The notes under the pieces: model-generated | What the model was told of the DNA's origin: nothing | Seen by the model: only the letters and a program-made list of their open reading frames with translations | The model's database searches: none | Translations under genes and position numbers: made by a program | Sequence record: DRR723986_8012 | Reading direction: 5' to 3' (one strand) | Length of the DNA: 60,670 nt | Shown: positions 1 to 60,670 of the stretch, in pieces | Layout of the letters: each line of letters starts with the position of its first letter | Numbering within the stretch: position 1 is the stretch's first letter

Positions 1-108
1 GTGGTGAAGCGCCTGAAAGAATGGGGTGCTTTGTCGGTTCGAAACATGGAAGGCGTGGAAGAGAACATCGCTTTTCCGATGCCGAAAGGATTGAACCCGA
101 GGGTTTAA
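1..108 (+). CDS. ispH: 3' end of 4-hydroxy-3-methylbut-2-enyl diphosphate reductase (truncated by window edge)
   Basis: Frame 1 reads VVKRLKEWGALSVRNMEGVEENIAFPMPKGLNPRV, stop TAA at 106-108; resembles the IspH/LytB C-terminus (EGxxEnixFxxP). Confidence 0.75.
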   Translation: MVKRLKEWGALSVRNMEGVEENIAFPMPKGLNPRV

Positions 109-122
109 CGGCCTGAATTGCA

Positions 123-1418
123 TCAGCCTGACTGTTTTGGGGTGGCCAATACCTGGTCCACCCTGTTCCGGTCTACGTCCACCACTTCAAATCGCCAGTT
201 GTTCCAGTCAAATTTCTCGGTTTTTTTCGGGATACGGCCCAGCGAGGCCAACACGAACCCACCGACGGTGTGGAAGTTGCCCAAGTTTTCCTGGGGCAAG
301 TCGCGAATGCCCAGTTTGATTTTCATTTCGTCGATGGGTAAAAGTCCATCGAGCAACCATGAACCATCTTCGCGTTTTACAGCCAGTGCTTCTTCGGGGG
401 TGTCCATCATGGGCATCATGTCACCCACCACGCTGGACAGCACATCATCGATGGTCACAATACCCTCGGTCATGCCGAATTCACTGACTACGAACGCAAA
501 GGTTTTTTTCTGCTGGCGAAAAGTGCGCAGCAGATCGACCAGCGTGAGCGAGGCGGGTACGAACAGTGCATTTTGCAGGGGTATTTCAGCGAAGTCGATG
601 TCACCTTCCATGGCCGCTTGTAGAATGTCATGACTTTCGGCTACGCCAATCACTTGCTGCAAGCTGCCTTTGCAAATTGGCAGCATGGAGTGTGGGGCCT
701 CGCGCAACAAGCGCAGGTTGTCTTCACGCGGTGCATGCAGATCCAGATAGGCAATGTCGCTCACCGGTGTCATGACTGAGGCGAGGCGACGATCTTCAAG
801 GCGCAGAACATTGCTCATCAGGTGACGTTCTTCGGGGGCCAGCATGCCAGTTTTGGCGCCTTCATCAAGGAAGGCCTGGATTTCTTCGATGGTGCTAACC
901 GCAGGCGCGGCTTTGAACGGGATGAAGCTGAGCACCAGGTCGGAGCCTTTGGACAACAGGGCAATTGCGGGGCTGAGCACTTTCAGGAAGATCGACATGA
1001 AAGGTGCACAAAAGGCAGCAACCTTTTCCGGGTTGGCGATGGCCAGGCGTTTGGGCACGATTTCCCCAAAAACAATTGAAAAGCCTGTGACCAAGGCAAT
1101 GGTGACTGTGAATGAAATGACACTGGCCCAGTTGCTGAGCGACGGAAGATACTGGTCGATGAACTGCTGAAAAGTGGCAGTCAACGCGGATTCGCCATAA
1201 ATACCCATGAGCAAAGCGGCCGCGGTGATGCCGGTTTGAGTGGCGGCGAGCAGGCGGCTGGGGTTGTCCATGATCTGCAGTGCAATGGTTGCTTTTGGGT
1301 TTCCCGCATCGGCCATGGCTTGCAGCTTGGATCGCCGGCTGGAGGCCAGTGCCATTTCCGAGAGGGCAAAAAAGCCGGAAACCAAAATCAAAAGGACCAA
1401 GATCCAGAAGGCATTCAT
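123..1418 (-). CDS. HlyC/CorC (CNNM) family membrane protein with CBS pair and CorC domain
   Basis: SGFFALSEMAL..SRR, FGEIVPKRLA, EFGMTEGIVTIDD, FHTVGGFV motifs. Start moved to MNAFW (ATG 1418). Confidence 0.9.
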   Translation of the reverse strand: MNAFWILVLLILVSGFFALSEMALASSRRSKLQAMADAGNPKATIALQIMDNPSRLLAATQTGITAAALLMGIYGESALTATFQQFIDQYLPSLSNWASVISFTVTIALVTGFSIVFGEIVPKRLAIANPEKVAAFCAPFMSIFLKVLSPAIALLSKGSDLVLSFIPFKAAPAVSTIEEIQAFLDEGAKTGMLAPEERHLMSNVLRLEDRRLASVMTPVSDIAYLDLHAPREDNLRLLREAPHSMLPICKGSLQQVIGVAESHDILQAAMEGDIDFAEIPLQNALFVPASLTLVDLLRTFRQQKKTFAFVVSEFGMTEGIVTIDDVLSSVVGDMMPMMDTPEEALAVKREDGSWLLDGLLPIDEMKIKLGIRDLPQENLGNFHTVGGFVLASLGRIPKKTEKFDWNNWRFEVVDVDRNRVDQVLATPKQSG

Positions 1419-1583
1419 GATGTGTGTTCTTGTAGTGGGGGTTGCTGCTGCGCAGCGCTGTATGTGGCTCAGTGTACCAAAGCCCATGCTGATTTGGCTT
1501 TTTGCTTGATTGGGTAAATTCCGGTGCTCGGTTACAATAGCGGGCTAAGTTGTTTTGTCTGATGATTTTTTGAAAGAATTGCC

Positions 1584-2579
1584 ATGTCCATGAGCGAAGC
1601 CTCCATTCCCCAATCCGATCAAATCGTGGTTGCAGCGCTGTATAAATTCGTCAGCCTTCCCGATTTTGAAGACATCAAGCCTAGGCTCGAGGCCGTGTGC
1701 ATTGAAAACGGTGTGCTGGGCACTTTGCTGCTGGCCAAGGAGGGCATCAATGGCACTGTGAGCGCCCCCCGTGCCGGCATCGTGGCCTTGATGCGTTTTT
1801 TGTGGAGTGATCCGCGTTTTGCGGATTTGCCACCCAAATATTCGATAGCGCCTGAACAGGCTTTCACTCGCATGAAGGTGAAGCTGAAACGTGAAATTGT
1901 GACCATGGGCAAAGATGGAATTGATCCGAATCGCCTGGTGGGCCGCTATGTGAAACCAGCCGACTGGAATGCCTTGATCCAGGATCCGGATACCCTGGTT
2001 ATCGACACCCGCAACAACTATGAATACGCGATTGGTACTTTCGAGGGCGCAGTAGACCCAGCCACCACCACGTTCCGTGAATTTCCGCAATGGGTTGAAA
2101 AGAATTTGAAAAGCCTGCCTGCGGACAAGCGCCCCAAGAAGATTGCGATGTTTTGTACCGGTGGTATTCGCTGCGAGAAATCCACCGCGTATATGCTGGA
2201 ACAAGGGTTTGAAGAGGTGTATCACCTTGAGGGTGGCATTTTGAAGTACCTCGAAGAAATTCCCGAAGAGCAAAGTTTGTGGAAGGGCGAATGCTTTGTG
2301 TTTGACCAGCGCGTGTCGGTGACCCACGGTTTGCAGGTGGGCCACTACGACCTGTGCCATGCTTGCCGCATGCCAATTACCGAGGAAGAAAAGCAGAGCG
2401 AAAAATACATTCAGGGCGTGGGTTGCCCACATTGCTACGATTCGCTGACCGACGATCAAAAGAAGCGCTTTGGCGAACGCCAAAAACAGATTCAACTGGC
2501 CAAGCAGCGCAATGAGAAGCATATCGGCCGCAAGATGTTGCCCAAAGATCCGCTACCCCAACAAGCGCACGCGGAGTGA
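1584..2579 (+). CDS. trhO: Rhodanese-domain tRNA uridine(34) hydroxylase (YceA/TrhO family)
   Basis: [47 protein letters not shown] motifs. Confidence 0.9.
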
Positions 2580-3292
2580 GCGGGGTGGAGCAGCAAGCCG
2601 ATCACGGGCACCAGCTTGGTTTACCCGTGTTGTACACCTTTCGCCGTTGCCCCTATGCCATGCGCGCAAGGTTGGCGATCGTCGCAGCGGGATTGAAGGT
2701 TGAGGTTCGTGAATTGGTACTGCGCGCCAAACCCGCTCACATGCTTGAAATTTCACCCAAAGGCACCGTACCCGTGTTGTGGCTCCAAGACGGCACTGTG
2801 ATCGATGAAAGCCTGGATGTGATGCGTTGGGCGGTGGGCCAGAATTTTCCGGCAGACTGGTTGGTGTTGAGTGCTGAACAGCAACAAAAATGCGACGAAT
2901 GGATTGCGCTACTCGATGGCGAATTCAAGCGAAACCTGGACCGTTACAAATACCCACACCGCTATCACGTAAAAACGGCTACTGACACCTACACCTGCGA
3001 TCCTCTTGAGCATCGCATCGCATGTGAAAAAATTCTGACCCTGTGGAATGAAGTGCTGTCGCAACAGGGCCCATGGCTATTTGGCGCAAAACCCAGCTTT
3101 GCCGACTTCGCAATTTTGCCTTTTGTGCGCCAGTTTCGAATTGCCGATGAGGCTTGGTTTGATGCAGTAACTGGCTATGAAGAACTCAAGTTGTGGCTCC
3201 ATTCTTTTTTGACCTCGCCTTTGCTTGAAAAAGCCATGGTGAAGTACACCCCTTGGCAACCCGGTGACACGCCTTTAACCTTTCCGGGTTAG
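2576..3292 (+). CDS. Glutathione S-transferase family protein
   Basis: [47 protein letters not shown] overlap with trhO stop. Confidence 0.9.
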
Positions 3293-3338
3293 AGACGACC
3301 CTCTACGATTTTCTGGTCAAGTTTCTATACACTCGCAA

Positions 3339-3354
3339 GTTACGCAACAGTAAC
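3339..3354. promoter_or_regulatory. Inverted repeat GTTAC-N6-GTAAC, candidate TetR operator for the acyl-CoA operon
   Basis: Dyad about 65 bp upstream of the 3420 ATG, just 3' of a -10-like TACACT. An 8/10 copy lies at 8085-8100, next to the tetR start. Confidence 0.45.
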
Positions 3355-3419
3355 ATTGTCTTGCTGGGCTATGCTAGGCCCTTAAAAAAGACATTCCCCC
3401 TATAAGAAGGACGAGACTC

Positions 3420-4847
3420 ATGGCCGACAAAATTCTTGAATTTGTTCACACCTCGACAGGTAAACAAATTGCCGCTGCACTGGGCCTGCCCGTGCCCCCC
3501 ATGTTGAAGCGCGCCAAAGCCGGATACGCCGAAAAATCATTGAGCAATTCAAACGCGTTGGTGGGTGCCAGTGCATTTGGCCCAGTGGCTTCGGCCGTGG
3601 TGAAGGCGTTGGATTCCATGGGTGCATCGATCAAGGTGTCCGCCGATTTGGCGGGCCTGGATGGTATCAAGCAAGCTGCGGCCAAAGCCAAAGTAGACGT
3701 GAGCATTTCTCAAGCTGACAACGGCGTTCCTGAAACCGTGTATGTGCTGGATGTTACCTCGGCAGCCAACGTGGCTGACCTGCGTTTGTTGTACGACTTT
3801 TTCAACCCACGCCTGCGCAAAGTGCCATCGAACAGCCGTATTGTGGTGATTGGACGTCCACGTGGTGATTGCAAAGATGCCCTGGCTGAAACAGCACAGT
3901 CCTCATTGCCCGGTTTTATTCGCAGCCTTGCGAAAGAAAGCGGCAAGAACGGTACAACCGCCAATTTGATTCAGGTAAAAACCGGCGCTGAAAATGGCAT
4001 TGAAGGCGCACTGCGCTTTTTCTTGAGCCCACATTCAGCATTCGTGACCGGCCAAGTGCTGCCGGTAGTTGGTGCTCCGAAAGGTGTGAAAGTTGCAGCG
4101 TTTTCCGAGAAGCCACTGACTGGCAAGCTGGCCGTTGTGACCGGCGCGGCACGCGGTATTGGTGCAGCCATTGCTGAAGTGCTGGCCCGCGAAGGCGCAA
4201 CCGTGATCGGTGTGGATCGACCCGCAGACGAAAGCGTGTTGGGTACAACCATGAGCAGCATCGGCGGCGTGGCCTGCCCGCTGGACATTACCGATGCCGA
4301 CGCCGGTAAGAAGCTGGCTGCTGTGGCTGCACAGAAGGGTGGCAAGATTGACATTATTGTGCACAACGCAGGTATCACACGCGACAAGATGATGCGCAAC
4401 ATGGCAGCCCACCTGTGGGACATGGTGCTGGATGTGAACCTGGGTGCGATTGTTCGTTGTAACGACCAGTTGTTGGCAGGAGATGCATTTGGTGTCAACG
4501 CCCGTATCGTGTGTATTTCATCGATCGGTGGTATTGCCGGTAACGCAGGCCAAACCAACTATGCAGCCACCAAGAGTGCCGTGATTGGTTATGTGGATGC
4601 CATGGCCAAGCAACTGGAAGGCAAGGGCATTTCCATTAACGCGATTGCGCCGGGCTTTATTGAAACTCAAATGACTGCAGCCATTCCTGTGGTAACCCGC
4701 GAAGTGGCTCGTCGTTTGTCCAGCCTGTCGCAAGGTGGATTGCCAGTGGACATTGCTGAGGCAGTCACTTTCATGGCCAGCCCGCTGGCCGCTGGTGTAA
4801 ACGGCGCCACTCTGCGTGTGTGCGGACAAAACCTGGTGGGCGCGTAA
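3420..4847 (+). CDS. High-molecular-weight 3-oxoacyl-(ACP/CoA) reductase, FabG4-like
   Basis: Degenerate N-terminal domain plus C-terminal SDR: TGAARGIG, HNAGITRD, GQTNYAATK. Confidence 0.88.
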   Translation: MADKILEFVHTSTGKQIAAALGLPVPPMLKRAKAGYAEKSLSNSNALVGASAFGPVASAVVKALDSMGASIKVSADLAGLDGIKQAAAKAKVDVSISQADNGVPETVYVLDVTSAANVADLRLLYDFFNPRLRKVPSNSRIVVIGRPRGDCKDALAETAQSSLPGFIRSLAKESGKNGTTANLIQVKTGAENGIEGALRFFLSPHSAFVTGQVLPVVGAPKGVKVAAFSEKPLTGKLAVVTGAARGIGAAIAEVLAREGATVIGVDRPADESVLGTTMSSIGGVACPLDITDADAGKKLAAVAAQKGGKIDIIVHNAGITRDKMMRNMAAHLWDMVLDVNLGAIVRCNDQLLAGDAFGVNARIVCISSIGGIAGNAGQTNYAATKSAVIGYVDAMAKQLEGKGISINAIAPGFIETQMTAAIPVVTREVARRLSSLSQGGLPVDIAEAVTFMASPLAAGVNGATLRVCGQNLVGA

Positions 4848-4903
4848 TTCTTTCATTCACTGAATACGCTGCCTGCAATTAAAAAATTATCTGGAGAAAA
4901 ACT

Positions 4904-6184
4904 ATGAAACACGGTCGTCGCGTTGCCATTATTGGCGGTTCACGCATTCCATTTGCACGTTCAAACACAGCCTACATTGGCAAATCCAACCAGGATATGC
5001 TGACAGCAGCATTCCGCGGTGTCGTTGACAAGTTCCAGTTGCATGGTGAAGAACTGGGCGATGTGGTGGCTGGTGCAGTGGTGAAGCACAGCCGCGATTT
5101 TTCCCTGTGCCGTGAATCAGTATTGGGCTCGGGCTTGAGCCCGGCAACGCCTGCATTTGATATTCAGCAGGCTTGTGGCACTGGTCTGGAAGCAGCCATC
5201 GTAGTGGCCAACAAAATTGCTCTGGGACAAATTGAAGTGGGCATGGCCGGTGGAGTAGACACCACCACCGACGCACCAATCGCTGTAAGCGAAGGGTTGC
5301 GCAAAATTTTGCTGGAAGCCAACCGCGCTCGCGACACCAAGGGCAAATTGGCTGCTTTGTTGAAAATTCGCCCCAAGCACCTGGCACCGCTGCCACCTGC
5401 CAATGCAGAGCCACGTACCAAGATGAGCATGGGTGCACACTGTGAAGTGATGGCACAAACCTGGGGTATTACTCGCGAAGAGCAAGATGAACTGGCCGTG
5501 AGCAGCCATTTGAAAGCTGCCAAAGCTTACGAGGAAGGCTTCTTCGATGACCTGGTGGTTCCATTCAACGGTTTGACCCGCGACAACAATCTGCGTGCTG
5601 ACTCTTCAGTCGAAAAGCTTCAGGGCCTGAAGCCTGCGTTTGACCGCAAGAGCGGCAAGGGCACGATGACTGCCGGTAACTCTACACCGCTGACCGACGG
5701 CGCGTCTGCTGTGTTGTTGGCCTCTGAAGACTGGGCCAAGGCACGTGGCATTCAGCCATTGGCTTACCTCACTTTCAGTGAAACAATTGGTGTTGATTTC
5801 GTGTCGGGCAAAGAGGGCCTGCTGATGGCGCCTGCTTACGCTGTGCCGCGCATGCTGAAGAAGGCCAATATGAAGCTGCAAGACTTCGACTTCTATGAAA
5901 TTCACGAAGCGTTCGCTGCGCAGGTGCTGTGTACATTGAAGAGCTGGGAAGACCCCAAGTTCTGTAAGGAAAAACTGGGCTTGGATGCTGCCTTGGGTTC
6001 AATTGACCGTAGCAAGCTGAACGTGAAAGGTGGTTCGCTGGCTGTTGGACACCCATTTGCTGCCACGGGTGGTCGCATTGTGGGCACATTGGCCAAGCTG
6101 TTGAATGAAAAAGGCAGCGGCAAGGGCTTGATCTCCATTTGTGCGGCCGGTGGTATCGGTGTAACTGCAATTCTTGAGAAGTGA
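4904..6184 (+). CDS. Acetyl-CoA C-acyltransferase (thiolase), FadA2/FadI-like
   Basis: QQACGTG, EIHEAFA, GHPFAATG, SICAAGG thiolase motifs. Confidence 0.93.
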   Translation: MKHGRRVAIIGGSRIPFARSNTAYIGKSNQDMLTAAFRGVVDKFQLHGEELGDVVAGAVVKHSRDFSLCRESVLGSGLSPATPAFDIQQACGTGLEAAIVVANKIALGQIEVGMAGGVDTTTDAPIAVSEGLRKILLEANRARDTKGKLAALLKIRPKHLAPLPPANAEPRTKMSMGAHCEVMAQTWGITREEQDELAVSSHLKAAKAYEEGFFDDLVVPFNGLTRDNNLRADSSVEKLQGLKPAFDRKSGKGTMTAGNSTPLTDGASAVLLASEDWAKARGIQPLAYLTFSETIGVDFVSGKEGLLMAPAYAVPRMLKKANMKLQDFDFYEIHEAFAAQVLCTLKSWEDPKFCKEKLGLDAALGSIDRSKLNVKGGSLAVGHPFAATGGRIVGTLAKLLNEKGSGKGLISICAAGGIGVTAILEK

Positions 6185-6188
6185 AATC

Positions 6189-7079
6189 ATGAGCGTGAAT
6201 GACACCCTGAAAGCAGCGGCGAAATTTTTCGAGCTGTCTGAATTTCCAAATGGCAAGGCGCTGCTGCTGAAGGCTGCCACCACGTCCAATAAAAAACCAA
6301 AACCCGACACTCAGGCTGCACGCCTGGGTGCCCGGGTAAAAAAAGTGTTCATCGACCGTGAGTGGGTACGCCAGTACAACGCTGTGTGCGGTTTCAAGGA
6401 AGATGAAATTTCCTTAACTGCGCCACAGGTGGTGGCCTCGCCCCTGCACATGTATTTGCTGAGTCGCCCTGAGCACCCCATGCCCATGTTGGGCATGGTT
6501 CATTTGCACAACTCGATTGAGTGCGCCAAGCCTTTGGAGTATGGCGTGCCCTACGATGTGGTGGTGACTGTGGGCGACACCCGCAGCATTTCGCTCGGTC
6601 TGGAATTTGATGTGCACACGCAGTTTTTGGTGGGTGAGGAAGTGCACTGGAGCAGTGTGATGACCATTTTGTGCCGCGTAAAGGGCATGCCCAAGCCCTT
6701 GACCAAGCCTGCGCCAGTTGAGCCTTTGAGTGCAGTGGGTGCGCAATACGCCGCCGTGAAAGTGCCTGAAAACCAGGGCCGCAAGTACGCCAAGGTGTCC
6801 AATGACTACAACCCGATTCACCTGTATGCGCAAACCGCGAAAATGTTTGGTTTCAAGCAGGCCATCGTGCACGGTATGTGGACCGCAGCAAAAACATTGA
6901 GCATTGTTGAAGCCAGTTTGGGTTCTCGAGCCAGCAAGTTTGATTTGTCGTTCAAGCAGCCGGTGTTTTTGCCTTCTGGTATTTCGGTGAAGCATGTGAC
7001 AGCCGATGGCGCTTCGAAGTTTGAAGTGCTGGCCGAGCGTGATTCGAAAGTGTTGATGGTGGGAAGTATTGCGGCTTGA
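6189..7079 (+). CDS. MaoC-like double hot-dog (R)-hydratase/dehydratase, HtdX-like
   Basis: YAKVSNDYNPIHL and AIVHGMW hydratase-2 motif; GMVHLHNSI. Start set at MSVNDT. Confidence 0.88.
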   Translation: MSVNDTLKAAAKFFELSEFPNGKALLLKAATTSNKKPKPDTQAARLGARVKKVFIDREWVRQYNAVCGFKEDEISLTAPQVVASPLHMYLLSRPEHPMPMLGMVHLHNSIECAKPLEYGVPYDVVVTVGDTRSISLGLEFDVHTQFLVGEEVHWSSVMTILCRVKGMPKPLTKPAPVEPLSAVGAQYAAVKVPENQGRKYAKVSNDYNPIHLYAQTAKMFGFKQAIVHGMWTAAKTLSIVEASLGSRASKFDLSFKQPVFLPSGISVKHVTADGASKFEVLAERDSKVLMVGSIAA

Positions 7080-7132
7080 TTTTTTGATTGAATGAGTGGC
7101 TTGGTTAGGTTTGCAGCGCGTCACTCATTGCG

Positions 7133-7418
7133 CCGGGGTTGTTTGCCAAGTCGCACGTCACCATCTGTTTGTGAGTATTTGCAAAGTTCGCTTTGCCCTA
7201 TCTCCGCCTTCAAGAAAGCCTGCCCGTTTGTTGAATTCGCCGTCTGTTCGGCTGAAAGCCGAAAGCGAGTCCCGCCCGCTGTGTTAGCGGGCTCGCTTAG
7301 GACTGTTGAGTTCAACAAAAAGGGGGGTGTCAGGCTTTCTGGCGGAGGAGGGCATGCGACTTTGCAAATGCCAGATAAAGAAACCAGGGTATGTGACTTT
7401 GCAAATGCCAACACACCG
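7133..7418 (+). other. Long rod-like imperfect inverted-repeat element with branched apex (candidate structured RNA or palindromic repeat element)
   Basis: Nested stems 7141-55/7392-7406, 7175-91/7356-71, 7194-7208/7341-54, 7213-22/7331-40, 7227-38/7308-19; apex hairpins 7247-63 and 7264-97. Confidence 0.8.
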
Positions 7419-7421
7419 CTG

Positions 7422-8084
7422 CTATCTCTCCGACAGTCCGGGCATCAAACTGGTTTCAATCATTTTCTGCATGTCTCGAATCGGAATTTCCGGATGTTGA
7501 ATCCACCACCGGGCACCCGCTTCAACAGCCCCCACCATGATGTTGGCCAAAGCCACTGCCTGAATGCCAGCCTTATCGCCATTCTTGGCTTTTGAAGGGT
7601 CGTTGAGTTCTTCGATGGTTTTGGCCGAGGCTTCGATAAAGCTGTTTCTGAAAAAAGCCACCTTCTCGCCAACCGGTCCCACGCTGGTCAGCGCTTCGTT
7701 GTACAACACAGACCAACCATCCCGGTGACGTTCTACAAACGTCAGAAAGCTGAGTATGATCAGTTTCAGGCGCTCTTTGGGGTTTGGGTTGGCCATTAGC
7801 AAGGAGAGGCCTGACATCAGGTGATTGCCCACTTGGGTAATGGTGGCCAGGTACAGCGCATCTTTGGAACCAAAGTAGCGGTAAAGCAGGGGTTTGGTGA
7901 CGCCGGCACCTTCTGCGATTTGCTCCATACTCGTGGAGTGAAAGCCGTGACGCGAGAACACGGAACCTGCCACATCCAGAATTTGGCTCATTCGTTGTTC
8001 TTTGGGTACTTTTCGTGTGCCCAGGCGTTTTGTCTCGAGAGTAGGCGCCGCGTTTTTATTGTTGTCGTTCGCTTTTTTCACCAA
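7422..8084 (-). CDS. TetR/AcrR family transcriptional regulator
   Basis: HTH ILDVAGSVFSRHGFHSTSMEQIAEGAGVTKPLLYRYFGSK. Confidence 0.93.
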   Translation of the reverse strand: MVKKANDNNKNAAPTLETKRLGTRKVPKEQRMSQILDVAGSVFSRHGFHSTSMEQIAEGAGVTKPLLYRYFGSKDALYLATITQVGNHLMSGLSLLMANPNPKERLKLIILSFLTFVERHRDGWSVLYNEALTSVGPVGEKVAFFRNSFIEASAKTIEELNDPSKAKNGDKAGIQAVALANIMVGAVEAGARWWIQHPEIPIRDMQKMIETSLMPGLSER

Positions 8085-8144
8085 TTTACTTGCCGGTTAC
8101 ATGGATGTTTTGAAGTGTAGCAAGCTTCTTTCAGTTTTGTGAAC

Positions 8145-8178
8145 AAAAAAAGCCCCACAAAAAATGTGAGGCTTTTTT
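8145..8178 (-). terminator. Rho-independent terminator of the Fe3+-binding protein gene
   Basis: Minus strand GCCTCACA-loop-TGTGGGGC followed by T7. Confidence 0.75.
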
Positions 8179-8211
8179 ACGGATGGACTGTCGGTAAGTT
8201 ACCGGATTTGT

Positions 8212-9246
8212 TTACTTGTAGCCCACACGGTCCATGATTTGCTGTGACAAGGCTGTATTGGCAGCCAGTGTTTTGGCGGGGGTTACGTCTTGCTTGAAGG
8301 GTCCCAGTGACTCCAGTGCGGGGTTGTCCACTTTCACGCCAGGTACTGTGGGCCACTCATTGTTGCCATTTGCAAAGTATTTTTGGGCAGAATCGCTGGC
8401 CAGGTATTCCAGAAATTTGATAGCACCCTCGCGATTGGGGGCATTTTTGGCCACAGCGCCACCAGACACGTTCATGTGTACGCCATAGCTGTTCTGGTTT
8501 GGCCAAATGAAGCCAACCTTGGAGACGACTTCTTTGTCTTCAGGTTTGGAGGAATTCATCAGGCGAACCCAGTAGTAGCTGTTGGTCAAAGCCACACCGC
8601 ACTCACCAGTCGCGACCGCGCGGATTTGGTCAGTGTCACCGCCTTTGGGGCTTCGCGCCATGTTGGCCACCACGCCTTGTGCCCAGGTTTCAGCACCTTT
8701 CTCGCCCAAATGGCTGATCATGCTGCTCATCAGAGAAAGCATGTAAGGATGTGAACCGGTGCGTGTGCAAACTTTGCCCTTCAACGCGGGTTTGGCCAGG
8801 TCTTCATAGTTCTGGGCCAGTTTGGGATCGATGTTGGCCTTGTTGTAAACAATGACGCGGCTGCGCGCTGAGAACGCGTACCACAAACCGTTTTCACCCG
8901 TAAATTGTGCAGGAATCTTGTCGCTCAATACTTTGGATTTCACGGGCTGAAACAAGCCATCCTGCTGGGCTGTGGCAAGGCGGGCGGCATCTACCAGCAA
9001 TACCACGTCGGCCGGGCTGCGGGCACCTTCGCTGCGCATGCGTTCAAGCAGTGCTTCGTCACCCAACTCCAGGCGCTTGATGGCAATGCCTGTTTGCTTG
9101 GTGAAGTCCTCATACATTTTTTCATCGGTTGAGTAATGGCGGGCCGAGTACAGGTTGATGACCTTCTCGTTTGCTTGCGCGGCAGCACTCACGCCGATCA
9201 AACCAGCGATAGAGACTGAAATCAGCTTTTTGAAAGTGTTATTCAT
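8212..9246 (-). CDS. Fe(3+) ABC transporter substrate-binding protein (FbpA/FutA type)
   Basis: Signal peptide; NLYSARHY, SPADV, GGDTDQIRAV, NSYYW (Tyr-Tyr iron ligands), NNEWP. Confidence 0.9.
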   Translation of the reverse strand: MNNTFKKLISVSIAGLIGVSAAAQANEKVINLYSARHYSTDEKMYEDFTKQTGIAIKRLELGDEALLERMRSEGARSPADVVLLVDAARLATAQQDGLFQPVKSKVLSDKIPAQFTGENGLWYAFSARSRVIVYNKANIDPKLAQNYEDLAKPALKGKVCTRTGSHPYMLSLMSSMISHLGEKGAETWAQGVVANMARSPKGGDTDQIRAVATGECGVALTNSYYWVRLMNSSKPEDKEVVSKVGFIWPNQNSYGVHMNVSGGAVAKNAPNREGAIKFLEYLASDSAQKYFANGNNEWPTVPGVKVDNPALESLGPFKQDVTPAKTLAANTALSQQIMDRVGYK

Positions 9247-9300
9247 GGTGATAAGGACTTTCCTGAATGTGGTTGGTTGAAATTTGATAGCGCTAGTCTA

Positions 9301-9319
9301 GCAAATAGTAATCATTTAT
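9301..9319. promoter_or_regulatory. Fur box-like site
   Basis: GCAAATAGTAATCATTTAT resembles GATAATGATAATCATTATC; 55 bp upstream of the iron-binding protein gene. Confidence 0.65.
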
Positions 9320-9421
9320 GTAACAAGAAGTGTTCTCGTTTAACAATAATTTTTGCGGTAGTCAGAGTGACGTAAGCGCGAGTTTCTACATTGGGTGCAA
9401 CAAGAATGAGGAGACAGTGCT

Positions 9422-11335
9422 GTGGTTGAGCAAGCGAAGTATCAGTCCAACGGGACATATCAGAATTTGTATGATGAATCCATTCGCAATCCCAAGGGTT
9501 TTTGGGCCCGACAGGCGGATTTGATTCACTGGCAAAAACCGTTTGAGAAGGTGCTGGATGACAGCAGACCACCCTTCGCGGCCTGGTATGTAGGTGGGGA
9601 AACCAACTTGTGTTACAACGCCGTGGATCGGCATCTTGACCAGTTGGGCGACAAGCCCGCACTCATCTACGTGTCTACTGAAGTAGATCAGGAAAAAGTG
9701 TATACCTTCCGCCAATTGCACCAGGAGGTGCAAATTGCGGCTGCCATGCTGCAAAAGATGGGTGTGAAAAAGGGCGACAGGGTGTTGATCTACATGCCCA
9801 TGATTCCTGAAGCGACTTTTGCGATTTTGGCCTGTGCCCGAATCGGTGCAATTCATTCCGTGGTATTTGGTGGGTTTGCTTCTCACAGCCTTGCGTCGCG
9901 AATTGAAGATGCGAAGCCGAAGGTGATTGTGTCGGCCGATGCAGGTTCACGCGCTGGCAAAGCCGTGGCTTACAAACCATTGTTGGACGAGGCGATCGAG
10001 CGCTCAAGCTACAAGCCAGGCCATGTATTGATGGTCAACCGGGGTTTGGTGCCATTCAGCAGTGTGGCTGGGCGCGATCAAGATTACGCCGCCTTGCGCA
10101 AAGAACTGGCCACTGCCAAAGTGCCAGTGACCTGGCTTCAGGCGACTGACACGAGTTACATTCTCTACACCAGTGGTACCACAGGTAAACCCAAGGGTGT
10201 GCAGCGCGATGTGGGCGGTTATGCCGTGGCCCTTGCTGCTTCAATGAAGTACATTTTCATGGGGGAAAAAGGAAAAACATTCTTTGCCACCAGTGACATT
10301 GGATGGGTGGTGGGGCACAGCTACATTATTTACGGCCCCTTGATTGCCGGCATGGCCACCGTGATGTACGAGGGCGTTCCCATTCGACCCGATGCAGGTA
10401 TTTGGTGGAAGATCGTTCAGGATCACAAGGTATCGGTGTTGTTCTCTGCACCAACCGCGGTGCGGGTATTGAAGAAGCAGGATCCCGCTTACTTGAGCAA
10501 ATACGACTTGAGTTCACTGAAGGCGCTGTTTTTGGCTGGCGAACCTTTGGATGAAACGACCTCCGACTGGATTTCGGGTGCGATTGGAAAACCAATTGTA
10601 GATAACTATTGGCAAACGGAAACTGGCTGGCCAATTCTTGCAGTGCAACGCGGCATTGAAGAAATGCCTGGCAAGCTGGGTAGCCCCGGTGTGCCCGTGT
10701 TTGGATTCAACGTGAATGTGTTGAACGAAGAAACTGCTCAGCCCTGTAAAGCGAATGAAAAAGGTGTGGTGGCGATTGAAGGGCCACTGCCGCCCGGTTG
10801 TATGCAAACCGTGTGGGGCGATGATGAACGGTTTGTGAAAACCTACTGGTCGAGTTTTAAAACCCGACAGGTTTATTCCACCTTCGATTGGGGTATTCGC
10901 GATGAAGACGGGTATTTCTTTATTCTTGGTCGCACGGACGATGTGATCAACGTGGCGGGTCACCGTTTGGGCACTCGCGAAATCGAGGAAAGTATTTCCT
11001 CCCACCCCGCGGTCGCTGAAGTGGCCGTGGTGGGCGTGGCCGATCAGGTGAAAGGGCAGGTGGCAGTGGCTTTTGCCATTTTGAAGTCGGCCGATGCGGT
11101 GGATGGGGCCCAGGCCAAAACTCTGGAAGCAGAGATCATGAAGGTAGTGGATTCCCAGCTGGGTGCAGTGGCCAGACCCGCCCGAGTGTATTTTGTGAAT
11201 GTGCTGCCCAAGACACGTTCCGGCAAATTGCTGCGACGGTCAATTCAGGCGGTTTGTGAAGGCCGCGATCCTGGCGACATGACTACGATTGAAGACCCCA
11301 CTGCGCTGGCGCAAATCAAAACTGCCATGGCATGA
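9422..11335 (+). CDS. prpE: Propionate--CoA ligase
   Basis: [59 protein letters not shown] before GTG. Confidence 0.9.
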   Translation: MVEQAKYQSNGTYQNLYDESIRNPKGFWARQADLIHWQKPFEKVLDDSRPPFAAWYVGGETNLCYNAVDRHLDQLGDKPALIYVSTEVDQEKVYTFRQLHQEVQIAAAMLQKMGVKKGDRVLIYMPMIPEATFAILACARIGAIHSVVFGGFASHSLASRIEDAKPKVIVSADAGSRAGKAVAYKPLLDEAIERSSYKPGHVLMVNRGLVPFSSVAGRDQDYAALRKELATAKVPVTWLQATDTSYILYTSGTTGKPKGVQRDVGGYAVALAASMKYIFMGEKGKTFFATSDIGWVVGHSYIIYGPLIAGMATVMYEGVPIRPDAGIWWKIVQDHKVSVLFSAPTAVRVLKKQDPAYLSKYDLSSLKALFLAGEPLDETTSDWISGAIGKPIVDNYWQTETGWPILAVQRGIEEMPGKLGSPGVPVFGFNVNVLNEETAQPCKANEKGVVAIEGPLPPGCMQTVWGDDERFVKTYWSSFKTRQVYSTFDWGIRDEDGYFFILGRTDDVINVAGHRLGTREIEESISSHPAVAEVAVVGVADQVKGQVAVAFAILKSADAVDGAQAKTLEAEIMKVVDSQLGAVARPARVYFVNVLPKTRSGKLLRRSIQAVCEGRDPGDMTTIEDPTALAQIKTAMA

Positions 11336-11358
11336 GCAAAGTACGTCCATGAAGCTTG

Positions 11359-11395
11359 AAAACAGGCCCGTAAAGCCGGGCTTGTTTCTGTTTTG
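11359..11395 (+). terminator. Probable terminator after prpE
   Basis: AAACAGGCCCG-TAAAGC-CGGGCTTGTTT followed by a T-rich tail. Confidence 0.6.
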
Positions 11396-11456
11396 TGGTG
11401 TGTTTTAAAACATGCTTTAATGGGTTGTCACCGGCCGTTTCAGGGAGGGCAACTGA

Positions 11457-12230
11457 ATGGCAGATCATTCGCTGGAAGTACTCAAGCTCAGCGTGTTGTT
11501 CGACAACCATTTTTTCAATGGTGCGCCCACGCAGGTCCATTTCATTCAAAACAGCACGATGGTCGGAACCTGGGTTGATGAGCAGGGCGCCGCAAATTTA
11601 AGTGTCGGACTTGACCGAATCCAATTCATGAGCAGCGATCAACTGGCTTTTTTGATAGCCCATGAGTATGGTCACCTTGTGTTGAAACATCCCCAAAAAA
11701 CCCAGGAAATCCAGCAGCAATACGGGATCGTCTCGACCTTCGATGAATTCATGTTGTCGTTCGATGCAAAGCGCGATTATTCCAAACTGATGCGTGACAT
11801 GGAACTGCAGGCCGATTTGTTTGGCGCAAAGCTGGTGTTGGGCCTGGGGCGAGACCCTGTCTCGGGTGCCTCTTTTTTGCTGGGTGAAACCAAAAGTATC
11901 CAGCATCCCGAGGGCACCTTGCGGCTCGCAAAAATCAAGGCAGGCGAGTCGAACCTGATCGCAGAGGATTTCTCGGACACATTCAGTGATTTGGCCATGC
12001 AGTTAAGCGATGCAGAGGTGTTGGCCGCCTTGGTGCCCAGCGACACATTGCCCGTCGATTCAAACGATTCCACGGTAAAAGCTGTGGTTGAAAGTTGGCC
12101 CGTTGCCGTTGATGTGGGTGACTATGCAGGCGACACGCTGTATGGATTCGAGGTGTCGGTTTTGCTGACGGTTGCAGTGCTGGCCTGCGCCTTGCCAAGA
12201 TGGTGGCGCAGGACCAGAGTGGGTCAGTGA
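11457..12230 (+). CDS. M48-like zinc metallopeptidase with C-terminal membrane anchor
   Basis: LAFLIAHEYGH (HExxH), ELQADLFG, QHP..R; hydrophobic C-terminal segment followed by RWWRR; RBS AGGGAGG. Confidence 0.75.
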   Translation: MADHSLEVLKLSVLFDNHFFNGAPTQVHFIQNSTMVGTWVDEQGAANLSVGLDRIQFMSSDQLAFLIAHEYGHLVLKHPQKTQEIQQQYGIVSTFDEFMLSFDAKRDYSKLMRDMELQADLFGAKLVLGLGRDPVSGASFLLGETKSIQHPEGTLRLAKIKAGESNLIAEDFSDTFSDLAMQLSDAEVLAALVPSDTLPVDSNDSTVKAVVESWPVAVDVGDYAGDTLYGFEVSVLLTVAVLACALPRWWRRTRVGQ

Positions 12231-12241
12231 TCTCGGGGGTA

Positions 12242-13762
12242 TCAGGCCACGCTGACCGGAATTTTCCCGATCTTGGCTTGCCATTCTTTGGGGCCGGTGT
12301 TGTGCACAGATATACCCGTGCTGTCCACGGCCACAGTGACTGGCATGTCCTTGATCTCGAATTCGTAAATGGCTTCCATACCCAGGTCTTCAAAGCCCAC
12401 CACTTTGGCGTTGGTAATCGCTTTGGACACCAAATAAGCCGCGCCACCCACAGCCATCAAATAAGCTGATTTGTTGTCGCGGATTGCTTCGATGGCGACA
12501 GGCCCACGCTCGGCTTTGCCCACCATGGCGATCAGTCCTGTTTTTTCCAGCATCATGCGGGTGAACTTGTCCATGCGTGTCGCGGTGGTGGGGCCTGCAG
12601 GTCCAACGGCTTCCTCGCGCACAGGGTCGACTGGGCCCACGTAATAGATCACACGGTTGGTGAAGTCCACGGGCAGTTTCTCGCCCTTGGCCAACATGTC
12701 GGCGATGCGTTTGTGCGCAGCGTCGCGGCCCGTCAGCATTTTGCCGTTCAATAGCAAGGTTTGACCGGGTTTCCAGCTGGCCACTTCTTCCGGGGTCAGC
12801 TTGTCCAGATCAACACGTTTGCTTTTCTCGGTGTCAGCGGTCCAGCTCACTTGTGGCCAGTCGGAAATATTCGGTGCTTCCAGTTTGGCAGGGCCATCGC
12901 CGTGCAAGTGGAAGTGGACGTGACGGGTGGCGGCACAGTTCGGAATCATTGCGATTGGCAAGGATGCAGCATGCGTGGGGTAGTCGAGAATTTTGACATC
13001 CAGAACCGTGGTCAGGCCACCCAGGCCTTGTGCGCCAATACCCAGTGAGTTCACTTTGTCGTAAAGCTCAAGGCGCAATTCCTCAATTCGGTTGTTCGGG
13101 CCACGGGCCAACAGTTCATGAATATCGCAAGGCGCCATCAGGCTTTCTTTGGCCAGCAGCATCGCTTTTTCGGGTGTGCCACCAATACCAATGCCCAAAA
13201 TGCCAGGCGGGCACCAGCCTGCGCCCATGGTGGGTACCGTTTTCAGGACCCAGTCCACGATGGAATCCGATGGGTTAAGCATGACCATTTTGGATTTGTT
13301 TTCGGAGCCACCACCCTTGGCTGCACAGATTACTTCGACATCGTCGCCGGGCACAATTTCATAGTGAATCACCGCGGGTGTGTTGTCTTTGCTGTTTTTG
13401 CGGGCACCCGCGGGGTCGAGGAGCACTGATGCACGCAATTTGTTGTCAGGGTGCAGGTAGGCGCGGCGCACGCCTTCGTTGACCATTTCGCTCACGCTCA
13501 GTTTTGAATCCCAACGCACATTCATGCCCACTTTGAGGAACACCACGGCAATTCCGGTGTCTTGACAAATAGGGCGTTTGCCTTCGGCGCACATGCGGCT
13601 GTTCGTCAGGATTTGCGCGATCGCGTCTTTGGCAGCAGCACTTTCTTCGCGCTCGTAAGCCTTACCCAAGGCTTGAATGTAATCCAGCGGGTGGTAATAA
13701 GAAATGTACTGGAAAGCGTCGGCAATCGAGCTGATGAAGTCTTCTTGCTTGATGGTGGTCAT
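12242..13762 (-). CDS. Class I Fe-S fumarate hydratase
   Basis: PICQDTG, KGGGSENK, GWCPPG, PNCAATR, TGRDAAH, AGPTTATRM. Confidence 0.93.
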   Translation of the reverse strand: MTTIKQEDFISSIADAFQYISYYHPLDYIQALGKAYEREESAAAKDAIAQILTNSRMCAEGKRPICQDTGIAVVFLKVGMNVRWDSKLSVSEMVNEGVRRAYLHPDNKLRASVLLDPAGARKNSKDNTPAVIHYEIVPGDDVEVICAAKGGGSENKSKMVMLNPSDSIVDWVLKTVPTMGAGWCPPGILGIGIGGTPEKAMLLAKESLMAPCDIHELLARGPNNRIEELRLELYDKVNSLGIGAQGLGGLTTVLDVKILDYPTHAASLPIAMIPNCAATRHVHFHLHGDGPAKLEAPNISDWPQVSWTADTEKSKRVDLDKLTPEEVASWKPGQTLLLNGKMLTGRDAAHKRIADMLAKGEKLPVDFTNRVIYYVGPVDPVREEAVGPAGPTTATRMDKFTRMMLEKTGLIAMVGKAERGPVAIEAIRDNKSAYLMAVGGAAYLVSKAITNAKVVGFEDLGMEAIYEFEIKDMPVTVAVDSTGISVHNTGPKEWQAKIGKIPVSVA

Positions 13763-13801
13763 GAACTGCTCCTGATCAAAATATGTGCTTAGCCCGTTAT
13801 T

Positions 13802-14338
13802 TTAATGTGCTTTACCGTGGGCAGGTTGCGAGATGAGTCGGTCACACCAGGCAATTGCAACTGCAGACAAGAGGAAAATCACGTGGATGGAAGACTGGGC
13901 CACGATTGTTTTGGTGTCGTACTGCTCGGCGTTGATGAAGGTTTTTAGCAGGTGAATGGAGGAAATACCGATGATGGCCATGGCCAGTTTTACTTTCAGT
14001 ACTGAGGCGTTAACGTGATCCAGCCACTCCGGTTGATCCGGATGCGTTTCCAGTCGCATGCGGCTGACAAAGGTTTCATAGCCGCCTACTGTGACCATGA
14101 TGAGCAGGTTCGATATCATGACCACATCGATGAGTGCCAGGACGATGAGCATGATGCCGGTTTCGTCGAGTTGATGGCTGGCAGTACCACCGACCAAATG
14201 CCAAAGTTCGATTAAAAAGTGATACACATAAACAATTTGGGCGACGATCAAACCGAGATAAAGAGGCAGTTGCAGCCAGCGACTGGAGAAGATGATTCGG
14301 GCCAGCAGTGGAATGGGTTGTTTGTTGTGTTGTTCCAT
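13802..14338 (-). CDS. UPF0114 / TIGR00645 (YqhA-like) membrane protein
   Basis: SRWLQLPLYLGL, GGYETFVS, LKVKLA..IIGISSIHLL. Confidence 0.88.
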   Translation of the reverse strand: MEQHNKQPIPLLARIIFSSRWLQLPLYLGLIVAQIVYVYHFLIELWHLVGGTASHQLDETGIMLIVLALIDVVMISNLLIMVTVGGYETFVSRMRLETHPDQPEWLDHVNASVLKVKLAMAIIGISSIHLLKTFINAEQYDTKTIVAQSSIHVIFLLSAVAIAWCDRLISQPAHGKAH

Positions 14339-14541
14339 TTTGTGACAAGTGTGCAGTGCAGCAATGGTTAATGGGGTAATGGCGGAAACTATAGCAGAAC
14401 CAAGCTACACCGGTGCTGCTTCTGGTCAGCTGGAACGCGAATTGCTGTGGTGCGCCATGGTGTAAGGTGAGAGTAAGAGCTTTTGCCTATTGTTTATGCA
14501 AACTAAATTAATAGAAAACTAAGTAACCCTTGGAGGACAGG

Positions 14542-16524
14542 ATGTCATCGATCGAATCAGTGTCACATGAAACACGCGTGTTTCAGCCCAGTGCCGACTG
14601 GCAACGCAGTGCCGCAATTGGCGGTATGGACGCTTACAAAGCCTTGTGCAAAGAAGCTGAGACAGATTTTGAAGGTTTTTGGGCCCGCCTGGCCAAAGAA
14701 AACCTGCAGTTCGCAAAAGCCTACAACCAGGTATTGGATGAATCCAACCCACCGTTCTACAAATGGTTCACTGGCGGCGAATTGAATGTTTCGGCCAATT
14801 GCCTGGACAAGAACGTGAATGCCGGCTTGGGTGACAAGGTTGCCCTGATTTTTGAAGCCGATGGCGGCGAAGTGACCAAGGTGACTTACAAGGAATTGCT
14901 GGCCAAGGTAAGCCGCATTGCCAACGGCCTGAAAAGCCTGGGCGTGAAGAAAGGCGATCGTGTGGTGATTTACATGCCCATGAGCGTGGAGGGTGTTGCG
15001 GCCATGCAAGCGTGCGCGCGTATCGGTGCAACCCACTCCGTGGTGTTTGGTGGTTTCTCTGCCAAGGCCTTGCAGGACCGTATCGTTGACACAGGTGCAG
15101 TCGCGGTATTTACCGCCGACCAGCAAGTGCGCGGTGGTAAGCAGTTGCCCCTGAAAGCGATTGTGGATGAAGCGCTGAGCATGGGTGGCTGCGACGCTGT
15201 GAAGAATGTCATTGTGTACAAGCGCACCGGTGCAGACGTAGGCATGCAGGCCGGCCGCGATGTGTATTTGCATGAACTCGCTGACAAGCAAAGCGATGTC
15301 TGCGCGCCTGAAATGGTGGATTCCGAGCACCCGCTGTTTATTCTCTACACTTCGGGCTCAACGGGTAAACCCAAGGGTGTGCAGCACAGTTCTGCTGGTT
15401 ATTTGCTGTGGGCCATGCTCACCATGAAGTGGACTTTCGACATCAAGCCTAACGATGTGTTTTGGTGTACGGCCGACATTGGCTGGATTACCGGTCACAC
15501 TTACATTACCTATGGCCCCTTGGCAGTAGGTGCTACTCAAATCGTGTTTGAGGGTGTGCCCACCTACCCGAATGCCGGTCGTTTCTGGGAAATGATTCAG
15601 CGCCACAGCGCTACCATTTTTTACACCGCACCCACAGCGATCCGTTCATTGATCAAAGCCTCCGAGGCTGATGAGAAAGTGCACCCAAAGAGCTACGACC
15701 TTTCCAGCCTTCGCTTGATGGGCTCAGTCGGCGAGCCGATCAACCCTGAAGCCTGGATGTGGTATTACAAGAATGTGGGTGGTGAAAAATGCCCAATCGT
15801 CGATACCTTCTGGCAAACCGAAACCGGTGGCCACATGATCACGCCATTGCCTGGTGCCACACCCTTGGTGCCTGGTTCATGCACATTGCCATTGCCCGGC
15901 ATTATGGCGGCGGTGGTGGACGAGGTGGGTGGCGATTTGCCCAACGGCCAAGGTGGTATTTTGGTGGTGAAGCGCCCATGGCCTTCAATGATCCGTACCA
16001 TCTGGGGTGACCCGGATCGTTTCAAGAAGAGTTATTTCCCTGAGGAACTGGGTGGCAAGTTGTACCTGGCCGGTGACGGCGCCGTACGCGACAAGGACAG
16101 TGGCAATTTCACCATCATGGGTCGAATTGACGATGTGTTGAACGTGTCGGGACACCGCATGGGCACCATGGAAATTGAAAGCTCACTGGTGGCCAACGAA
16201 TTGGTGGCCGAAGCCGCGGTGGTGGGGCGTCCTGACGATTTGACCGGCGAGGCGATTGTGGCCTTTGTGGTGTTGAAAGGCGATCGCCCCACCGGTGAAG
16301 CCGGGCAGAAACTTGCCATGGACTTGCGCAACTGGGTGGGCAAAGACATCGGCCCGATCGCCAAGCCCAAAGAAATTCGTTTTGGCGACAACCTGCCCAA
16401 AACACGGTCAGGCAAAATCATGCGCCGTTTGTTGCGCAGCCTGGCCAAAGGTGAGCAGATCACGCAAGACACCTCCACCCTGGAGAACCCGGCCATTCTG
16501 GACCAATTGGGCAAGCCGCTCTAA
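14542..16524 (+). CDS. acs: Acetate--CoA ligase
   Basis: [52 protein letters not shown] before ATG 14542. Confidence 0.95.
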
Positions 16525-16568
16525 TTTAAGCGGCCCCTTCCTTGAACTGGGAAGTGTTGGCAATCCTG

Positions 16569-16602
16569 AAAACCAGTTCCACCTCGGTGGACTGGTTTTT
16601 TT
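16569..16602 (+). terminator. Rho-independent terminator after acs
   Basis: AAAACCAGTTCCAC-CTCG-GTGGACTGG followed by T7. Confidence 0.75.
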
Positions 16603-16636
16603 CGTTTGAAAGAATCAAGTCACCGGGAGATCCTTC

Positions 16637-18691
16637 ATGAGTTTCACGCTCAGCCTGACCCGGTTTTTTTCAGTGCTTACTTTTGGCTTTTTGGTGTGCA
16701 TCGCCGGCGCAGCCATTATGGAGGACTACGGCATAGGCCGGCAGTGGATCGGTTACTTCTTCATTTTCGTCACGCTGGGTGCTTATGCAGTGATCGGTTT
16801 GCTCAGCCGCACTTCGGACATGCATGAATATTTTGTGGCTTCACGCACTGTACCTTCGGTCTACAACGGCATGGCCACAGCGGCCGACTGGATGAGCGCA
16901 GCCTCCTTTCTGGGCGTGGCGGGCACCTTGTTCTACAGTGGTTTTGAAGCCTTGGCCTTGCTGGTGGGTTGGACTGGCGGTTTTGTGCTGATCGCCTTGC
17001 TGATTGCGCCCTACCTGCGCAAATTCGCTTTTTTCTCCGTGGGCGATTTTTTGGCCACCCGCTATGCCGGGCCTGACAAGGGCAGGGCGGTGCGATTGAT
17101 CTGTGTGTTGGTCACTGTGAGCATTTCCTTTGTTTATGTGATTGCACAAATTTACGCGGTGGGTTTGATTACCTCGCGTTTTGCCGGTGTCGAGTTCGGA
17201 ATCGGTGTGTTCTTTGGGCTTGCTGGCATTTTGGTGTGCTCATTTCTGGGCGGTATGCGGGCTGTGACCTGGACTGCGGTTGCGCAGTACATTGTCATGA
17301 TTGTGGCCATGATGGTCAGCGTAGTGGCCTTGATCGGGTTTACCGGCAAAGGCGACACTGAGCGTTTTGTGGATGGTGGCCCCACTAGTTTTCCCGAGTA
17401 TGTGCGGGCGCAGGAGCGCAAATTTTTTGCCGACCCTGCGGAAGCCGAAGTGCGCAGTGCGTACCTGCGGGAAGCGGATCGTTACCAGTTGTTGATTGAT
17501 ACCCTGCCTTCATCTTGGGCGGAAGGGTATGAGGCACGCCGTAAAAATCTCGAGTTGGCCCGCTACGATGGCTCAACATTTCAGGAAATCAAAGCAGCGG
17601 AGCGGGTGCTGACCAGTTACCCCAAAGACCCCCAAGATGCCAAACGCAAGTGGAGTCAGGAAAAGCAGCGTTATCTGGACAAGGTGAAAGCCAGCGTGCC
17701 GCATTTTGGGTCGGTCAAAGACGATTCCGGGTTGTCGAATTCCCGGGCCTTGATCAGTTTTTTGGCGGTGGCTTTTACCCTGATGTGTGGGACCGTTGCA
17801 TTGCCCCACATCATCATGCGGTTTTACACCACACCGAATGCCTCACAAACCCGGTGGTCGGTGGTGTTTGCCTTGGGTTGCATTCTGGTCATTTATCTCG
17901 CATCACCTTGGTTGAGTGTGATTGCCAAGGTGGTGGTTTACGAAAACCTGGTCGGATTGAGTTATAACGAGATTCCAAACTGGATCGCTGCGTGGTCCAG
18001 GGTAACACCAGGCCTGGCCACCTTGCAGGACGTGAATCAGGACGGTGTGGTGCAGTTTGCCGAAATTGGCTTGAGCCCCGACATTTTGGTGTTGATTACG
18101 CCAGAAATTGCGGGCATGCCGTTTTTTCTTTCAGGTTTGATTGCTGCCGGTGGCCTTGCTGCCGCATTGTCGACTGCCGATGGACTACTGCTTGCAATTG
18201 CAGGCAGTCTGTCGCACGACCTGTATTACCGGGTGCTTGACCCCGAGGCCACTGCACAGCGCAGGGTGACCATGTCGAAAATTGCGCTATTGAGCGCAGC
18301 GTTGATGGCTGCCTGGATCACCAGTTTGCAGCCAGGCAATATTGTGGTCTTGGTGGGCTCTGCATTTGCTTTGGCAGCCTCAAGCCTGTTTGTGCCACTA
18401 GTGGCCGGTATTTTCTGGAGCGGTGCCACACGCCGTGGGGCCTTGTGGGCCATGGGCACCGGGTTTCTCAGTTCAAGTCTTTGCCTTGCGTTGACCAATT
18501 CATCGTTCATGGCTTTGTTTAATCTGGATGCTGTGCAAATTGGGGGTTTGAGCGGCGTGGCCAGTGGTGTGTTTACCATTCCTCTAAGCGCATTGGCCAT
18601 GGTGGTTGCCTCCCTGTTGGGTGGGCGCAAAGACGAAGCACCCGCCGTAATGCGTGTGTTGCGACTGCCCGAATCGGAAGGAAAACTGTGA
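16637..18691 (+). CDS. Sodium:solute symporter (ActP-related, VC_2705-like subfamily)
   Basis: NGMATAADWMSAASF, LGGMRAVTWT, LPHIIMRFYT, AAGGLAAALSTADGLL. Confidence 0.88.
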   Translation: MSFTLSLTRFFSVLTFGFLVCIAGAAIMEDYGIGRQWIGYFFIFVTLGAYAVIGLLSRTSDMHEYFVASRTVPSVYNGMATAADWMSAASFLGVAGTLFYSGFEALALLVGWTGGFVLIALLIAPYLRKFAFFSVGDFLATRYAGPDKGRAVRLICVLVTVSISFVYVIAQIYAVGLITSRFAGVEFGIGVFFGLAGILVCSFLGGMRAVTWTAVAQYIVMIVAMMVSVVALIGFTGKGDTERFVDGGPTSFPEYVRAQERKFFADPAEAEVRSAYLREADRYQLLIDTLPSSWAEGYEARRKNLELARYDGSTFQEIKAAERVLTSYPKDPQDAKRKWSQEKQRYLDKVKASVPHFGSVKDDSGLSNSRALISFLAVAFTLMCGTVALPHIIMRFYTTPNASQTRWSVVFALGCILVIYLASPWLSVIAKVVVYENLVGLSYNEIPNWIAAWSRVTPGLATLQDVNQDGVVQFAEIGLSPDILVLITPEIAGMPFFLSGLIAAGGLAAALSTADGLLLAIAGSLSHDLYYRVLDPEATAQRRVTMSKIALLSAALMAAWITSLQPGNIVVLVGSAFALAASSLFVPLVAGIFWSGATRRGALWAMGTGFLSSSLCLALTNSSFMALFNLDAVQIGGLSGVASGVFTIPLSALAMVVASLLGGRKDEAPAVMRVLRLPESEGKL

Positions 18692-18728
18692 TGCTGAGCG
18701 AATGCACTGGATACCCAAGGCGATTCTT

Positions 18729-18737
18729 TGCTATACT
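18729..18737 (+). promoter_or_regulatory. Extended -10 promoter for tRNA-Ser
   Basis: TGcTATACT followed by a GC-rich discriminator, 14 nt before the tRNA. Confidence 0.55.
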
Positions 18738-18751
18738 CTCGCGCTTACCGC

Positions 18752-18842
18752 GGAGAGATGGATGAGTGGTTTAAGTCGCACGCCTGGAAAGCGTGTATAG
18801 GTTAATAGCCTATCGGGGGTTCGAATCCCCCTCTCTCCGCCA
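18752..18842 (+). tRNA. tRNA-Ser (anticodon GGA)
   Basis: Acceptor stem GGAGAGA/TCTCTCC + GCCA; anticodon arm CACGC-CT-GGA-AA-GCGTG; long variable arm; GGTTCGAATCC T-arm. Confidence 0.98.
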
Positions 18843-18850
18843 GAAATTAC

Positions 18851-18882
18851 AAAAAGCCCTGAACCGAGTTCAGGGCTTTTTT
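18851..18882 (+). terminator. Terminator after tRNA-Ser
   Basis: AAAAAGCCCTGAAC-CGA-GTTCAGGGC-TTTTTT. Confidence 0.85.
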
Positions 18883-18888
18883 CATTTC

Positions 18889-18965
18889 CGGGCGGCAGAG
18901 AAGCAAAGTCCCTGCGGACTTTGCGTGGGGGATTCGAAGCTTTTCGCCTGTGAGCGAAAAGCCGG
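18889..18965. repeat. tRNA-linked palindromic element containing an inverted copy of the tRNA 3' end
   Basis: GGGGGATTCGAA (18927-38) is the reverse complement of tRNA 18820-31; hairpins at 18903-24 and 18939-62. Confidence 0.7.
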
Positions 18966-19073
18966 GAGAATCGACCGTGCAAGAGACGAACGTGAGTGAG
19001 GCTCGCGGCAGGGACGGGTTAAAATCGCGAACTAACGTCGGCAGTTAGCAGCATTCAAACCAGGAGTACCCCC

Positions 19074-19670
19074 ATGTCTACCACCCCCATCAAAATTCAG
19101 GTCTGGACCGATTTCGTGTGCCCGTTCTGCCTTCTCGGAGAGTCAATTATCGAGAAGGCCATCGAAGGCTTGAATGTCGAAGTAGAGTGGATGCCGTTCG
19201 AGCTTCGACCCTACCCAACACCCACCTTAAAGCCTGAGGATGAATACCTGCCGCGGGTGTGGAAGGCGTCGGTGTACCCCATGGCCGAGCGCCTGGGTGT
19301 GCCCATTCAACTGCCCACCGTTTCTCCTCAACCCTACACACGCAAAGCATTCTTGGGACTGCAATATGCGAAGCAACAAGGGAAGGGCAACGAATACACG
19401 ACTGATGTGATGAAGGCGTTTTTTCAGCAAAACCTGAACATTGGTGAAGATCAGGTACTGAAAAACATTCTTGCAAACTTGGGATTGAACCCGGTCGGAC
19501 TCGATGAGTTTGTCAGCTCGCCCCAAGCCAATGCGCAGCACGATTCTGATTTGCAATATGCAAAACAGCTTGGCATTCAGGCGGTGCCGTCGCTGGCGGT
19601 AGGCGAACAGTTTTTCTCGGGTGTGCCCAGTGTGCAGGCCCTGCGGGATGCAATTCAGCGCGAGAGGTAA
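19074..19670 (+). CDS. DsbA/FrnE-like thioredoxin-fold oxidoreductase
   Basis: WTDFVCPFC, WMPFEL, GIQAVPS; no signal peptide. Confidence 0.85.
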   Translation: MSTTPIKIQVWTDFVCPFCLLGESIIEKAIEGLNVEVEWMPFELRPYPTPTLKPEDEYLPRVWKASVYPMAERLGVPIQLPTVSPQPYTRKAFLGLQYAKQQGKGNEYTTDVMKAFFQQNLNIGEDQVLKNILANLGLNPVGLDEFVSSPQANAQHDSDLQYAKQLGIQAVPSLAVGEQFFSGVPSVQALRDAIQRER

Positions 19671-19759
19671 TTGCCTGTCCTAGGGATACTGCGGGTTTTC
19701 CGTGCCTGTGCGCACGGGTTATTCTGTGGGCAAATACTGCATCCACCTAAAAGGCTTTC

Positions 19760-21091
19760 ATGAATTTATTCTCCAGGCTTCAGCAGCGTGCTGCTGAGGG
19801 CAAACCCCTGCGTGTCGGCATGATCGGCGCGGGCAAGTTTGGCTCCATGTATCTTTCTCAAATACCGCGTACGCCCGGCATTCACATGGTGGGCATTGCT
19901 GACTTGTCCCCGGCACGGGCGAGAGAGGCACTTCAAAATGTGGGCTGGAAAGAAGAGAGCTATGCGGCCAACTCCTTGGAGCAAGCCGCCAAACAAGGCA
20001 ACACCGCGATTATTGACGACGGCATGAAGCTGATTGAATCGCCTTTTGTCGACATCATCATCGACTCCACGGGCAACCCTGCGGTGGGCATTGCCCATGT
20101 GCTGGCCTGTTGTGAATTTAAAAAACACATTGTGATGGTCAATGTGGAGGCCGACGCACTTGCAGGCCCCTTGCTGAAACGCAAGGCCGATGAAGCTGGC
20201 ATTGTTTACTCACTGGCTTATGGCGACCAGCCTGCACTGATTTTTGAAATGGTGGATTGGGCGCGGGCCGCTGGTTTTTCTGTCGTGGCCGCGGGCAAAG
20301 GCACCAAGTACCTGCCTACTTATCATGAAAGCACGCCTGACACCGTGTGGAACCACTATGGTTTAACGGCGGAAGACGCAGCCAAAGGTGGCATGAACGC
20401 GCAAATGTTCAACAGCTTTCTGGATGGCACCAAAAGCGCGATTGAAATGGCAGCCGTGGCCAATGCCACAGGCCTTGCAGCCCCCAGTGGCCTGAAGTTT
20501 CCGGCAGTGGGTGTGGATGATTTGGCGCGAATCTTGAAGCCACGTGAACAAGGCGGCATTCTGGACCAATGCGGGCAAGTGGAGGTCATCTCCAGTGTTG
20601 AGCGTGACACACGCCCGGTGTTTCGTGACCTGCGTTGGGGCGTGTACGTGACCTTCTCTGCAGACAGCGAATACGTGGCCCGCTGCTTCAAGGAATACGG
20701 CTTGATCACCGATCCAAGTGGGCAGTACTCCAGCATGTACAAACCCTTTCACTTGATTGGTCTGGAATTGGGAATTTCGGTGGCGTCCATCGGTATTCGC
20801 GGCGAAGCCACGGGCGCACCCATTTGCTGGCATGGCGATGTGGTGGCCACTGCCAAGCGTGATTTAAAGGCGGGTGAATTGCTGGACGGTGAGGGTGGTT
20901 ACACCGTGTACGGCAAGCTGATGCCTGCACAGGAATCGCTGGCCTTGGGTGGATTGCCTTTGGGCTTGGCACATGGTGTGAAATTGCTCAAACCCGTGAA
21001 AGCCGGACAAGCCGTGAGCTGGAATGATGTGGCGTTTGACGCCAATTCCACGGCGGTGAAGTTTCGCCGTGAAATGGAGCAATCGTTTTAG
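19760..21091 (+). CDS. NAD(P)-dependent oxidoreductase with C-terminal SAF domain (homoserine dehydrogenase-like)
   Basis: GAGKFG, NVEAD, AYGDQP, SFLDGTKSAIEM, AKRDLKAGELLDGEGG. Confidence 0.85.
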   Translation: MNLFSRLQQRAAEGKPLRVGMIGAGKFGSMYLSQIPRTPGIHMVGIADLSPARAREALQNVGWKEESYAANSLEQAAKQGNTAIIDDGMKLIESPFVDIIIDSTGNPAVGIAHVLACCEFKKHIVMVNVEADALAGPLLKRKADEAGIVYSLAYGDQPALIFEMVDWARAAGFSVVAAGKGTKYLPTYHESTPDTVWNHYGLTAEDAAKGGMNAQMFNSFLDGTKSAIEMAAVANATGLAAPSGLKFPAVGVDDLARILKPREQGGILDQCGQVEVISSVERDTRPVFRDLRWGVYVTFSADSEYVARCFKEYGLITDPSGQYSSMYKPFHLIGLELGISVASIGIRGEATGAPICWHGDVVATAKRDLKAGELLDGEGGYTVYGKLMPAQESLALGGLPLGLAHGVKLLKPVKAGQAVSWNDVAFDANSTAVKFRREMEQSF

Positions 21092-21504
21092 AGAGGTTTG
21101 GCAAAGTCAGAGTTGGCGGGCGCCTGGCCTGGCTTGTTCAAAGCCACGCGGATCTCGTTTTGGTATTGCCACATGGCGCCAGTGATCATGTCGGTGATGC
21201 CCAAATCAATAAACGCACCACCGGCCACGCCTGCGGTGCTCGCACTGCTGACCAGGCGAATTGTTTTGTCTTCATAGCCGGGCGCCTTGCAGGTCACAAT
21301 AATGTCGTCCTTGTCTTTGCCCACTGTGATGCTGTTTTCTTTTCCGGTCACTACTCCAAGTTCGCCTTCGCCGTCCCTGCTCAAGGTACACACGGTTTGC
21401 TGGGGCTCCATTTTAAAAATAAGCGTTTGACTGGTGCCTTGAGTAATCGAAGCGCAGCCCGTACAAAGAACGGCAGCCATTAAACCGAATTGACGAATCC
21501 CCAT
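21088..21504 (-). CDS. Hypothetical lipoprotein
   Basis: Lipobox-like LCTG-C, ASITQGTSQ, Gly-rich tail; RBS GAGGGG. Confidence 0.75.
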   Translation of the reverse strand: MGIRQFGLMAAVLCTGCASITQGTSQTLIFKMEPQQTVCTLSRDGEGELGVVTGKENSITVGKDKDDIIVTCKAPGYEDKTIRLVSSASTAGVAGGAFIDLGITDMITGAMWQYQNEIRVALNKPGQAPANSDFAKPL

Positions 21505-21676
21505 AGTCCCCTCGCATGGTGTTGTGGATTGAACACCATGCTAGGCATGTTATTGCTCTACGCCAATCTGCTGAATGTTGTAATCAAATTGACTACTCTG
21601 TTTATAGGATATATCCCGTAAGGCGAAGGGTTTAAATTGCTTCAACAAGTTCAAAGACATGGGGGGAGAACAAGCG

Positions 21677-22207
21677 ATGGCGACAATACTTCGGGGGTTT
21701 TGTACATCATTGGCGGTGGCCGGAATTTTGGCAGTGAGCCTGAGTGTGGGGGGATGCGGTGCCTTGAACAGCATGGGTGATGCCGTGGGTCATGGCATTG
21801 CTTCGCGAATGCTGGCCAAGCATGTCGGCCAACCTTATGGGCCTATCCAATATGATTCCAGATACGGAAAATTCATTGGTGAAGAAAAACTTGCCAACGG
21901 CATGGTGGTAAAAAAGCACTTCACTGACCGCATGGACAATGACGCAATCATTGATGATTCCCGCGAAGGAATCGGATTCGACAGCAAGAAGCGCATGGCT
22001 ACTTATTTCCTGGTGGACAAGAAAGGTGTCGTGCAGGACTGGGCTTTTGGTTACGTCACTGTGGGTACAGGATTCTCACTGGGCATGGTCAGCCTGACTG
22101 AAGCGTTCAACTCCAAAGACCGTGACGTGTACATGGATGAGGTGGACAGCGTAGTGCGCACCAAGAATGACGAGCCCTACACCGTCTGGAAAAACGCAAA
22201 AAGCTGA
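21677..22207 (+). CDS. Hypothetical lipoprotein
   Basis: Signal peptide ending VGG-C; RBS GGAG before ATG 21677; protein-like composition. Confidence 0.7.
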   Translation: MATILRGFCTSLAVAGILAVSLSVGGCGALNSMGDAVGHGIASRMLAKHVGQPYGPIQYDSRYGKFIGEEKLANGMVVKKHFTDRMDNDAIIDDSREGIGFDSKKRMATYFLVDKKGVVQDWAFGYVTVGTGFSLGMVSLTEAFNSKDRDVYMDEVDSVVRTKNDEPYTVWKNAKS

Positions 22208-22208
22208 T

Positions 22209-22652
22209 TTATTTGGCGAATATTTGATCCATGTTGGCGAATGCCTTGAATTCAAGCGCATTGCCACATGGGTCCATGAAGAACATGGTGGCTTGTTCGC
22301 CCACTTGGCCTTTGAATCGAATATAGGGTTCGATCACGAACTTGGTGCCCGCAGCCTTCAGCCGGTCGGCCAGTTCAGTCCACTGATCCATGGTTAAAAT
22401 CACGCCGAAATGCTTGGCAGGCACGGCATGGCCGTCCACACTGCTGTTGGCTTTGCAGCCTACTTCTTCGGGTGCCAAATGCGCCACAAGTTGATGACCA
22501 TAAAAGTTGAAGTCCACCCAGTGTGGTGCACTGCGGCCTTCTTCACAGCCAATCACCTCGCCATAAAACTTGCGGGCCACTTCGATGTCGGTGACCGGGA
22601 ATGCAAGGTGGAAGGGCTGAAGTGTGCTGTGTTTGGCTTGGGCTGTAGACAT
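22209..22652 (-). CDS. VOC/glyoxalase superfamily protein
   Basis: PFHLAFPV, WVDFNFYGHQLVAH, HFGVIL, DPCGNALEFK. Confidence 0.9.
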   Translation of the reverse strand: MSTAQAKHSTLQPFHLAFPVTDIEVARKFYGEVIGCEEGRSAPHWVDFNFYGHQLVAHLAPEEVGCKANSSVDGHAVPAKHFGVILTMDQWTELADRLKAAGTKFVIEPYIRFKGQVGEQATMFFMDPCGNALEFKAFANMDQIFAK

Positions 22653-22701
22653 GTGCGTTACCAGTGAATGTGCGATGGATCATCCACACACTATAGGGTT
22701 G

Positions 22702-22734
22702 TTCGGGTTTCCAGGCCAATCGTGGAAACCCGAA
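22702..22734. other. 12-bp stem hairpin downstream of the sulfatase gene
   Basis: TTCGGGTTTCCA-N9-TGGAAACCCGAA; no clear U tail. Confidence 0.5.
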
Positions 22735-22758
22735 TATTACTGACATGCCATGGGTTGG

Positions 22759-24729
22759 TTAAGGCGTCACAATGTTGAAGTTCCCCGTTGCTTTCTCCAG
22801 CATTCCAAAAAATTGCCCCAGTTTGATGGTGCTGCCATCAATTTTGGTTTGATCGGAAAACAGCAAATCAGTCGCTCCCGCCTCACCGGTCATCATGTTC
22901 AAAAAGAATGGTTTGCTGAGTGTAAGTGTTGCTACTGAATTGTCTTCCGGCTTGCCGGCACGGTGATGTAATACGCTGTTGTTGATTCGAAGTACATAGC
23001 TTTCCCGTGTGTCGGAAAACACCAGGTTGATTTGAATGTCTTCCCCTTCCGCTTTGTCGCTGTTCAGCGCAGCGGCCATGGCTTCCAGAAAGCGCTCCGT
23101 GGGGGTGTGTTTCAGCATGTCGAGAAAGGCTGTGCGTTGAAACCCTTCAGCGTAGCCACCTTGGCGCAACTCCAGTGCACCGGTCAGGTAAAAGTTACGC
23201 CACGGCGCCGATTCTGCCATGTAGCCCATCTGGTCGAAACTTGTCGCCAACAAAGCCTTGGCACGCGCATTTTCAGGATCGGCATACACTGCATGTTTCA
23301 GCAACTCAGCAGCCCAGCGATATTCACCTTTGTTCACGGCGTCTTCTGCTTTGTTCAGCAAGGCATCCATTCCACCTGCCACATCCACATACCGCTTTGC
23401 CGCTTCAACCGGGGGCAGGGGGTTCAGGTTGGCGGGGTTTGCATCAAACCAGCCCATGTAAAACTGGTACACCGCTTTCACATTGTGTGACACGGTGCCG
23501 TAGTAGCCGCGCCCACTCAGAAAGTTGTTCAAGGCCGGTGGCATTTGAACCTTCTCTGCAATTTCTATGGAGGTGTAGCCCGCATTCATGTGCCGCACAG
23601 TCTGGTCATGAATGAATCGGTACACATCGCGTTGATTTTCCATGAAGCTGCGCACATTGTCGGCTCCCCACACCGGCCAGTTGTGCTGGTGAAACATCAC
23701 TTCGGCATCGCCTGCGTAGGCAATGGCTTCATCCATGTAACTGGCCCACTTCAATGCATCGCGTACTTTGGCGCCACGTGGGGTGTACAGGTTGTGCAAG
23801 GTGTGACCAAACAGTTCTGCACTGCCAAAGGCTTTCAGGCTCGGAAGGTAAAACACGAACTCGGAGGGCGCTTCACTGCCGGGCACGTTGTGGAACATGA
23901 ATTCAAGGCCGTCGAGCACGTGGGTTTCTTTGGCCTCTTTCACCACCAGCGTAGGCTGTAGTATGCCCACCTTGCCGTAGGCCACGGCCTTGCCCAAGCC
24001 GTTGTCAATCAAACCTTCCGGGCTGCGGGGGAGGCGTTTTCCGTACATGTAGATTGACCTTCGTGCCATGGCCATGCCCACCAGCAGGTTTTCACTGGTG
24101 GCTTCCTCCATAAAGCCGATGGGGGCAACTACAGGAACATTGCGAGCAGCCACGTCCTCGGCACTGAGCACACCCAGTGCACCCCCAAAATGATCCACGT
24201 GGCTGTGGGTAAATACAATGGCGGTCACTGGCTTGTCGCCCAGGTGTTTGCGCGCAAAAGCCATGGCGGCGCGCGCTGTTTCCTCGCTGGTCAGCACGTC
24301 CACCACAATCCAGCCGGTGTCGCCTTCAATCAAGGTCATGTTCGACAGGTCAAAGCCGCGCAACTGGTAAATGCGGTCAGCCACCTTGTACAGGCCAATT
24401 TGATTGTTCAGGCTGGCCTGCCGCCACAGGCTGGGGTTCACGGTGCTCGGGGCATTGCCTTCGATGAAATTGAATTCGTCGTAATCCCAAATGACTTCGC
24501 CGGCATCGTTGAGCACTTTGCCTGTGGGCTTGGCGATTAAACCTTTGCGCGCATCGGCGTTGTTGGCTGGGTCTGCAAGGTCGGTGTTTTTGGCCACTTC
24601 AGCGTGAAAAGCCTGTGTGAAAGGGCTTGCCGCACTGTTGGGATCGACTGCGGTTGGGGTTTTTGAACAGGCTGCCATCAAGGCAGACGTACCCATCACA
24701 AGGGCAGCCAAGACCAGGTTTGTTTTCAT
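22759..24729 (-). CDS. Alkyl/aryl sulfatase (SdsA1/YjcS-type metallo-beta-lactamase fold, SCP2-like C-terminus), lipoprotein
   Basis: NPSLWRQ, THSHVDHFGG, HNLYTPRGAKVRDA, RGYYGTVSHN; lipobox MAA-C. Confidence 0.9.
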   Translation of the reverse strand: MKTNLVLAALVMGTSALMAACSKTPTAVDPNSAASPFTQAFHAEVAKNTDLADPANNADARKGLIAKPTGKVLNDAGEVIWDYDEFNFIEGNAPSTVNPSLWRQASLNNQIGLYKVADRIYQLRGFDLSNMTLIEGDTGWIVVDVLTSEETARAAMAFARKHLGDKPVTAIVFTHSHVDHFGGALGVLSAEDVAARNVPVVAPIGFMEEATSENLLVGMAMARRSIYMYGKRLPRSPEGLIDNGLGKAVAYGKVGILQPTLVVKEAKETHVLDGLEFMFHNVPGSEAPSEFVFYLPSLKAFGSAELFGHTLHNLYTPRGAKVRDALKWASYMDEAIAYAGDAEVMFHQHNWPVWGADNVRSFMENQRDVYRFIHDQTVRHMNAGYTSIEIAEKVQMPPALNNFLSGRGYYGTVSHNVKAVYQFYMGWFDANPANLNPLPPVEAAKRYVDVAGGMDALLNKAEDAVNKGEYRWAAELLKHAVYADPENARAKALLATSFDQMGYMAESAPWRNFYLTGALELRQGGYAEGFQRTAFLDMLKHTPTERFLEAMAAALNSDKAEGEDIQINLVFSDTRESYVLRINNSVLHHRAGKPEDNSVATLTLSKPFFLNMMTGEAGATDLLFSDQTKIDGSTIKLGQFFGMLEKATGNFNIVTP

Positions 24730-24821
24730 GCTGTCTCCGGAATATTTTTTGATTTTCCTTATTACAGCACAAAAGTGGCATTAAGCGTGCCAGTAATTCA
24801 GTGGATCGCCGGTGGTGACGA

Positions 24822-26228
24822 TCAACTGAAAAACTTGTTGATCACCGTGACAACAAACACAGTGGCCAGAATCAATGGAATCCAGAATGCAATTGCAAAG
24901 TGGGTGTAGCGCTCAAGCCAACCGCTGGCACCATGTTGATTGCTGGTCAGCATTTCAGCAGTCATATTGTGGCGTTTCCATTGCCACACCACCAGCAGGC
25001 AAATCAGCAAACCGTTGAATGGCAAAATGGTGTCGTAAAACACGTCAACCAACACGTCAAAAAGCGATTTGTTGGCACCGGAATAAAAAGCGAAATCGCT
25101 GAGCCATTTCACTTGCCCAAAAGACAAGGCGCTGAACATGGCGCCTATCGATACAGCCGCAATAACAATCCCAAGCGCTGTATTGCGGGTTTTCTTGCCC
25201 TCGGCTTTCAGGGCCGCCACTGGCACCTCAATAATCGACACCAGCGAGGTAATGGCGGCTACGAACGCCAACAGGAAGAATGTGGCTGCGATGAGGCTGG
25301 ACATGGCATATCCGAATTTCGGCACCATGGCCATGAAAATGTTCGGGAAAAACGAGAAGATTAAGCCCACCGAAGAATCGCTCAGTTCGCTGGGGTTGGT
25401 GTTGGGGTAAATGGCGAAAATTGCGGGCAGGGTCATCAAGCCGGCCACCAGTGCCACGCCAGTGTCGGTGCAGGCCAGCATTTTGGCTGACTGCACCAGA
25501 TTGTCTTGTTTGCGCAAATACGAACCATAAGTAATCAAAATACCCATGCCCAGCGACAGCGAAAAGAATGCTTGCGACAAGGCACCGTTGACCACACTCC
25601 ATGTAATGCGGTCCAGTTGCGGTGTGAAATAAAACTTCAAACCGGCAGTGGCGTTGGGCAAGGTGAGTACAAATACCGCCAGGCCAATCAGCATGATGAA
25701 TAGCATGGGCATGAGCACACGCGACGCTTTTTCAATACCATCGCGCACCCCACCTTTGAGCACAACAATGACCATGCCAATGACCGCCGCAAGGCAGGCA
25801 AATATCCAGGGGCTGGTGATAAAGCCGCCAAAATAAACAGGGGTGGCCAATTGGTCCAGTTGACCCATCAGTACCAGCAGGAAATAGCCCAGCAACCACA
25901 CCGTGAGCACGCTGTAAAACACGGCAATCATGAATGGTGTGATCAATGACAAAGCACCAGCCAGCACCCAGGCTTTGTTGTTTCTGGAAACCTGCCTGAA
26001 TGCTCCCAAAGGGTTTTGGTTGGTGGCGCGGCCCAAACTAAGCTCGGCGAGAATCAGCGGCAGGCAAATGGCGATGACGAAAAAAATGTACAGTAACAGG
26101 AATGCACCGCCACCATTTTTGGCTGCGGCCACAGGAAAGCCCACCAAATTACCAATGCCCACGGCTGAACCGGCTGCGGCCAGCACAAAGCCGATCTTGG
26201 ATGAGAACTGGTCTGGGTTGTTTTGCAT
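24822..26228 (-). CDS. NSS-family sodium-dependent transporter
   Basis: GFVLAAAGSAVGIGN, NGGGAF, QAFFSLSLGMG..TYGSY. Confidence 0.92.
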   Translation of the reverse strand: MQNNPDQFSSKIGFVLAAAGSAVGIGNLVGFPVAAAKNGGGAFLLLYIFFVIAICLPLILAELSLGRATNQNPLGAFRQVSRNNKAWVLAGALSLITPFMIAVFYSVLTVWLLGYFLLVLMGQLDQLATPVYFGGFITSPWIFACLAAVIGMVIVVLKGGVRDGIEKASRVLMPMLFIMLIGLAVFVLTLPNATAGLKFYFTPQLDRITWSVVNGALSQAFFSLSLGMGILITYGSYLRKQDNLVQSAKMLACTDTGVALVAGLMTLPAIFAIYPNTNPSELSDSSVGLIFSFFPNIFMAMVPKFGYAMSSLIAATFFLLAFVAAITSLVSIIEVPVAALKAEGKKTRNTALGIVIAAVSIGAMFSALSFGQVKWLSDFAFYSGANKSLFDVLVDVFYDTILPFNGLLICLLVVWQWKRHNMTAEMLTSNQHGASGWLERYTHFAIAFWIPLILATVFVVTVINKFFS

Positions 26229-26264
26229 GGTGGCGACGTTTCCTGAATACAAAAGGACAAAAAA

Positions 26265-26900
26265 TTGGGATTGTTAGCCAAATTATACGACCGACACGTA
26301 CTGCCTACTTTGCTTGATTTCGCCTGCGGCATGAAAGCCATCAACAGGCAACGCCAGAAAGTGGTACCCAAAGCCACAGGGCTGGTGCTTGAAATTGGTA
26401 TCGGTACCGGGTTGAACATGCGCCACTATGACGCTGGCAAAGTTGAAAAAATCATTGGTCTGGACCCTGCCATGCAAATGCATCGTCTGGCAAAAAAACG
26501 CATCGACCAAACCGGCTTGAGCGTAGAGCTTATGGGGTTGCCCGCCGAGAAAATTCCACTGCCCGATGCAAGTATCGACACCATCGTCATGACCTACACC
26601 CTGTGTACCATTCCAGAGCCCGTGCAAGCCTTGAAGGAAATGCGCAGAGTGTTAAAGCCGGGCGGTAAGTTGCTGTTTTGCGAGCATGGCGCGGCACCGG
26701 ATGAGAAAGTGCGCAACACCCAGAATCGTTTGCAACCCGTGTGGGGAAAACTGGCGGGAGGTTGTCACTTGAACCGGGACATTCCCGCTTTGCTCAGGGA
26801 AGGCGGGTTTTTGGTGGATGACATTGAAACCATGTATGTGCCTGGCCCCAGGGCGTTCACGTACAACTACTGGGGCCAGGCGTACTGCGAAGCCGCTTGA
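26265..26900 (+). CDS. Class I SAM-dependent methyltransferase
   Basis: VLEIGIGTGLN, TLCTIP, RVLKPGG..FCEHG, GGCHLNRD; TTG start. Confidence 0.88.
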   Translation: MGLLAKLYDRHVLPTLLDFACGMKAINRQRQKVVPKATGLVLEIGIGTGLNMRHYDAGKVEKIIGLDPAMQMHRLAKKRIDQTGLSVELMGLPAEKIPLPDASIDTIVMTYTLCTIPEPVQALKEMRRVLKPGGKLLFCEHGAAPDEKVRNTQNRLQPVWGKLAGGCHLNRDIPALLREGGFLVDDIETMYVPGPRAFTYNYWGQAYCEAA

Positions 26901-26909
26901 TCTTTTGAA

Positions 26910-27110
26910 TCAGGCTTGCAGCGTGGCCGGGTAACCGGCCTGGCTGATAATCGTGGCCAAGGTGTGTCCGTCCAGACGAGAATCAATTTCTACCTGTTTA
27001 TTGGCGACATCGACCTGCACCTGTGCCTGTGGGTCTTTGGCCAATACAGCCTGCTTCACATTGGCGGCACATCCGCCGCATTTCACTTTTTCTACACTCA
27101 AGGTAATCAT
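26910..27110 (-). CDS. copZ: Copper chaperone (HMA domain, CopZ-like)
   Basis: MITLSVEKVKCGGCAANV...AGY, 66 aa; divergent from copA. Confidence 0.8.
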   Translation of the reverse strand: MITLSVEKVKCGGCAANVKQAVLAKDPQAQVQVDVANKQVEIDSRLDGHTLATIISQAGYPATLQA

Positions 27111-27217
27111 GTTTTGCACTCCAGTTGGGGTTAAACGCAATTCTAATGCATGTACTTTCCCGGGCAATCGCCATGGCGGTGTCATGAAGACTCTCCCATT
27201 GAATTGAACACATGGGT

Positions 27218-27283
27218 ATCCTGAAGCTTCCAATCATGGTAAGGTCAATGCATTGACCTTGACATGGTGTTAAGGTTGAAAAT
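27218..27283. promoter_or_regulatory. Two back-to-back CueR (MerR-type) promoters
   Basis: Plus strand TTGACC-19 bp-GAAAAT with dyad ACCTT..AAGGT; minus strand TTGACC-19 bp-CAGGAT with ACCTT..AAGCT. Confidence 0.85.
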
Positions 27284-27310
27284 GCTTCCATCACACCATG
27301 GAGAGCAAGC

Positions 27311-29545
27311 ATGAATTCCAACCCGTCCAATACCATCGACATTGCTGTGGGCGGCATGAGCTGCGCCTCATGCTCCAGCGCTGTCGAAAAAGCATTGTTG
27401 GCTACACCTGGCGTCATTAGCGCAACGGTGAACCTGGCCACCGAGAAGGCCCGCGTGCAACTGGCCAAACCCGATCTGTTGCAGAACGCGATCGAGGCCG
27501 TTCAAAAGGCAGGCTATGACGCGGAGCCCGTTAAAACCGATTTACCAGCAGGTCAGAGCGGCCAGCAACCCGCTGCAATCGCTCAAAAAGCGGATACAGA
27601 AGGGCAAATGGTGTTGTGGGGGGCATTGCTCACCTTGCCCTTGGTGTTGCCCATGGCAGGAATGCTGTTTGGCAAGCACTACATGTTGCCTGGCTGGATA
27701 CAACTGCTTTTGGCCAGCCCTGTGCAATTTTGGTTGGGCGCCCGTTTTTATCGGGGAGCATTGAAAGCAATTCAAAACCGCACGGGCAACATGGACCTTC
27801 TGGTGGCCATCGGTACTTCTGCGGCATTTGGTTTGTCGGCTTACATGTTGGGCGAGGGCAACCCGCATTTGTATTTCGAGGCGTCTGCCGCAGTGATCAC
27901 CTTGGTGATGTTGGGCAAGTGGCTGGAGGCACGCGCCAAACGGCAAACCACTGCAGCGATTGCTGCGTTGCAAGCCTTGCGGCCCAACACCGCCACAGTG
28001 ATTCAGAACGGGCACGAAAAAGTGTTGCCGATTGCCAGTGTGGCGGTGGGCATGCAGGTGGTGGTGAAACCCGGTGAGCGAATTCCGCTGGATGGCCGTG
28101 TGCTGGAAGGTGAAGGCCATGTGGATGAGGCCCTGATTACCGGGGAAAGCCAGGCGGTTGAGAAATCTCCGGGTAGCCTGGTGACCGGCGGTGCTGTGAA
28201 CCTGGATGGGCGCTTGTTGATTGAAGTGAGCGCTGTGGGTGCTGAAACCACGCTGGCCAAAATTATTCGCCTCGTCGAAGACGCGCAAGCAGCCAAACCT
28301 GACATTCAAAAGCTGGTGGACAAGGTGAGCGCCGTGTTTGTACCCGTGGTTTTGGTGATTGCAGCGCTGACTTTGGTGTATTGGGTGTTTTTGGCTGACG
28401 GTGGCAACCTGGAGTTGGCCATTGTGAATGCGGTGGCTGTGTTGGTGATTGCATGCCCTTGCGCCTTGGGTTTGGCCACACCTACTGCAATCATGGCAGG
28501 CACGGGCGTGGCGGCGCGCCATGGAATTCTGATTAAAGATGCACAGGCGCTGGAGCTTGCCCATCGCATCAACACGGTTGTGTTTGATAAAACCGGCACC
28601 TTGACTGAGGGCAAGCCATCTGTGGGTGCAGCCGTGCCGTTTGACAGCAATAGCCTGCACAGCTTTCTTGCCAAGGCAGCAGCTGTTGAAGCGGGCAGCG
28701 CTCACCCGCTGGCCTCAGCAGTGCTGGCTTATGCGCAAGGGCAGGGCGTTCAATGGCCTGGGGTAAGCCAATTGCAGGACCAGCCCGGCCGTGGTGTCAG
28801 TGGCATGGTGAATGGCACACGTGTGTATGTAGGTACTGCGCGATGGATGCGTGAACTGGGCGTGCCGGAATCGGCGTTGAGTGCGGTGAACCAAGCCTTG
28901 CCAGACAACGCACCCACCCATGCCTGGGTTGCTGAAGACCAGCAAGGTGAAGTGTCCTTGCTGGGGGCCTTGGGTTTTGGTGATGCTTTGAAAGCAGGCG
29001 CTTTTGCAGCTGTACAAAATTTGACCAATTTGCAGGTGAAATCTGTGTTGTTGACAGGCGACTCCAGGGCGAGTGCCCAACGCGTTGCCCAGGCGCTGGG
29101 TATTTCGGAGGTGCAGGCTGAACAATTGCCGCACAACAAGAGCGAGGCAGTGGCCCATTATCGCCAGCAGGGCCAGGTGGTGGCCATGGTGGGCGATGGA
29201 ATCAACGATGCGCCTGCGCTCGCAGCTGCGGATGTCAGTTTTGCAATGTCCAGTGGCACAGAGGTGGCCATGCATGCAGCCGACATCACGCTGATGCGAC
29301 CCGACCCTGCCTTGGTGGCTCAAACCATTGATATTTCGAGACGCACGTACAACAAGATCAAACAAAATCTGTTTTGGGCTTTTGTGTACAACGCAGTAGG
29401 AATACCCTTGGCCGCGATGGGACTGCTTAACCCGGTGGTCGCAGGCGCAGCCATGGCTTTGAGTTCAGTCAGTGTGGTCAGTAACGCTCTGTTGTTGACT
29501 CGCTGGAAACCCAAACTATTGAAACCTGAAACAGTGGAGTTGTGA
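27311..29545 (+). CDS. copA: Copper-translocating P1B-type ATPase
   Basis: GMSCASC, TGES, CPC, DKTGT, HP, GDGIND, YN and MALSS. Confidence 0.95.
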
Positions 29546-29547
29546 AC

Positions 29548-29967
29548 ATGTACGCAGAATGGACACGCAAAGATTGGTTCACGATTGGCGAAGCCGCCAT
29601 GGAATCCGGGATCACCGCAAAAATGATTCGGCATTATGAAATGGTGGGTTTATTGCCCGAGGCCAACCGCACCGAGGCTGGTTATCGTTTGTACAACAGC
29701 CGCGATTTGCACTTGCTGCGCTTTATCCGGCACTCACGTGACCTTGGTTTTTCGATCAAGCAGATTGAGGAATTGCTTGGCCTGTGGCAAGACAAAACGC
29801 GCCCAAGCAGGGAGGTCAAAAAACTTGCGCAATCACACTTGAATGCACTGGAAGCGAAAATTCGCGAATTGAATGCAATGAAGGCCGAACTGGAACGCCT
29901 GGTTCACTGTTGCAAAGGTGATTCTCGGCCCGACTGCCCGATACTTGAAGGGCTGGCTGCTGAATAA
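29548..29967 (+). CDS. cueR: Cu(I)-responsive MerR regulator
   Basis: IGEAA..KMIRHYE HTH; CCKGDSRPDCPIL metal-binding loop. Start 29548 or 29542. Confidence 0.93.
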   Translation: MYAEWTRKDWFTIGEAAMESGITAKMIRHYEMVGLLPEANRTEAGYRLYNSRDLHLLRFIRHSRDLGFSIKQIEELLGLWQDKTRPSREVKKLAQSHLNALEAKIRELNAMKAELERLVHCCKGDSRPDCPILEGLAAE

Positions 29968-29972
29968 TCAGA

Positions 29973-30743
29973 TCAGTGATTGCCGGGAACCACCGCAATA
30001 TGGCCCGACTCTGTTTTACTGACTGTAACTGGAACGCCGTACAGTGCGCTCAAGGTCTCCGAGGTGATTACCTGATGGGCAGGGCCAAGCGCAAGCACGG
30101 TACGCCCTTTCAGCAAGCAAGCAGTCGCATTGACTCCCAAGGCATCTTGCGGGTTGTGCGTGCTCAGCACCACACTTTTTCCGGCGGCTGCAAGCGATGC
30201 CAGCGTGTGCATTACCTTGGCCGCATTGGCAAAGTCGAGATTGGCGGTGGGTTCATCGAGAATCAGAGTTTGCGCACCCTGACACAGGGCGCGCGCTATC
30301 AGCACCAGTTGTTGTTGCCCGCCGGAAAGCAGATTGAAATCTCGTAGTTTCAATTCACTGATGCCCAATTGTTCCAGTGCATGGTGCACCGCTTGGTGGT
30401 CGGCCTGTGTGGGGCCACCGAACAAACCCCAATGCGTGGTTCGGCCCATCAACACGGTATCCCACACGGAAAACCCGAGATTGTTGGCATGGCTTTGTGG
30501 CACATAAGCCAAGTGCTTCGCCAATGCCGGTGACGCCAGGTTTTGCAGGGGAGCGTTGTTGATCAGCACCCGCCCTGCGCAAGGGGGAATCAAGTTCAAC
30601 AGCGTTTTGATCAGTGTGCTTTTGCCGCTGCCGTTGGGGCCGAGCAGGCAAAGTATTTCGCCTTGTTTCAACTCCAGGTTAACGTGCTCGACCACTGCAC
30701 AGCCCCCGTGGCCCACTGACAGGTTTTCGGTTTTCAGGCTCAT
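29973..30743 (-). CDS. ABC transporter ATP-binding subunit (FecE/BtuD-like)
   Basis: GPNGSGKST, LSGGQQQ, LILDEPT, STH. Confidence 0.9.
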   Translation of the reverse strand: MSLKTENLSVGHGGCAVVEHVNLELKQGEILCLLGPNGSGKSTLIKTLLNLIPPCAGRVLINNAPLQNLASPALAKHLAYVPQSHANNLGFSVWDTVLMGRTTHWGLFGGPTQADHQAVHHALEQLGISELKLRDFNLLSGGQQQLVLIARALCQGAQTLILDEPTANLDFANAAKVMHTLASLAAAGKSVVLSTHNPQDALGVNATACLLKGRTVLALGPAHQVITSETLSALYGVPVTVSKTESGHIAVVPGNH

Positions 30744-31735
30744 GAACTGGCTCCCGCACGCCGTAGTAGCAGTCCTAAAAAGAAAGGTGCACCCACCAGG
30801 GCAGTGAGAATGCCCAACGGTATTTCAAGATCGCCTGCGCTGCGCGAGGCCGTGTCCACCAACAACAAAAACAACGCACCCATAACGATGGACATGGGCA
30901 ACAGACGAGCAAGGCTTGGACCCACCAGCAGGCGTGCTGCGTGGGGAATCAACAAACCGATCCAGCCGATGACGCCAGCCACGGCAACCACCGCGCTGGT
31001 CATGATGGTGGCAAGCGCAATCACGGCAATTCGAAGGGGTTTGACTTGCACTCCCAAAGCGCTCGCCTCAGCTTCGGGCAGGCTCAGCACATTCAGACGC
31101 CAGCGCAGCAAATACAGCACCGAGCAGGCCACCAGCACCACTGGCGCCACCACCCAAACTTGTGCCATGTGCATGCCGCTTAAACTGCCCAGCAACCAGA
31201 AGGTAATGGCTGGCAATTGATCGTAAGGGTCGGCGAGAATTTTCAATAAAGAAGTGATTGCCCCAGCCAGTGCACCCAGCACTACGCCGGTCAACACCAG
31301 CACCAGGGTTCGGTCAGCATGTTGAATCGCTTTGCCCAGTGCAATCACCAATGCCACTGCGGCTATGCCACCTGCAAATGCCAGGCTTTGCACACCCAGG
31401 CTGGGCAGGCCCAGAAACAAACCCAGAACGGCACCCAGCCCAGCGCCCGAGGACACACCCAAAATATCGGGCGACACCAGCGGGTTTCGAAACAGAAGCT
31501 GATAAGCCGCGCCAGCTGCCGCCAAGGCAGCGCCCACTAAAATGGCACCCAGCGTGCGGGGTAGTCGAATGTCTTGAACCACTTGCACTGCCATCGGTTC
31601 GCCGGAACCCAGCAAGGCATGCAGGCTATCGAGAAGGCTCAGGGGATAAGCGCCCAAGGTAAGCGACAGTGCAGCAAAGCCGATCAAAATGATCAGCAGC
31701 AAAGGAAGGCTGTAGGGGAGGACAGCTCGTGGCAT
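30740..31735 (-). CDS. FecCD/BtuC-family ABC permease
   Basis: IRLPR, FRNPLVSPDILGVSSGA, FWLLGS, EIPLGILTALVGAPFF. Start uncertain (31735-31789). Confidence 0.88.
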   Translation of the reverse strand: MPRAVLPYSLPLLLIILIGFAALSLTLGAYPLSLLDSLHALLGSGEPMAVQVVQDIRLPRTLGAILVGAALAAAGAAYQLLFRNPLVSPDILGVSSGAGLGAVLGLFLGLPSLGVQSLAFAGGIAAVALVIALGKAIQHADRTLVLVLTGVVLGALAGAITSLLKILADPYDQLPAITFWLLGSLSGMHMAQVWVVAPVVLVACSVLYLLRWRLNVLSLPEAEASALGVQVKPLRIAVIALATIMTSAVVAVAGVIGWIGLLIPHAARLLVGPSLARLLPMSIVMGALFLLLVDTASRSAGDLEIPLGILTALVGAPFFLGLLLRRAGASS

Positions 31736-31791
31736 GTGGGGCGCGGCAGTGAAGTAGAGCCCGAGTATACCCCAGGCCTGCCGCGCCAATC

Positions 31792-32391
31792 TCAGCTTTG
31801 AAGCATCTGTTGAATGACGCTTTTCAAGACACGGGCAATGTCGTCGGCCTTCATGTCCGGGTCGCGTATGGCGCGAATTTGAAGTCCGTCGAACAGAGCC
31901 ATCAGAATGGTGGATTTCGCAGCCAGATTGAGCTCGCAGGGTGGCGAGTCTTTCAAAGGCTGAATACCTTTGATCAAATGCGTCACCTTCTCTCGAATCA
32001 CTGCGTCGGTGCCTTGAACCGTGGCGGCAATTTTCGGGTTTCGTGCGGCCTCTGCCAAAATTTCCGTATCCAGTTCGCTTCGGTCAATGCGCCGTTGCAC
32101 ACCTTCATCCACCGTGCCCAGCATGGCTTTCAGAATGTCTTTCTCACCTTGAATTTTTGCGATTCGCTCAAGCGCCTGGTCCAGGTCACGCTTGACCATG
32201 GCTTCAATAATCGCTTCCTTGCTTTCGAAGTAGTTGTAGATGTGCCCGGCACTCATGCCAAAAGATTTCGCAATCTCGGACATGCTTGCACCGTGAAAGC
32301 CGCTTTTCCGAAAACACTCGGCTGCTGCATCCAGAATTTGCTGACGGCGAAGTTCCGCTTTGCTGGTCACGGTTTTAGCCTCGTTGATCAT
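31792..32391 (-). CDS. TetR/AcrR family regulator of the RND operon
   Basis: [47 protein letters not shown]. Confidence 0.92.
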
Positions 32392-33859
32392 AGCTGCCTC
32401 CCCTCGATGGATAGTCGCTCGCCAGGTTAGCGTCACTCTCAGTCCAGCCACCACCCAGCGCCTTGTACAAGGTCACCAGGTTGGCAGTGCGCGCCAGTCG
32501 AACTGCGATCAGGTCTTGTTGTGCTGAATAAAGCGCCCTTTGCGAATCGAGCACATTTAAATAGCTGTCAATGCCACGTTTAAACCGGGCCTCGCTGAGT
32601 TTGTAGCTTTCCGAGGTGGCTTCCACCAAGGCATTTTGTGCATCCAGTTCTGCATCCAGTGTGCCCCGTGCAGCCAAGGCATCAGCCACTTCACGGAATG
32701 CGCCCTGTACTGTTTTTTCATATTCAGCCAATGCAATTTGCTGATCTGTTTTTGCGACCTCGAGGTTGGCACTATTGCGACCAGCATCAAAAATCGGCAA
32801 GTTGATTCTGGGAATGAAGCTCCAGGTGCGCGAGCCGGATTCAAACAGGCCATCCAGCGACGAGCTGGCAGTGCCTGCATCAGCGGTCAGGCTGATGCTG
32901 GGAAAAAATGCGGCACGGGCTGCGCCAATACGTGCATTGCTGGCTTGAAGCAGACGTTCGGCTGACTCCACATCCGGGCGACGTTGCAATACCTCGGAGG
33001 GAATGTCAGCGCGAAGTTCAACCATGGCAGCGGCTCCCTCCAGGTTGCTGTCGGGCAGCAATTCTTTCGGAATGTTTTTGCCCACCAGCAGCTCGAGCGC
33101 ATTGCGGTCTTGAGCCACAGCACGTGTAAACCGGGCCACATCGGCGCGGGACACTTCGACACTGGTTTGGGCCTGGCGCAAATCAAGTTGAGAGGCCACA
33201 CCCAAATCAAAACTGCGCTTGATTAAATCGTAGGCATCACGCTGGTTTTTCAAGGTGTCTTGCGCCAGTTCAAGCAAGGCTTGATCAGAGGCCAGGGTGA
33301 GGTAGCTGGAGGCCACCTCTGCGATCAAGCTGATTTGTGTGCTTTTGCGTGCTTCTTCGGTGGCCAGAAAACGCTGCAAGGCCTCTTCATTGAGGCTACG
33401 CACCCGGCCAAACAGATCGAGTTCATAGGCAGCAAAACCCACTGTTGCGCTGTACTGTTTCGGGGTGGCACCGCCAGAGCGACCGCCGCTTAAATCAGCG
33501 GGCAAGCGTTGACGATTGCCTTCACCGTCAGCAGAAATGGTGGGAAACAAATCGCTGCGCTGCACTTGGTAGAGCGCACGTGCCCGCTCAATATTCAGCG
33601 CTGCAATTCTTAAATCCCGGTTTTCTTTCAAGGCCAGTTCCAGCAATTGCTCCAGGCGCTGGTCCACAAACAAATCTCGCCAGGCCAGGTCAATTGCCGC
33701 CTGCGCTGCAGGGCTGTCGGGCTGGTAGGCCTCACCCTCGGGCCAGTTGCTGGCCACCGGCGCGGCAGGTTGTTCATAACTTGGAGCCAGTGTGCCGCAA
33801 CCGGCCAAGGCCAGCGCAAACACCACTGGTGTGAGTTTCCATGCGTGAATCTTGTTCAT
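32375..33859 (-). CDS. RND outer-membrane lipoprotein (OprM/NodT family)
   Basis: Lipobox [32 protein letters not shown]. Start MNKIH. Confidence 0.93.
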
Positions 33860-33860
33860 G

Positions 33861-36800
33861 TCATTCTCCCTGTGCAGTGGCGTTTTTCCCGGCCCGTTTT
33901 TTGCCAAACAAGCGGGTGACCACCACAAAGAACATGGGTACAAAGAAAATGCCCAGCGCGGTTGCAGAAATGGTGCCGCCCAGTACGCCGGTACCAATTG
34001 CATTCTGGCTGCCTGAGCCGGCGCCGGTCGAGATGGCCAAGGGCACCACACCCAAACCAAAGGCCAGCGAGGTCATGATGATGGGACGCAAACGCATGCG
34101 TACCGCATCCAGTGTGGCCTCCAGCAAATCGCGGCCCTGGTCGAATTGCTCCTTGGCAAATTCAACAATCAGGATTGCATTTTTGGCCGACAAGCCCACT
34201 GTGGTCAGCAAGGCCACCTGAAAGTACACGTCGTTGGCCAAGCCACGGCCACTGGCCGCAAGCAGTGCACCCACCACGCCCAGGGGCACAATCAGCATGA
34301 CCGCGAAAGGAATGGACCAGCTTTCATACAAGGCTGCCAGACACAAAAACACGATCAACAATGACAAGGCGTAGAGCAGTGGTGCCTGCGAACCCGACTG
34401 CCGTTCCTCGTAGGACAAACCGGTCCACTCAATGCCCATGCCCTCAGGCAGGTTTTCTGCAATCGCCTCCATGGCATCCATGGCGTCGCCTGAACTCATG
34501 CCAGGTGCAGCCTGCCCCTGAATTTCAACAGCGGGAAGGCCGTTGTAACGCTCAAGGCGTGGAGAGGCCATGGACCACTCTGCTGACGAGAAGTTGGAGA
34601 AGGGCACCATTTCGCCGTCGCTGTTGCGTACGTAGAAGCGGTTCAGGTCTTCGGGCAACATGCGGAATGGCGCATCGGCCTGCATGTACACGCGCTTCAC
34701 ACGACCTCGGTCCAGAAAGTCATTGATGAAACTGCCACCCCAGGCCGAGGTGAGCGTGTCGCTGATTTCTGAAACCGTGACACCCAGTGCGCCAGCTTTG
34801 GCGTTGTCAATATCAAGCTGATATTGCGGAGTGTCGGCAGTCGCATTGGGGCGAACACCCGTCAATATCGGGTTTTTCGCGGCTTCGCCAATCATGCTGT
34901 TACGGGCCTGAATCAGCGCATCACGGCCCAAACCAGTGCGGTCTTGAATGAACAGGTTAAAGCCGGAGGCATTGCCCAATTCCCGAATGGCTGGGGGTGC
35001 AAAGGCAAAAGCTTGTGCTTCTGGCCAGCTTGCGAATTCAGCCGAGGCACGTTGAACAATGCCAGCCGCGGAGTTTTCTTTGCCGGGGCGTTCACTCCAG
35101 TCGCGCAGCCTCACAAAGCCAATGCCTGAGTTTTGACCCGTGCCCGAGAAACTGAAACCCGCCACGGTGAACAGGGACTTCACATTGTCACCTTCCTCAT
35201 TGAGGAAGTAGTCCTCCATCTTGGCCAGTACTTGCAAGGTTTGTTCTTGCGTGGCACCCGCCGGCAATTGCACCTGCGTGAAGAACACGCCTTGATCTTC
35301 ATCGGGCAGGAATGAAGTGGGCAAGCGGGTGAACATGAAGGCGGTGACAGCCAACAGGCCACCGTAAATAATCAGGTATCGCCCCGATTTGTGCAGCATG
35401 CGACCCACTGCGCTTTGGTAGCGCGCATTGCTTGAATCAAACTTGCGGTTGAACCAGCCGAAGAATCCTTTTTTCTCGTGGGTGTGACCCTTCTCAATGG
35501 GCTTGAGCATGGTGGCGCACAAGGCCGGTGTCAGCACCAGTGCAACAATCACCGACAAGGCCATGGCTGACACAATGGTGATTGAAAACTGCTTGTAAAT
35601 AACACCTGCCGAGCCCGGGAAAAATGCCATGGGCACAAATACCGCCGACAGTACCAAACCAATACCCACCAAGGCACCGGTAATTTGGTCCATCGATTTT
35701 CGTGTGGCTTCCAAAGGCGACAAACCTTCCTCGGCCATCACACGTTCCACGTTCTCAACCACCACAATGGCGTCGTCCACCAGCAGGCCAATGGCCAGTA
35801 CCATGGCAAACATGGTCAGTGTGTTGATTGAAAAACCGAATGCAGAAAGCACTGCAAACGTACCCAGCAACACCACGGGCACGGCGATGGTTGGAATCAG
35901 CGTCGCTCGGAAATTTTGCAGGAACAGGTACATCACCAGGAACACGAGAATAATCGCCTCGATCAGGGTTTTGACCACGCCTTCAATCGAGATTTTTACA
36001 AATGGAGTTGTGTCGTAAGCCACATCCCATTCCATGCCTTCGGGAATCAAGGGAGTGATGCGCTCCATTTCGGCGATCACGCCCTCCGCGGTGTCCAGTG
36101 CGTTGGCACCCGAGGCCAGACGAATACCGATACCCGATGCATTACGTCCGTTCCAGCGGGGCAAAATATTGTAGTTCTCACTGCCGTAGTCAATTCGAGC
36201 CACGTCCTTCAGGCGCACAGTGGCACCGTCTCCGGCGGTTCTTAAAATGATTTGCTCGAAGTCCTCCGGTGTTTCAAGCAAGGTTTGTGCGGTGATGGTT
36301 GCAGTCAGTGTTTGACCTTTCACAGCCGGTGCACCGCCCAGTTCACCTGCAGACACCTGTGCGTTCTGGGCCAGCACGGCATTGCGAATATCGCCAGGCG
36401 TCACCTTGAACTGATTCATTTTGTCCGGGTTCAACCAGATGCGCATGGCATAAGGGCTACCAAACACCTGTACCTCACCCACACCGTTCACGCGGCTCAT
36501 GGTGTCTTGTACATTGGTGGTGATGAAGTCGGCCAGCTCAGTAGAAGTGTATGCACCATCCACGGCTGTGAAGGCGATCACCAGCAGGTAACCCGTTGAA
36601 CTTTTGGTCACCTGAATACCCTGGCGTTGTACCGCATCGGGCAGCAAGGGCACGGCCAGGCTCAATTTGTTTTGAACTTGAACCTGAGCAATGTCAGGGT
36701 TGGTACCTGGTTCAAAAGTCAGCTCGATTCGCAGTCGACCAGTGGAGTCACTGGTGGACTTCATGTAGCGGAAACCATCCAGGCCAGTCATTCGTTGCTC

Positions 36801-36995
36801 AATTACCTGGGTGACCGAATCTTGCAGGGTTTCTGCGGAGGCACCGGGGTAGGTGGCTTGAATGGTAACAGCGGGCGGTGCAATGGCTGGATACTGCGCC
36901 ACAGGCAAGTTGAAAATGGCCAACGCGCCGGCCAGCATGATCACTATCGCGATCACCCACGCAAAAATGGGGCGATCAATAAAAAATCGGGACAT
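33861..36995 (-). CDS. HAE1 RND efflux permease (AcrB/MexB family)
   Basis: [46 protein letters not shown]. Confidence 0.96.
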
Positions 36996-37019
36996 GGTAC
37001 TACTCCTGCCAGGCGTTAT

Positions 37020-38180
37020 TTACTTGTTCTCAGAGTCGGAAAGGATTTCCACTTCCTGACCGGGACGAACTTTCTGGATACCTTCGACAATCAGGCGATC
37101 ACCTGCCTGAAGGCCTTCTGCAATCAACCATTGGTCGCCAATGGCCCTGGCTGTCTCTACGCTGCGCTTTTCAACTTTGTTGTCCTCGCCTATTACGAAG
37201 GCCGAAGGTGCACCGGTTGCATCGCGCATAATTCCCTTCTGCGGCACCAAAATGCCGTCTTCGCGCACACCTTCTTCAAGTGAAGCTCGAACATACATGC
37301 CGGGCAACAATTGCAGTTTAGGGTTGGGGAATACCGCACGCAGGGTTACGGTGCCGGTGTTTTGGTCCACGGTTACATCACTGAACTGCAGCTTGCCTTC
37401 CTGCGCGTAGCTGGACCCATCTTCAAGTTTCAATGTGACTTTTGCCGCGTCCTTTCCTGCGCTTTTCAGAACACCACTTTCCAGGTCGCGCTTGAGTTGA
37501 AGCAGTTCACTGGTCGATTGAGTGAGGTCCACATAGATGGGGTCCAGTTGTTGAATGGTGGTCAGCGGGCTGGCTTGACCCTGCTGCACCAATGCGCCCG
37601 GTGTAATGCTCGAGCGGCCAATTCGACCGCTGATGGGTGCAGTCACTTTCGTGTAGTTCAGGTTGATTTGTGCCGATTGCACCGCAGCTTTGCCTGAAGC
37701 TACATCCGCTTCGGCCTGTTTCAAGGCGGCATAGGCATCATCACGTTCTTGCTGGCTCACGGCATTGAGCTTGGCCAGTTCCTGGAAGCGATCATTCCGG
37801 ATTTTTGCGCTGGTGAGGTTGGCTTCCGCCTTTTCGAGCATGGCTTTGGCGCTGGCATATTCGGCCTGGTAGGTGGAAGCATCAATTTGATACAGGGAGG
37901 TGCCTGCTTTTACGTCGCCACCCTCCTGAAACTGGCGTGCCTTGATAATGCCATTGACTTGGGGGCGCACCTCGGCAATGAGGTAAGGGCTGGTTCGGCC
38001 AGGCAATTCGGTGTAGAGCGACACTGGCTTTGCAGCCACCTCAAACACCCGAACTTTGGGCAAAGCGGGGGCAGCTGCTGCATTTGCACCGCCTTCTTGA
38101 CTGCCGCAACCGGCCAGGGTCAACGTGCCAACAGTCAACAAGGCGCTGGTGCCCAGCGCCATTTTTCTTTTATTAATCAT
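37020..38180 (-). CDS. RND membrane-fusion protein (AcrA/MexA family)
   Basis: Lipobox LAG-C; ELPGRT..AEVRPQVNG, APISGRIG, LLPGMYV. Confidence 0.95.
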   Translation of the reverse strand: MINKRKMALGTSALLTVGTLTLAGCGSQEGGANAAAAPALPKVRVFEVAAKPVSLYTELPGRTSPYLIAEVRPQVNGIIKARQFQEGGDVKAGTSLYQIDASTYQAEYASAKAMLEKAEANLTSAKIRNDRFQELAKLNAVSQQERDDAYAALKQAEADVASGKAAVQSAQINLNYTKVTAPISGRIGRSSITPGALVQQGQASPLTTIQQLDPIYVDLTQSTSELLQLKRDLESGVLKSAGKDAAKVTLKLEDGSSYAQEGKLQFSDVTVDQNTGTVTLRAVFPNPKLQLLPGMYVRASLEEGVREDGILVPQKGIMRDATGAPSAFVIGEDNKVEKRSVETARAIGDQWLIAEGLQAGDRLIVEGIQKVRPGQEVEILSDSENK

Positions 38181-38232
38181 GGTACTACCTCGAAATTAGC
38201 AATGCGGGAACAGTGAATAGACAAGAATACTG

Positions 38233-38246
38233 AATGAACGTTCATT
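38233..38246. promoter_or_regulatory. Palindromic operator upstream of the RND operon
   Basis: Perfect 14-bp palindrome AATGAACGTTCATT, about 55 bp before the MFP start; position typical of a TetR site. Confidence 0.65.
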
Positions 38247-38400
38247 TTTTCATTGAAAAAATTGACTGTCAAATAGGGACAAGTACGCATAGCCAACTAA
38301 TACAGGTGTAGAACCCCCTAATTTTAGGGGGGGTGTGTGGGGGATCTCTACCCTTTATTCTTCATACATGGAATCGTTGAAATTTCTTGCGGAGCTTGTC

Positions 38401-39825
38401 ATGAAATCAAAATTAATAGTTGCCGCAGCCTTGGGCTTTGTCCCTGGGTTAGGCTGGTCCATTGACCGTATTCAGGGCGCAGACAGTGGTTTGAGTTGTG
38501 ATTCGATCGCAACTCAACAAGCCGAAATGAATGGGTATATGGAGGCGGGTAATACAGAACGAGGGTTGGGTACCGCAGCGGTGGGTGGCGCAGCCAATGT
38601 GGGTGGGCAGGTGGCTACCTCGCAAGTGGCGAGTGGTTTGTTCGGTGCCTTTGGTGGTATTGCAGCGAAAGTGGCAGGTACCCTGGCCCAAGACCAGGCT
38701 GAGGCCGCAGTTGGACCCGATCCCGCAGCCGTTGAAAAAGCCAAATTGGCCGCAAACCGGAACGACTTTTTGACCCAATTGGCTTTGGCCAAAAATTGCG
38801 CCACACCGGGCGGAGAGAAAATGCTCACCCTCGCAGAGTTTCAGCAGGTTGCCACAGCAGCGCCATTGGGTACGGTGAAAGCCCAGGCAATGACCTCTGA
38901 GTTGGTGTTGTCCACATTGAAGGAACCTGTGTCTGTGTTGCCAACCAGTGGAGTGACTGACGGCAAATTGAGTATCAAAGGCAAGAAGGTGTTTCTCACA
39001 GAGTATCGGGTGCTGTTCGACGTCAGTGGTGAAGTCAACGCCAATACGCGGGGTGGGTACTTGTTGGGCAGTGATTACGGTTCAACCCGTGTCACTGTGA
39101 AGTACAGAATTCCGAATGTGGACGTGGCTGCTTTTCAAGTCATCACCGACAAAGCCTTCGAAGACTTTAAGTCCCGAATGACCACCACAGGGCTCGACTT
39201 GAACTATGGCAATCCACCTGAGGGTGGCGTGTATGACGCCACGCAGCCTGGCAGTACACCCGAGGTGCCGGTTTATATAACCAAAGACGTGGGTCATTCC
39301 AAACGTGTGTTTTTAGTCATGGCCCCCACGGGGATGAAGTTGATATCCAGAGGTTTCACGGGAATTGGGGCCGGCAATATTGGTAATCGCATCTCCTGGG
39401 GTGGAAAAAACTACGAGGGAATGAATGTGACCCAGACCATCAACATTGCAGACCATGAGTCCTCAGGTTCGGGTTCATCCATTTTCAGGAAACGTTCTGA
39501 GGCTGATGCCAAATCGGGTATGAGTGTGGCAGCAGGTACAGGTGAATTTCTGGTTCAAACCCATGTCAGCGGTAATTTGCTGCGAGCCGACAACCCTGTG
39601 CTGATTGCCGGTCAGTTTGCCAATTTCAAGGATGTGGGAGGTTTTGACAGCGATAAAAACACTGCTTTGCGCGTGGTCGGCACACTTCAAAATCTGGCGG
39701 GTATGGGGGCGGACAAATTCAAAACTGTTGAAAAAGAGGTTGAACTCGACGGTGCCGCTACTGCTCGCATGGCACTGCAGGGTTTGGCTACCATGAACCA
39801 GGCGGTGGCTGAATCAATCCGCTAA
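38401..39825 (+). CDS. Hypothetical secreted protein
   Basis: Signal peptide MKSKLIVAAALG..; 474-aa open frame; Gly/Ala-rich segment; RBS GGAG. Confidence 0.8.
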   Translation: MKSKLIVAAALGFVPGLGWSIDRIQGADSGLSCDSIATQQAEMNGYMEAGNTERGLGTAAVGGAANVGGQVATSQVASGLFGAFGGIAAKVAGTLAQDQAEAAVGPDPAAVEKAKLAANRNDFLTQLALAKNCATPGGEKMLTLAEFQQVATAAPLGTVKAQAMTSELVLSTLKEPVSVLPTSGVTDGKLSIKGKKVFLTEYRVLFDVSGEVNANTRGGYLLGSDYGSTRVTVKYRIPNVDVAAFQVITDKAFEDFKSRMTTTGLDLNYGNPPEGGVYDATQPGSTPEVPVYITKDVGHSKRVFLVMAPTGMKLISRGFTGIGAGNIGNRISWGGKNYEGMNVTQTINIADHESSGSGSSIFRKRSEADAKSGMSVAAGTGEFLVQTHVSGNLLRADNPVLIAGQFANFKDVGGFDSDKNTALRVVGTLQNLAGMGADKFKTVEKEVELDGAATARMALQGLATMNQAVAESIR

Positions 39826-39926
39826 GCGTGGTAGAACGGTCAAAGATGACTCCCGGAATGAATATTGCATTGATTCGCGCTTAATCTATCGAGAATCATG
39901 TTTTGTTTATTTCCGGGAGCAATACT

Positions 39927-41231
39927 TTGGACCTTTCATCAATCGTGATTGTCGGCGGCGGTGCAGGCGGCCTGGAGCTGGCTTGCAAATTGGGACGCAA
40001 GCTGGGCCCGGACCGCGTGACGCTGATCGACGCCAAGATGTACCACATCTGGAAACCCTCCCTGCATGAAGTGGCGGCGGGCACGCTGGACATTCATCAG
40101 GAAGGTTTGTCTTATCCCATGTTGGCCCACAACAATGGTTTTAACTTTGTACTGGGTGCCATGGAGGGGCTTGATGCCCACAGCAAACAGCTTGAAATTG
40201 CTGCGGTTCGTGACGACGTGGGCGATGAGGTGTTGCCCAGGCGCGTGTTGCAGTTTGGAACGCTTGTGATTTCCGTGGGCAGTCAATCCAATTATTTTGG
40301 TGTGAAAGGTGCGCAAGACTTCACCATTTCGCTGGACGGGCCGCAACAGGCCGAGAGCTTCCGCTTGAAAATGCTCAAGCATTTGGCCACGCTTGATTTG
40401 CGCAAGAGACTGGATCCATCGGCGAGCCTGGACATAGTCATTATTGGCGCCGGTGCCACCGGTGTTGAGCTGGCCGCGGAGTTGCGGGAAGCCAGCCACG
40501 TTCACAGCCGTTATGGTTTCAGCCGTATAAACGCAGCCAGCGATGTGACCATCACCATTCTGGAAGGAGCTCCCAGCATTCTGCCTGTGCTGCCAGAAAG
40601 TGTGTCGAGCGCGGCCTTGCGTTTGCTCGAGCAGCGCCACATTACGGTAGTCAACAATTGCAGGGTGGTGGAAATTTCACCCAAGCAAGTGGAGGACGCC
40701 AGTGGCAACCGCTACAAGGCCGATTTGTGCGTGTGGGCCGCGGGCATTAAGGCACCTGCCTGGCTCGCCAATCTGGGTTTGCCCGTGAACCGCAACAATC
40801 AGCTGGAAGTGGAGGGCGATTTGCGGGTGAAGGGTCAGCAGCACATTTTTTCGTTGGGTGATTGTGCAGCCTGTGTGCAACCTGATGGCAGTATGGTTCC
40901 GCCCCGCGCACAGTCTGCGCACCAGCAGGCTGATTACATTTACAAAACCATCATGAACGCCGAACGCGGCAAGCCAGCGTCGAGCAAGCCTTATTTGTAC
41001 AAGGACCATGGCTCTTTGGTGTCTCTGGGTTCTCGCAGCTCTGTGGGCAGTTTGATGGGCGGATTATTCAAAGCGAGCAGCATGTTTGTGGAAGGTTTTT
41101 TTGCACGCAGCATGTACGCGAGTTTGCACTTGATGCACCACTATGCCGTGCTGGGCGGCATGAAAACTTTTTTACTCGCCATGGCGCGTTTTCTGCTCAA
41201 ACGCGCCACACCCTTGGTGAAGCTGCACTAA
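39927..41231 (+). CDS. ndh: Type II NADH dehydrogenase
   Basis: GGGAGG, HIWKPSLHEVAAG, GAGATGVELAAE, WAAG, PPRAQSAHQ. Probable TTG start. Confidence 0.88.
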   Translation: MDLSSIVIVGGGAGGLELACKLGRKLGPDRVTLIDAKMYHIWKPSLHEVAAGTLDIHQEGLSYPMLAHNNGFNFVLGAMEGLDAHSKQLEIAAVRDDVGDEVLPRRVLQFGTLVISVGSQSNYFGVKGAQDFTISLDGPQQAESFRLKMLKHLATLDLRKRLDPSASLDIVIIGAGATGVELAAELREASHVHSRYGFSRINAASDVTITILEGAPSILPVLPESVSSAALRLLEQRHITVVNNCRVVEISPKQVEDASGNRYKADLCVWAAGIKAPAWLANLGLPVNRNNQLEVEGDLRVKGQQHIFSLGDCAACVQPDGSMVPPRAQSAHQQADYIYKTIMNAERGKPASSKPYLYKDHGSLVSLGSRSSVGSLMGGLFKASSMFVEGFFARSMYASLHLMHHYAVLGGMKTFLLAMARFLLKRATPLVKLH

Positions 41232-41254
41232 ACCTGTTTCGGCGGGTTTGCGGG

Positions 41255-41986
41255 TCAGTAGGCGCGTAGATCGTCCACAGCAAGCCTGCCGAAATTCGGA
41301 CTCAACAGGTACTGCACCAAGCGTTCACCGCTTGACTCTGGGCTGCTGAGAGAATTGCTGTTTTTTAACTGGATGAATCGTTGTTTGTTGGGGAAAAGCG
41401 ATTCGTCGGTTTCCCGAATTTGTGTTTGCATGGCGGTGTCAATCACCCCGGGTGCCAGGCTGCAAATGGCAACATTCGGAAGTTGGTCTTCTTGCACAGC
41501 CCGTGCGTGCATGTCGAGCGCGGCCTTGGTGGCGCAATACACGCTCCAGCCCGGGTAAGCACTTTGAGCTGCGCCACTGGAGACATGCAGTATTCGAAGT
41601 TGTTGGTTGCCCTGAACTTCTCGGGCCAGCAGGGCGCTCAGGGCCAAAGGCACTGCAATATTGAGCTGAACACTGCGGGAAATGTCGCCATTGGCTTGGG
41701 CATTCAGTGGCCCAATCGGTGACACCAAGCCCGCGTTGTTAATCAAAAGCAATTGTGTTGCGCTTGCAATGAATTTCCGCAATTGAGTGCTGCTTTCAAG
41801 TTGTTCAAGCGCTGACGGTTGTGTCAAATCCAGGCTGATTTGCTGAAGATCTTCGTTGTATTGCTGTTGAAGTTCAGTGTTTTGTGATCGGGAAATGCCC
41901 AATACAGCATGTCCCCGTTTCAACAAGGCCCGAGCGATGCCCAGGCCCAGCCCTTTGCTATGCCCCGTCAAAATTGCCTTGATCAT
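41255..41986 (-). CDS. Short-chain dehydrogenase (benzil/sepiapterin reductase-like)
   Basis: TGHSKGLG, INNAG, SSGAA, YCATK, APGVIDTAMQ. Confidence 0.88.
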   Translation of the reverse strand: MIKAILTGHSKGLGLGIARALLKRGHAVLGISRSQNTELQQQYNEDLQQISLDLTQPSALEQLESSTQLRKFIASATQLLLINNAGLVSPIGPLNAQANGDISRSVQLNIAVPLALSALLAREVQGNQQLRILHVSSGAAQSAYPGWSVYCATKAALDMHARAVQEDQLPNVAICSLAPGVIDTAMQTQIRETDESLFPNKQRFIQLKNSNSLSSPESSGERLVQYLLSPNFGRLAVDDLRAY

Positions 41987-42246
41987 GATTTTTGATTCAG
42001 TTTCAAATACAAAATGGAGCTGGCGAGCAACAATGTGACTGCATTGGCCACCACAACAGGCCATTGCTGCACCAGTAGGCCGTAAACCAGCCACAACAGC
42101 ACACCCAAACAAAAACACGCGTACATACCCAGTGAGATGCTTCGCGTGTCACGGGTTTTCCAGCAATACACCACCTGTGGAATAAAGGCGAAAGTGGTGA
42201 GCGCTGCGGCCACAAAGCCCAAGGCTTGGGCCCAATCTAGCTGCAT
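41983..42246 (-). CDS. SemiSWEET (PQ-loop) transporter
   Basis: 87 aa, three TM segments; TTFAFIPQV, TRSISL, LWLVYG, PVVVAN. Confidence 0.9.
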   Translation of the reverse strand: MQLDWAQALGFVAAALTTFAFIPQVVYCWKTRDTRSISLGMYACFCLGVLLWLVYGLLVQQWPVVVANAVTLLLASSILYLKLNQKS

Positions 42247-43199
42247 CAGTCGGCCTGTATTTTCTGGGCTGTTTCTTTGTAAGCCGCAAGGCGCCCGCCG
42301 CCGATGGCAATTGCTTTGTTGATTGCCGCACGGGCTTCATTTTTGCGATCCAGTTTGATCAAGGTCTCGGCCAGGTTATTCCAGGCGTCGGCCATGTCCG
42401 GGTATACACCGACGGCCTTGCGGTAATGTTGCTCGGCCTCTACGTAACTTTTTGCGCCGTAGGCCAGGTTCCCCAAACCGAAATGAAACCAAGGCTCGGT
42501 CGGCCATGTTTTTGCACCTTGCTGGTAAGCCTGGCCAGCCTTTTCGGTGTTGGAGCGCTCAAGCGCAACCGCCGAATTCAAATAGCCTTGGGCATTGACA
42601 TAGCTGGGAGGCTCGACCGTGGTTTTAATCACAGTGAAGCCCCAGTTTTGTGAGCGTTCCCAAAGCTTCAGAAAAGTGGCCACGGGAATCAACTCACGTT
42701 CCTTCGGGCCGGAGCGCAAGATCATGCTGTTGCTGCCAGGCTCGTAGCCCACCACCACGGCGTAGTGCCATTGCGGTGCAATCGGCAAGGAAAGATTCAG
42801 CAAAACCACCACGGGTGCGCCAGCATTGAGGGCCTCAAACAGGGCGGGTAGCTTGGGTTCTATTTGGTAACTGAGGTAGCCCAAGCGGCGTGGCGCAGCC
42901 AGCATTTCAAGTTGCAGGCTGCCTTGGCGGCCAGGCAGATAAACCAGTTCAGCCAGTTTGTTCGGATCGGTGTTTTCACCGGCATGGTTGAGCACCATGG
43001 CCAGGGTGGACGGACCACAATAAAACTCCTCTTGTGCAAAAAAAGGCACATTTTTGAGTTCAACCGGGGCTTGAGTCTGGACAGTGTTTTGAAGATCTTG
43101 TGGAACTGTTGGCAAAACTGAACAGGAAGCCAACAGCCCTACAAGTACTGCTGAGCCCGCCATGCGGGCCCAGGCGGTACTAGGAAAACGTAATTTCAT
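42246..43199 (-). CDS. PA2778-like lipoprotein: C39-like cysteine peptidase plus TPR repeats
   Basis: Lipobox LAS-C; VPFFAQEEFYCGP, WHYAVVVGY; TPR AWNNLA. Confidence 0.82.
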   Translation of the reverse strand: MKLRFPSTAWARMAGSAVLVGLLASCSVLPTVPQDLQNTVQTQAPVELKNVPFFAQEEFYCGPSTLAMVLNHAGENTDPNKLAELVYLPGRQGSLQLEMLAAPRRLGYLSYQIEPKLPALFEALNAGAPVVVLLNLSLPIAPQWHYAVVVGYEPGSNSMILRSGPKERELIPVATFLKLWERSQNWGFTVIKTTVEPPSYVNAQGYLNSAVALERSNTEKAGQAYQQGAKTWPTEPWFHFGLGNLAYGAKSYVEAEQHYRKAVGVYPDMADAWNNLAETLIKLDRKNEARAAINKAIAIGGGRLAAYKETAQKIQAD

Positions 43200-43579
43200 C
43201 GAACGGAACGGGTAAACGGAAATACCTTGGTCAGGCCAAGAATGTCGGTTACCAACAAAATAATGAAGACAGTAAATAGTACACCAACAATACCGGCACC
43301 TGCGGGCGCATTCTCAATGTGGGCGGCCAGCTTCTGTGCTTCTTCTTCGGTCATTGAATCCACACGGGCCTTGGCAACTTCAGGGCTGACGCCGTGAGCT
43401 TGCAGGGCCTTGGCAATGTCTTCACGGTCAAAGAATTGTTTGAGTTCGGAACGGTCTTGCTGATGCATGGCAACCGCTTCTTCGGTGCTCACGATTGCTG
43501 CGTGGGCTGGTGCCACAATAAAGCTGCTTGAAAAGCTCAACAAAACTGCCATTGCTGTTGCGCGCATAGTTTTAGTCAT
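43196..43579 (-). CDS. PA2779-like protein
   Basis: Signal peptide; ARVDSMT..E, PAG, FIILLVTDILG.TKVFPF. Confidence 0.82.
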   Translation of the reverse strand: MTKTMRATAMAVLLSFSSSFIVAPAHAAIVSTEEAVAMHQQDRSELKQFFDREDIAKALQAHGVSPEVAKARVDSMTEEEAQKLAAHIENAPAGAGIVGVLFTVFIILLVTDILGLTKVFPFTRSVR

Positions 43580-43712
43580 TTTATAACTCCATCATTCTTG
43601 TGTGTGGGAAAGACCATCATAGGGTTAAACAAGCTTTACTGCTCATTTATTCCGAGTCAACCAAACGAAGGCCGTTGCGTTTTAGTTGACATCACAGCAA
43701 GGAGGATTTGTG

Positions 43713-44285
43713 ATGAAAACTCGATTGTTCAGGATTTTTTCGGCCAGCTTTGCTGTTTTGACTGGTCTTCTGATGGCACCCCTACAGGCTCAGGCCGTTA
43801 ACATCTCCATCGGCGTTGGCGGGGAGGTGCTTCCCGGCGTATATGGCTCTGTCAATATCGACAACGGGCGCTACCCAACGCTGGTCTATGCAGAACCGCT
43901 GATCGTGACTCGCCCCTCGCGAATTCTTTCGCCAATTTACCTGCACGTGCCACCGGGGCATCTGAAAAAATGGGGTCGCTATTGCGGTCGTTATGATGCA
44001 TGTTCACGGCCGGTGTATTTCGTGAAGTCTCGCGATTACTACGACTTCAGCCCACGTTACATTGAGCAGCGCTATATTTATCGTGACCGTGTGACCTATG
44101 TAAACCGTGGAGGTTATGACCGCCGCGACTACTATGATCGCAGGGACTACGATCGCCGCGACTATGATCGCCGTGATTACCGTGAGTATCGCCGTGACCA
44201 CGATCACCGTGGACATGGAAAACACTGGAAACACGATGATCGGGGCCATGGACATGGCAAACATGGTCGAGGTCGAGACGACTAA
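43713..44285 (+). CDS. Hypothetical secreted protein with RRDYD repeats and a His/Gly/Arg-rich tail
   Basis: Signal peptide ending AQA; PIYLHVPPGH.K.W..YCGRYDACSRPVYFV; RBS AAGGAGG. Confidence 0.8.
   Translation: MKTRLFRIFSASFAVLTGLLMAPLQAQAVNISIGVGGEVLPGVYGSVNIDNGRYPTLVYAEPLIVTRPSRILSPIYLHVPPGHLKKWGRYCGRYDACSRPVYFVKSRDYYDFSPRYIEQRYIYRDRVTYVNRGGYDRRDYYDRRDYDRRDYDRRDYREYRRDHDHRGHGKHWKHDDRGHGHGKHGRGRDD
44115..44186 (+). repeat. Degenerate 15-bp coding tandem repeat (YDRRD) x4
   Basis: TAYGAYCGCMGSGAY-like units with synonymous variation. Confidence 0.8.
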
Positions 44286-44317
44286 GTTGTAAAAAATCAG
44301 TTTTAGTTTGAATTCAC

Positions 44318-44351
44318 AAAGCCGGCTGGTTCAGCCGGCTTTTGTTTTTTT
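44318..44351 (+). terminator. Rho-independent terminator
   Basis: AAAGCCGGCTG-GTT-CAGCCGGC-TTTTGTTTTTT. Confidence 0.85.
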
Positions 44352-44619
44352 ACCAAGGCATGGTAATCATTTGTAAGTAAAAATCTGACATGATGTAAGC
44401 CAATGAGTTAGCGATCAATTGTTTGATTGAATTTGGGTTTGATATCGCGATAAGCTTTATCTAATTGAAATGTAAGTGAAATATTTTTCTTTTACCCAAA
44501 TAAGAGGGTAAAATTCATCCTATTCATTCCTATTATTTTCAGTGTCGAATGGCAAAGTGATTAGGTAATGTTTTGATTAACACTTTTTGACTAACCCATT
44601 CGGCAAAGACGATCCCACC

Positions 44620-45057
44620 ATGAAAATTCGGTCCAAATTACGTCAGCAGGGTGCGCTCATGATCGAGTTGGTGCTGACACTGCCCATATTGCTGGCTGTG
44701 ATTTTCGCGATCGTTGAATACTCTGTGTTGTTGGGTGCGATGTTGATCATGAACAACACCACCAGCGAGGCGGCCCGCCAAGCCACGGTCTACCGCAGCG
44801 GTTTTGCTGTCAGCGATTATGAAGTCCTTGCACAAGACGCGCTGGAAGACATGTTGCCCAGCTATGTAGGTTCTTTCCGGGACAGCGTTGTGCCTTCCGT
44901 GAATTCTTTTGCTTGCGGCGATTCAACCTGCCTGCGGGTGCGTCTCGATTACCCCAATTACAGCAGCAACCCGCTGGTCGGGAATTCCTTCTTCATTCCT
45001 TTGCCCGAGAATTTGTCAGCAGAGTCCACAACACGTGTGGAGCCCAATGATGGTTAA
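44620..45057 (+). CDS. TadE-like minor pilin
   Basis: RQQG|ALMIE prepilin site, hydrophobic helix, SEAARQA. Confidence 0.82.
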   Translation: MKIRSKLRQQGALMIELVLTLPILLAVIFAIVEYSVLLGAMLIMNNTTSEAARQATVYRSGFAVSDYEVLAQDALEDMLPSYVGSFRDSVVPSVNSFACGDSTCLRVRLDYPNYSSNPLVGNSFFIPLPENLSAESTTRVEPNDG

Positions 45058-46678
45058 TCGACGTTCTCGGCGCTCGCAACGCGGTGCTTATTCCCTATTG
45101 ACCGTGTTCGTACTCATCATGAGTGTTGGCGCACTTGGCGTGTTGGCTGTGGGCCACATGGCCTGGGAGAAAACCCGCTTGCAAGGGGTTGCCGATCTGG
45201 TTGCCCTGACCGCTGCCCGCCAAATGGCCAACGGACCTGAATTCGCCGAGGCGCAGGCCATCGCACAGGCCAATGGTCTGAGCGAAGACGATGATTTGAC
45301 CATCGAGTGCATCATCGATAATGCACCTACCAATGATTGCGACAACTCCATTACCAGCCGGGTCACGATTGTTCGTCCGGTCAATGGTTTGCTGGCTTTC
45401 TTGCCAAACCGTGATGTGTCGGTGCTGGCCGAAGCAACCGTGGCACCCACAGTGGTGGGGTCGGTGTCCAGCGGCCTGGTCAGTGTGGACACCAACCAGT
45501 CTGCCTTGTTGAATGGCCTGTTGACCGCTTTGGGTGGTGGTGCGATCAATTTGACGGTGGCCCAGTGGGGCGGTTTGCTCGGCAGTGACATCCGTGTGGA
45601 TTTATTGGCCTTGGCTACAGAATTGGGTGTGGCCAATGTCAATGACTTGTTGTCGTTGAACGTGTCGGCATTGGGCTTGCTGCAAGACGCCTTGTTGGTA
45701 GGCAATGCCGATGCAGCCGACAAAATGGAAGTTGAAGGTATTCTGAGTGCCTTGAGTGGACCATTGAATAACGTCAATGTGACCGTTGGGGATTTGTTGG
45801 CGCTCGATTTGTCTGGCCGAACCAATACCACCCTGGATGTCAATCTGGGTCAGCTTGCGCAGGTCACTGTGTTGAATGCGGTGGAAGGAGTGGGTTATGT
45901 ATTGCCTATTTCATCGGGTTTGCTGAATCTGGATGTCGGCGTGAATATTCTGGAAGCGCCACAGGTGTTTGTGGGCCGAAAAATGCCCTACAAAGACCCC
46001 ATCGCCACGGGTCGAACAGCGCAGGTCGCACTGGATGTGCGAGTGCGCCAGCCTTTGAATCTTAATCTGGCACTTGTTAATTTAAGTGCGCTCGATCTTG
46101 GGCTTCAACTGCGGGTAGCAGGTGGATTGGCCGAGGTAAATGAGTTGACCTGTCGTTACCCCCGTTCAACCAACAACATGGTAATGACCGTGGTACCTGC
46201 TGTAGCAGAAGTGTGCATTTCGGACAGCGCGGGCAATTTGAACACCACTGTGGGGTCACTCGAGTGCGGATCACCTGCCGATATCCTGAATGTGAATTTT
46301 CTGGGCTTGGTGAATGCCGGCGTTACTTTGGCAGCCGAGACCAGTTTGCGCTCCGACCCTGTTCAACACAGCTTCGATGGCATGGCGCCTTTCAGCGAAA
46401 CCATTGAACTGAGTGTGGGGGAAACGCTGGGCAATTTGCTGCAAAACACGGAATTGGACCTTGGTATTGAACTGCCACTGGTTGGCCCGCTGATTAACGG
46501 CGTTGTGAACGGTTTGGTGAACCTGTTGCTCAATGCACTTGAACCCGTGTTAAGTCCCATTCTGGGACTGGTAGGCAATATCCTTGATGGTTTGTTACAG
46601 GTGTTGGGCGTGGATTTGAACACGGTGACAGTCAATGTGGATTCCATGGACTGTCAAAGTGTGGTTTTGACGCGTTGA
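45047..46678 (+). CDS. TadG-like pilus assembly protein
   Basis: SQRG|AYSLL, RLQGVADLVALTAAR, RTAQV, Leu-rich C-terminus ending in Cys. Start 45047 or 45050. Confidence 0.8.
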   Translation: MMVNRRSRRSQRGAYSLLTVFVLIMSVGALGVLAVGHMAWEKTRLQGVADLVALTAARQMANGPEFAEAQAIAQANGLSEDDDLTIECIIDNAPTNDCDNSITSRVTIVRPVNGLLAFLPNRDVSVLAEATVAPTVVGSVSSGLVSVDTNQSALLNGLLTALGGGAINLTVAQWGGLLGSDIRVDLLALATELGVANVNDLLSLNVSALGLLQDALLVGNADAADKMEVEGILSALSGPLNNVNVTVGDLLALDLSGRTNTTLDVNLGQLAQVTVLNAVEGVGYVLPISSGLLNLDVGVNILEAPQVFVGRKMPYKDPIATGRTAQVALDVRVRQPLNLNLALVNLSALDLGLQLRVAGGLAEVNELTCRYPRSTNNMVMTVVPAVAEVCISDSAGNLNTTVGSLECGSPADILNVNFLGLVNAGVTLAAETSLRSDPVQHSFDGMAPFSETIELSVGETLGNLLQNTELDLGIELPLVGPLINGVVNGLVNLLLNALEPVLSPILGLVGNILDGLLQVLGVDLNTVTVNVDSMDCQSVVLTR

Positions 46679-46686
46679 AATCAATG

Positions 46687-47577
46687 TCAGTCCACAGGAA
46701 CGGCTTCGTTTTTTTGCAGGCCGTACACAGCCGCCAAGGCTGTACCAGCCAACACCACCAAGCCACCAATGAAGGTGTGCCAACCCACTGTTTCACCTAG
46801 AAACAGGTTTCCCCACAGCACGCCGAATACCGGGGTTAAAAAAGTGACGGTAAGTGCTGAGGTGGGGCCAATGTCCATGACCAGCCTGAAATACAGCAGG
46901 TAAGCAACACCACTGCACAACACACCCACACCCAGAATGGCCAGCCAGCTGCTCATTGCGGGCATTTGCTCAGGCAGGTTGAACGGCACAAATGGCATCA
47001 AAATAAATGAACCCATCAACAGGCAGCCAAATGCATTGGTGAGCGGGTCAATGTCACTGCCCAGGTATTTAGCCATGTTGGTGGCAATCCCATAGCAAGC
47101 CGCAGCGGCGATTGCCGCAGCAACCCCCAGTCCAGTCCCTTCCGTGTTGAGGGTCGCTGCATCAAAACCCACGATTATGGCAACACCCAGTAAACCCAAC
47201 ACAAGCCCGAGCAAGGCCATGGGCGAGGGTACTGCGCGAGTCCAAACCAGGGCGACCAGTGCAGCCCAAATTGGAGCCGTGGCATTGATGATCACCAGCA
47301 CCGACGCGGTGACCGTGAACGAGGCGTAGGCCACCAAAGTGAAAGGCAAGGCAGAGGCAAATACGGCAATCACCGCAATTAACTTCCAGCGCTTTCCAAC
47401 CTGGGTTTGCTTGCGGGTGAGTGCAAAAAGTCCGCCCAGAAACAGTGCGCCGAACACCACCCGAAGCGCTGCCATCAAAGCAGGTGCCATGTCGGCGGCT
47501 GCAATTTTGTAAAACACAAACGACGAGCCCCAGATCATGGACAGCAACAACAATCGCAGTGCACTGGCTTGACTCAT
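46687..47577 (-). CDS. DMT/EamA family transporter
   Basis: IWGSSF, NATAPIW, AYLLYFRL..IGP, FLTPVFG..GE. Confidence 0.9.
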   Translation of the reverse strand: MSQASALRLLLLSMIWGSSFVFYKIAAADMAPALMAALRVVFGALFLGGLFALTRKQTQVGKRWKLIAVIAVFASALPFTLVAYASFTVTASVLVIINATAPIWAALVALVWTRAVPSPMALLGLVLGLLGVAIIVGFDAATLNTEGTGLGVAAAIAAAACYGIATNMAKYLGSDIDPLTNAFGCLLMGSFILMPFVPFNLPEQMPAMSSWLAILGVGVLCSGVAYLLYFRLVMDIGPTSALTVTFLTPVFGVLWGNLFLGETVGWHTFIGGLVVLAGTALAAVYGLQKNEAVPVD

Positions 47578-47641
47578 GGTTTTCAGCAGGTGGTGAGTGA
47601 ATGCGCAAGTATGCTTAAATTAGCGATCCCTTTGCAGGGAT

Positions 47642-47660
47642 TCGAGAATAATTCTCAAAT
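47642..47660. promoter_or_regulatory. Fur-like palindrome GAGAAT-A-ATTCTC
   Basis: Perfect 6-1-6 dyad between the divergent DMT and RND genes. Confidence 0.55.
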
Positions 47661-47730
47661 ATTTTGAACATTTTCGAGCAACGGCGCTCAAAGTGGGCTG
47701 TGCAAAGAAGCAGCAGTTAAAGGACTAACA

Positions 47731-50700
47731 ATGTGGTTGGTGAAGTACGCATTGCGAAGACCCTACTCAATGGGCGCGTTGGCAATTCTCGTGTTCATTC
47801 TGGGCTTGTCATCCTTACGGCAATTGCCGGTTGATATTCTTCCTGAAGTAAAAACTCCGGTGGTGAATGTGGTGTGGACCTATCAGGGTCTGAATGCCCG
47901 TGAAATGGCCACCAAGATTACCTCGTTCTCTGAGCTCGCCTTGTTGAACAACGTGGACAACGTGAAGGAAATTTCCTCCGAAACGTTTAATGGTGTGGGC
48001 CTGGTTCGGATCGTGTTTCAGGACAATGTGGAAATTGATGTGGCCTTGTCCCAGGTCGGTGCAATTTCGCAAACCATTTTGCGTCGCATGCCTGCGGGGA
48101 CCAGTCCTCCCATCGTGGTGCGCAATTCATTGTCCAGTCGCCCAATTCTCAGCATGGTGGTGTCTTCTGACACGCTCAGCCAAAGCCAATTGGCCGATTA
48201 CGCACGAATTCAATTGCGCGGGCAGGTGCAAAGCATTGGCGGCATGCGCCTGACTTTGCCCTATGGCGGTGCCACTCGACAAATCATGATTGATTTGAAA
48301 CCCGATGCGCTCCCGGCATTTGGACTCTCTGCAGCCGATGTTGCCGAGGCTGTGAACCAGCAAAACCTCACCCTGCCTTCAGGCAATGTGCGTGAGGGTA
48401 CGCGCGACATGCAAATTTCCGTCGATGCAAGTCCGGAAAGCGCTGAGGTGTTTGCCAACCTGCCCATCAGTGCCAGGGATGGCAGAATCATCAAGCTTCG
48501 TGATGTGGCCGATGTGCGCGATGGTGGTGCCATTCAAACCAACCTGACCCGTGTGGACGGCAGCAGCGCCGTGTTGGTGTCGATGATCAAAATTGGCGAT
48601 GCCTCCACCACCGACATCATCAAGAAAGTGAAAGAGCGACTGCCAGAAATTCAAGCTGCGGCGCCCGCGGGTGCAAAAATTACTCCGATTTTTGATCAGT
48701 CCGTGTTTGTACAAAGTGCGGTAGACATCATCGCCAAGGAAATTCTGATTGTGGGTTTCCTCGTGGGCCTGGTGGTGTTCATTTTCCTGGGGTCGATTAA
48801 ATCCAGTCTTATTGTTCTGGTATCGATTCCACTTTCACTGTTGGTCGCGGTGATTGCAGTCAAACTGACAGGGCATACCCTTAACCTGATGAGCCTGGCC
48901 GGTCTTGCCCTTGCGGTGGGTATTCTGGTGGACAACGCCATGGTTGAAATTGAAAACATCAACCGCAACATCGGTTTGGGGCTGAGTGCACCGCAGGCCG
49001 CCTTGGCGGGGGCCAAACAAGTGGCGTTCCCTGAATTCGTGTCCACCCTGTCCACCTGCATTGTGTTCACGCCCATTTTCTTGCTGGAGGGCATTGCGGG
49101 TTATGTGTTCCAGCCATTGGCCATCACAGTGATTGCTGCGTTGGCGGCGTCGTACTTCTTTTCGAGAACTGTGGTGCCTACCCTTGCTGCACTAAATCTC
49201 GGCAAGAATGACAAACACTACAAGGGTTTTCACACGCTTGAAGCCTCCATTGACCGTTTGGGTGACGGCATCGCCAACCGACTGCCTGCCCTGCGCGCCA
49301 AGTGGCCCGTGGTGGCGTTGGTGGTGGTGTTGATTGTGGCCAGCGCAGGCACTTTGCTGGCCATCAGCCCGCAACAGTATTTCCCGCGCACCGATGCAGG
49401 CTTGTTGAAGCTGTACGTGCGCGGCCCGGCAGGCACGCGTGTGGAGGAAACCGCCAACAAGTTTGCACAGGTGCAAACCACCATTCGTGAGTTGATTCCT
49501 GCGGATGAAGTCAAGCAGATTGTGGAATTGATTGGGCAGCCCGACCCCGTGAACATGTCGTGGGTCGACACCATGACGATTGGCGGTTTCGATGGTGAAA
49601 TGCTGATCGAGTTAAATCCCAGGAAGGCGAGTACTTTTGAGTATCAAACCCTGCTGCGCGAGGAGCTGACTCAACGTTACCCTGATTTCAAGTTTCTGTT
49701 TTTACCCGCCGACATCACCAATCAAACACTCTCCGGCCTTACCCCAACGTCGACTGAAATCCGGGTGATTGGCCGTGATGTGCCTGGCAATATGGGCATT
49801 GCCCAAGAGTTGCTCAAGAAACTGGATGGCTCCAGTGACATCAGCGATTTGATGTTGCGGCAGGTGGGCAATTTGCCAGAGTACATGGTGTCGATTGACC
49901 GCGACCGTGCCCTTGCCTTGGGGGTAACTTCGGCGGATGCTCTTCAAACTTTGTTGGGTGTACTGGGCACAGGTGGCACCGTGGCACCCAGTTATTGGTC
50001 GGATCCGCGCGCGGGTATTTCTTATGTGGTGCAGGTGCAGGCTCCGTTGCAAACCATTGGCTCAGCAGAAGATTTGTTGCGTTTGCCTATTACAACGCCG
50101 AGCGGAGAAAGCATTCAACTGGGTGCAATCGCTACGATCACTCCGCGCACTGTACCGGCTACCGTGGTGCGTTCCACCCTGCAACCGGTGGTCAGCGTAC
50201 TGGCGAATGCGCCGGGCGACAATTTAAAGGTGCTTGCAGCGCAATCTCAAGAGGCGGTGGCAGATTTGCAGTCGCGTTTGAAGCCTGGCAACAAAATTGA
50301 GATCAATGGGCAGGCCACCGCGATGACCGAAGCCTTCAGGGAACTGGCGATTGGTTTGCTGGGTGCCTTGGCCTTGATTGTGTTGGTGATGGTGTTCAAC
50401 TTTCAATCGTGGGTTTTGCCTTTTGTGGCCTTGAGCAGTTTGCCGGTGGCGCTCTCGGGTGCGGTGGCTGCCTTGTATGTCACCGGAACACCGATTAGTG
50501 TTCCTGCGCTTATGGGTTTGATCATGACCATGGGCATCACCACGGCCAACAGCGTGTTGCTGACGTCTTTTGCCCGAGACGCGTGGGTTCAGGGCATGGG
50601 TGCCTGGGAGGCTGCGTTGCAAACTGTGCGTCAGCGAATTCGCCCAATTCTGATGACCGCGTTGACCATGATCGTGGGTTTGATCCCGATGGCCACAGCG

Positions 50701-50853
50701 TTGGGGCAGGGCGCTGAACAAAACGCGCCATTGGCCCGCGCCGTGATTGGCGGATTGATGACAGGCTCGGTGGCCACCTTGATTTTGGTGCCTTTGATTT
50801 TCACATTTGCGATGAAAAACGCAGTACCCGGCAAACCGCTGGTTGAGGAGTAA
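47731..50853 (+). CDS. RND efflux permease (divergent AcrB/AcrD/AcrF-superfamily member)
   Basis: 1040 aa; ALRRP, GILVDNAMVEIEN, RIRPILMT, PLARAVIGG. Confidence 0.92.
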   Translation: MWLVKYALRRPYSMGALAILVFILGLSSLRQLPVDILPEVKTPVVNVVWTYQGLNAREMATKITSFSELALLNNVDNVKEISSETFNGVGLVRIVFQDNVEIDVALSQVGAISQTILRRMPAGTSPPIVVRNSLSSRPILSMVVSSDTLSQSQLADYARIQLRGQVQSIGGMRLTLPYGGATRQIMIDLKPDALPAFGLSAADVAEAVNQQNLTLPSGNVREGTRDMQISVDASPESAEVFANLPISARDGRIIKLRDVADVRDGGAIQTNLTRVDGSSAVLVSMIKIGDASTTDIIKKVKERLPEIQAAAPAGAKITPIFDQSVFVQSAVDIIAKEILIVGFLVGLVVFIFLGSIKSSLIVLVSIPLSLLVAVIAVKLTGHTLNLMSLAGLALAVGILVDNAMVEIENINRNIGLGLSAPQAALAGAKQVAFPEFVSTLSTCIVFTPIFLLEGIAGYVFQPLAITVIAALAASYFFSRTVVPTLAALNLGKNDKHYKGFHTLEASIDRLGDGIANRLPALRAKWPVVALVVVLIVASAGTLLAISPQQYFPRTDAGLLKLYVRGPAGTRVEETANKFAQVQTTIRELIPADEVKQIVELIGQPDPVNMSWVDTMTIGGFDGEMLIELNPRKASTFEYQTLLREELTQRYPDFKFLFLPADITNQTLSGLTPTSTEIRVIGRDVPGNMGIAQELLKKLDGSSDISDLMLRQVGNLPEYMVSIDRDRALALGVTSADALQTLLGVLGTGGTVAPSYWSDPRAGISYVVQVQAPLQTIGSAEDLLRLPITTPSGESIQLGAIATITPRTVPATVVRSTLQPVVSVLANAPGDNLKVLAAQSQEAVADLQSRLKPGNKIEINGQATAMTEAFRELAIGLLGALALIVLVMVFNFQSWVLPFVALSSLPVALSGAVAALYVTGTPISVPALMGLIMTMGITTANSVLLTSFARDAWVQGMGAWEAALQTVRQRIRPILMTALTMIVGLIPMATALGQGAEQNAPLARAVIGGLMTGSVATLILVPLIFTFAMKNAVPGKPLVEE

Positions 50854-50856
50854 ACC

Positions 50857-51990
50857 GTGAATACACCACTTGTGAGCAAGAAGTTTCTATTCGGATCTGC
50901 TGTGGCCGTGCTGATTGCTGGCGGTGCAGGTTTCGCCTATTGGGGGCAGGATGCCAAAGCCAATTTAAAACCGGCCCAAGATCAGGCAAACCTGCCCGTG
51001 GTGAATGTGGTGCAACCTGCGTTGTCGCAGGCCAGCAGTGAAATTCAATTCGCAGCGAGGCTGGCACCTTCGCGCGAGGCCAGCCTGTTTGCCCGCAGTT
51101 CAGGGTTTGTCGAAGCACGGTATGCTGACATCGGTACACGAGTCAAAGCGGGCGAGGTACTTGCACGTATTTCTGCACCCGAATTGGAAGCATCACTGAA
51201 TTCTGCGCGGGCTGCATTGAAACAACGCGAAGCAGAATTGCTGGTAGCCACGCGCAATCGGGAACGCGTAGAGCCATTGGGCACTGCAGGTGCGGTGTCG
51301 GCCCAGCAAGTTGATGAGTTGATGGGCATTGAAGAAGTGGCCAAGGCCAATTTGAGTGCTGCAAAAGCAGAGGTGGCCCGCCTGCAAAGTGAAGTGGCTT
51401 ACCTCACGTTGAAGGCGCCCTTTGATGGCGTAATTACTGAACGCAATATTGACCGGGGCGACCGTGTCAGCCCGAATGACACCCGAATGCTTTACCGAAT
51501 CATCAACAGTGATGTGATTCGTGTGCAGGTCGATGTGCCGCAACCCCAGTTGTTTCGCATTGAGCAGGCCAGCAAAGCCAGCCTGAGTATTGCCGAGCGC
51601 CCGGGACAAATGGTTGCCGTCAATTTCAAGCGTTCGTCCCAGGAATTGCGCGCGGACACTGGCACGGTACGAATTGAGTATGAGTTTGACAACCGTGAAC
51701 TGGCCTTGCCTGCAGGGTTGAATGCCAACTTGAAAATTGAATCAAACGGCAAAGGCAACAGCGTCACCGTGCCTGCCAACACCATTGTGTATCGGGATGG
51801 TGGTGCTACTTTGGTGGTGTTGAATGCCGACAATCAGGTTGAGTTCAGAAAAATTACCTTGGGTAAAAATTTCCCGACCACGGTAGAGGTAGTTCAGGGC
51901 GTGAATATTGAGGACCGCGTGGTGGTGAACCCCAACGCTTTATTGAAGCCAGGCCAGCAGGTGGAAGTGGCGAAGCCTGCAGCAAGCTGA
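50857..51990 (+). CDS. RND periplasmic adaptor (MFP)
   Basis: ARSSGFV..DIG..VKAG, KAPFDGVIT; N-terminal membrane anchor. Confidence 0.9.
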   Translation: MNTPLVSKKFLFGSAVAVLIAGGAGFAYWGQDAKANLKPAQDQANLPVVNVVQPALSQASSEIQFAARLAPSREASLFARSSGFVEARYADIGTRVKAGEVLARISAPELEASLNSARAALKQREAELLVATRNRERVEPLGTAGAVSAQQVDELMGIEEVAKANLSAAKAEVARLQSEVAYLTLKAPFDGVITERNIDRGDRVSPNDTRMLYRIINSDVIRVQVDVPQPQLFRIEQASKASLSIAERPGQMVAVNFKRSSQELRADTGTVRIEYEFDNRELALPAGLNANLKIESNGKGNSVTVPANTIVYRDGGATLVVLNADNQVEFRKITLGKNFPTTVEVVQGVNIEDRVVVNPNALLKPGQQVEVAKPAAS

Positions 51991-52012
51991 AAGCCTCGGC
52001 CCAGTCCATTCG

Positions 52013-53938
52013 CTAGTGCGCTTCGTCCTCCATGCGCTTGCGAAATTCAATGGTGTCGCCATCGGCCAGCAGTTGTGTAATTTTCAATGGTGCACCGGCA
52101 GCATCCAGAGTCAGCAAACCGATTCCACTGCCGTTGACCAAGCGCTCACCACGACTGCCGTGGTCGGGTTTGCGCGGCACAATGCGCATTTTTCGGCGTT
52201 TGGTGAACCAGTTCAAAGGTGACCAAGGTGCGTACAGCCATCGATTCAAGCGATCGAGAATGTCGAGCAGTTTGCGCGGAAATTCATTTCTGAAACCGCT
52301 GCTGGTAATTTGCCAGATATTGGGGCTGTTTTTCTTGCCGCGAAGTTCCACTTCATAAGCGAATGAATAGTGCACATCGCCAGAAAGAATCACAAAATTT
52401 TGGGGTGTTTTACCGTGCCGGAACAAATTCAGTAGCGTATTCGCGGCGCCTCGGTGAGCCATCCAGTTTTCCGCATCGACCATCAAGGGTTTGCCAAACC
52501 AGGTAAACACTTTTTGGATGGTTTCAATCAATTTGACACCGAACATTGGGGCAGGTGAGACCAGCAACACAGCATCATGGCCAAGCAGCCTTTGCTGCAA
52601 CTCAGACAATGACTCCCAATCCATCAGCCCCGAGGGGTGAGCCGGGTTGAATTCCGACCGCCAGCGGTTGGTTCGCGTGTCAATCACCATCAAAGCAGGT
52701 TTGGTGTCCCACTTGTATTGCCATCCGCGAAAGGCAATCAACTCGGAAATCAGATCTTCATGCGCTTCCTCGCCGGGCAATTGCAGCGCCTCATCGCAGC
52801 GCTTCATCATGTCATCGGAAAAGTTTTCTGGCGCATTGCCCCAGGCCTGGCACACCAGGTAAGCCACCAGCGCATTGCCGATGATGCGACGGGAGAATGG
52901 CTCACCGTAAGCAGTTTCTTCCCACTCGGCACTCAGGTTCCAGTCGTCGGTGATGTCATGGTCGTCGAACATCATGGCCACTGGTATGTGGGCCATCAAG
53001 CGGTGCACACAGTCCAGTTCCGCGACAAATTCTTCCATCGCTTCCAGTTGTGCTTCATAGCGTTCTGCAAATTCAGTGGGCACTTCTGGTGGGATGGTCA
53101 TGTCGGTGTAGCGCCAGGGAATGGGCGACCACACCAACAAATACATGGCCATGACTTCGGACAGGGAGATCAAATGGTTTCGGGCACTGTCGGTGGTGAA
53201 CACGGGTTTTTTCACACCCGTGAACAGCACGGTGCGAATGTCTTTGTTGGCTCTGGTTTTTGGCAACAGTTGATCGCGCGTGTAATAGTGCGGCTGGTCG
53301 CGGTGCAGGGTATGGCTGCTGAGCAGTTGGGTACCCGGCAAAGGCTCGGCTGGCGAATTCAATTCATCCAATAAGCGGTGTATGGCCACCAGCATGGGGC
53401 CCGCTACATCGTCGGTGTAAATTTGATCGCCACCCATCATCAGCAGTGCTGGCCATTCAGTGGGTGTGGCGGCCAGTTCCAGCAAGTGTTGGTCTGCCCG
53501 AACCAGCCCATCGCCGGCTGAGCTACCCTCTTTGCGGGCGTAATGCGGCTTGCGGCAAGAACCGTGTAATACGCTGCGAACCTGGCTTTGAATGACAAAC
53601 CCCAGCGTACTTCTGCCCGGGTAAAGCAAGTGTGGTGCTTCCTGGGTCAGGTTGATCCATTCGCCATCTGCCCCATGTTTGTAGCTGAGTTCATAACCCA
53701 CCCAGGTGTCGGCCGGCAGAGGCATGTTCAAAGGCAGGTCGATCAGGTGGATGTAATAGTGCTCGGCCACTTTCAATGCACGGCAATGCCCACGAATTTC
53801 ATGCACCTGCGAGTCATGTTTGTCCGGAAACAGGGCAAGCCGCCATTGCACGGGCTGCGATGTTGCCAACCACAAAGTGATTCGCTCGCTTTGCATGCGA
53901 CGCAACACGGGGCCAGCCAGAAGGGTGTTGATGCTCAT
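52013..53938 (-). CDS. PhoD-like metallophosphatase
   Basis: HGSCRKPH, GDQIYTDDV, FDDHDITDDW, IDTR, LSGDVH. Confidence 0.85.
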   Translation of the reverse strand: MSINTLLAGPVLRRMQSERITLWLATSQPVQWRLALFPDKHDSQVHEIRGHCRALKVAEHYYIHLIDLPLNMPLPADTWVGYELSYKHGADGEWINLTQEAPHLLYPGRSTLGFVIQSQVRSVLHGSCRKPHYARKEGSSAGDGLVRADQHLLELAATPTEWPALLMMGGDQIYTDDVAGPMLVAIHRLLDELNSPAEPLPGTQLLSSHTLHRDQPHYYTRDQLLPKTRANKDIRTVLFTGVKKPVFTTDSARNHLISLSEVMAMYLLVWSPIPWRYTDMTIPPEVPTEFAERYEAQLEAMEEFVAELDCVHRLMAHIPVAMMFDDHDITDDWNLSAEWEETAYGEPFSRRIIGNALVAYLVCQAWGNAPENFSDDMMKRCDEALQLPGEEAHEDLISELIAFRGWQYKWDTKPALMVIDTRTNRWRSEFNPAHPSGLMDWESLSELQQRLLGHDAVLLVSPAPMFGVKLIETIQKVFTWFGKPLMVDAENWMAHRGAANTLLNLFRHGKTPQNFVILSGDVHYSFAYEVELRGKKNSPNIWQITSSGFRNEFPRKLLDILDRLNRWLYAPWSPLNWFTKRRKMRIVPRKPDHGSRGERLVNGSGIGLLTLDAAGAPLKITQLLADGDTIEFRKRMEDEAH

Positions 53939-54022
53939 ACTGCGATTGGGGTGAGGTGTGAGAACAATGCACAAACCCTATCAACGTTTAGCTAGTAATT
54001 TGGTGGACAGCCCACACATGGG

Positions 54023-54601
54023 TTACCCCTTGCAAGCCTCCAAGGCGGCAGTTTTGCTGCCTGCTTTTTGAATGCAGGTTTTCAGGCTGTCCAGATTGGG
54101 CAGGGTTTTGCAGTGGGGCACATCGACCAGCGGCTGTGTGCTGTTAAAGCCGCAAGCGTAATACGACGTCACCGGATTCACCGGTTTGTTGATCACCTTG
54201 TTGCACACCGGTTTCAGGTTGTTGTTGACCCAGTTGTCGTAAGTAGCTAACTCTTTCTCAAACTCAGCTTTGTCTGCATTCAACTGGTCAGCCTGAAGGT
54301 TAAAGGTGTTCACCGCTTCATTGAAATTCGCAACTGCCTTTTGATCGGGCTTGCCCGCATCCAGTTTGGCTTTCTGGTTTTGCAAGGCAACGCGCCGCTC
54401 GCTTAAGAGTTTCTCGCTGCCACGCAGGTCGCTGGCCCGTTGCTCCAGGGTGTTGAACCGCTTCAGGCCCTGCTGTTCGAGTTGTAAACAGGCCCGCAAG
54501 TCGCTTTCATTTGCCTGTTCCGGGGCTGGAGTTTGAGCTTGCAAGGCGGGGCAGGCCAAGAGCATCAGTAATGTGCCGATTTTGGCTTTGGACATAGGCA
54601 T
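54023..54601 (-). CDS. Hypothetical secreted coiled-coil protein with Cys-containing C-terminus
   Basis: Signal peptide ending LQA; heptad-like E/K/Q-rich middle. Start uncertain. Confidence 0.7.
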   Translation of the reverse strand: MPMSKAKIGTLLMLLACPALQAQTPAPEQANESDLRACLQLEQQGLKRFNTLEQRASDLRGSEKLLSERRVALQNQKAKLDAGKPDQKAVANFNEAVNTFNLQADQLNADKAEFEKELATYDNWVNNNLKPVCNKVINKPVNPVTSYYACGFNSTQPLVDVPHCKTLPNLDSLKTCIQKAGSKTAALEACKG

Positions 54602-54683
54602 GTTGACCATCCATGTGAACCGCAAGGCCCTGATCGTAGCAGATCAATCAACAAATTAAATCGCTGTATCAATTGATTAAATA

Positions 54684-54703
54684 ATTAAGAATAATTATCA
54701 TTA
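54684..54703. promoter_or_regulatory. Fur box
   Basis: TAAGAAT-A-ATTATCA (7-1-7) just before the PepSY operon. Confidence 0.7.
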
Positions 54704-54720
54704 CTGTTCATTAAAAAAAT

Positions 54721-55035
54721 ATGAGCGTTTCAGCAATGAATAAGGTCGGCAGTCTCAACTACTGGGTTGTGAATCGGGTGTTGTCAGCGCTACTGGGCGG
54801 CTATGCATTCACGTGGGGTTTTTCATCCTTGGGCATCGCCGGCCTTGCCGCGCTCGGTGTTGATTTTCATGAGGCCGAAACCGGTATTTTGATGCTTGCA
54901 TTTCTGGTGTTTCTGGGCGTTTTTCTGTGGGCTTTTGCCAGCAGCAGTGTGGCCCGTGTGTGGGCTGTGTTGGCAGGGGGTGGGGTGTTGATGACCCTGT
55001 CGGCCTGGTGGATTCAGCAAAGCATGTTGTCTTGA
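54721..55035 (+). CDS. Small iron-uptake-associated membrane protein (DUF3649-like)
   Basis: RVLSALLGGY..MLAFL..LWAFA; three TM segments. Confidence 0.75.
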   Translation: MSVSAMNKVGSLNYWVVNRVLSALLGGYAFTWGFSSLGIAGLAALGVDFHEAETGILMLAFLVFLGVFLWAFASSSVARVWAVLAGGGVLMTLSAWWIQQSMLS

Positions 55036-55047
55036 AGGGGAAGTTTG

Positions 55048-56766
55048 GTGTTCAGTAATTTTCGATTGTCCATGACCTGGGTTCACACCTGGTTCGGTTT
55101 GGTGTTGGGCTTTGTGTTAATGGTCTGTTTTTTCTTTGGATCGTTGTCGGTGTTTGACCGGGAGATTGATCGCTGGGCCATTCCCGAAACCCGGTTCGAT
55201 GCGCAGCCCATGCCGTCCTTCGACAAAGTGCTTCTGCCTGCTTTGCAACAGCTGGAGCCCGATGAGGTGGACTACGCCACCAACATGCCCAGGCTGCACG
55301 ACCCAGCCAAAGGCGAGATGACACCTCGCACTGAACTGCCTGTCGATGAATACTGGGCTTATGTGACCCACCGCGACCCTGTGTTGGCGGCCGGTGTGGG
55401 TTATGGTGTGCCATTGGCGAAGAACCCGGAAGACCACAACCACATTCACAAGAACGTGACGCTGGACCCCCGAACTGGCGAAGTGTTGCCAGACGACAAG
55501 TTGAAAATTGGCAGTCACTGGTTTTATCCCATGCACTACAGTTTGCAGCTGAAGTGGAAAAACCTGGGCATCTGGATTGTGGGCTTGGCCGCGCTGATGA
55601 TGCTGGCCGCATTGGTGACGGGTGTCATCATGCACCGAAAGGTGTTCCGCGAGTTTTTCACCTTCCGGCCCTGGAAGCGGACACAACGTGCCAGCCTGGA
55701 TTTGCACAACCTGACTGGTGTGGTGGCTTTGCCTTTTCATTTCTTTTTTGCATTCACGGGATTGGTTATTTTTGCCAGTTTTTATTTTTTGCCGGTGACC
55801 AGCACTCTGCTTGACCCCATGCACAAGCAGCATGAAATTCACGAGGCGGCCGCGACCGGTTTGCCGCATGAGGCAGCGGGTGTGCCAGGCACCATGAGCA
55901 GTGTGGATGCCATGGTGGAAGAGGCCAAACGCCGTTGGGCAGCTCGCGACATGGCGGGTGAAGTTGGTTTTCTGGTGATGCACCACGTAGGCGATGCCAA
56001 CAGTTATGTGAGCATTTACCGCGCTGGCAGTGACCGTGTGGCCTTGGTGGGCGAGGGCATTCATTTTAAAACCAGCACGGGTGAAGTGCTCAGTGAAGAC
56101 CCACCACGCACAGCGGTATCTGAGGTAAATGAGTTCCTGACGGGCTTGCATTTGCAGCACTTTGAGCACTGGTTCTTGCGTTGGCTGTATGTGTTGGGTG
56201 GCTTGCTTGGTGCCGTGTGTATTGCGACTGGTTTTATTTTCTTCGTTGAAAAACGAAAATCCCAACATGCAAAAAGCGGCAGCAATGGTAGCCGTGTGGT
56301 CGATTCATTGGCCGTTACTACAGTGACCGGCATGGTGATGGCCGCGGTCGGTATGCTGGTCATCAATCGAATTTTGCCAGCCGACCTATTGGGCAAGGCC
56401 GATTGGGAAAAAGCTGCATTCTGGACTGTGTGGGGCCTTAGCTTTGTTCATGCTTACGTTCGCAGTGCGCCTGTTGCACATGGTTTGTTCAACCCGGCCT
56501 GGCGTGAGCAATGCTGGGGAGTAGTAGCACTCAGTATTTCAGCGGTTCTGTTGAACTGGGCCACCACTGGCGACCATTTGATCAAAACAGTGTTCACTGA
56601 CACGTATTGGCCTGTCGCAGGCGTTGATTTGAGCCTGATGGCGTGTGCCGTGATTAGCGGCTGGGCGGCATTGAAACTTGCACGCCGAGAGCGTGGTGCG
56701 GATGTGCCGGTTGGTAAAACTGAAAAACAATCTGGATCTGACACGGGTGAGGTGGCCCATGCCTGA
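55048..56766 (+). CDS. PepSY-associated TM helix protein (PiuB/FoxB-like)
   Basis: WVHTWFGL, MHYSL, TGVIMH, DLHNLTG, LHLQHF His motifs. Confidence 0.88.
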   Translation: MFSNFRLSMTWVHTWFGLVLGFVLMVCFFFGSLSVFDREIDRWAIPETRFDAQPMPSFDKVLLPALQQLEPDEVDYATNMPRLHDPAKGEMTPRTELPVDEYWAYVTHRDPVLAAGVGYGVPLAKNPEDHNHIHKNVTLDPRTGEVLPDDKLKIGSHWFYPMHYSLQLKWKNLGIWIVGLAALMMLAALVTGVIMHRKVFREFFTFRPWKRTQRASLDLHNLTGVVALPFHFFFAFTGLVIFASFYFLPVTSTLLDPMHKQHEIHEAAATGLPHEAAGVPGTMSSVDAMVEEAKRRWAARDMAGEVGFLVMHHVGDANSYVSIYRAGSDRVALVGEGIHFKTSTGEVLSEDPPRTAVSEVNEFLTGLHLQHFEHWFLRWLYVLGGLLGAVCIATGFIFFVEKRKSQHAKSGSNGSRVVDSLAVTTVTGMVMAAVGMLVINRILPADLLGKADWEKAAFWTVWGLSFVHAYVRSAPVAHGLFNPAWREQCWGVVALSISAVLLNWATTGDHLIKTVFTDTYWPVAGVDLSLMACAVISGWAALKLARRERGADVPVGKTEKQSGSDTGEVAHA

Positions 56767-57067
56767 GGCATTTTATTTAACTGCCGCCGCTTTGCTCAGC
56801 CTGGTGGGCATGGCGTGGTTGGCCTTGTCCATGGATGTGCATTGGGCACAGGTGAAGCAGATTCCCTTGGCCGATAGCCAACCACCTCGAACGGTGTTGA
56901 AACTGTTGGGTTATCTTGCCCTTGTTGTGTCACTGGTGGTGTGCCTTGTTGCAGATCGACCTTCGATTGCGGCACTGGTGTGGATCATGTTGATGGTTGG
57001 GTCTGCTGTGGCGGTGGCGTTTATACTCGCACATCGACCCCGACTGCTGAAGGCGTTTTGTTTTTGA
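56759..57067 (+). CDS. DUF3325-like membrane protein
   Basis: LALSMDVHW motif, three TM segments; overlaps PepSY stop. Confidence 0.75.
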   Translation: MPEAFYLTAAALLSLVGMAWLALSMDVHWAQVKQIPLADSQPPRTVLKLLGYLALVVSLVVCLVADRPSIAALVWIMLMVGSAVAVAFILAHRPRLLKAFCF

Positions 57068-57070
57068 TCC

Positions 57071-57751
57071 TTAACACTCAGTCCATTTTCTCAACAGATT
57101 GTTGTACAAACCTGTAAGCCGAACCAGCTCCGGGTGACCCTCGCCATATTGCGTTCGCAATTTGATGAGGGATTCATCCATCTGAAACAGCAAGCGGCGG
57201 CACTCCAGGTCTTTCACCATGCTTTGCATGAACATGTAGCAGGCCAATCGCTCACCCCGGGTAACAGGGTTCACTTGGTGCATGGAGCCCGACGGGTAAA
57301 CCACCAGGCTGCCCGCGGGCAATTTAACGTTTTGCATGCCATAGGTGTCTTCAATGACCAGCTCACCACCCTCGTAATCCTCGGGATTGGATAAAAACAG
57401 CGTGGCAGAAATGTCGGTGCGCAACGCGCTGCCGTCGGGTAGATAACGCACAGTGCTGTCGGTGTGCAAGCCATAGTGATTCGTTTCACCGGCGTAGCGA
57501 TTGAAGTTGGGTGGCAGTATTTTGTAGGGCAGGGCAACCGAAATTAATCGGCTGCTTCTGTTTAACGCGCGCATCACCAGCACACGCAGGTCTCTCAACA
57601 CTTCGCTCCCTTCCGGAATTTGAAGATTGTTTTTGGCAAGGCGGGCCTGTGTGCCCGCACTTTGACCGGTCGCCCAGTCAGCTTGCTTGAGCATCTTGTG
57701 GATGCTTGCAAGCTCCTCGGTACTGAGAATATTGTCGATGGTGACCAGCAT
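57071..57751 (-). CDS. Fe(II)/2-oxoglutarate dioxygenase (PiuC/YbiX family)
   Basis: PPNFNRY, HTD, RTDISATLFL, YEGGEL, HQVNPVTRGER. Confidence 0.92.
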   Translation of the reverse strand: MLVTIDNILSTEELASIHKMLKQADWATGQSAGTQARLAKNNLQIPEGSEVLRDLRVLVMRALNRSSRLISVALPYKILPPNFNRYAGETNHYGLHTDSTVRYLPDGSALRTDISATLFLSNPEDYEGGELVIEDTYGMQNVKLPAGSLVVYPSGSMHQVNPVTRGERLACYMFMQSMVKDLECRRLLFQMDESLIKLRTQYGEGHPELVRLTGLYNNLLRKWTEC

Positions 57752-57766
57752 GTGTGTGTCGTTTAA

Positions 57767-59971
57767 TTAAAAGTCGTATCTTAAAGTGGCGATCAACTGA
57801 CGACCTTCTCCGGGAATGCCTTGTCCGCCGCCTTCAGCAAGTTGGGAGATATATCGTTCGTCGAACACATTGTACAAGTTCACACGAACCTGAACGTCTT
57901 TGGTGAATTTGTAGGTGGTGTACAAGTCAACCACGGTGTAGCTTGGAATGCTCACCTTCACGTTACCGGTGGTGTCGGGTTGAACGCCACTGGTTTGTTC
58001 ATCCACATACTGCAAGCCACCGCCCAAAGTGAATTTCGGTGTGATGTCGTAGGTGGTGAAAACATTGAATGAGTGTTTCGGTGTGCCGCCCAGTTCCTGA
58101 CCCACGGAGAATGGCGATGTGGGTGCGCTGGTCACTTCAGATTCAAGGAAGGTGTAGCCTGAGTAAAGTTTCCATGCCTTGGTCACTTGACCTGCAACGA
58201 GTACTTCGAAACCATCAATGTAATATTCCACGTTCGGCGTGGTGACTCCGCCCGCCGCTGGCGCGGGCAGACGACCTTCATCAGTCTCTGTCCGGAATAC
58301 AGCAGCGTTGATATCCAGCCCCGCACCAATGGTCATTTTGCTGCCCAGTTCGTACGCCTGAATCTTCTCGGTAGGAGTATCGAATGTGTTGCCAGCCACC
58401 CGATCATTCATACTTCCGCCGGCCAGTTGAATTTGGTTGCGGTCGAAGTTACCGGAAATGTTGAAGGCCGTGCCGTAAGAGGCATACAAGGCGTGGTTGG
58501 GTGTTAGCTTGTGCACCAGGCCCAAACTATAGCTTGTCTCCGTGTCTTCGCGCATGAAGCTGCGGTTTTCGGCTTGTTGTGGTGTGAGGCCTGCGGCAGT
58601 GGAATTTTGGCGATCTTCTTCATTCGCAAAGGCCTTCACCTTGTCGTAACGAATGCCTGCGTTCAGCTCCCATTTTTCGTTGAACTTCATGGTGTCAAGC
58701 AGGTACAGGCCCATTTCTTCAGTTTCGAACCGATGAATGCCACCGTAGGCCAGTGTGCCTGTGAACTCGCGTTCGGCGGGGTTAAACAGGCTGGTGACAG
58801 GGCCGTTGGTGTCCAGGCGTCGTCGGTTTTCATATTCATAAAAACCAAAGTCGAAACCTGCCACCATGTCGTGTTGGATACTGCCGGTATTCAAGCTGAA
58901 CAAAAGGTCTGTCTGATTCCTGAAGCTGGTGTCGACCTGATCACGAGGCTTCAAATTACCCACAGCAAAGCCTGATGCAGGGTTGTTGTTGCCAGCGCCC
59001 GTTCCGTTGTCCACAAATCTTGGGGACGATGTAATCGAGTCGTTGCCGACTTGTGCAAAGCGTGTTTGGTTGCGAATCACTTGTCCGCTGGCCAGTGCAT
59101 GTTGAACTGCCAGGCCAATCTGGTTCACTTCAATGTCTTTGTAGTCATTGGTGTGGCCGTAGAAGTTGTCAAAGTTGATGCCATCCGGCAGGCGACCTGT
59201 GCCGCCATTTCGGCGGTCAAAAGGCAAACCTGCATCGGGAATGTCATTGGTTTTGATGTGTAGTACATCGGCTGTAATCGATGTGGGTTTGTTCAAGCCC
59301 CATGTGTAGGCGGCATAAACACCGTAGCGGTCTTCTTCTGCCGTGTTTCGGCCGGGCAAGTCTGCACTGTGTTTCATCAAGTTGATGCGCAAAGCTTCGT
59401 CATCGTCCAACACACGATTCATGTCCAGCGTGGTTCGGAAATAGCTGTCGGTCCCCACGCTGACTTCTGCGCGATTGAAATCAACACCCAAAGGTTGTTT
59501 GGTCACAAAGTTGATGGTGCCGCCCGCAGAGCCGCGACCCGAGAACGCAGAGTTCGGACCTTTGACCACTTCCAGCTGTTCGATGAAAAACGGATCGCGG
59601 AAGTAGTTGCCAATGTCGCGCATGCCGTTGACATTGATGTCATCACGGGCATTGAAACCGCGAATTTTAAGTTGATCACCACCCGGTGGGTTGCCTTCAC
59701 CAGCCTGAAGGCTGATGCCCGGTATGTTACGCAGCGCCTCGTTGAGCGAAGTGACGTTTTGTTCTTCAAGCAGATCTTGCGGCAATACGGTGATGATGCG
59801 TGGAGTTTCTTGTAATGGGCGCGTGTACTTGATGCTGTCCATTTGTTCGCCTCGGAAGTCGATGACATCCACATCAGGCAAAGTTTGGGGGTTTTCTTGG
59901 GCATGTGCGTTGGCGAGGCTGCTTAAAGCCAGCGCCACGGCAAGTGCGATGGGTTTGGGAGAGTGCTGCAT
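57767..59971 (-). CDS. TonB-dependent siderophore receptor (Fiu/PiuA-like)
   Basis: Signal peptide; ALRNIPGI..GEG, IRGF, EVVKGP, NVFDERY; C-terminal YDF. Confidence 0.93.
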   Translation of the reverse strand: MQHSPKPIALAVALALSSLANAHAQENPQTLPDVDVIDFRGEQMDSIKYTRPLQETPRIITVLPQDLLEEQNVTSLNEALRNIPGISLQAGEGNPPGGDQLKIRGFNARDDINVNGMRDIGNYFRDPFFIEQLEVVKGPNSAFSGRGSAGGTINFVTKQPLGVDFNRAEVSVGTDSYFRTTLDMNRVLDDDEALRINLMKHSADLPGRNTAEEDRYGVYAAYTWGLNKPTSITADVLHIKTNDIPDAGLPFDRRNGGTGRLPDGINFDNFYGHTNDYKDIEVNQIGLAVQHALASGQVIRNQTRFAQVGNDSITSSPRFVDNGTGAGNNNPASGFAVGNLKPRDQVDTSFRNQTDLLFSLNTGSIQHDMVAGFDFGFYEYENRRRLDTNGPVTSLFNPAEREFTGTLAYGGIHRFETEEMGLYLLDTMKFNEKWELNAGIRYDKVKAFANEEDRQNSTAAGLTPQQAENRSFMREDTETSYSLGLVHKLTPNHALYASYGTAFNISGNFDRNQIQLAGGSMNDRVAGNTFDTPTEKIQAYELGSKMTIGAGLDINAAVFRTETDEGRLPAPAAGGVTTPNVEYYIDGFEVLVAGQVTKAWKLYSGYTFLESEVTSAPTSPFSVGQELGGTPKHSFNVFTTYDITPKFTLGGGLQYVDEQTSGVQPDTTGNVKVSIPSYTVVDLYTTYKFTKDVQVRVNLYNVFDERYISQLAEGGGQGIPGEGRQLIATLRYDF

Positions 59972-59999
59972 AGTCGTCTCAAAAAATAATATGAAGACG

Positions 60000-60018
60000 A
60001 ATGATAATCGATATCATT
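60000..60018. promoter_or_regulatory. Fur box
   Basis: AATGATAATCGATATCATT, about 30 bp upstream of the receptor start. Confidence 0.8.
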
Positions 60019-60075
60019 AATGTCATGAAATATTTTTTGTAACACTGTCTTTTTTGTCGCAAAGTCGGGCCGTTG

Positions 60076-60115
60076 AAAACAAAAAACCCCGGTGGGTTAC
60101 ACCGGGGTTTTTGTT
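60076..60115 (-). terminator. Terminator after ahpF
   Basis: CCCCGGTG-N5-CACCGGGG flanked by A/T runs. Confidence 0.85.
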
Positions 60116-60135
60116 AGGTTTGGCCTTGAGCCGTT

Positions 60136-60670
60136 TTACTGTCTGATCAAGTGATCAAACGCGGCCAGTGAAGCATTCGCACCTTCGCCCATGGCGATGA
60201 TGATCTGCTTGTAAGGTGCTGTTGTGCAGTCGCCTGCAGCAAACACGCCTTCCATGCTGGTGTGGCCCTTGTGGTCCACCACGATTTCACCATGCTTGCT
60301 CAATTCCAGTGTGCCTTTCAGCCAGTCGGTGTTGGGCAGCAAACCGATTTGAACAAAAATGCCTTCCAGTTCAACCTGCTTCACTTCATCCGTTGCTCGG
60401 TCTTTGTAGGTAAGGCCGTACACTTTGCTACCGTCGCCATTCACCTCGGTGGTCAGCGCATTCAAGATCACTTTCACATTCGGCAGGCTGTACAGTTTTT
60501 TCTGCAATACCGCGTCGGCTTTCAGCTTGGTGTCGAATTCAAACAGGGTGACTTCTTTCACAATGCCGGCCAGGTCAATTGCAGCTTCTACACCGCTGTT
60601 GCCGCCGCCAATTACTGCAACACGCTTGCCTTTGTACAGCGGGCCATCGCAGTGCGGGCAGTAGGCCACA
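60136..60670 (-). CDS. ahpF: Alkyl hydroperoxide reductase subunit F, 3' part (truncated by window edge)
   Basis: [41 protein letters not shown]. Confidence 0.93.

Follow-up and report, generated by a model that had tools for sequence, protein, structure and literature searches.

A probable REPIN/BIME/ERIC-like family of strand-polar palindromic repeats between convergent genes of Limnobacter

Introduction

What fills the gap between two convergent genes, maoC and tetR, in a 60,670-nt stretch of Limnobacter DNA (here called the window), and is the rod that it folds into selected as RNA, as single-stranded DNA (ssDNA), or as a mere replicator? An earlier note, made from the letters of the window, had described a structured element of about 290 nt with a three-way-junction apex and had offered three candidates for it: a new noncoding or 3′-UTR RNA, an RNase III substrate, or a nonautonomous palindromic mobile element. 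The last of these fits best, based on occurrence in two spacers, absence in distant species, and the inverted, nested, and truncated pieces in which the sequence is found. We put at roughly 0.55 the probability that the rod is one copy of a Limnobacter-specific REPIN/BIME/ERIC-like, strand-polar, noncoding palindromic repeat family located between convergent genes.

The maoC-tetR spacer and its parts

The maoC gene of the window is 100% identical in Limnobacter sp. CACIAM 66H1 (L011), whose counterpart of the rod region matches at 345 of 345 bases. The gene ends an SDR-thiolase-MaoC row and converges on tetR across a gap of 342 nt; the rod stops only 3 nt from the tetR stop codon. The nine C-terminal residues of TetR are SLMPGLSER in 7 of 10 species, with a one-residue change in each of the other three. 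The rod had been said to span nearly the whole gap; this holds for 7133-7418, but the gap opens with a distinct 55-nt module, T (7080-7134). The parts of the locus are listed here; X and Y are repeat subtypes described below.

6174-7079, + strand: MaoC-like (R)-hydratase (dehydratase) gene (Pfam PF01575, E 3.1e-17), left border of the spacer
7080-7134, no strand assigned: T module, with the orphan outer arm (7113-7134) of an X-type member whose center and other arm are absent here
7133-7418, + strand: whole rod, with its outer layer around the inner element and the three-way apex (RNA and DNA folding against shuffles)
7141-7167, + strand: L1, outer left end unit (minimum free energy [MFE] pairing with R1)
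7167-7375, + strand: core family unit, Y type (top strand, +), comprising left arm, three-way apex, and right arm (X-only covariance model)
7175-7208, + strand: L2, left inverted-repeat arm of the core (sequence reading; pairs with 7341-7371)
7209-7340, + strand: central part, with the stems closing the three-way junction (MFE)
7247-7263, + strand: apex hairpin 1, stem conserved and loop variable (MFE and copy alignment)
7264-7297, + strand: apex hairpin 2, of 7 bp, one bulged base on the 5′ side, and 4-5 bp (consensus structures)
7341-7373, + strand: R2, right inverted-repeat arm of the core (MFE, repeat finder, and sequence reading)
7387-7410, + strand: R1, outer right end unit, which repeats R2 directly 37 nt downstream
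7422-8084, − strand: TetR-family regulator gene (Pfam PF00440 and PF21943), right border of the spacer

The T module also holds a small local hairpin (7091-7098 with 7122-7129). Its sequence pairs, in X copies, with GGCGCAATGATGCAACGCTGC across X (helices 1-2), and its 55 nt are 92.7 to 98.2% identical to those of L009, L004, and L002 at the maoC-tetR site.

A nested rod with a three-way apex

Every stem that had been listed for the element is found where it was claimed, both by reading the sequence and in the RNA MFE structure of 7120-7430, a nested rod with a two-hairpin apex. From the outside inward, the stems are 7141-7155/7392-7406, 7175-7191/7356-7371, 7194-7208/7341-7354, 7213-7222/7331-7340, 7227-7238/7308-7319, and GTCT/GGAC (7242-7245/7300-7303), followed by hairpins 7247-7263 and 7264-7297. 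The earlier note had proposed folding both strands against shuffles, and in that comparison the rod lies far beyond chance: its RNA MFE is −144.4 kcal/mol on the + strand (z −8.18; 0 of 100 shuffles equal it) and −133.2 kcal/mol on the − strand (z −7.10). With DNA parameters, 7133-7418 gives −78.3 (+) and −76.2 (−), with z −9.2 for both strands and 0 of 200 shuffles as low for either.

The rod is built from repeated end units. Arms of ∼33 nt (7175-7208 and 7341-7373) form terminal inverted repeats, as in insertion sequence-derived miniature elements (MITEs); L1 lies 36 nt upstream of L2 and repeats it directly in diverged form, and R1 shares 92% identity with R2 over 25 nt (repeat family 7349-7373 and 7386-7410). 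L2 pairs with R2 and L1 with R1, as they do in relatives L009 and L005. A unit homologous to L1 also stands before the L009 copy at a second site (site B, below), and tandem R2-R1 is present in L002, L007, and L009 as well. By sequence reading, L2 contains a local GCAAAG-TTCG-CTTTGC hairpin, and the right end unit as its own palindrome amounts to GGCAT...ATGCC around a 12-nt loop and nothing more. With up to 2 mismatches allowed, the 12-nt end motif shows no enrichment in the window (15 matches versus 9.2 expected; 9 of 100 shuffles reach 15).

Could the region instead encode protein? ORFs of 63 to 167 aa cross the element on both strands, among them a 97-aa ORF on the − strand (7121-7414), and a Shine-Dalgarno-like GGAGG is followed by ATG at 7344-7356. 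This reading is scarcely credible. The 97-aa ORF has no Pfam family and, against a protein database (lengths 53 to 170 aa), gave one word-sharing candidate and no scoring match; the copies differ by 1-, 2-, and 3-nt gaps; the L009 and L005 ORFs lie on other strands and in other frames; and the ATG is ATA in L009.

Two subtypes at two sites

The rod had been taken for a single unique system of about 290 nt. This proved incorrect: the family unit is ∼209 nt (7167-7375), and relatives carry further copies. The window copy is that core plus an additional outer layer of duplicated end units, beside the orphan arm of a second, inverted member. Two full Y copies (L009:868-1140 and L005:228-495, with core units at L009:902-1108 and L005:259-468) lie in two related species, in another convergent-gene spacer (site B) placed ∼9 kb upstream of maoC; the three Y copies are pairwise 76 to 81% identical. 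The X repeat has eight copies in six species, at site A (maoC-tetR) and site B. On sequence and predicted structure, X is an inverted relative of the window core, because the X-only covariance model matches 7167-7375 end to end (46.1 bits, E 1.3e-9). The model recovers all three Y copies (46.1, 31.7, and 31.4 bits), each oriented opposite to X; in the 60,670-nt window its next best match scores 9.8 bits and the − strand yields none, leaving a single copy there. The kinship became clear only with the covariance model, since local alignments of X with Y are mostly noise (z −0.4 to 3.7), with two exceptions (5.2 and 7.1).

Where both subtypes occur, they stand head to head in opposite orientation, and both sites share one order, X and then Y. 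The X2 copies of L010 (site A) and L005 (site B) form one cluster (support 0.993). No third site appeared in 483,277 nt of loci, and an nhmmer search of the window and 32 loci, with a profile of three Y copies, added none. For the element, a repeat finder run over the whole window recovered just the R2/R1 repeat inside it and a single arm pair, and a distant-mode BLASTN search with 7100-7440 had no match in plasmid or phage collections. No transposase, Y1/HUH (Y1_Tnp), or reverse transcriptase domain was detected in the 50 window ORFs scanned, nor any insertion sequence with the same ends in the window or loci. We saw no direct repeat (target-site duplication) flanking the copies in the window, L009, or L005, whose true ends are not fixed by a clean empty site.

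Since just two sites are known, both X-then-Y, a single segmental duplication of the X-Y block could explain much of the apparent dispersal, which counts against our preferred reading; so do the single copy in the window, the unenriched end motif, the absence of transposase, Y1/HUH, and reverse transcriptase domains from the 50 scanned ORFs, and the copies' lack of a visible target-site duplication or clean empty site. The presence of only two sites in the window plus 483,277 nt of loci also favors a different explanation, namely, that the rod is a dedicated structured RNA (a cis-acting 3′-UTR element or small RNA) that came to occupy two loci by an old segmental duplication, is immobile, and has a top-strand fold bound or processed by a host factor. 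We consider such an RNA possible, though clearly less probable than a repeat family: a palindromic, inverted, nested layout with end-unit duplications is typical of repeats rather than of RNA genes, and the X2 subtype sits at different sites in different species.

Conservation and covariation

Homologs keep their pairing through double changes in the Y, X, and joint X+Y sets, as the earlier note's proposal of a selected fold implied. The Y consensus has 88 pairs, 18 of them with double changes among three copies; within the central part, stems 7213-7222/7331-7340, 7227-7238/7308-7319, and 7242-7245/7300-7303 are kept with double changes in L009 and L005. In X, pairing holds in 96.1% of 514 cells, and double changes occur at 16 pairs, with 0 of 500 shuffles as high and slid controls at 32 to 41% paired; jointly, X and Y have double changes at 23 of 37 pairs. 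The layout of apex hairpin 2, including its one-base bulge, is shared by all three Y copies and all eight X copies, and its stem varies by double changes (AGCGAG/CTCGCT to ACCGAG/CTCGGT and to AGCGCA/TGCGCT).

Orthologous X copies are 86.5 to 92.0% identical at site A and 82.9 to 85.7% at site B, while pooled maoC and tetR four-fold sites are 57 to 73% identical for the site-A species pairs and 52 to 73% for the site-B pairs. Conservation this far above the synonymous rate fits a host-functional RNA and is unexpected for purely selfish DNA, and it is a further point against our preferred reading; the paired cells and covarying pairs of X, and the architecture that X and Y share despite their sequence divergence, likewise favor a dedicated RNA. 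The family shows no sign of recent activity, because in the eight-copy alignment copies from the same genome (75% and 68% alike) resemble each other less than site-A orthologs do (82 to 88%).

Long quasi-palindromes can renew complementarity by template switching between their arms. Arm-to-arm switching could thus mimic compensatory change without selection, and deletion variants of the element are common, as would suit a DNA palindrome decaying neutrally or a functionless chance fold. Such an origin is nonetheless very improbable, given fold z-scores of −7 to −9, conservation well above that of four-fold sites, the same architecture held by X and Y despite weak sequence similarity, and opposite wobble bias in adjacent units.

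Strand polarity

Six G-U positions had been reported (7141/7406, 7153/7394, 7176/7370, 7201/7348, 7236/7310, and 7245/7300), and all six indeed have G opposite T on the + strand. The MFE structures of 7133-7418 contain 8 G-U pairs on the + strand and 6 on the − strand (6 versus 3 in the inner 201 nt). As a sign of selection, the asymmetry fails on the window copy alone, where 6 to 1 is not significant, but is suggestive when copies are pooled (15 versus 4 column pairs; two-sided binomial p near 0.02, for copies that are related by descent). We used for wobble bias only shared pairs, those predicted on both strands; they favor the top strand by 7 to 1 in Y and by 11 to 3 cells (8 to 3 column pairs) in X. 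In the union of pairs predicted on either strand, the asymmetry vanishes (24 versus 17; 29 versus 31), as expected because each strand's fold contributes its own G-U pairs.

The strand asymmetry recurs in relatives, where each copy folds better on its own top strand: all three Y copies on +, by 9.7 to 17.3 kcal/mol, and all eight X copies on −, by 3.0 to 20.1 kcal/mol. With copies sharing descent, this 11-of-11 result amounts to about three independent lineages. The opposite bias of adjacent units argues against a locus-wide mutation bias.

Which single strand is at stake, RNA or DNA? The top-strand bias of wobble pairs and the strand difference in folding, 11 to 15 kcal/mol with RNA energies versus 2.1 kcal/mol with DNA parameters, point to RNA. 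Alternatively, the top strand might fold as ssDNA during replication or transfer, as a site for a strand-specific recombinase or HUH enzyme (compare attC, IS200/IS605 ends, and REPs with RAYT), with no role in RNA. Polarity that tracks unit orientation rather than genomic strand, an apex hairpin 2 bulge kept in 11 of 11 copies, and a location in little-transcribed space between terminators would all suit such a site, and for REPINs folding is predicted in ssDNA or mRNA (PMC3116915). We consider this unlikely: no gene for such an enzyme was seen among the 50 window ORFs scanned, both strands fold about equally with DNA parameters, and the element has neither integron, phage, or plasmid neighbors nor a match in plasmid or phage collections.

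History of the spacers

The maoC-tetR spacer varies strongly across Limnobacter. It measures 53 to 73 nt and holds a plain bidirectional terminator hairpin in the distant L015 to L018; in ten closer genomes, it measures 68 to 392 nt and consists of differing mosaics of X and Y pieces, except that L001 and L004 share one and the same 123-nt spacer. L010 retains the terminator and has an X2-type copy added, L002 carries a short Y (∼70 nt) that lacks the central part, and in L007 the unit has collapsed to a single end. Distant species have the repeats at neither site, and inverted, nested, and truncated pieces of them occur. The element is wholly or partly lost at site A in L009, L001, and L004 and at site B in L006 and L007, and such deletion in several species speaks against a dedicated RNA. 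Among the orthologous spacers there is no clean empty site: every short allele resembles a deletion remnant.

Transcription bears on the RNA role too. The site-B block is flanked by two terminator hairpins, read by eye (L009 at ∼627-656 and after 1143), so that little transcription is expected there, which weakens an RNA role. Against a dedicated RNA stand this site-B setting, the lack of a promoter-like site near either unit, and the order within the intact block, where each gene's transcript would first meet the weaker-folding bottom strand of the nearest unit. Scans for promoters and terminators found none in the element and no promoter-like site near either unit, the lone promoter-like site lying at 7732-7760 within tetR, but their negatives are weak, as the L009 run missed the two terminator hairpins visible by eye.

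Comparison with known families

The earlier note had recognized no known RNA family in the element, and Rfam 15 scans of the window and of L009 site B gave no relevant match. At the gathering threshold the sole match in the window is a tRNA at 18752-18839; in 6900-7700, at E up to 10, the best hit scores 16.5 bits against a 99-bit threshold and lies outside the element; at L009 site B nothing exceeds threshold. The view that the element is not an intrinsic terminator is likewise borne out, by 0 terminator-like sites in 6800-7800, in a scan with weak negatives. The element sits where distant Limnobacter species have their maoC-tetR terminator hairpin, yet it lacks a short G+C-rich hairpin with a T run. 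Integron attC, Tn7- or Mu-like multisite ends, hammerhead-type ribozymes, 6S or Y RNA, retron noncoding RNA, and group II intron fragments were dropped because of absent matching neighbors, no Rfam match, or ends out of register.

The REP of REPIN and REP-RAYT systems is itself a short palindrome (∼14 bp). BIMEs of enterobacteria are mosaics that combine two diverged kinds of palindromic unit, oppositely oriented, and they lie between convergent genes or at 3′ ends; their unit number and order vary between close relatives, and their units are 20- to 40-nt REPs that occur in numerous clusters in a genome and are bound by gyrase and IHF. Limnobacter, with its X(−)/Y(+) pairs and species-specific mosaics, looks BIME-like, but each Limnobacter unit alone is a branched rod of ∼200 nt. 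ERIC/IRU and Correia (CREE/NEMIS) elements are imperfect palindromes of 100 to 170 nt in transcribed intergenic space, with RNA hairpins that affect neighboring mRNAs. ERIC shows strong conservation and also exists in longer forms that carry internal insertions; Correia elements make a TA target duplication, whereas none was seen at the Limnobacter copies. Both families reach high copy numbers, and the resemblance of the Limnobacter repeat to them is one of architecture. For Correia elements, PMC2649163 reports that IHF and RNase III can bind them and that RNase III can cleave or protect them.

In REPINs, as described in PMC3116915, two inverted REP units and a spacer fold as one long hairpin in extragenic space, compensatory changes across the hairpin are common, and single-unit remnants and higher-order clusters occur. 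All of these features (inverted end units, long hairpin, extragenic position, double changes, remnants, and clusters) are also seen here. REPINs are ∼100 bp long, typically occur in hundreds of copies in a genome, and rely on a RAYT present as a single copy (10.1101/2021.07.10.451892); relative to that account, the Limnobacter core measures 209 nt and the full rod 286 nt, the three-way apex is conserved, the window plus 483,277 nt of loci yield only two sites, and no RAYT was seen in the 60-kb window.

A model for the family and its significance

In our preferred reading of the rod as a palindromic repeat, the family unit would span ∼200 to 210 nt, with two inverted end units (∼25 to 35 nt, core TTTGCAAAGTCGC) around a center closing on a three-way junction, and would exist as at least two diverged subtypes, X and Y, opposed as REP subtypes are in BIMEs. 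The window copy would be a + strand Y unit with an extra L1/R1 layer, next to the orphan arm of a deleted X. The repeats probably entered terminator-proximal convergent-gene spacers in an ancestor of the marine Limnobacter clade; the maoC-tetR site now apparently lacks the terminator-like hairpin that distant species have in plain bidirectional form. Afterwards, they may have been held under constraint in some lineages and trimmed by hairpin-mediated deletions in others, the selected object presumably being the single-stranded fold of one strand per unit. Most likely the unit spread in the past as a nonautonomous element that depended on an enzyme from another locus, in the way that RAYT serves REPINs. 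Its present role is probably in RNA, where it would form a long 3′ hairpin ending the maoC operon transcript and directly following the tetR stop codon. Such a hairpin would stop exonucleases, undergo processing, or act as an insulator between the two convergent transcription units. Roles of this kind have been reported for REP, ERIC, and Correia repeats.

It seems doubtful, but deserves mention, that X and Y instead form an undescribed class of ∼200-nt strand-polar structured elements, kept by purifying selection as inverted pairs between convergent genes: a functional RNA, such as a two-way insulator for convergent transcripts or a module for their processing, or the substrate of a single-strand-specific enzyme, and not a REP- or MITE-type repeat.

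If the palindromic-repeat reading is true, the family joins, as a lineage-specific member, the many palindromic intergenic repeats already known from bacteria. It would account for the strong variability of the maoC-tetR spacer among Limnobacter genomes and would be useful, though unsurprising, for annotation and strain typing. Less ordinary are its conservation well above that of synonymous sites, the branched architecture kept across two diverged subtypes, and the opposite polarity of adjacent units. These would make the Limnobacter family a compact case for asking whether REP-like repeats are selected as RNA, as ssDNA, or as mere replicators.

Fold and flanks of the rod

The spacer between a MaoC-like dehydratase gene (maoC) and a TetR gene (tetR), which converge as the earlier note had claimed, is occupied largely by a rod that we classify as a Y-type repeat.

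6174-7079, + strand: MaoC-like dehydratase gene, flank of the spacer
7080-7134: module T
7133-7418, + strand: rod
7141-7167: L1, left outer layer
7167-7375: 209-nt core
7175-7208: L2, left inverted-repeat arm of the core
7264-7297: apex hairpin 2
7341-7373: R2, right inverted-repeat arm of the core
7387-7410: R1, direct repeat of R2, 37 nt downstream, 92% identity
7422-8084, − strand: TetR gene, flank of the spacer

All stems of the nested rod were found where they had been placed when we read the sequence of 6900-7650, the six G-U positions proved correct base by base, and RNA folding of 7120-7430 reproduced the rod with its two-hairpin apex. The + strand fold (−144.4 kcal/mol, z = −8.18) was equaled by none of 100 dinucleotide shuffles; the − strand reached −133.2 kcal/mol (z = −7.10). 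The description of almost the whole gap as paired holds for the rod, but 7080-7134, the initial 55 nt of the gap, form a module of their own.

R2 contains an SD-like GGAGG with an ATG 5 nt later (7344-7356). The ATG is kept in four of five R2 units (the window, L002, L006, and L005 site B; L009 has ATA), and the ORF starting there exits the element and is not conserved; the GGAGG-ATG probably arises incidentally from the arm sequence. We also rejected a 97-amino-acid − strand ORF overlapping the rod (7121-7414) as a protein gene: it has no Pfam family and no relative in the protein database (lengths, 53 to 170 amino acids).

Members and organization of the repeat family

A search for relatives of the dehydratase gave 32 loci, of which Limnobacter or close relatives account for 19 (L001 to L019). 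The rod is one member of a repeat family and not unique: BLASTN of the window spacer against these loci returned two more full-length copies, L009:912-1105 and L005:273-463 (L009:868-1140 and L005:228-495 with a more diverged outer layer). Both lie at site B, a second convergent-gene spacer ∼9 kb upstream of maoC, which, read by eye, is flanked by terminator hairpins of a + strand gene and of a convergent gene. In L009, hairpin and T-run terminators at 627-656 and ∼1143-1190 bracket the site-B block; they are clear by eye and were missed by the terminator scan. In distant species site B is only ∼35 to 140 nt, apart from L016, a distant Limnobacter MAG, whose ∼560-nt insert differs from and is unrelated to X and Y; this insert ends (L016:800-925) in about three tandem units of ∼33 to 35 nt (GGGGCAATAAACAGGCACGGG...), a motif with a short echo in L018.

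At both site B and the maoC-tetR spacer (site A), a second repeat type, X (∼200 nt; eight copies, six species), lies directly 5′ of Y. X folds as a branched rod whose outermost stem pairs the T sequence (window 7113-7134) with a partner at the opposite end of X; because the window has neither this partner nor the center of X, 7080-7134 is an orphan arm. Window 7077-7090 (GCGGCTTGA TTTTTT GATTGA; the maoC end plus the spacer start) resembles L009:640-668 (CAGCGGC TTTTTT ATTGA), where the site-B terminator, from its 3′ half through its T tail, gives way to the start of the block; the likeness may reflect microhomology used in copying the block between sites, or chance.

Plain local alignment of X with Y gave mostly noise, with two exceptions (z = 5.2 and 7.1), both in reverse-complement orientation. 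A covariance model built from the − strand of the eight X copies alone (model R1, not the arm; 208 positions, 65 pairs), run against the window with filters off, gave an end-to-end match on the + strand at 7167-7375, scoring 46.1 bits (E = 1.3e-9). The runner-up among the 81 matches listed in the window scored 9.8 bits, and the model gave no − strand match on the element. Two further + strand matches fell on L005:259-468 (31.7 bits) and L009:902-1108 (31.4 bits). Because X copies are palindromic, they reach 31 to 38 bits in their own reverse orientation; the matches to Y are one-sided, so the X-Y relation is polar, and the block thus joins two diverged members of a single family head to head. 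The family unit is the ∼209-nt core, and L1 and R1 of the window are an additional outer layer around it; the R2-R1 tandem is also found in L002, L007, and L009.

Conserved pairing and strand polarity

Pairing is kept through double changes in the Y, X, and combined sets. RNAalifold predicted 88 pairs for the three Y copies, 18 with a pair-keeping double change; apex hairpin 2 shows AGCGAG/CTCGCT replaced by ACCGAG/CTCGGT or AGCGCA/TGCGCT, and CCCGC/GCGGG by TTCGGC/GCCGAA. In the eight X copies standard pairs fill 96.1% of 514 cells, as high as in none of 500 column shuffles (sliding partners by 1 to 3 columns left 32 to 41% paired), and double changes occur in 16 of the 65 pairs. The MAFFT alignment of X with Y shows them in 23 of 37 consensus pairs, and apex hairpin 2 keeps its layout (7 bp, a one-base 5′ bulge, 4 to 5 bp) in all 11 copies. 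Quasi-palindromes can copy changes from arm to arm by template switching, mimicking compensation. From these alignments we infer that the X/Y structure is maintained, with double-change counts that come from copies sharing descent.

The + strand folds better in every Y copy (by 14.7, 9.7, and 17.3 kcal/mol), the − strand in every X copy (by 3.0 to 20.1 kcal/mol). To treat the strands equally, wobbles were counted only where both strands are predicted to pair: Y has 7 G-U cells on + versus 1 on −, and X has 11 (8 column pairs) on − versus 3 on +; pooled over X and Y, column pairs stand at 15 versus 4 (two-sided binomial, P ∼ 0.02). That two units separated by a few tens of bases are biased in opposite directions argues against mutation bias linked to replication or transcription; it favors selection on the particular strand of each unit. 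The proposal that G-U asymmetry marks a selected single strand, not significant on the window copy alone, becomes suggestive with the pooled counts. DNA-parameter folds of 7133-7418 gave −78.3 and −76.2 (z = −9.2 for both strands), and a purely ssDNA site would be one reading of the element. The two strands differ much with RNA energy parameters and little with DNA ones, which leans toward RNA in these models; we consider the purely ssDNA site very unlikely.

Spacer turnover, decay, and constraint

The maoC-tetR spacer was delimited in 14 genomes.

Site-A spacers by relatedness of maoC
L015 to L018 (distant): maoC identity 74 to 76%; spacer 53 to 73 nt, essentially a single bidirectional terminator hairpin with T runs
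Ten closer genomes: maoC identity 92 to 100%; spacer 68, 112, 123, 123, 165, 247, 277, 300, 342, and 392 nt

Mosaics of repeat pieces differ among the ten closer genomes, except that L001 and L004 share the same 123-nt spacer. In L011 (Limnobacter sp. CACIAM 66H1) the dehydratase is 100% identical and the spacer matches at 345 of 345 bases. Because the last nine TetR residues are conserved (SLMPGLSER in 7 of 10 species, one residue different in each of L006, L009, and L007), site-A insertions end at the tetR stop codon. L010 retains the terminator after maoC and has a copy of subtype X2, which clusters (support, 0.993) with a second X2 copy at L005 site B, apart from X1 copies. Reduced forms include a short Y in L002 with a 5-nt loop between its two arms, a unit collapsed to a single end at L007 site B, a right-end remnant at L006 site B, and T plus ∼13 nt at L009 site A. 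We take the X2 distribution and the reduced forms as signs of past mobility and decay; the short variants look like hairpin-mediated deletions. Neither a target duplication nor a clean empty site turned up at sites A and B in the loci compared. A dedicated structured RNA that does not move is an alternative that we judge rather unlikely.

Orthologous X copies are 86.5 to 92.0% identical at site A (L002, L003, L005, and L006) and 82.9 to 85.7% at site B, and four-fold degenerate sites of maoC and tetR pooled are 57 to 73% (site-A species pairs) and 52 to 73% (site-B pairs) identical; the orthologous Y pair of L009 and L005 shows 76% versus 56%. In the eight-copy alignment the A and B copies of X within one genome (L006, 75%; L005, 68%) are less alike than the six site-A orthologous pairs (82 to 88%), so the conservation is not due to concerted evolution. 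The repeats evolve severalfold slower than synonymous sites.

Searches and other features of the window

Rfam scans gave no match to the element, in line with the suggestion that no known RNA family is involved, and neither did plasmid and phage collections. Among 50 ORFs of the window that were scanned (6 + 44), none showed a transposase, Y1/HUH, or RT domain, and neither the window nor the loci (483,277 nt) yielded another copy. Promoter- and terminator-like sites were absent from the element in a scan that missed the L009 terminators seen by eye, making its negatives weak. Rfam scans and a limited literature search on Limnobacter found no earlier description of the X/Y family.

Elsewhere, an 88-nt tRNA (Rfam, 56 bits) is directly followed by a 28-nt inverted repeat (18837-18864/18868-18895; whole feature, 18752-18895) that looks like a bidirectional terminator. 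Acetyl-CoA-synthetase-like paralogs at 9422-11335 and 14530-16524, 5.2 kb apart, share stretches with 75 to 78% nucleotide identity (repeat families D3 and D6). ORF 43686-44285 (+, 199 amino acids; no Pfam family) contains three overlapping 15-nt periodic repeats at 44124-44180 coding an R-D-Y-rich stretch; ORFs 38335-39825 (496 amino acids), 44909-46678 (589 amino acids), and 54023-54625 (200 amino acids) match no Pfam family at E = 1e-5.

Relation to known repeats

Our comparison drew on familiar traits of BIME, ERIC, and IS200/IS605 elements. Like REP/REPIN/BIME sequences, the X/Y family has inverted end units, a hairpin fold, extragenic placement between convergent genes, opposite-orientation subtypes, remnants of single units, and mosaics that differ by species; its size and likely RNA behavior resemble those of ERIC and Correia elements. 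REPIN traits follow PMC3116915 and 10.1101/2021.07.10.451892, and those of Correia elements follow PMC2649163. We withhold a REPIN assignment because the length does not fit, copies were counted in the window and loci, and a RAYT gene was sought among the window ORFs. With a probability of about 0.55, we favor a strand-polar, palindromic intergenic repeat that was once, or still is, nonautonomously mobile, is now constrained, and probably acts as an RNA 3′ hairpin.
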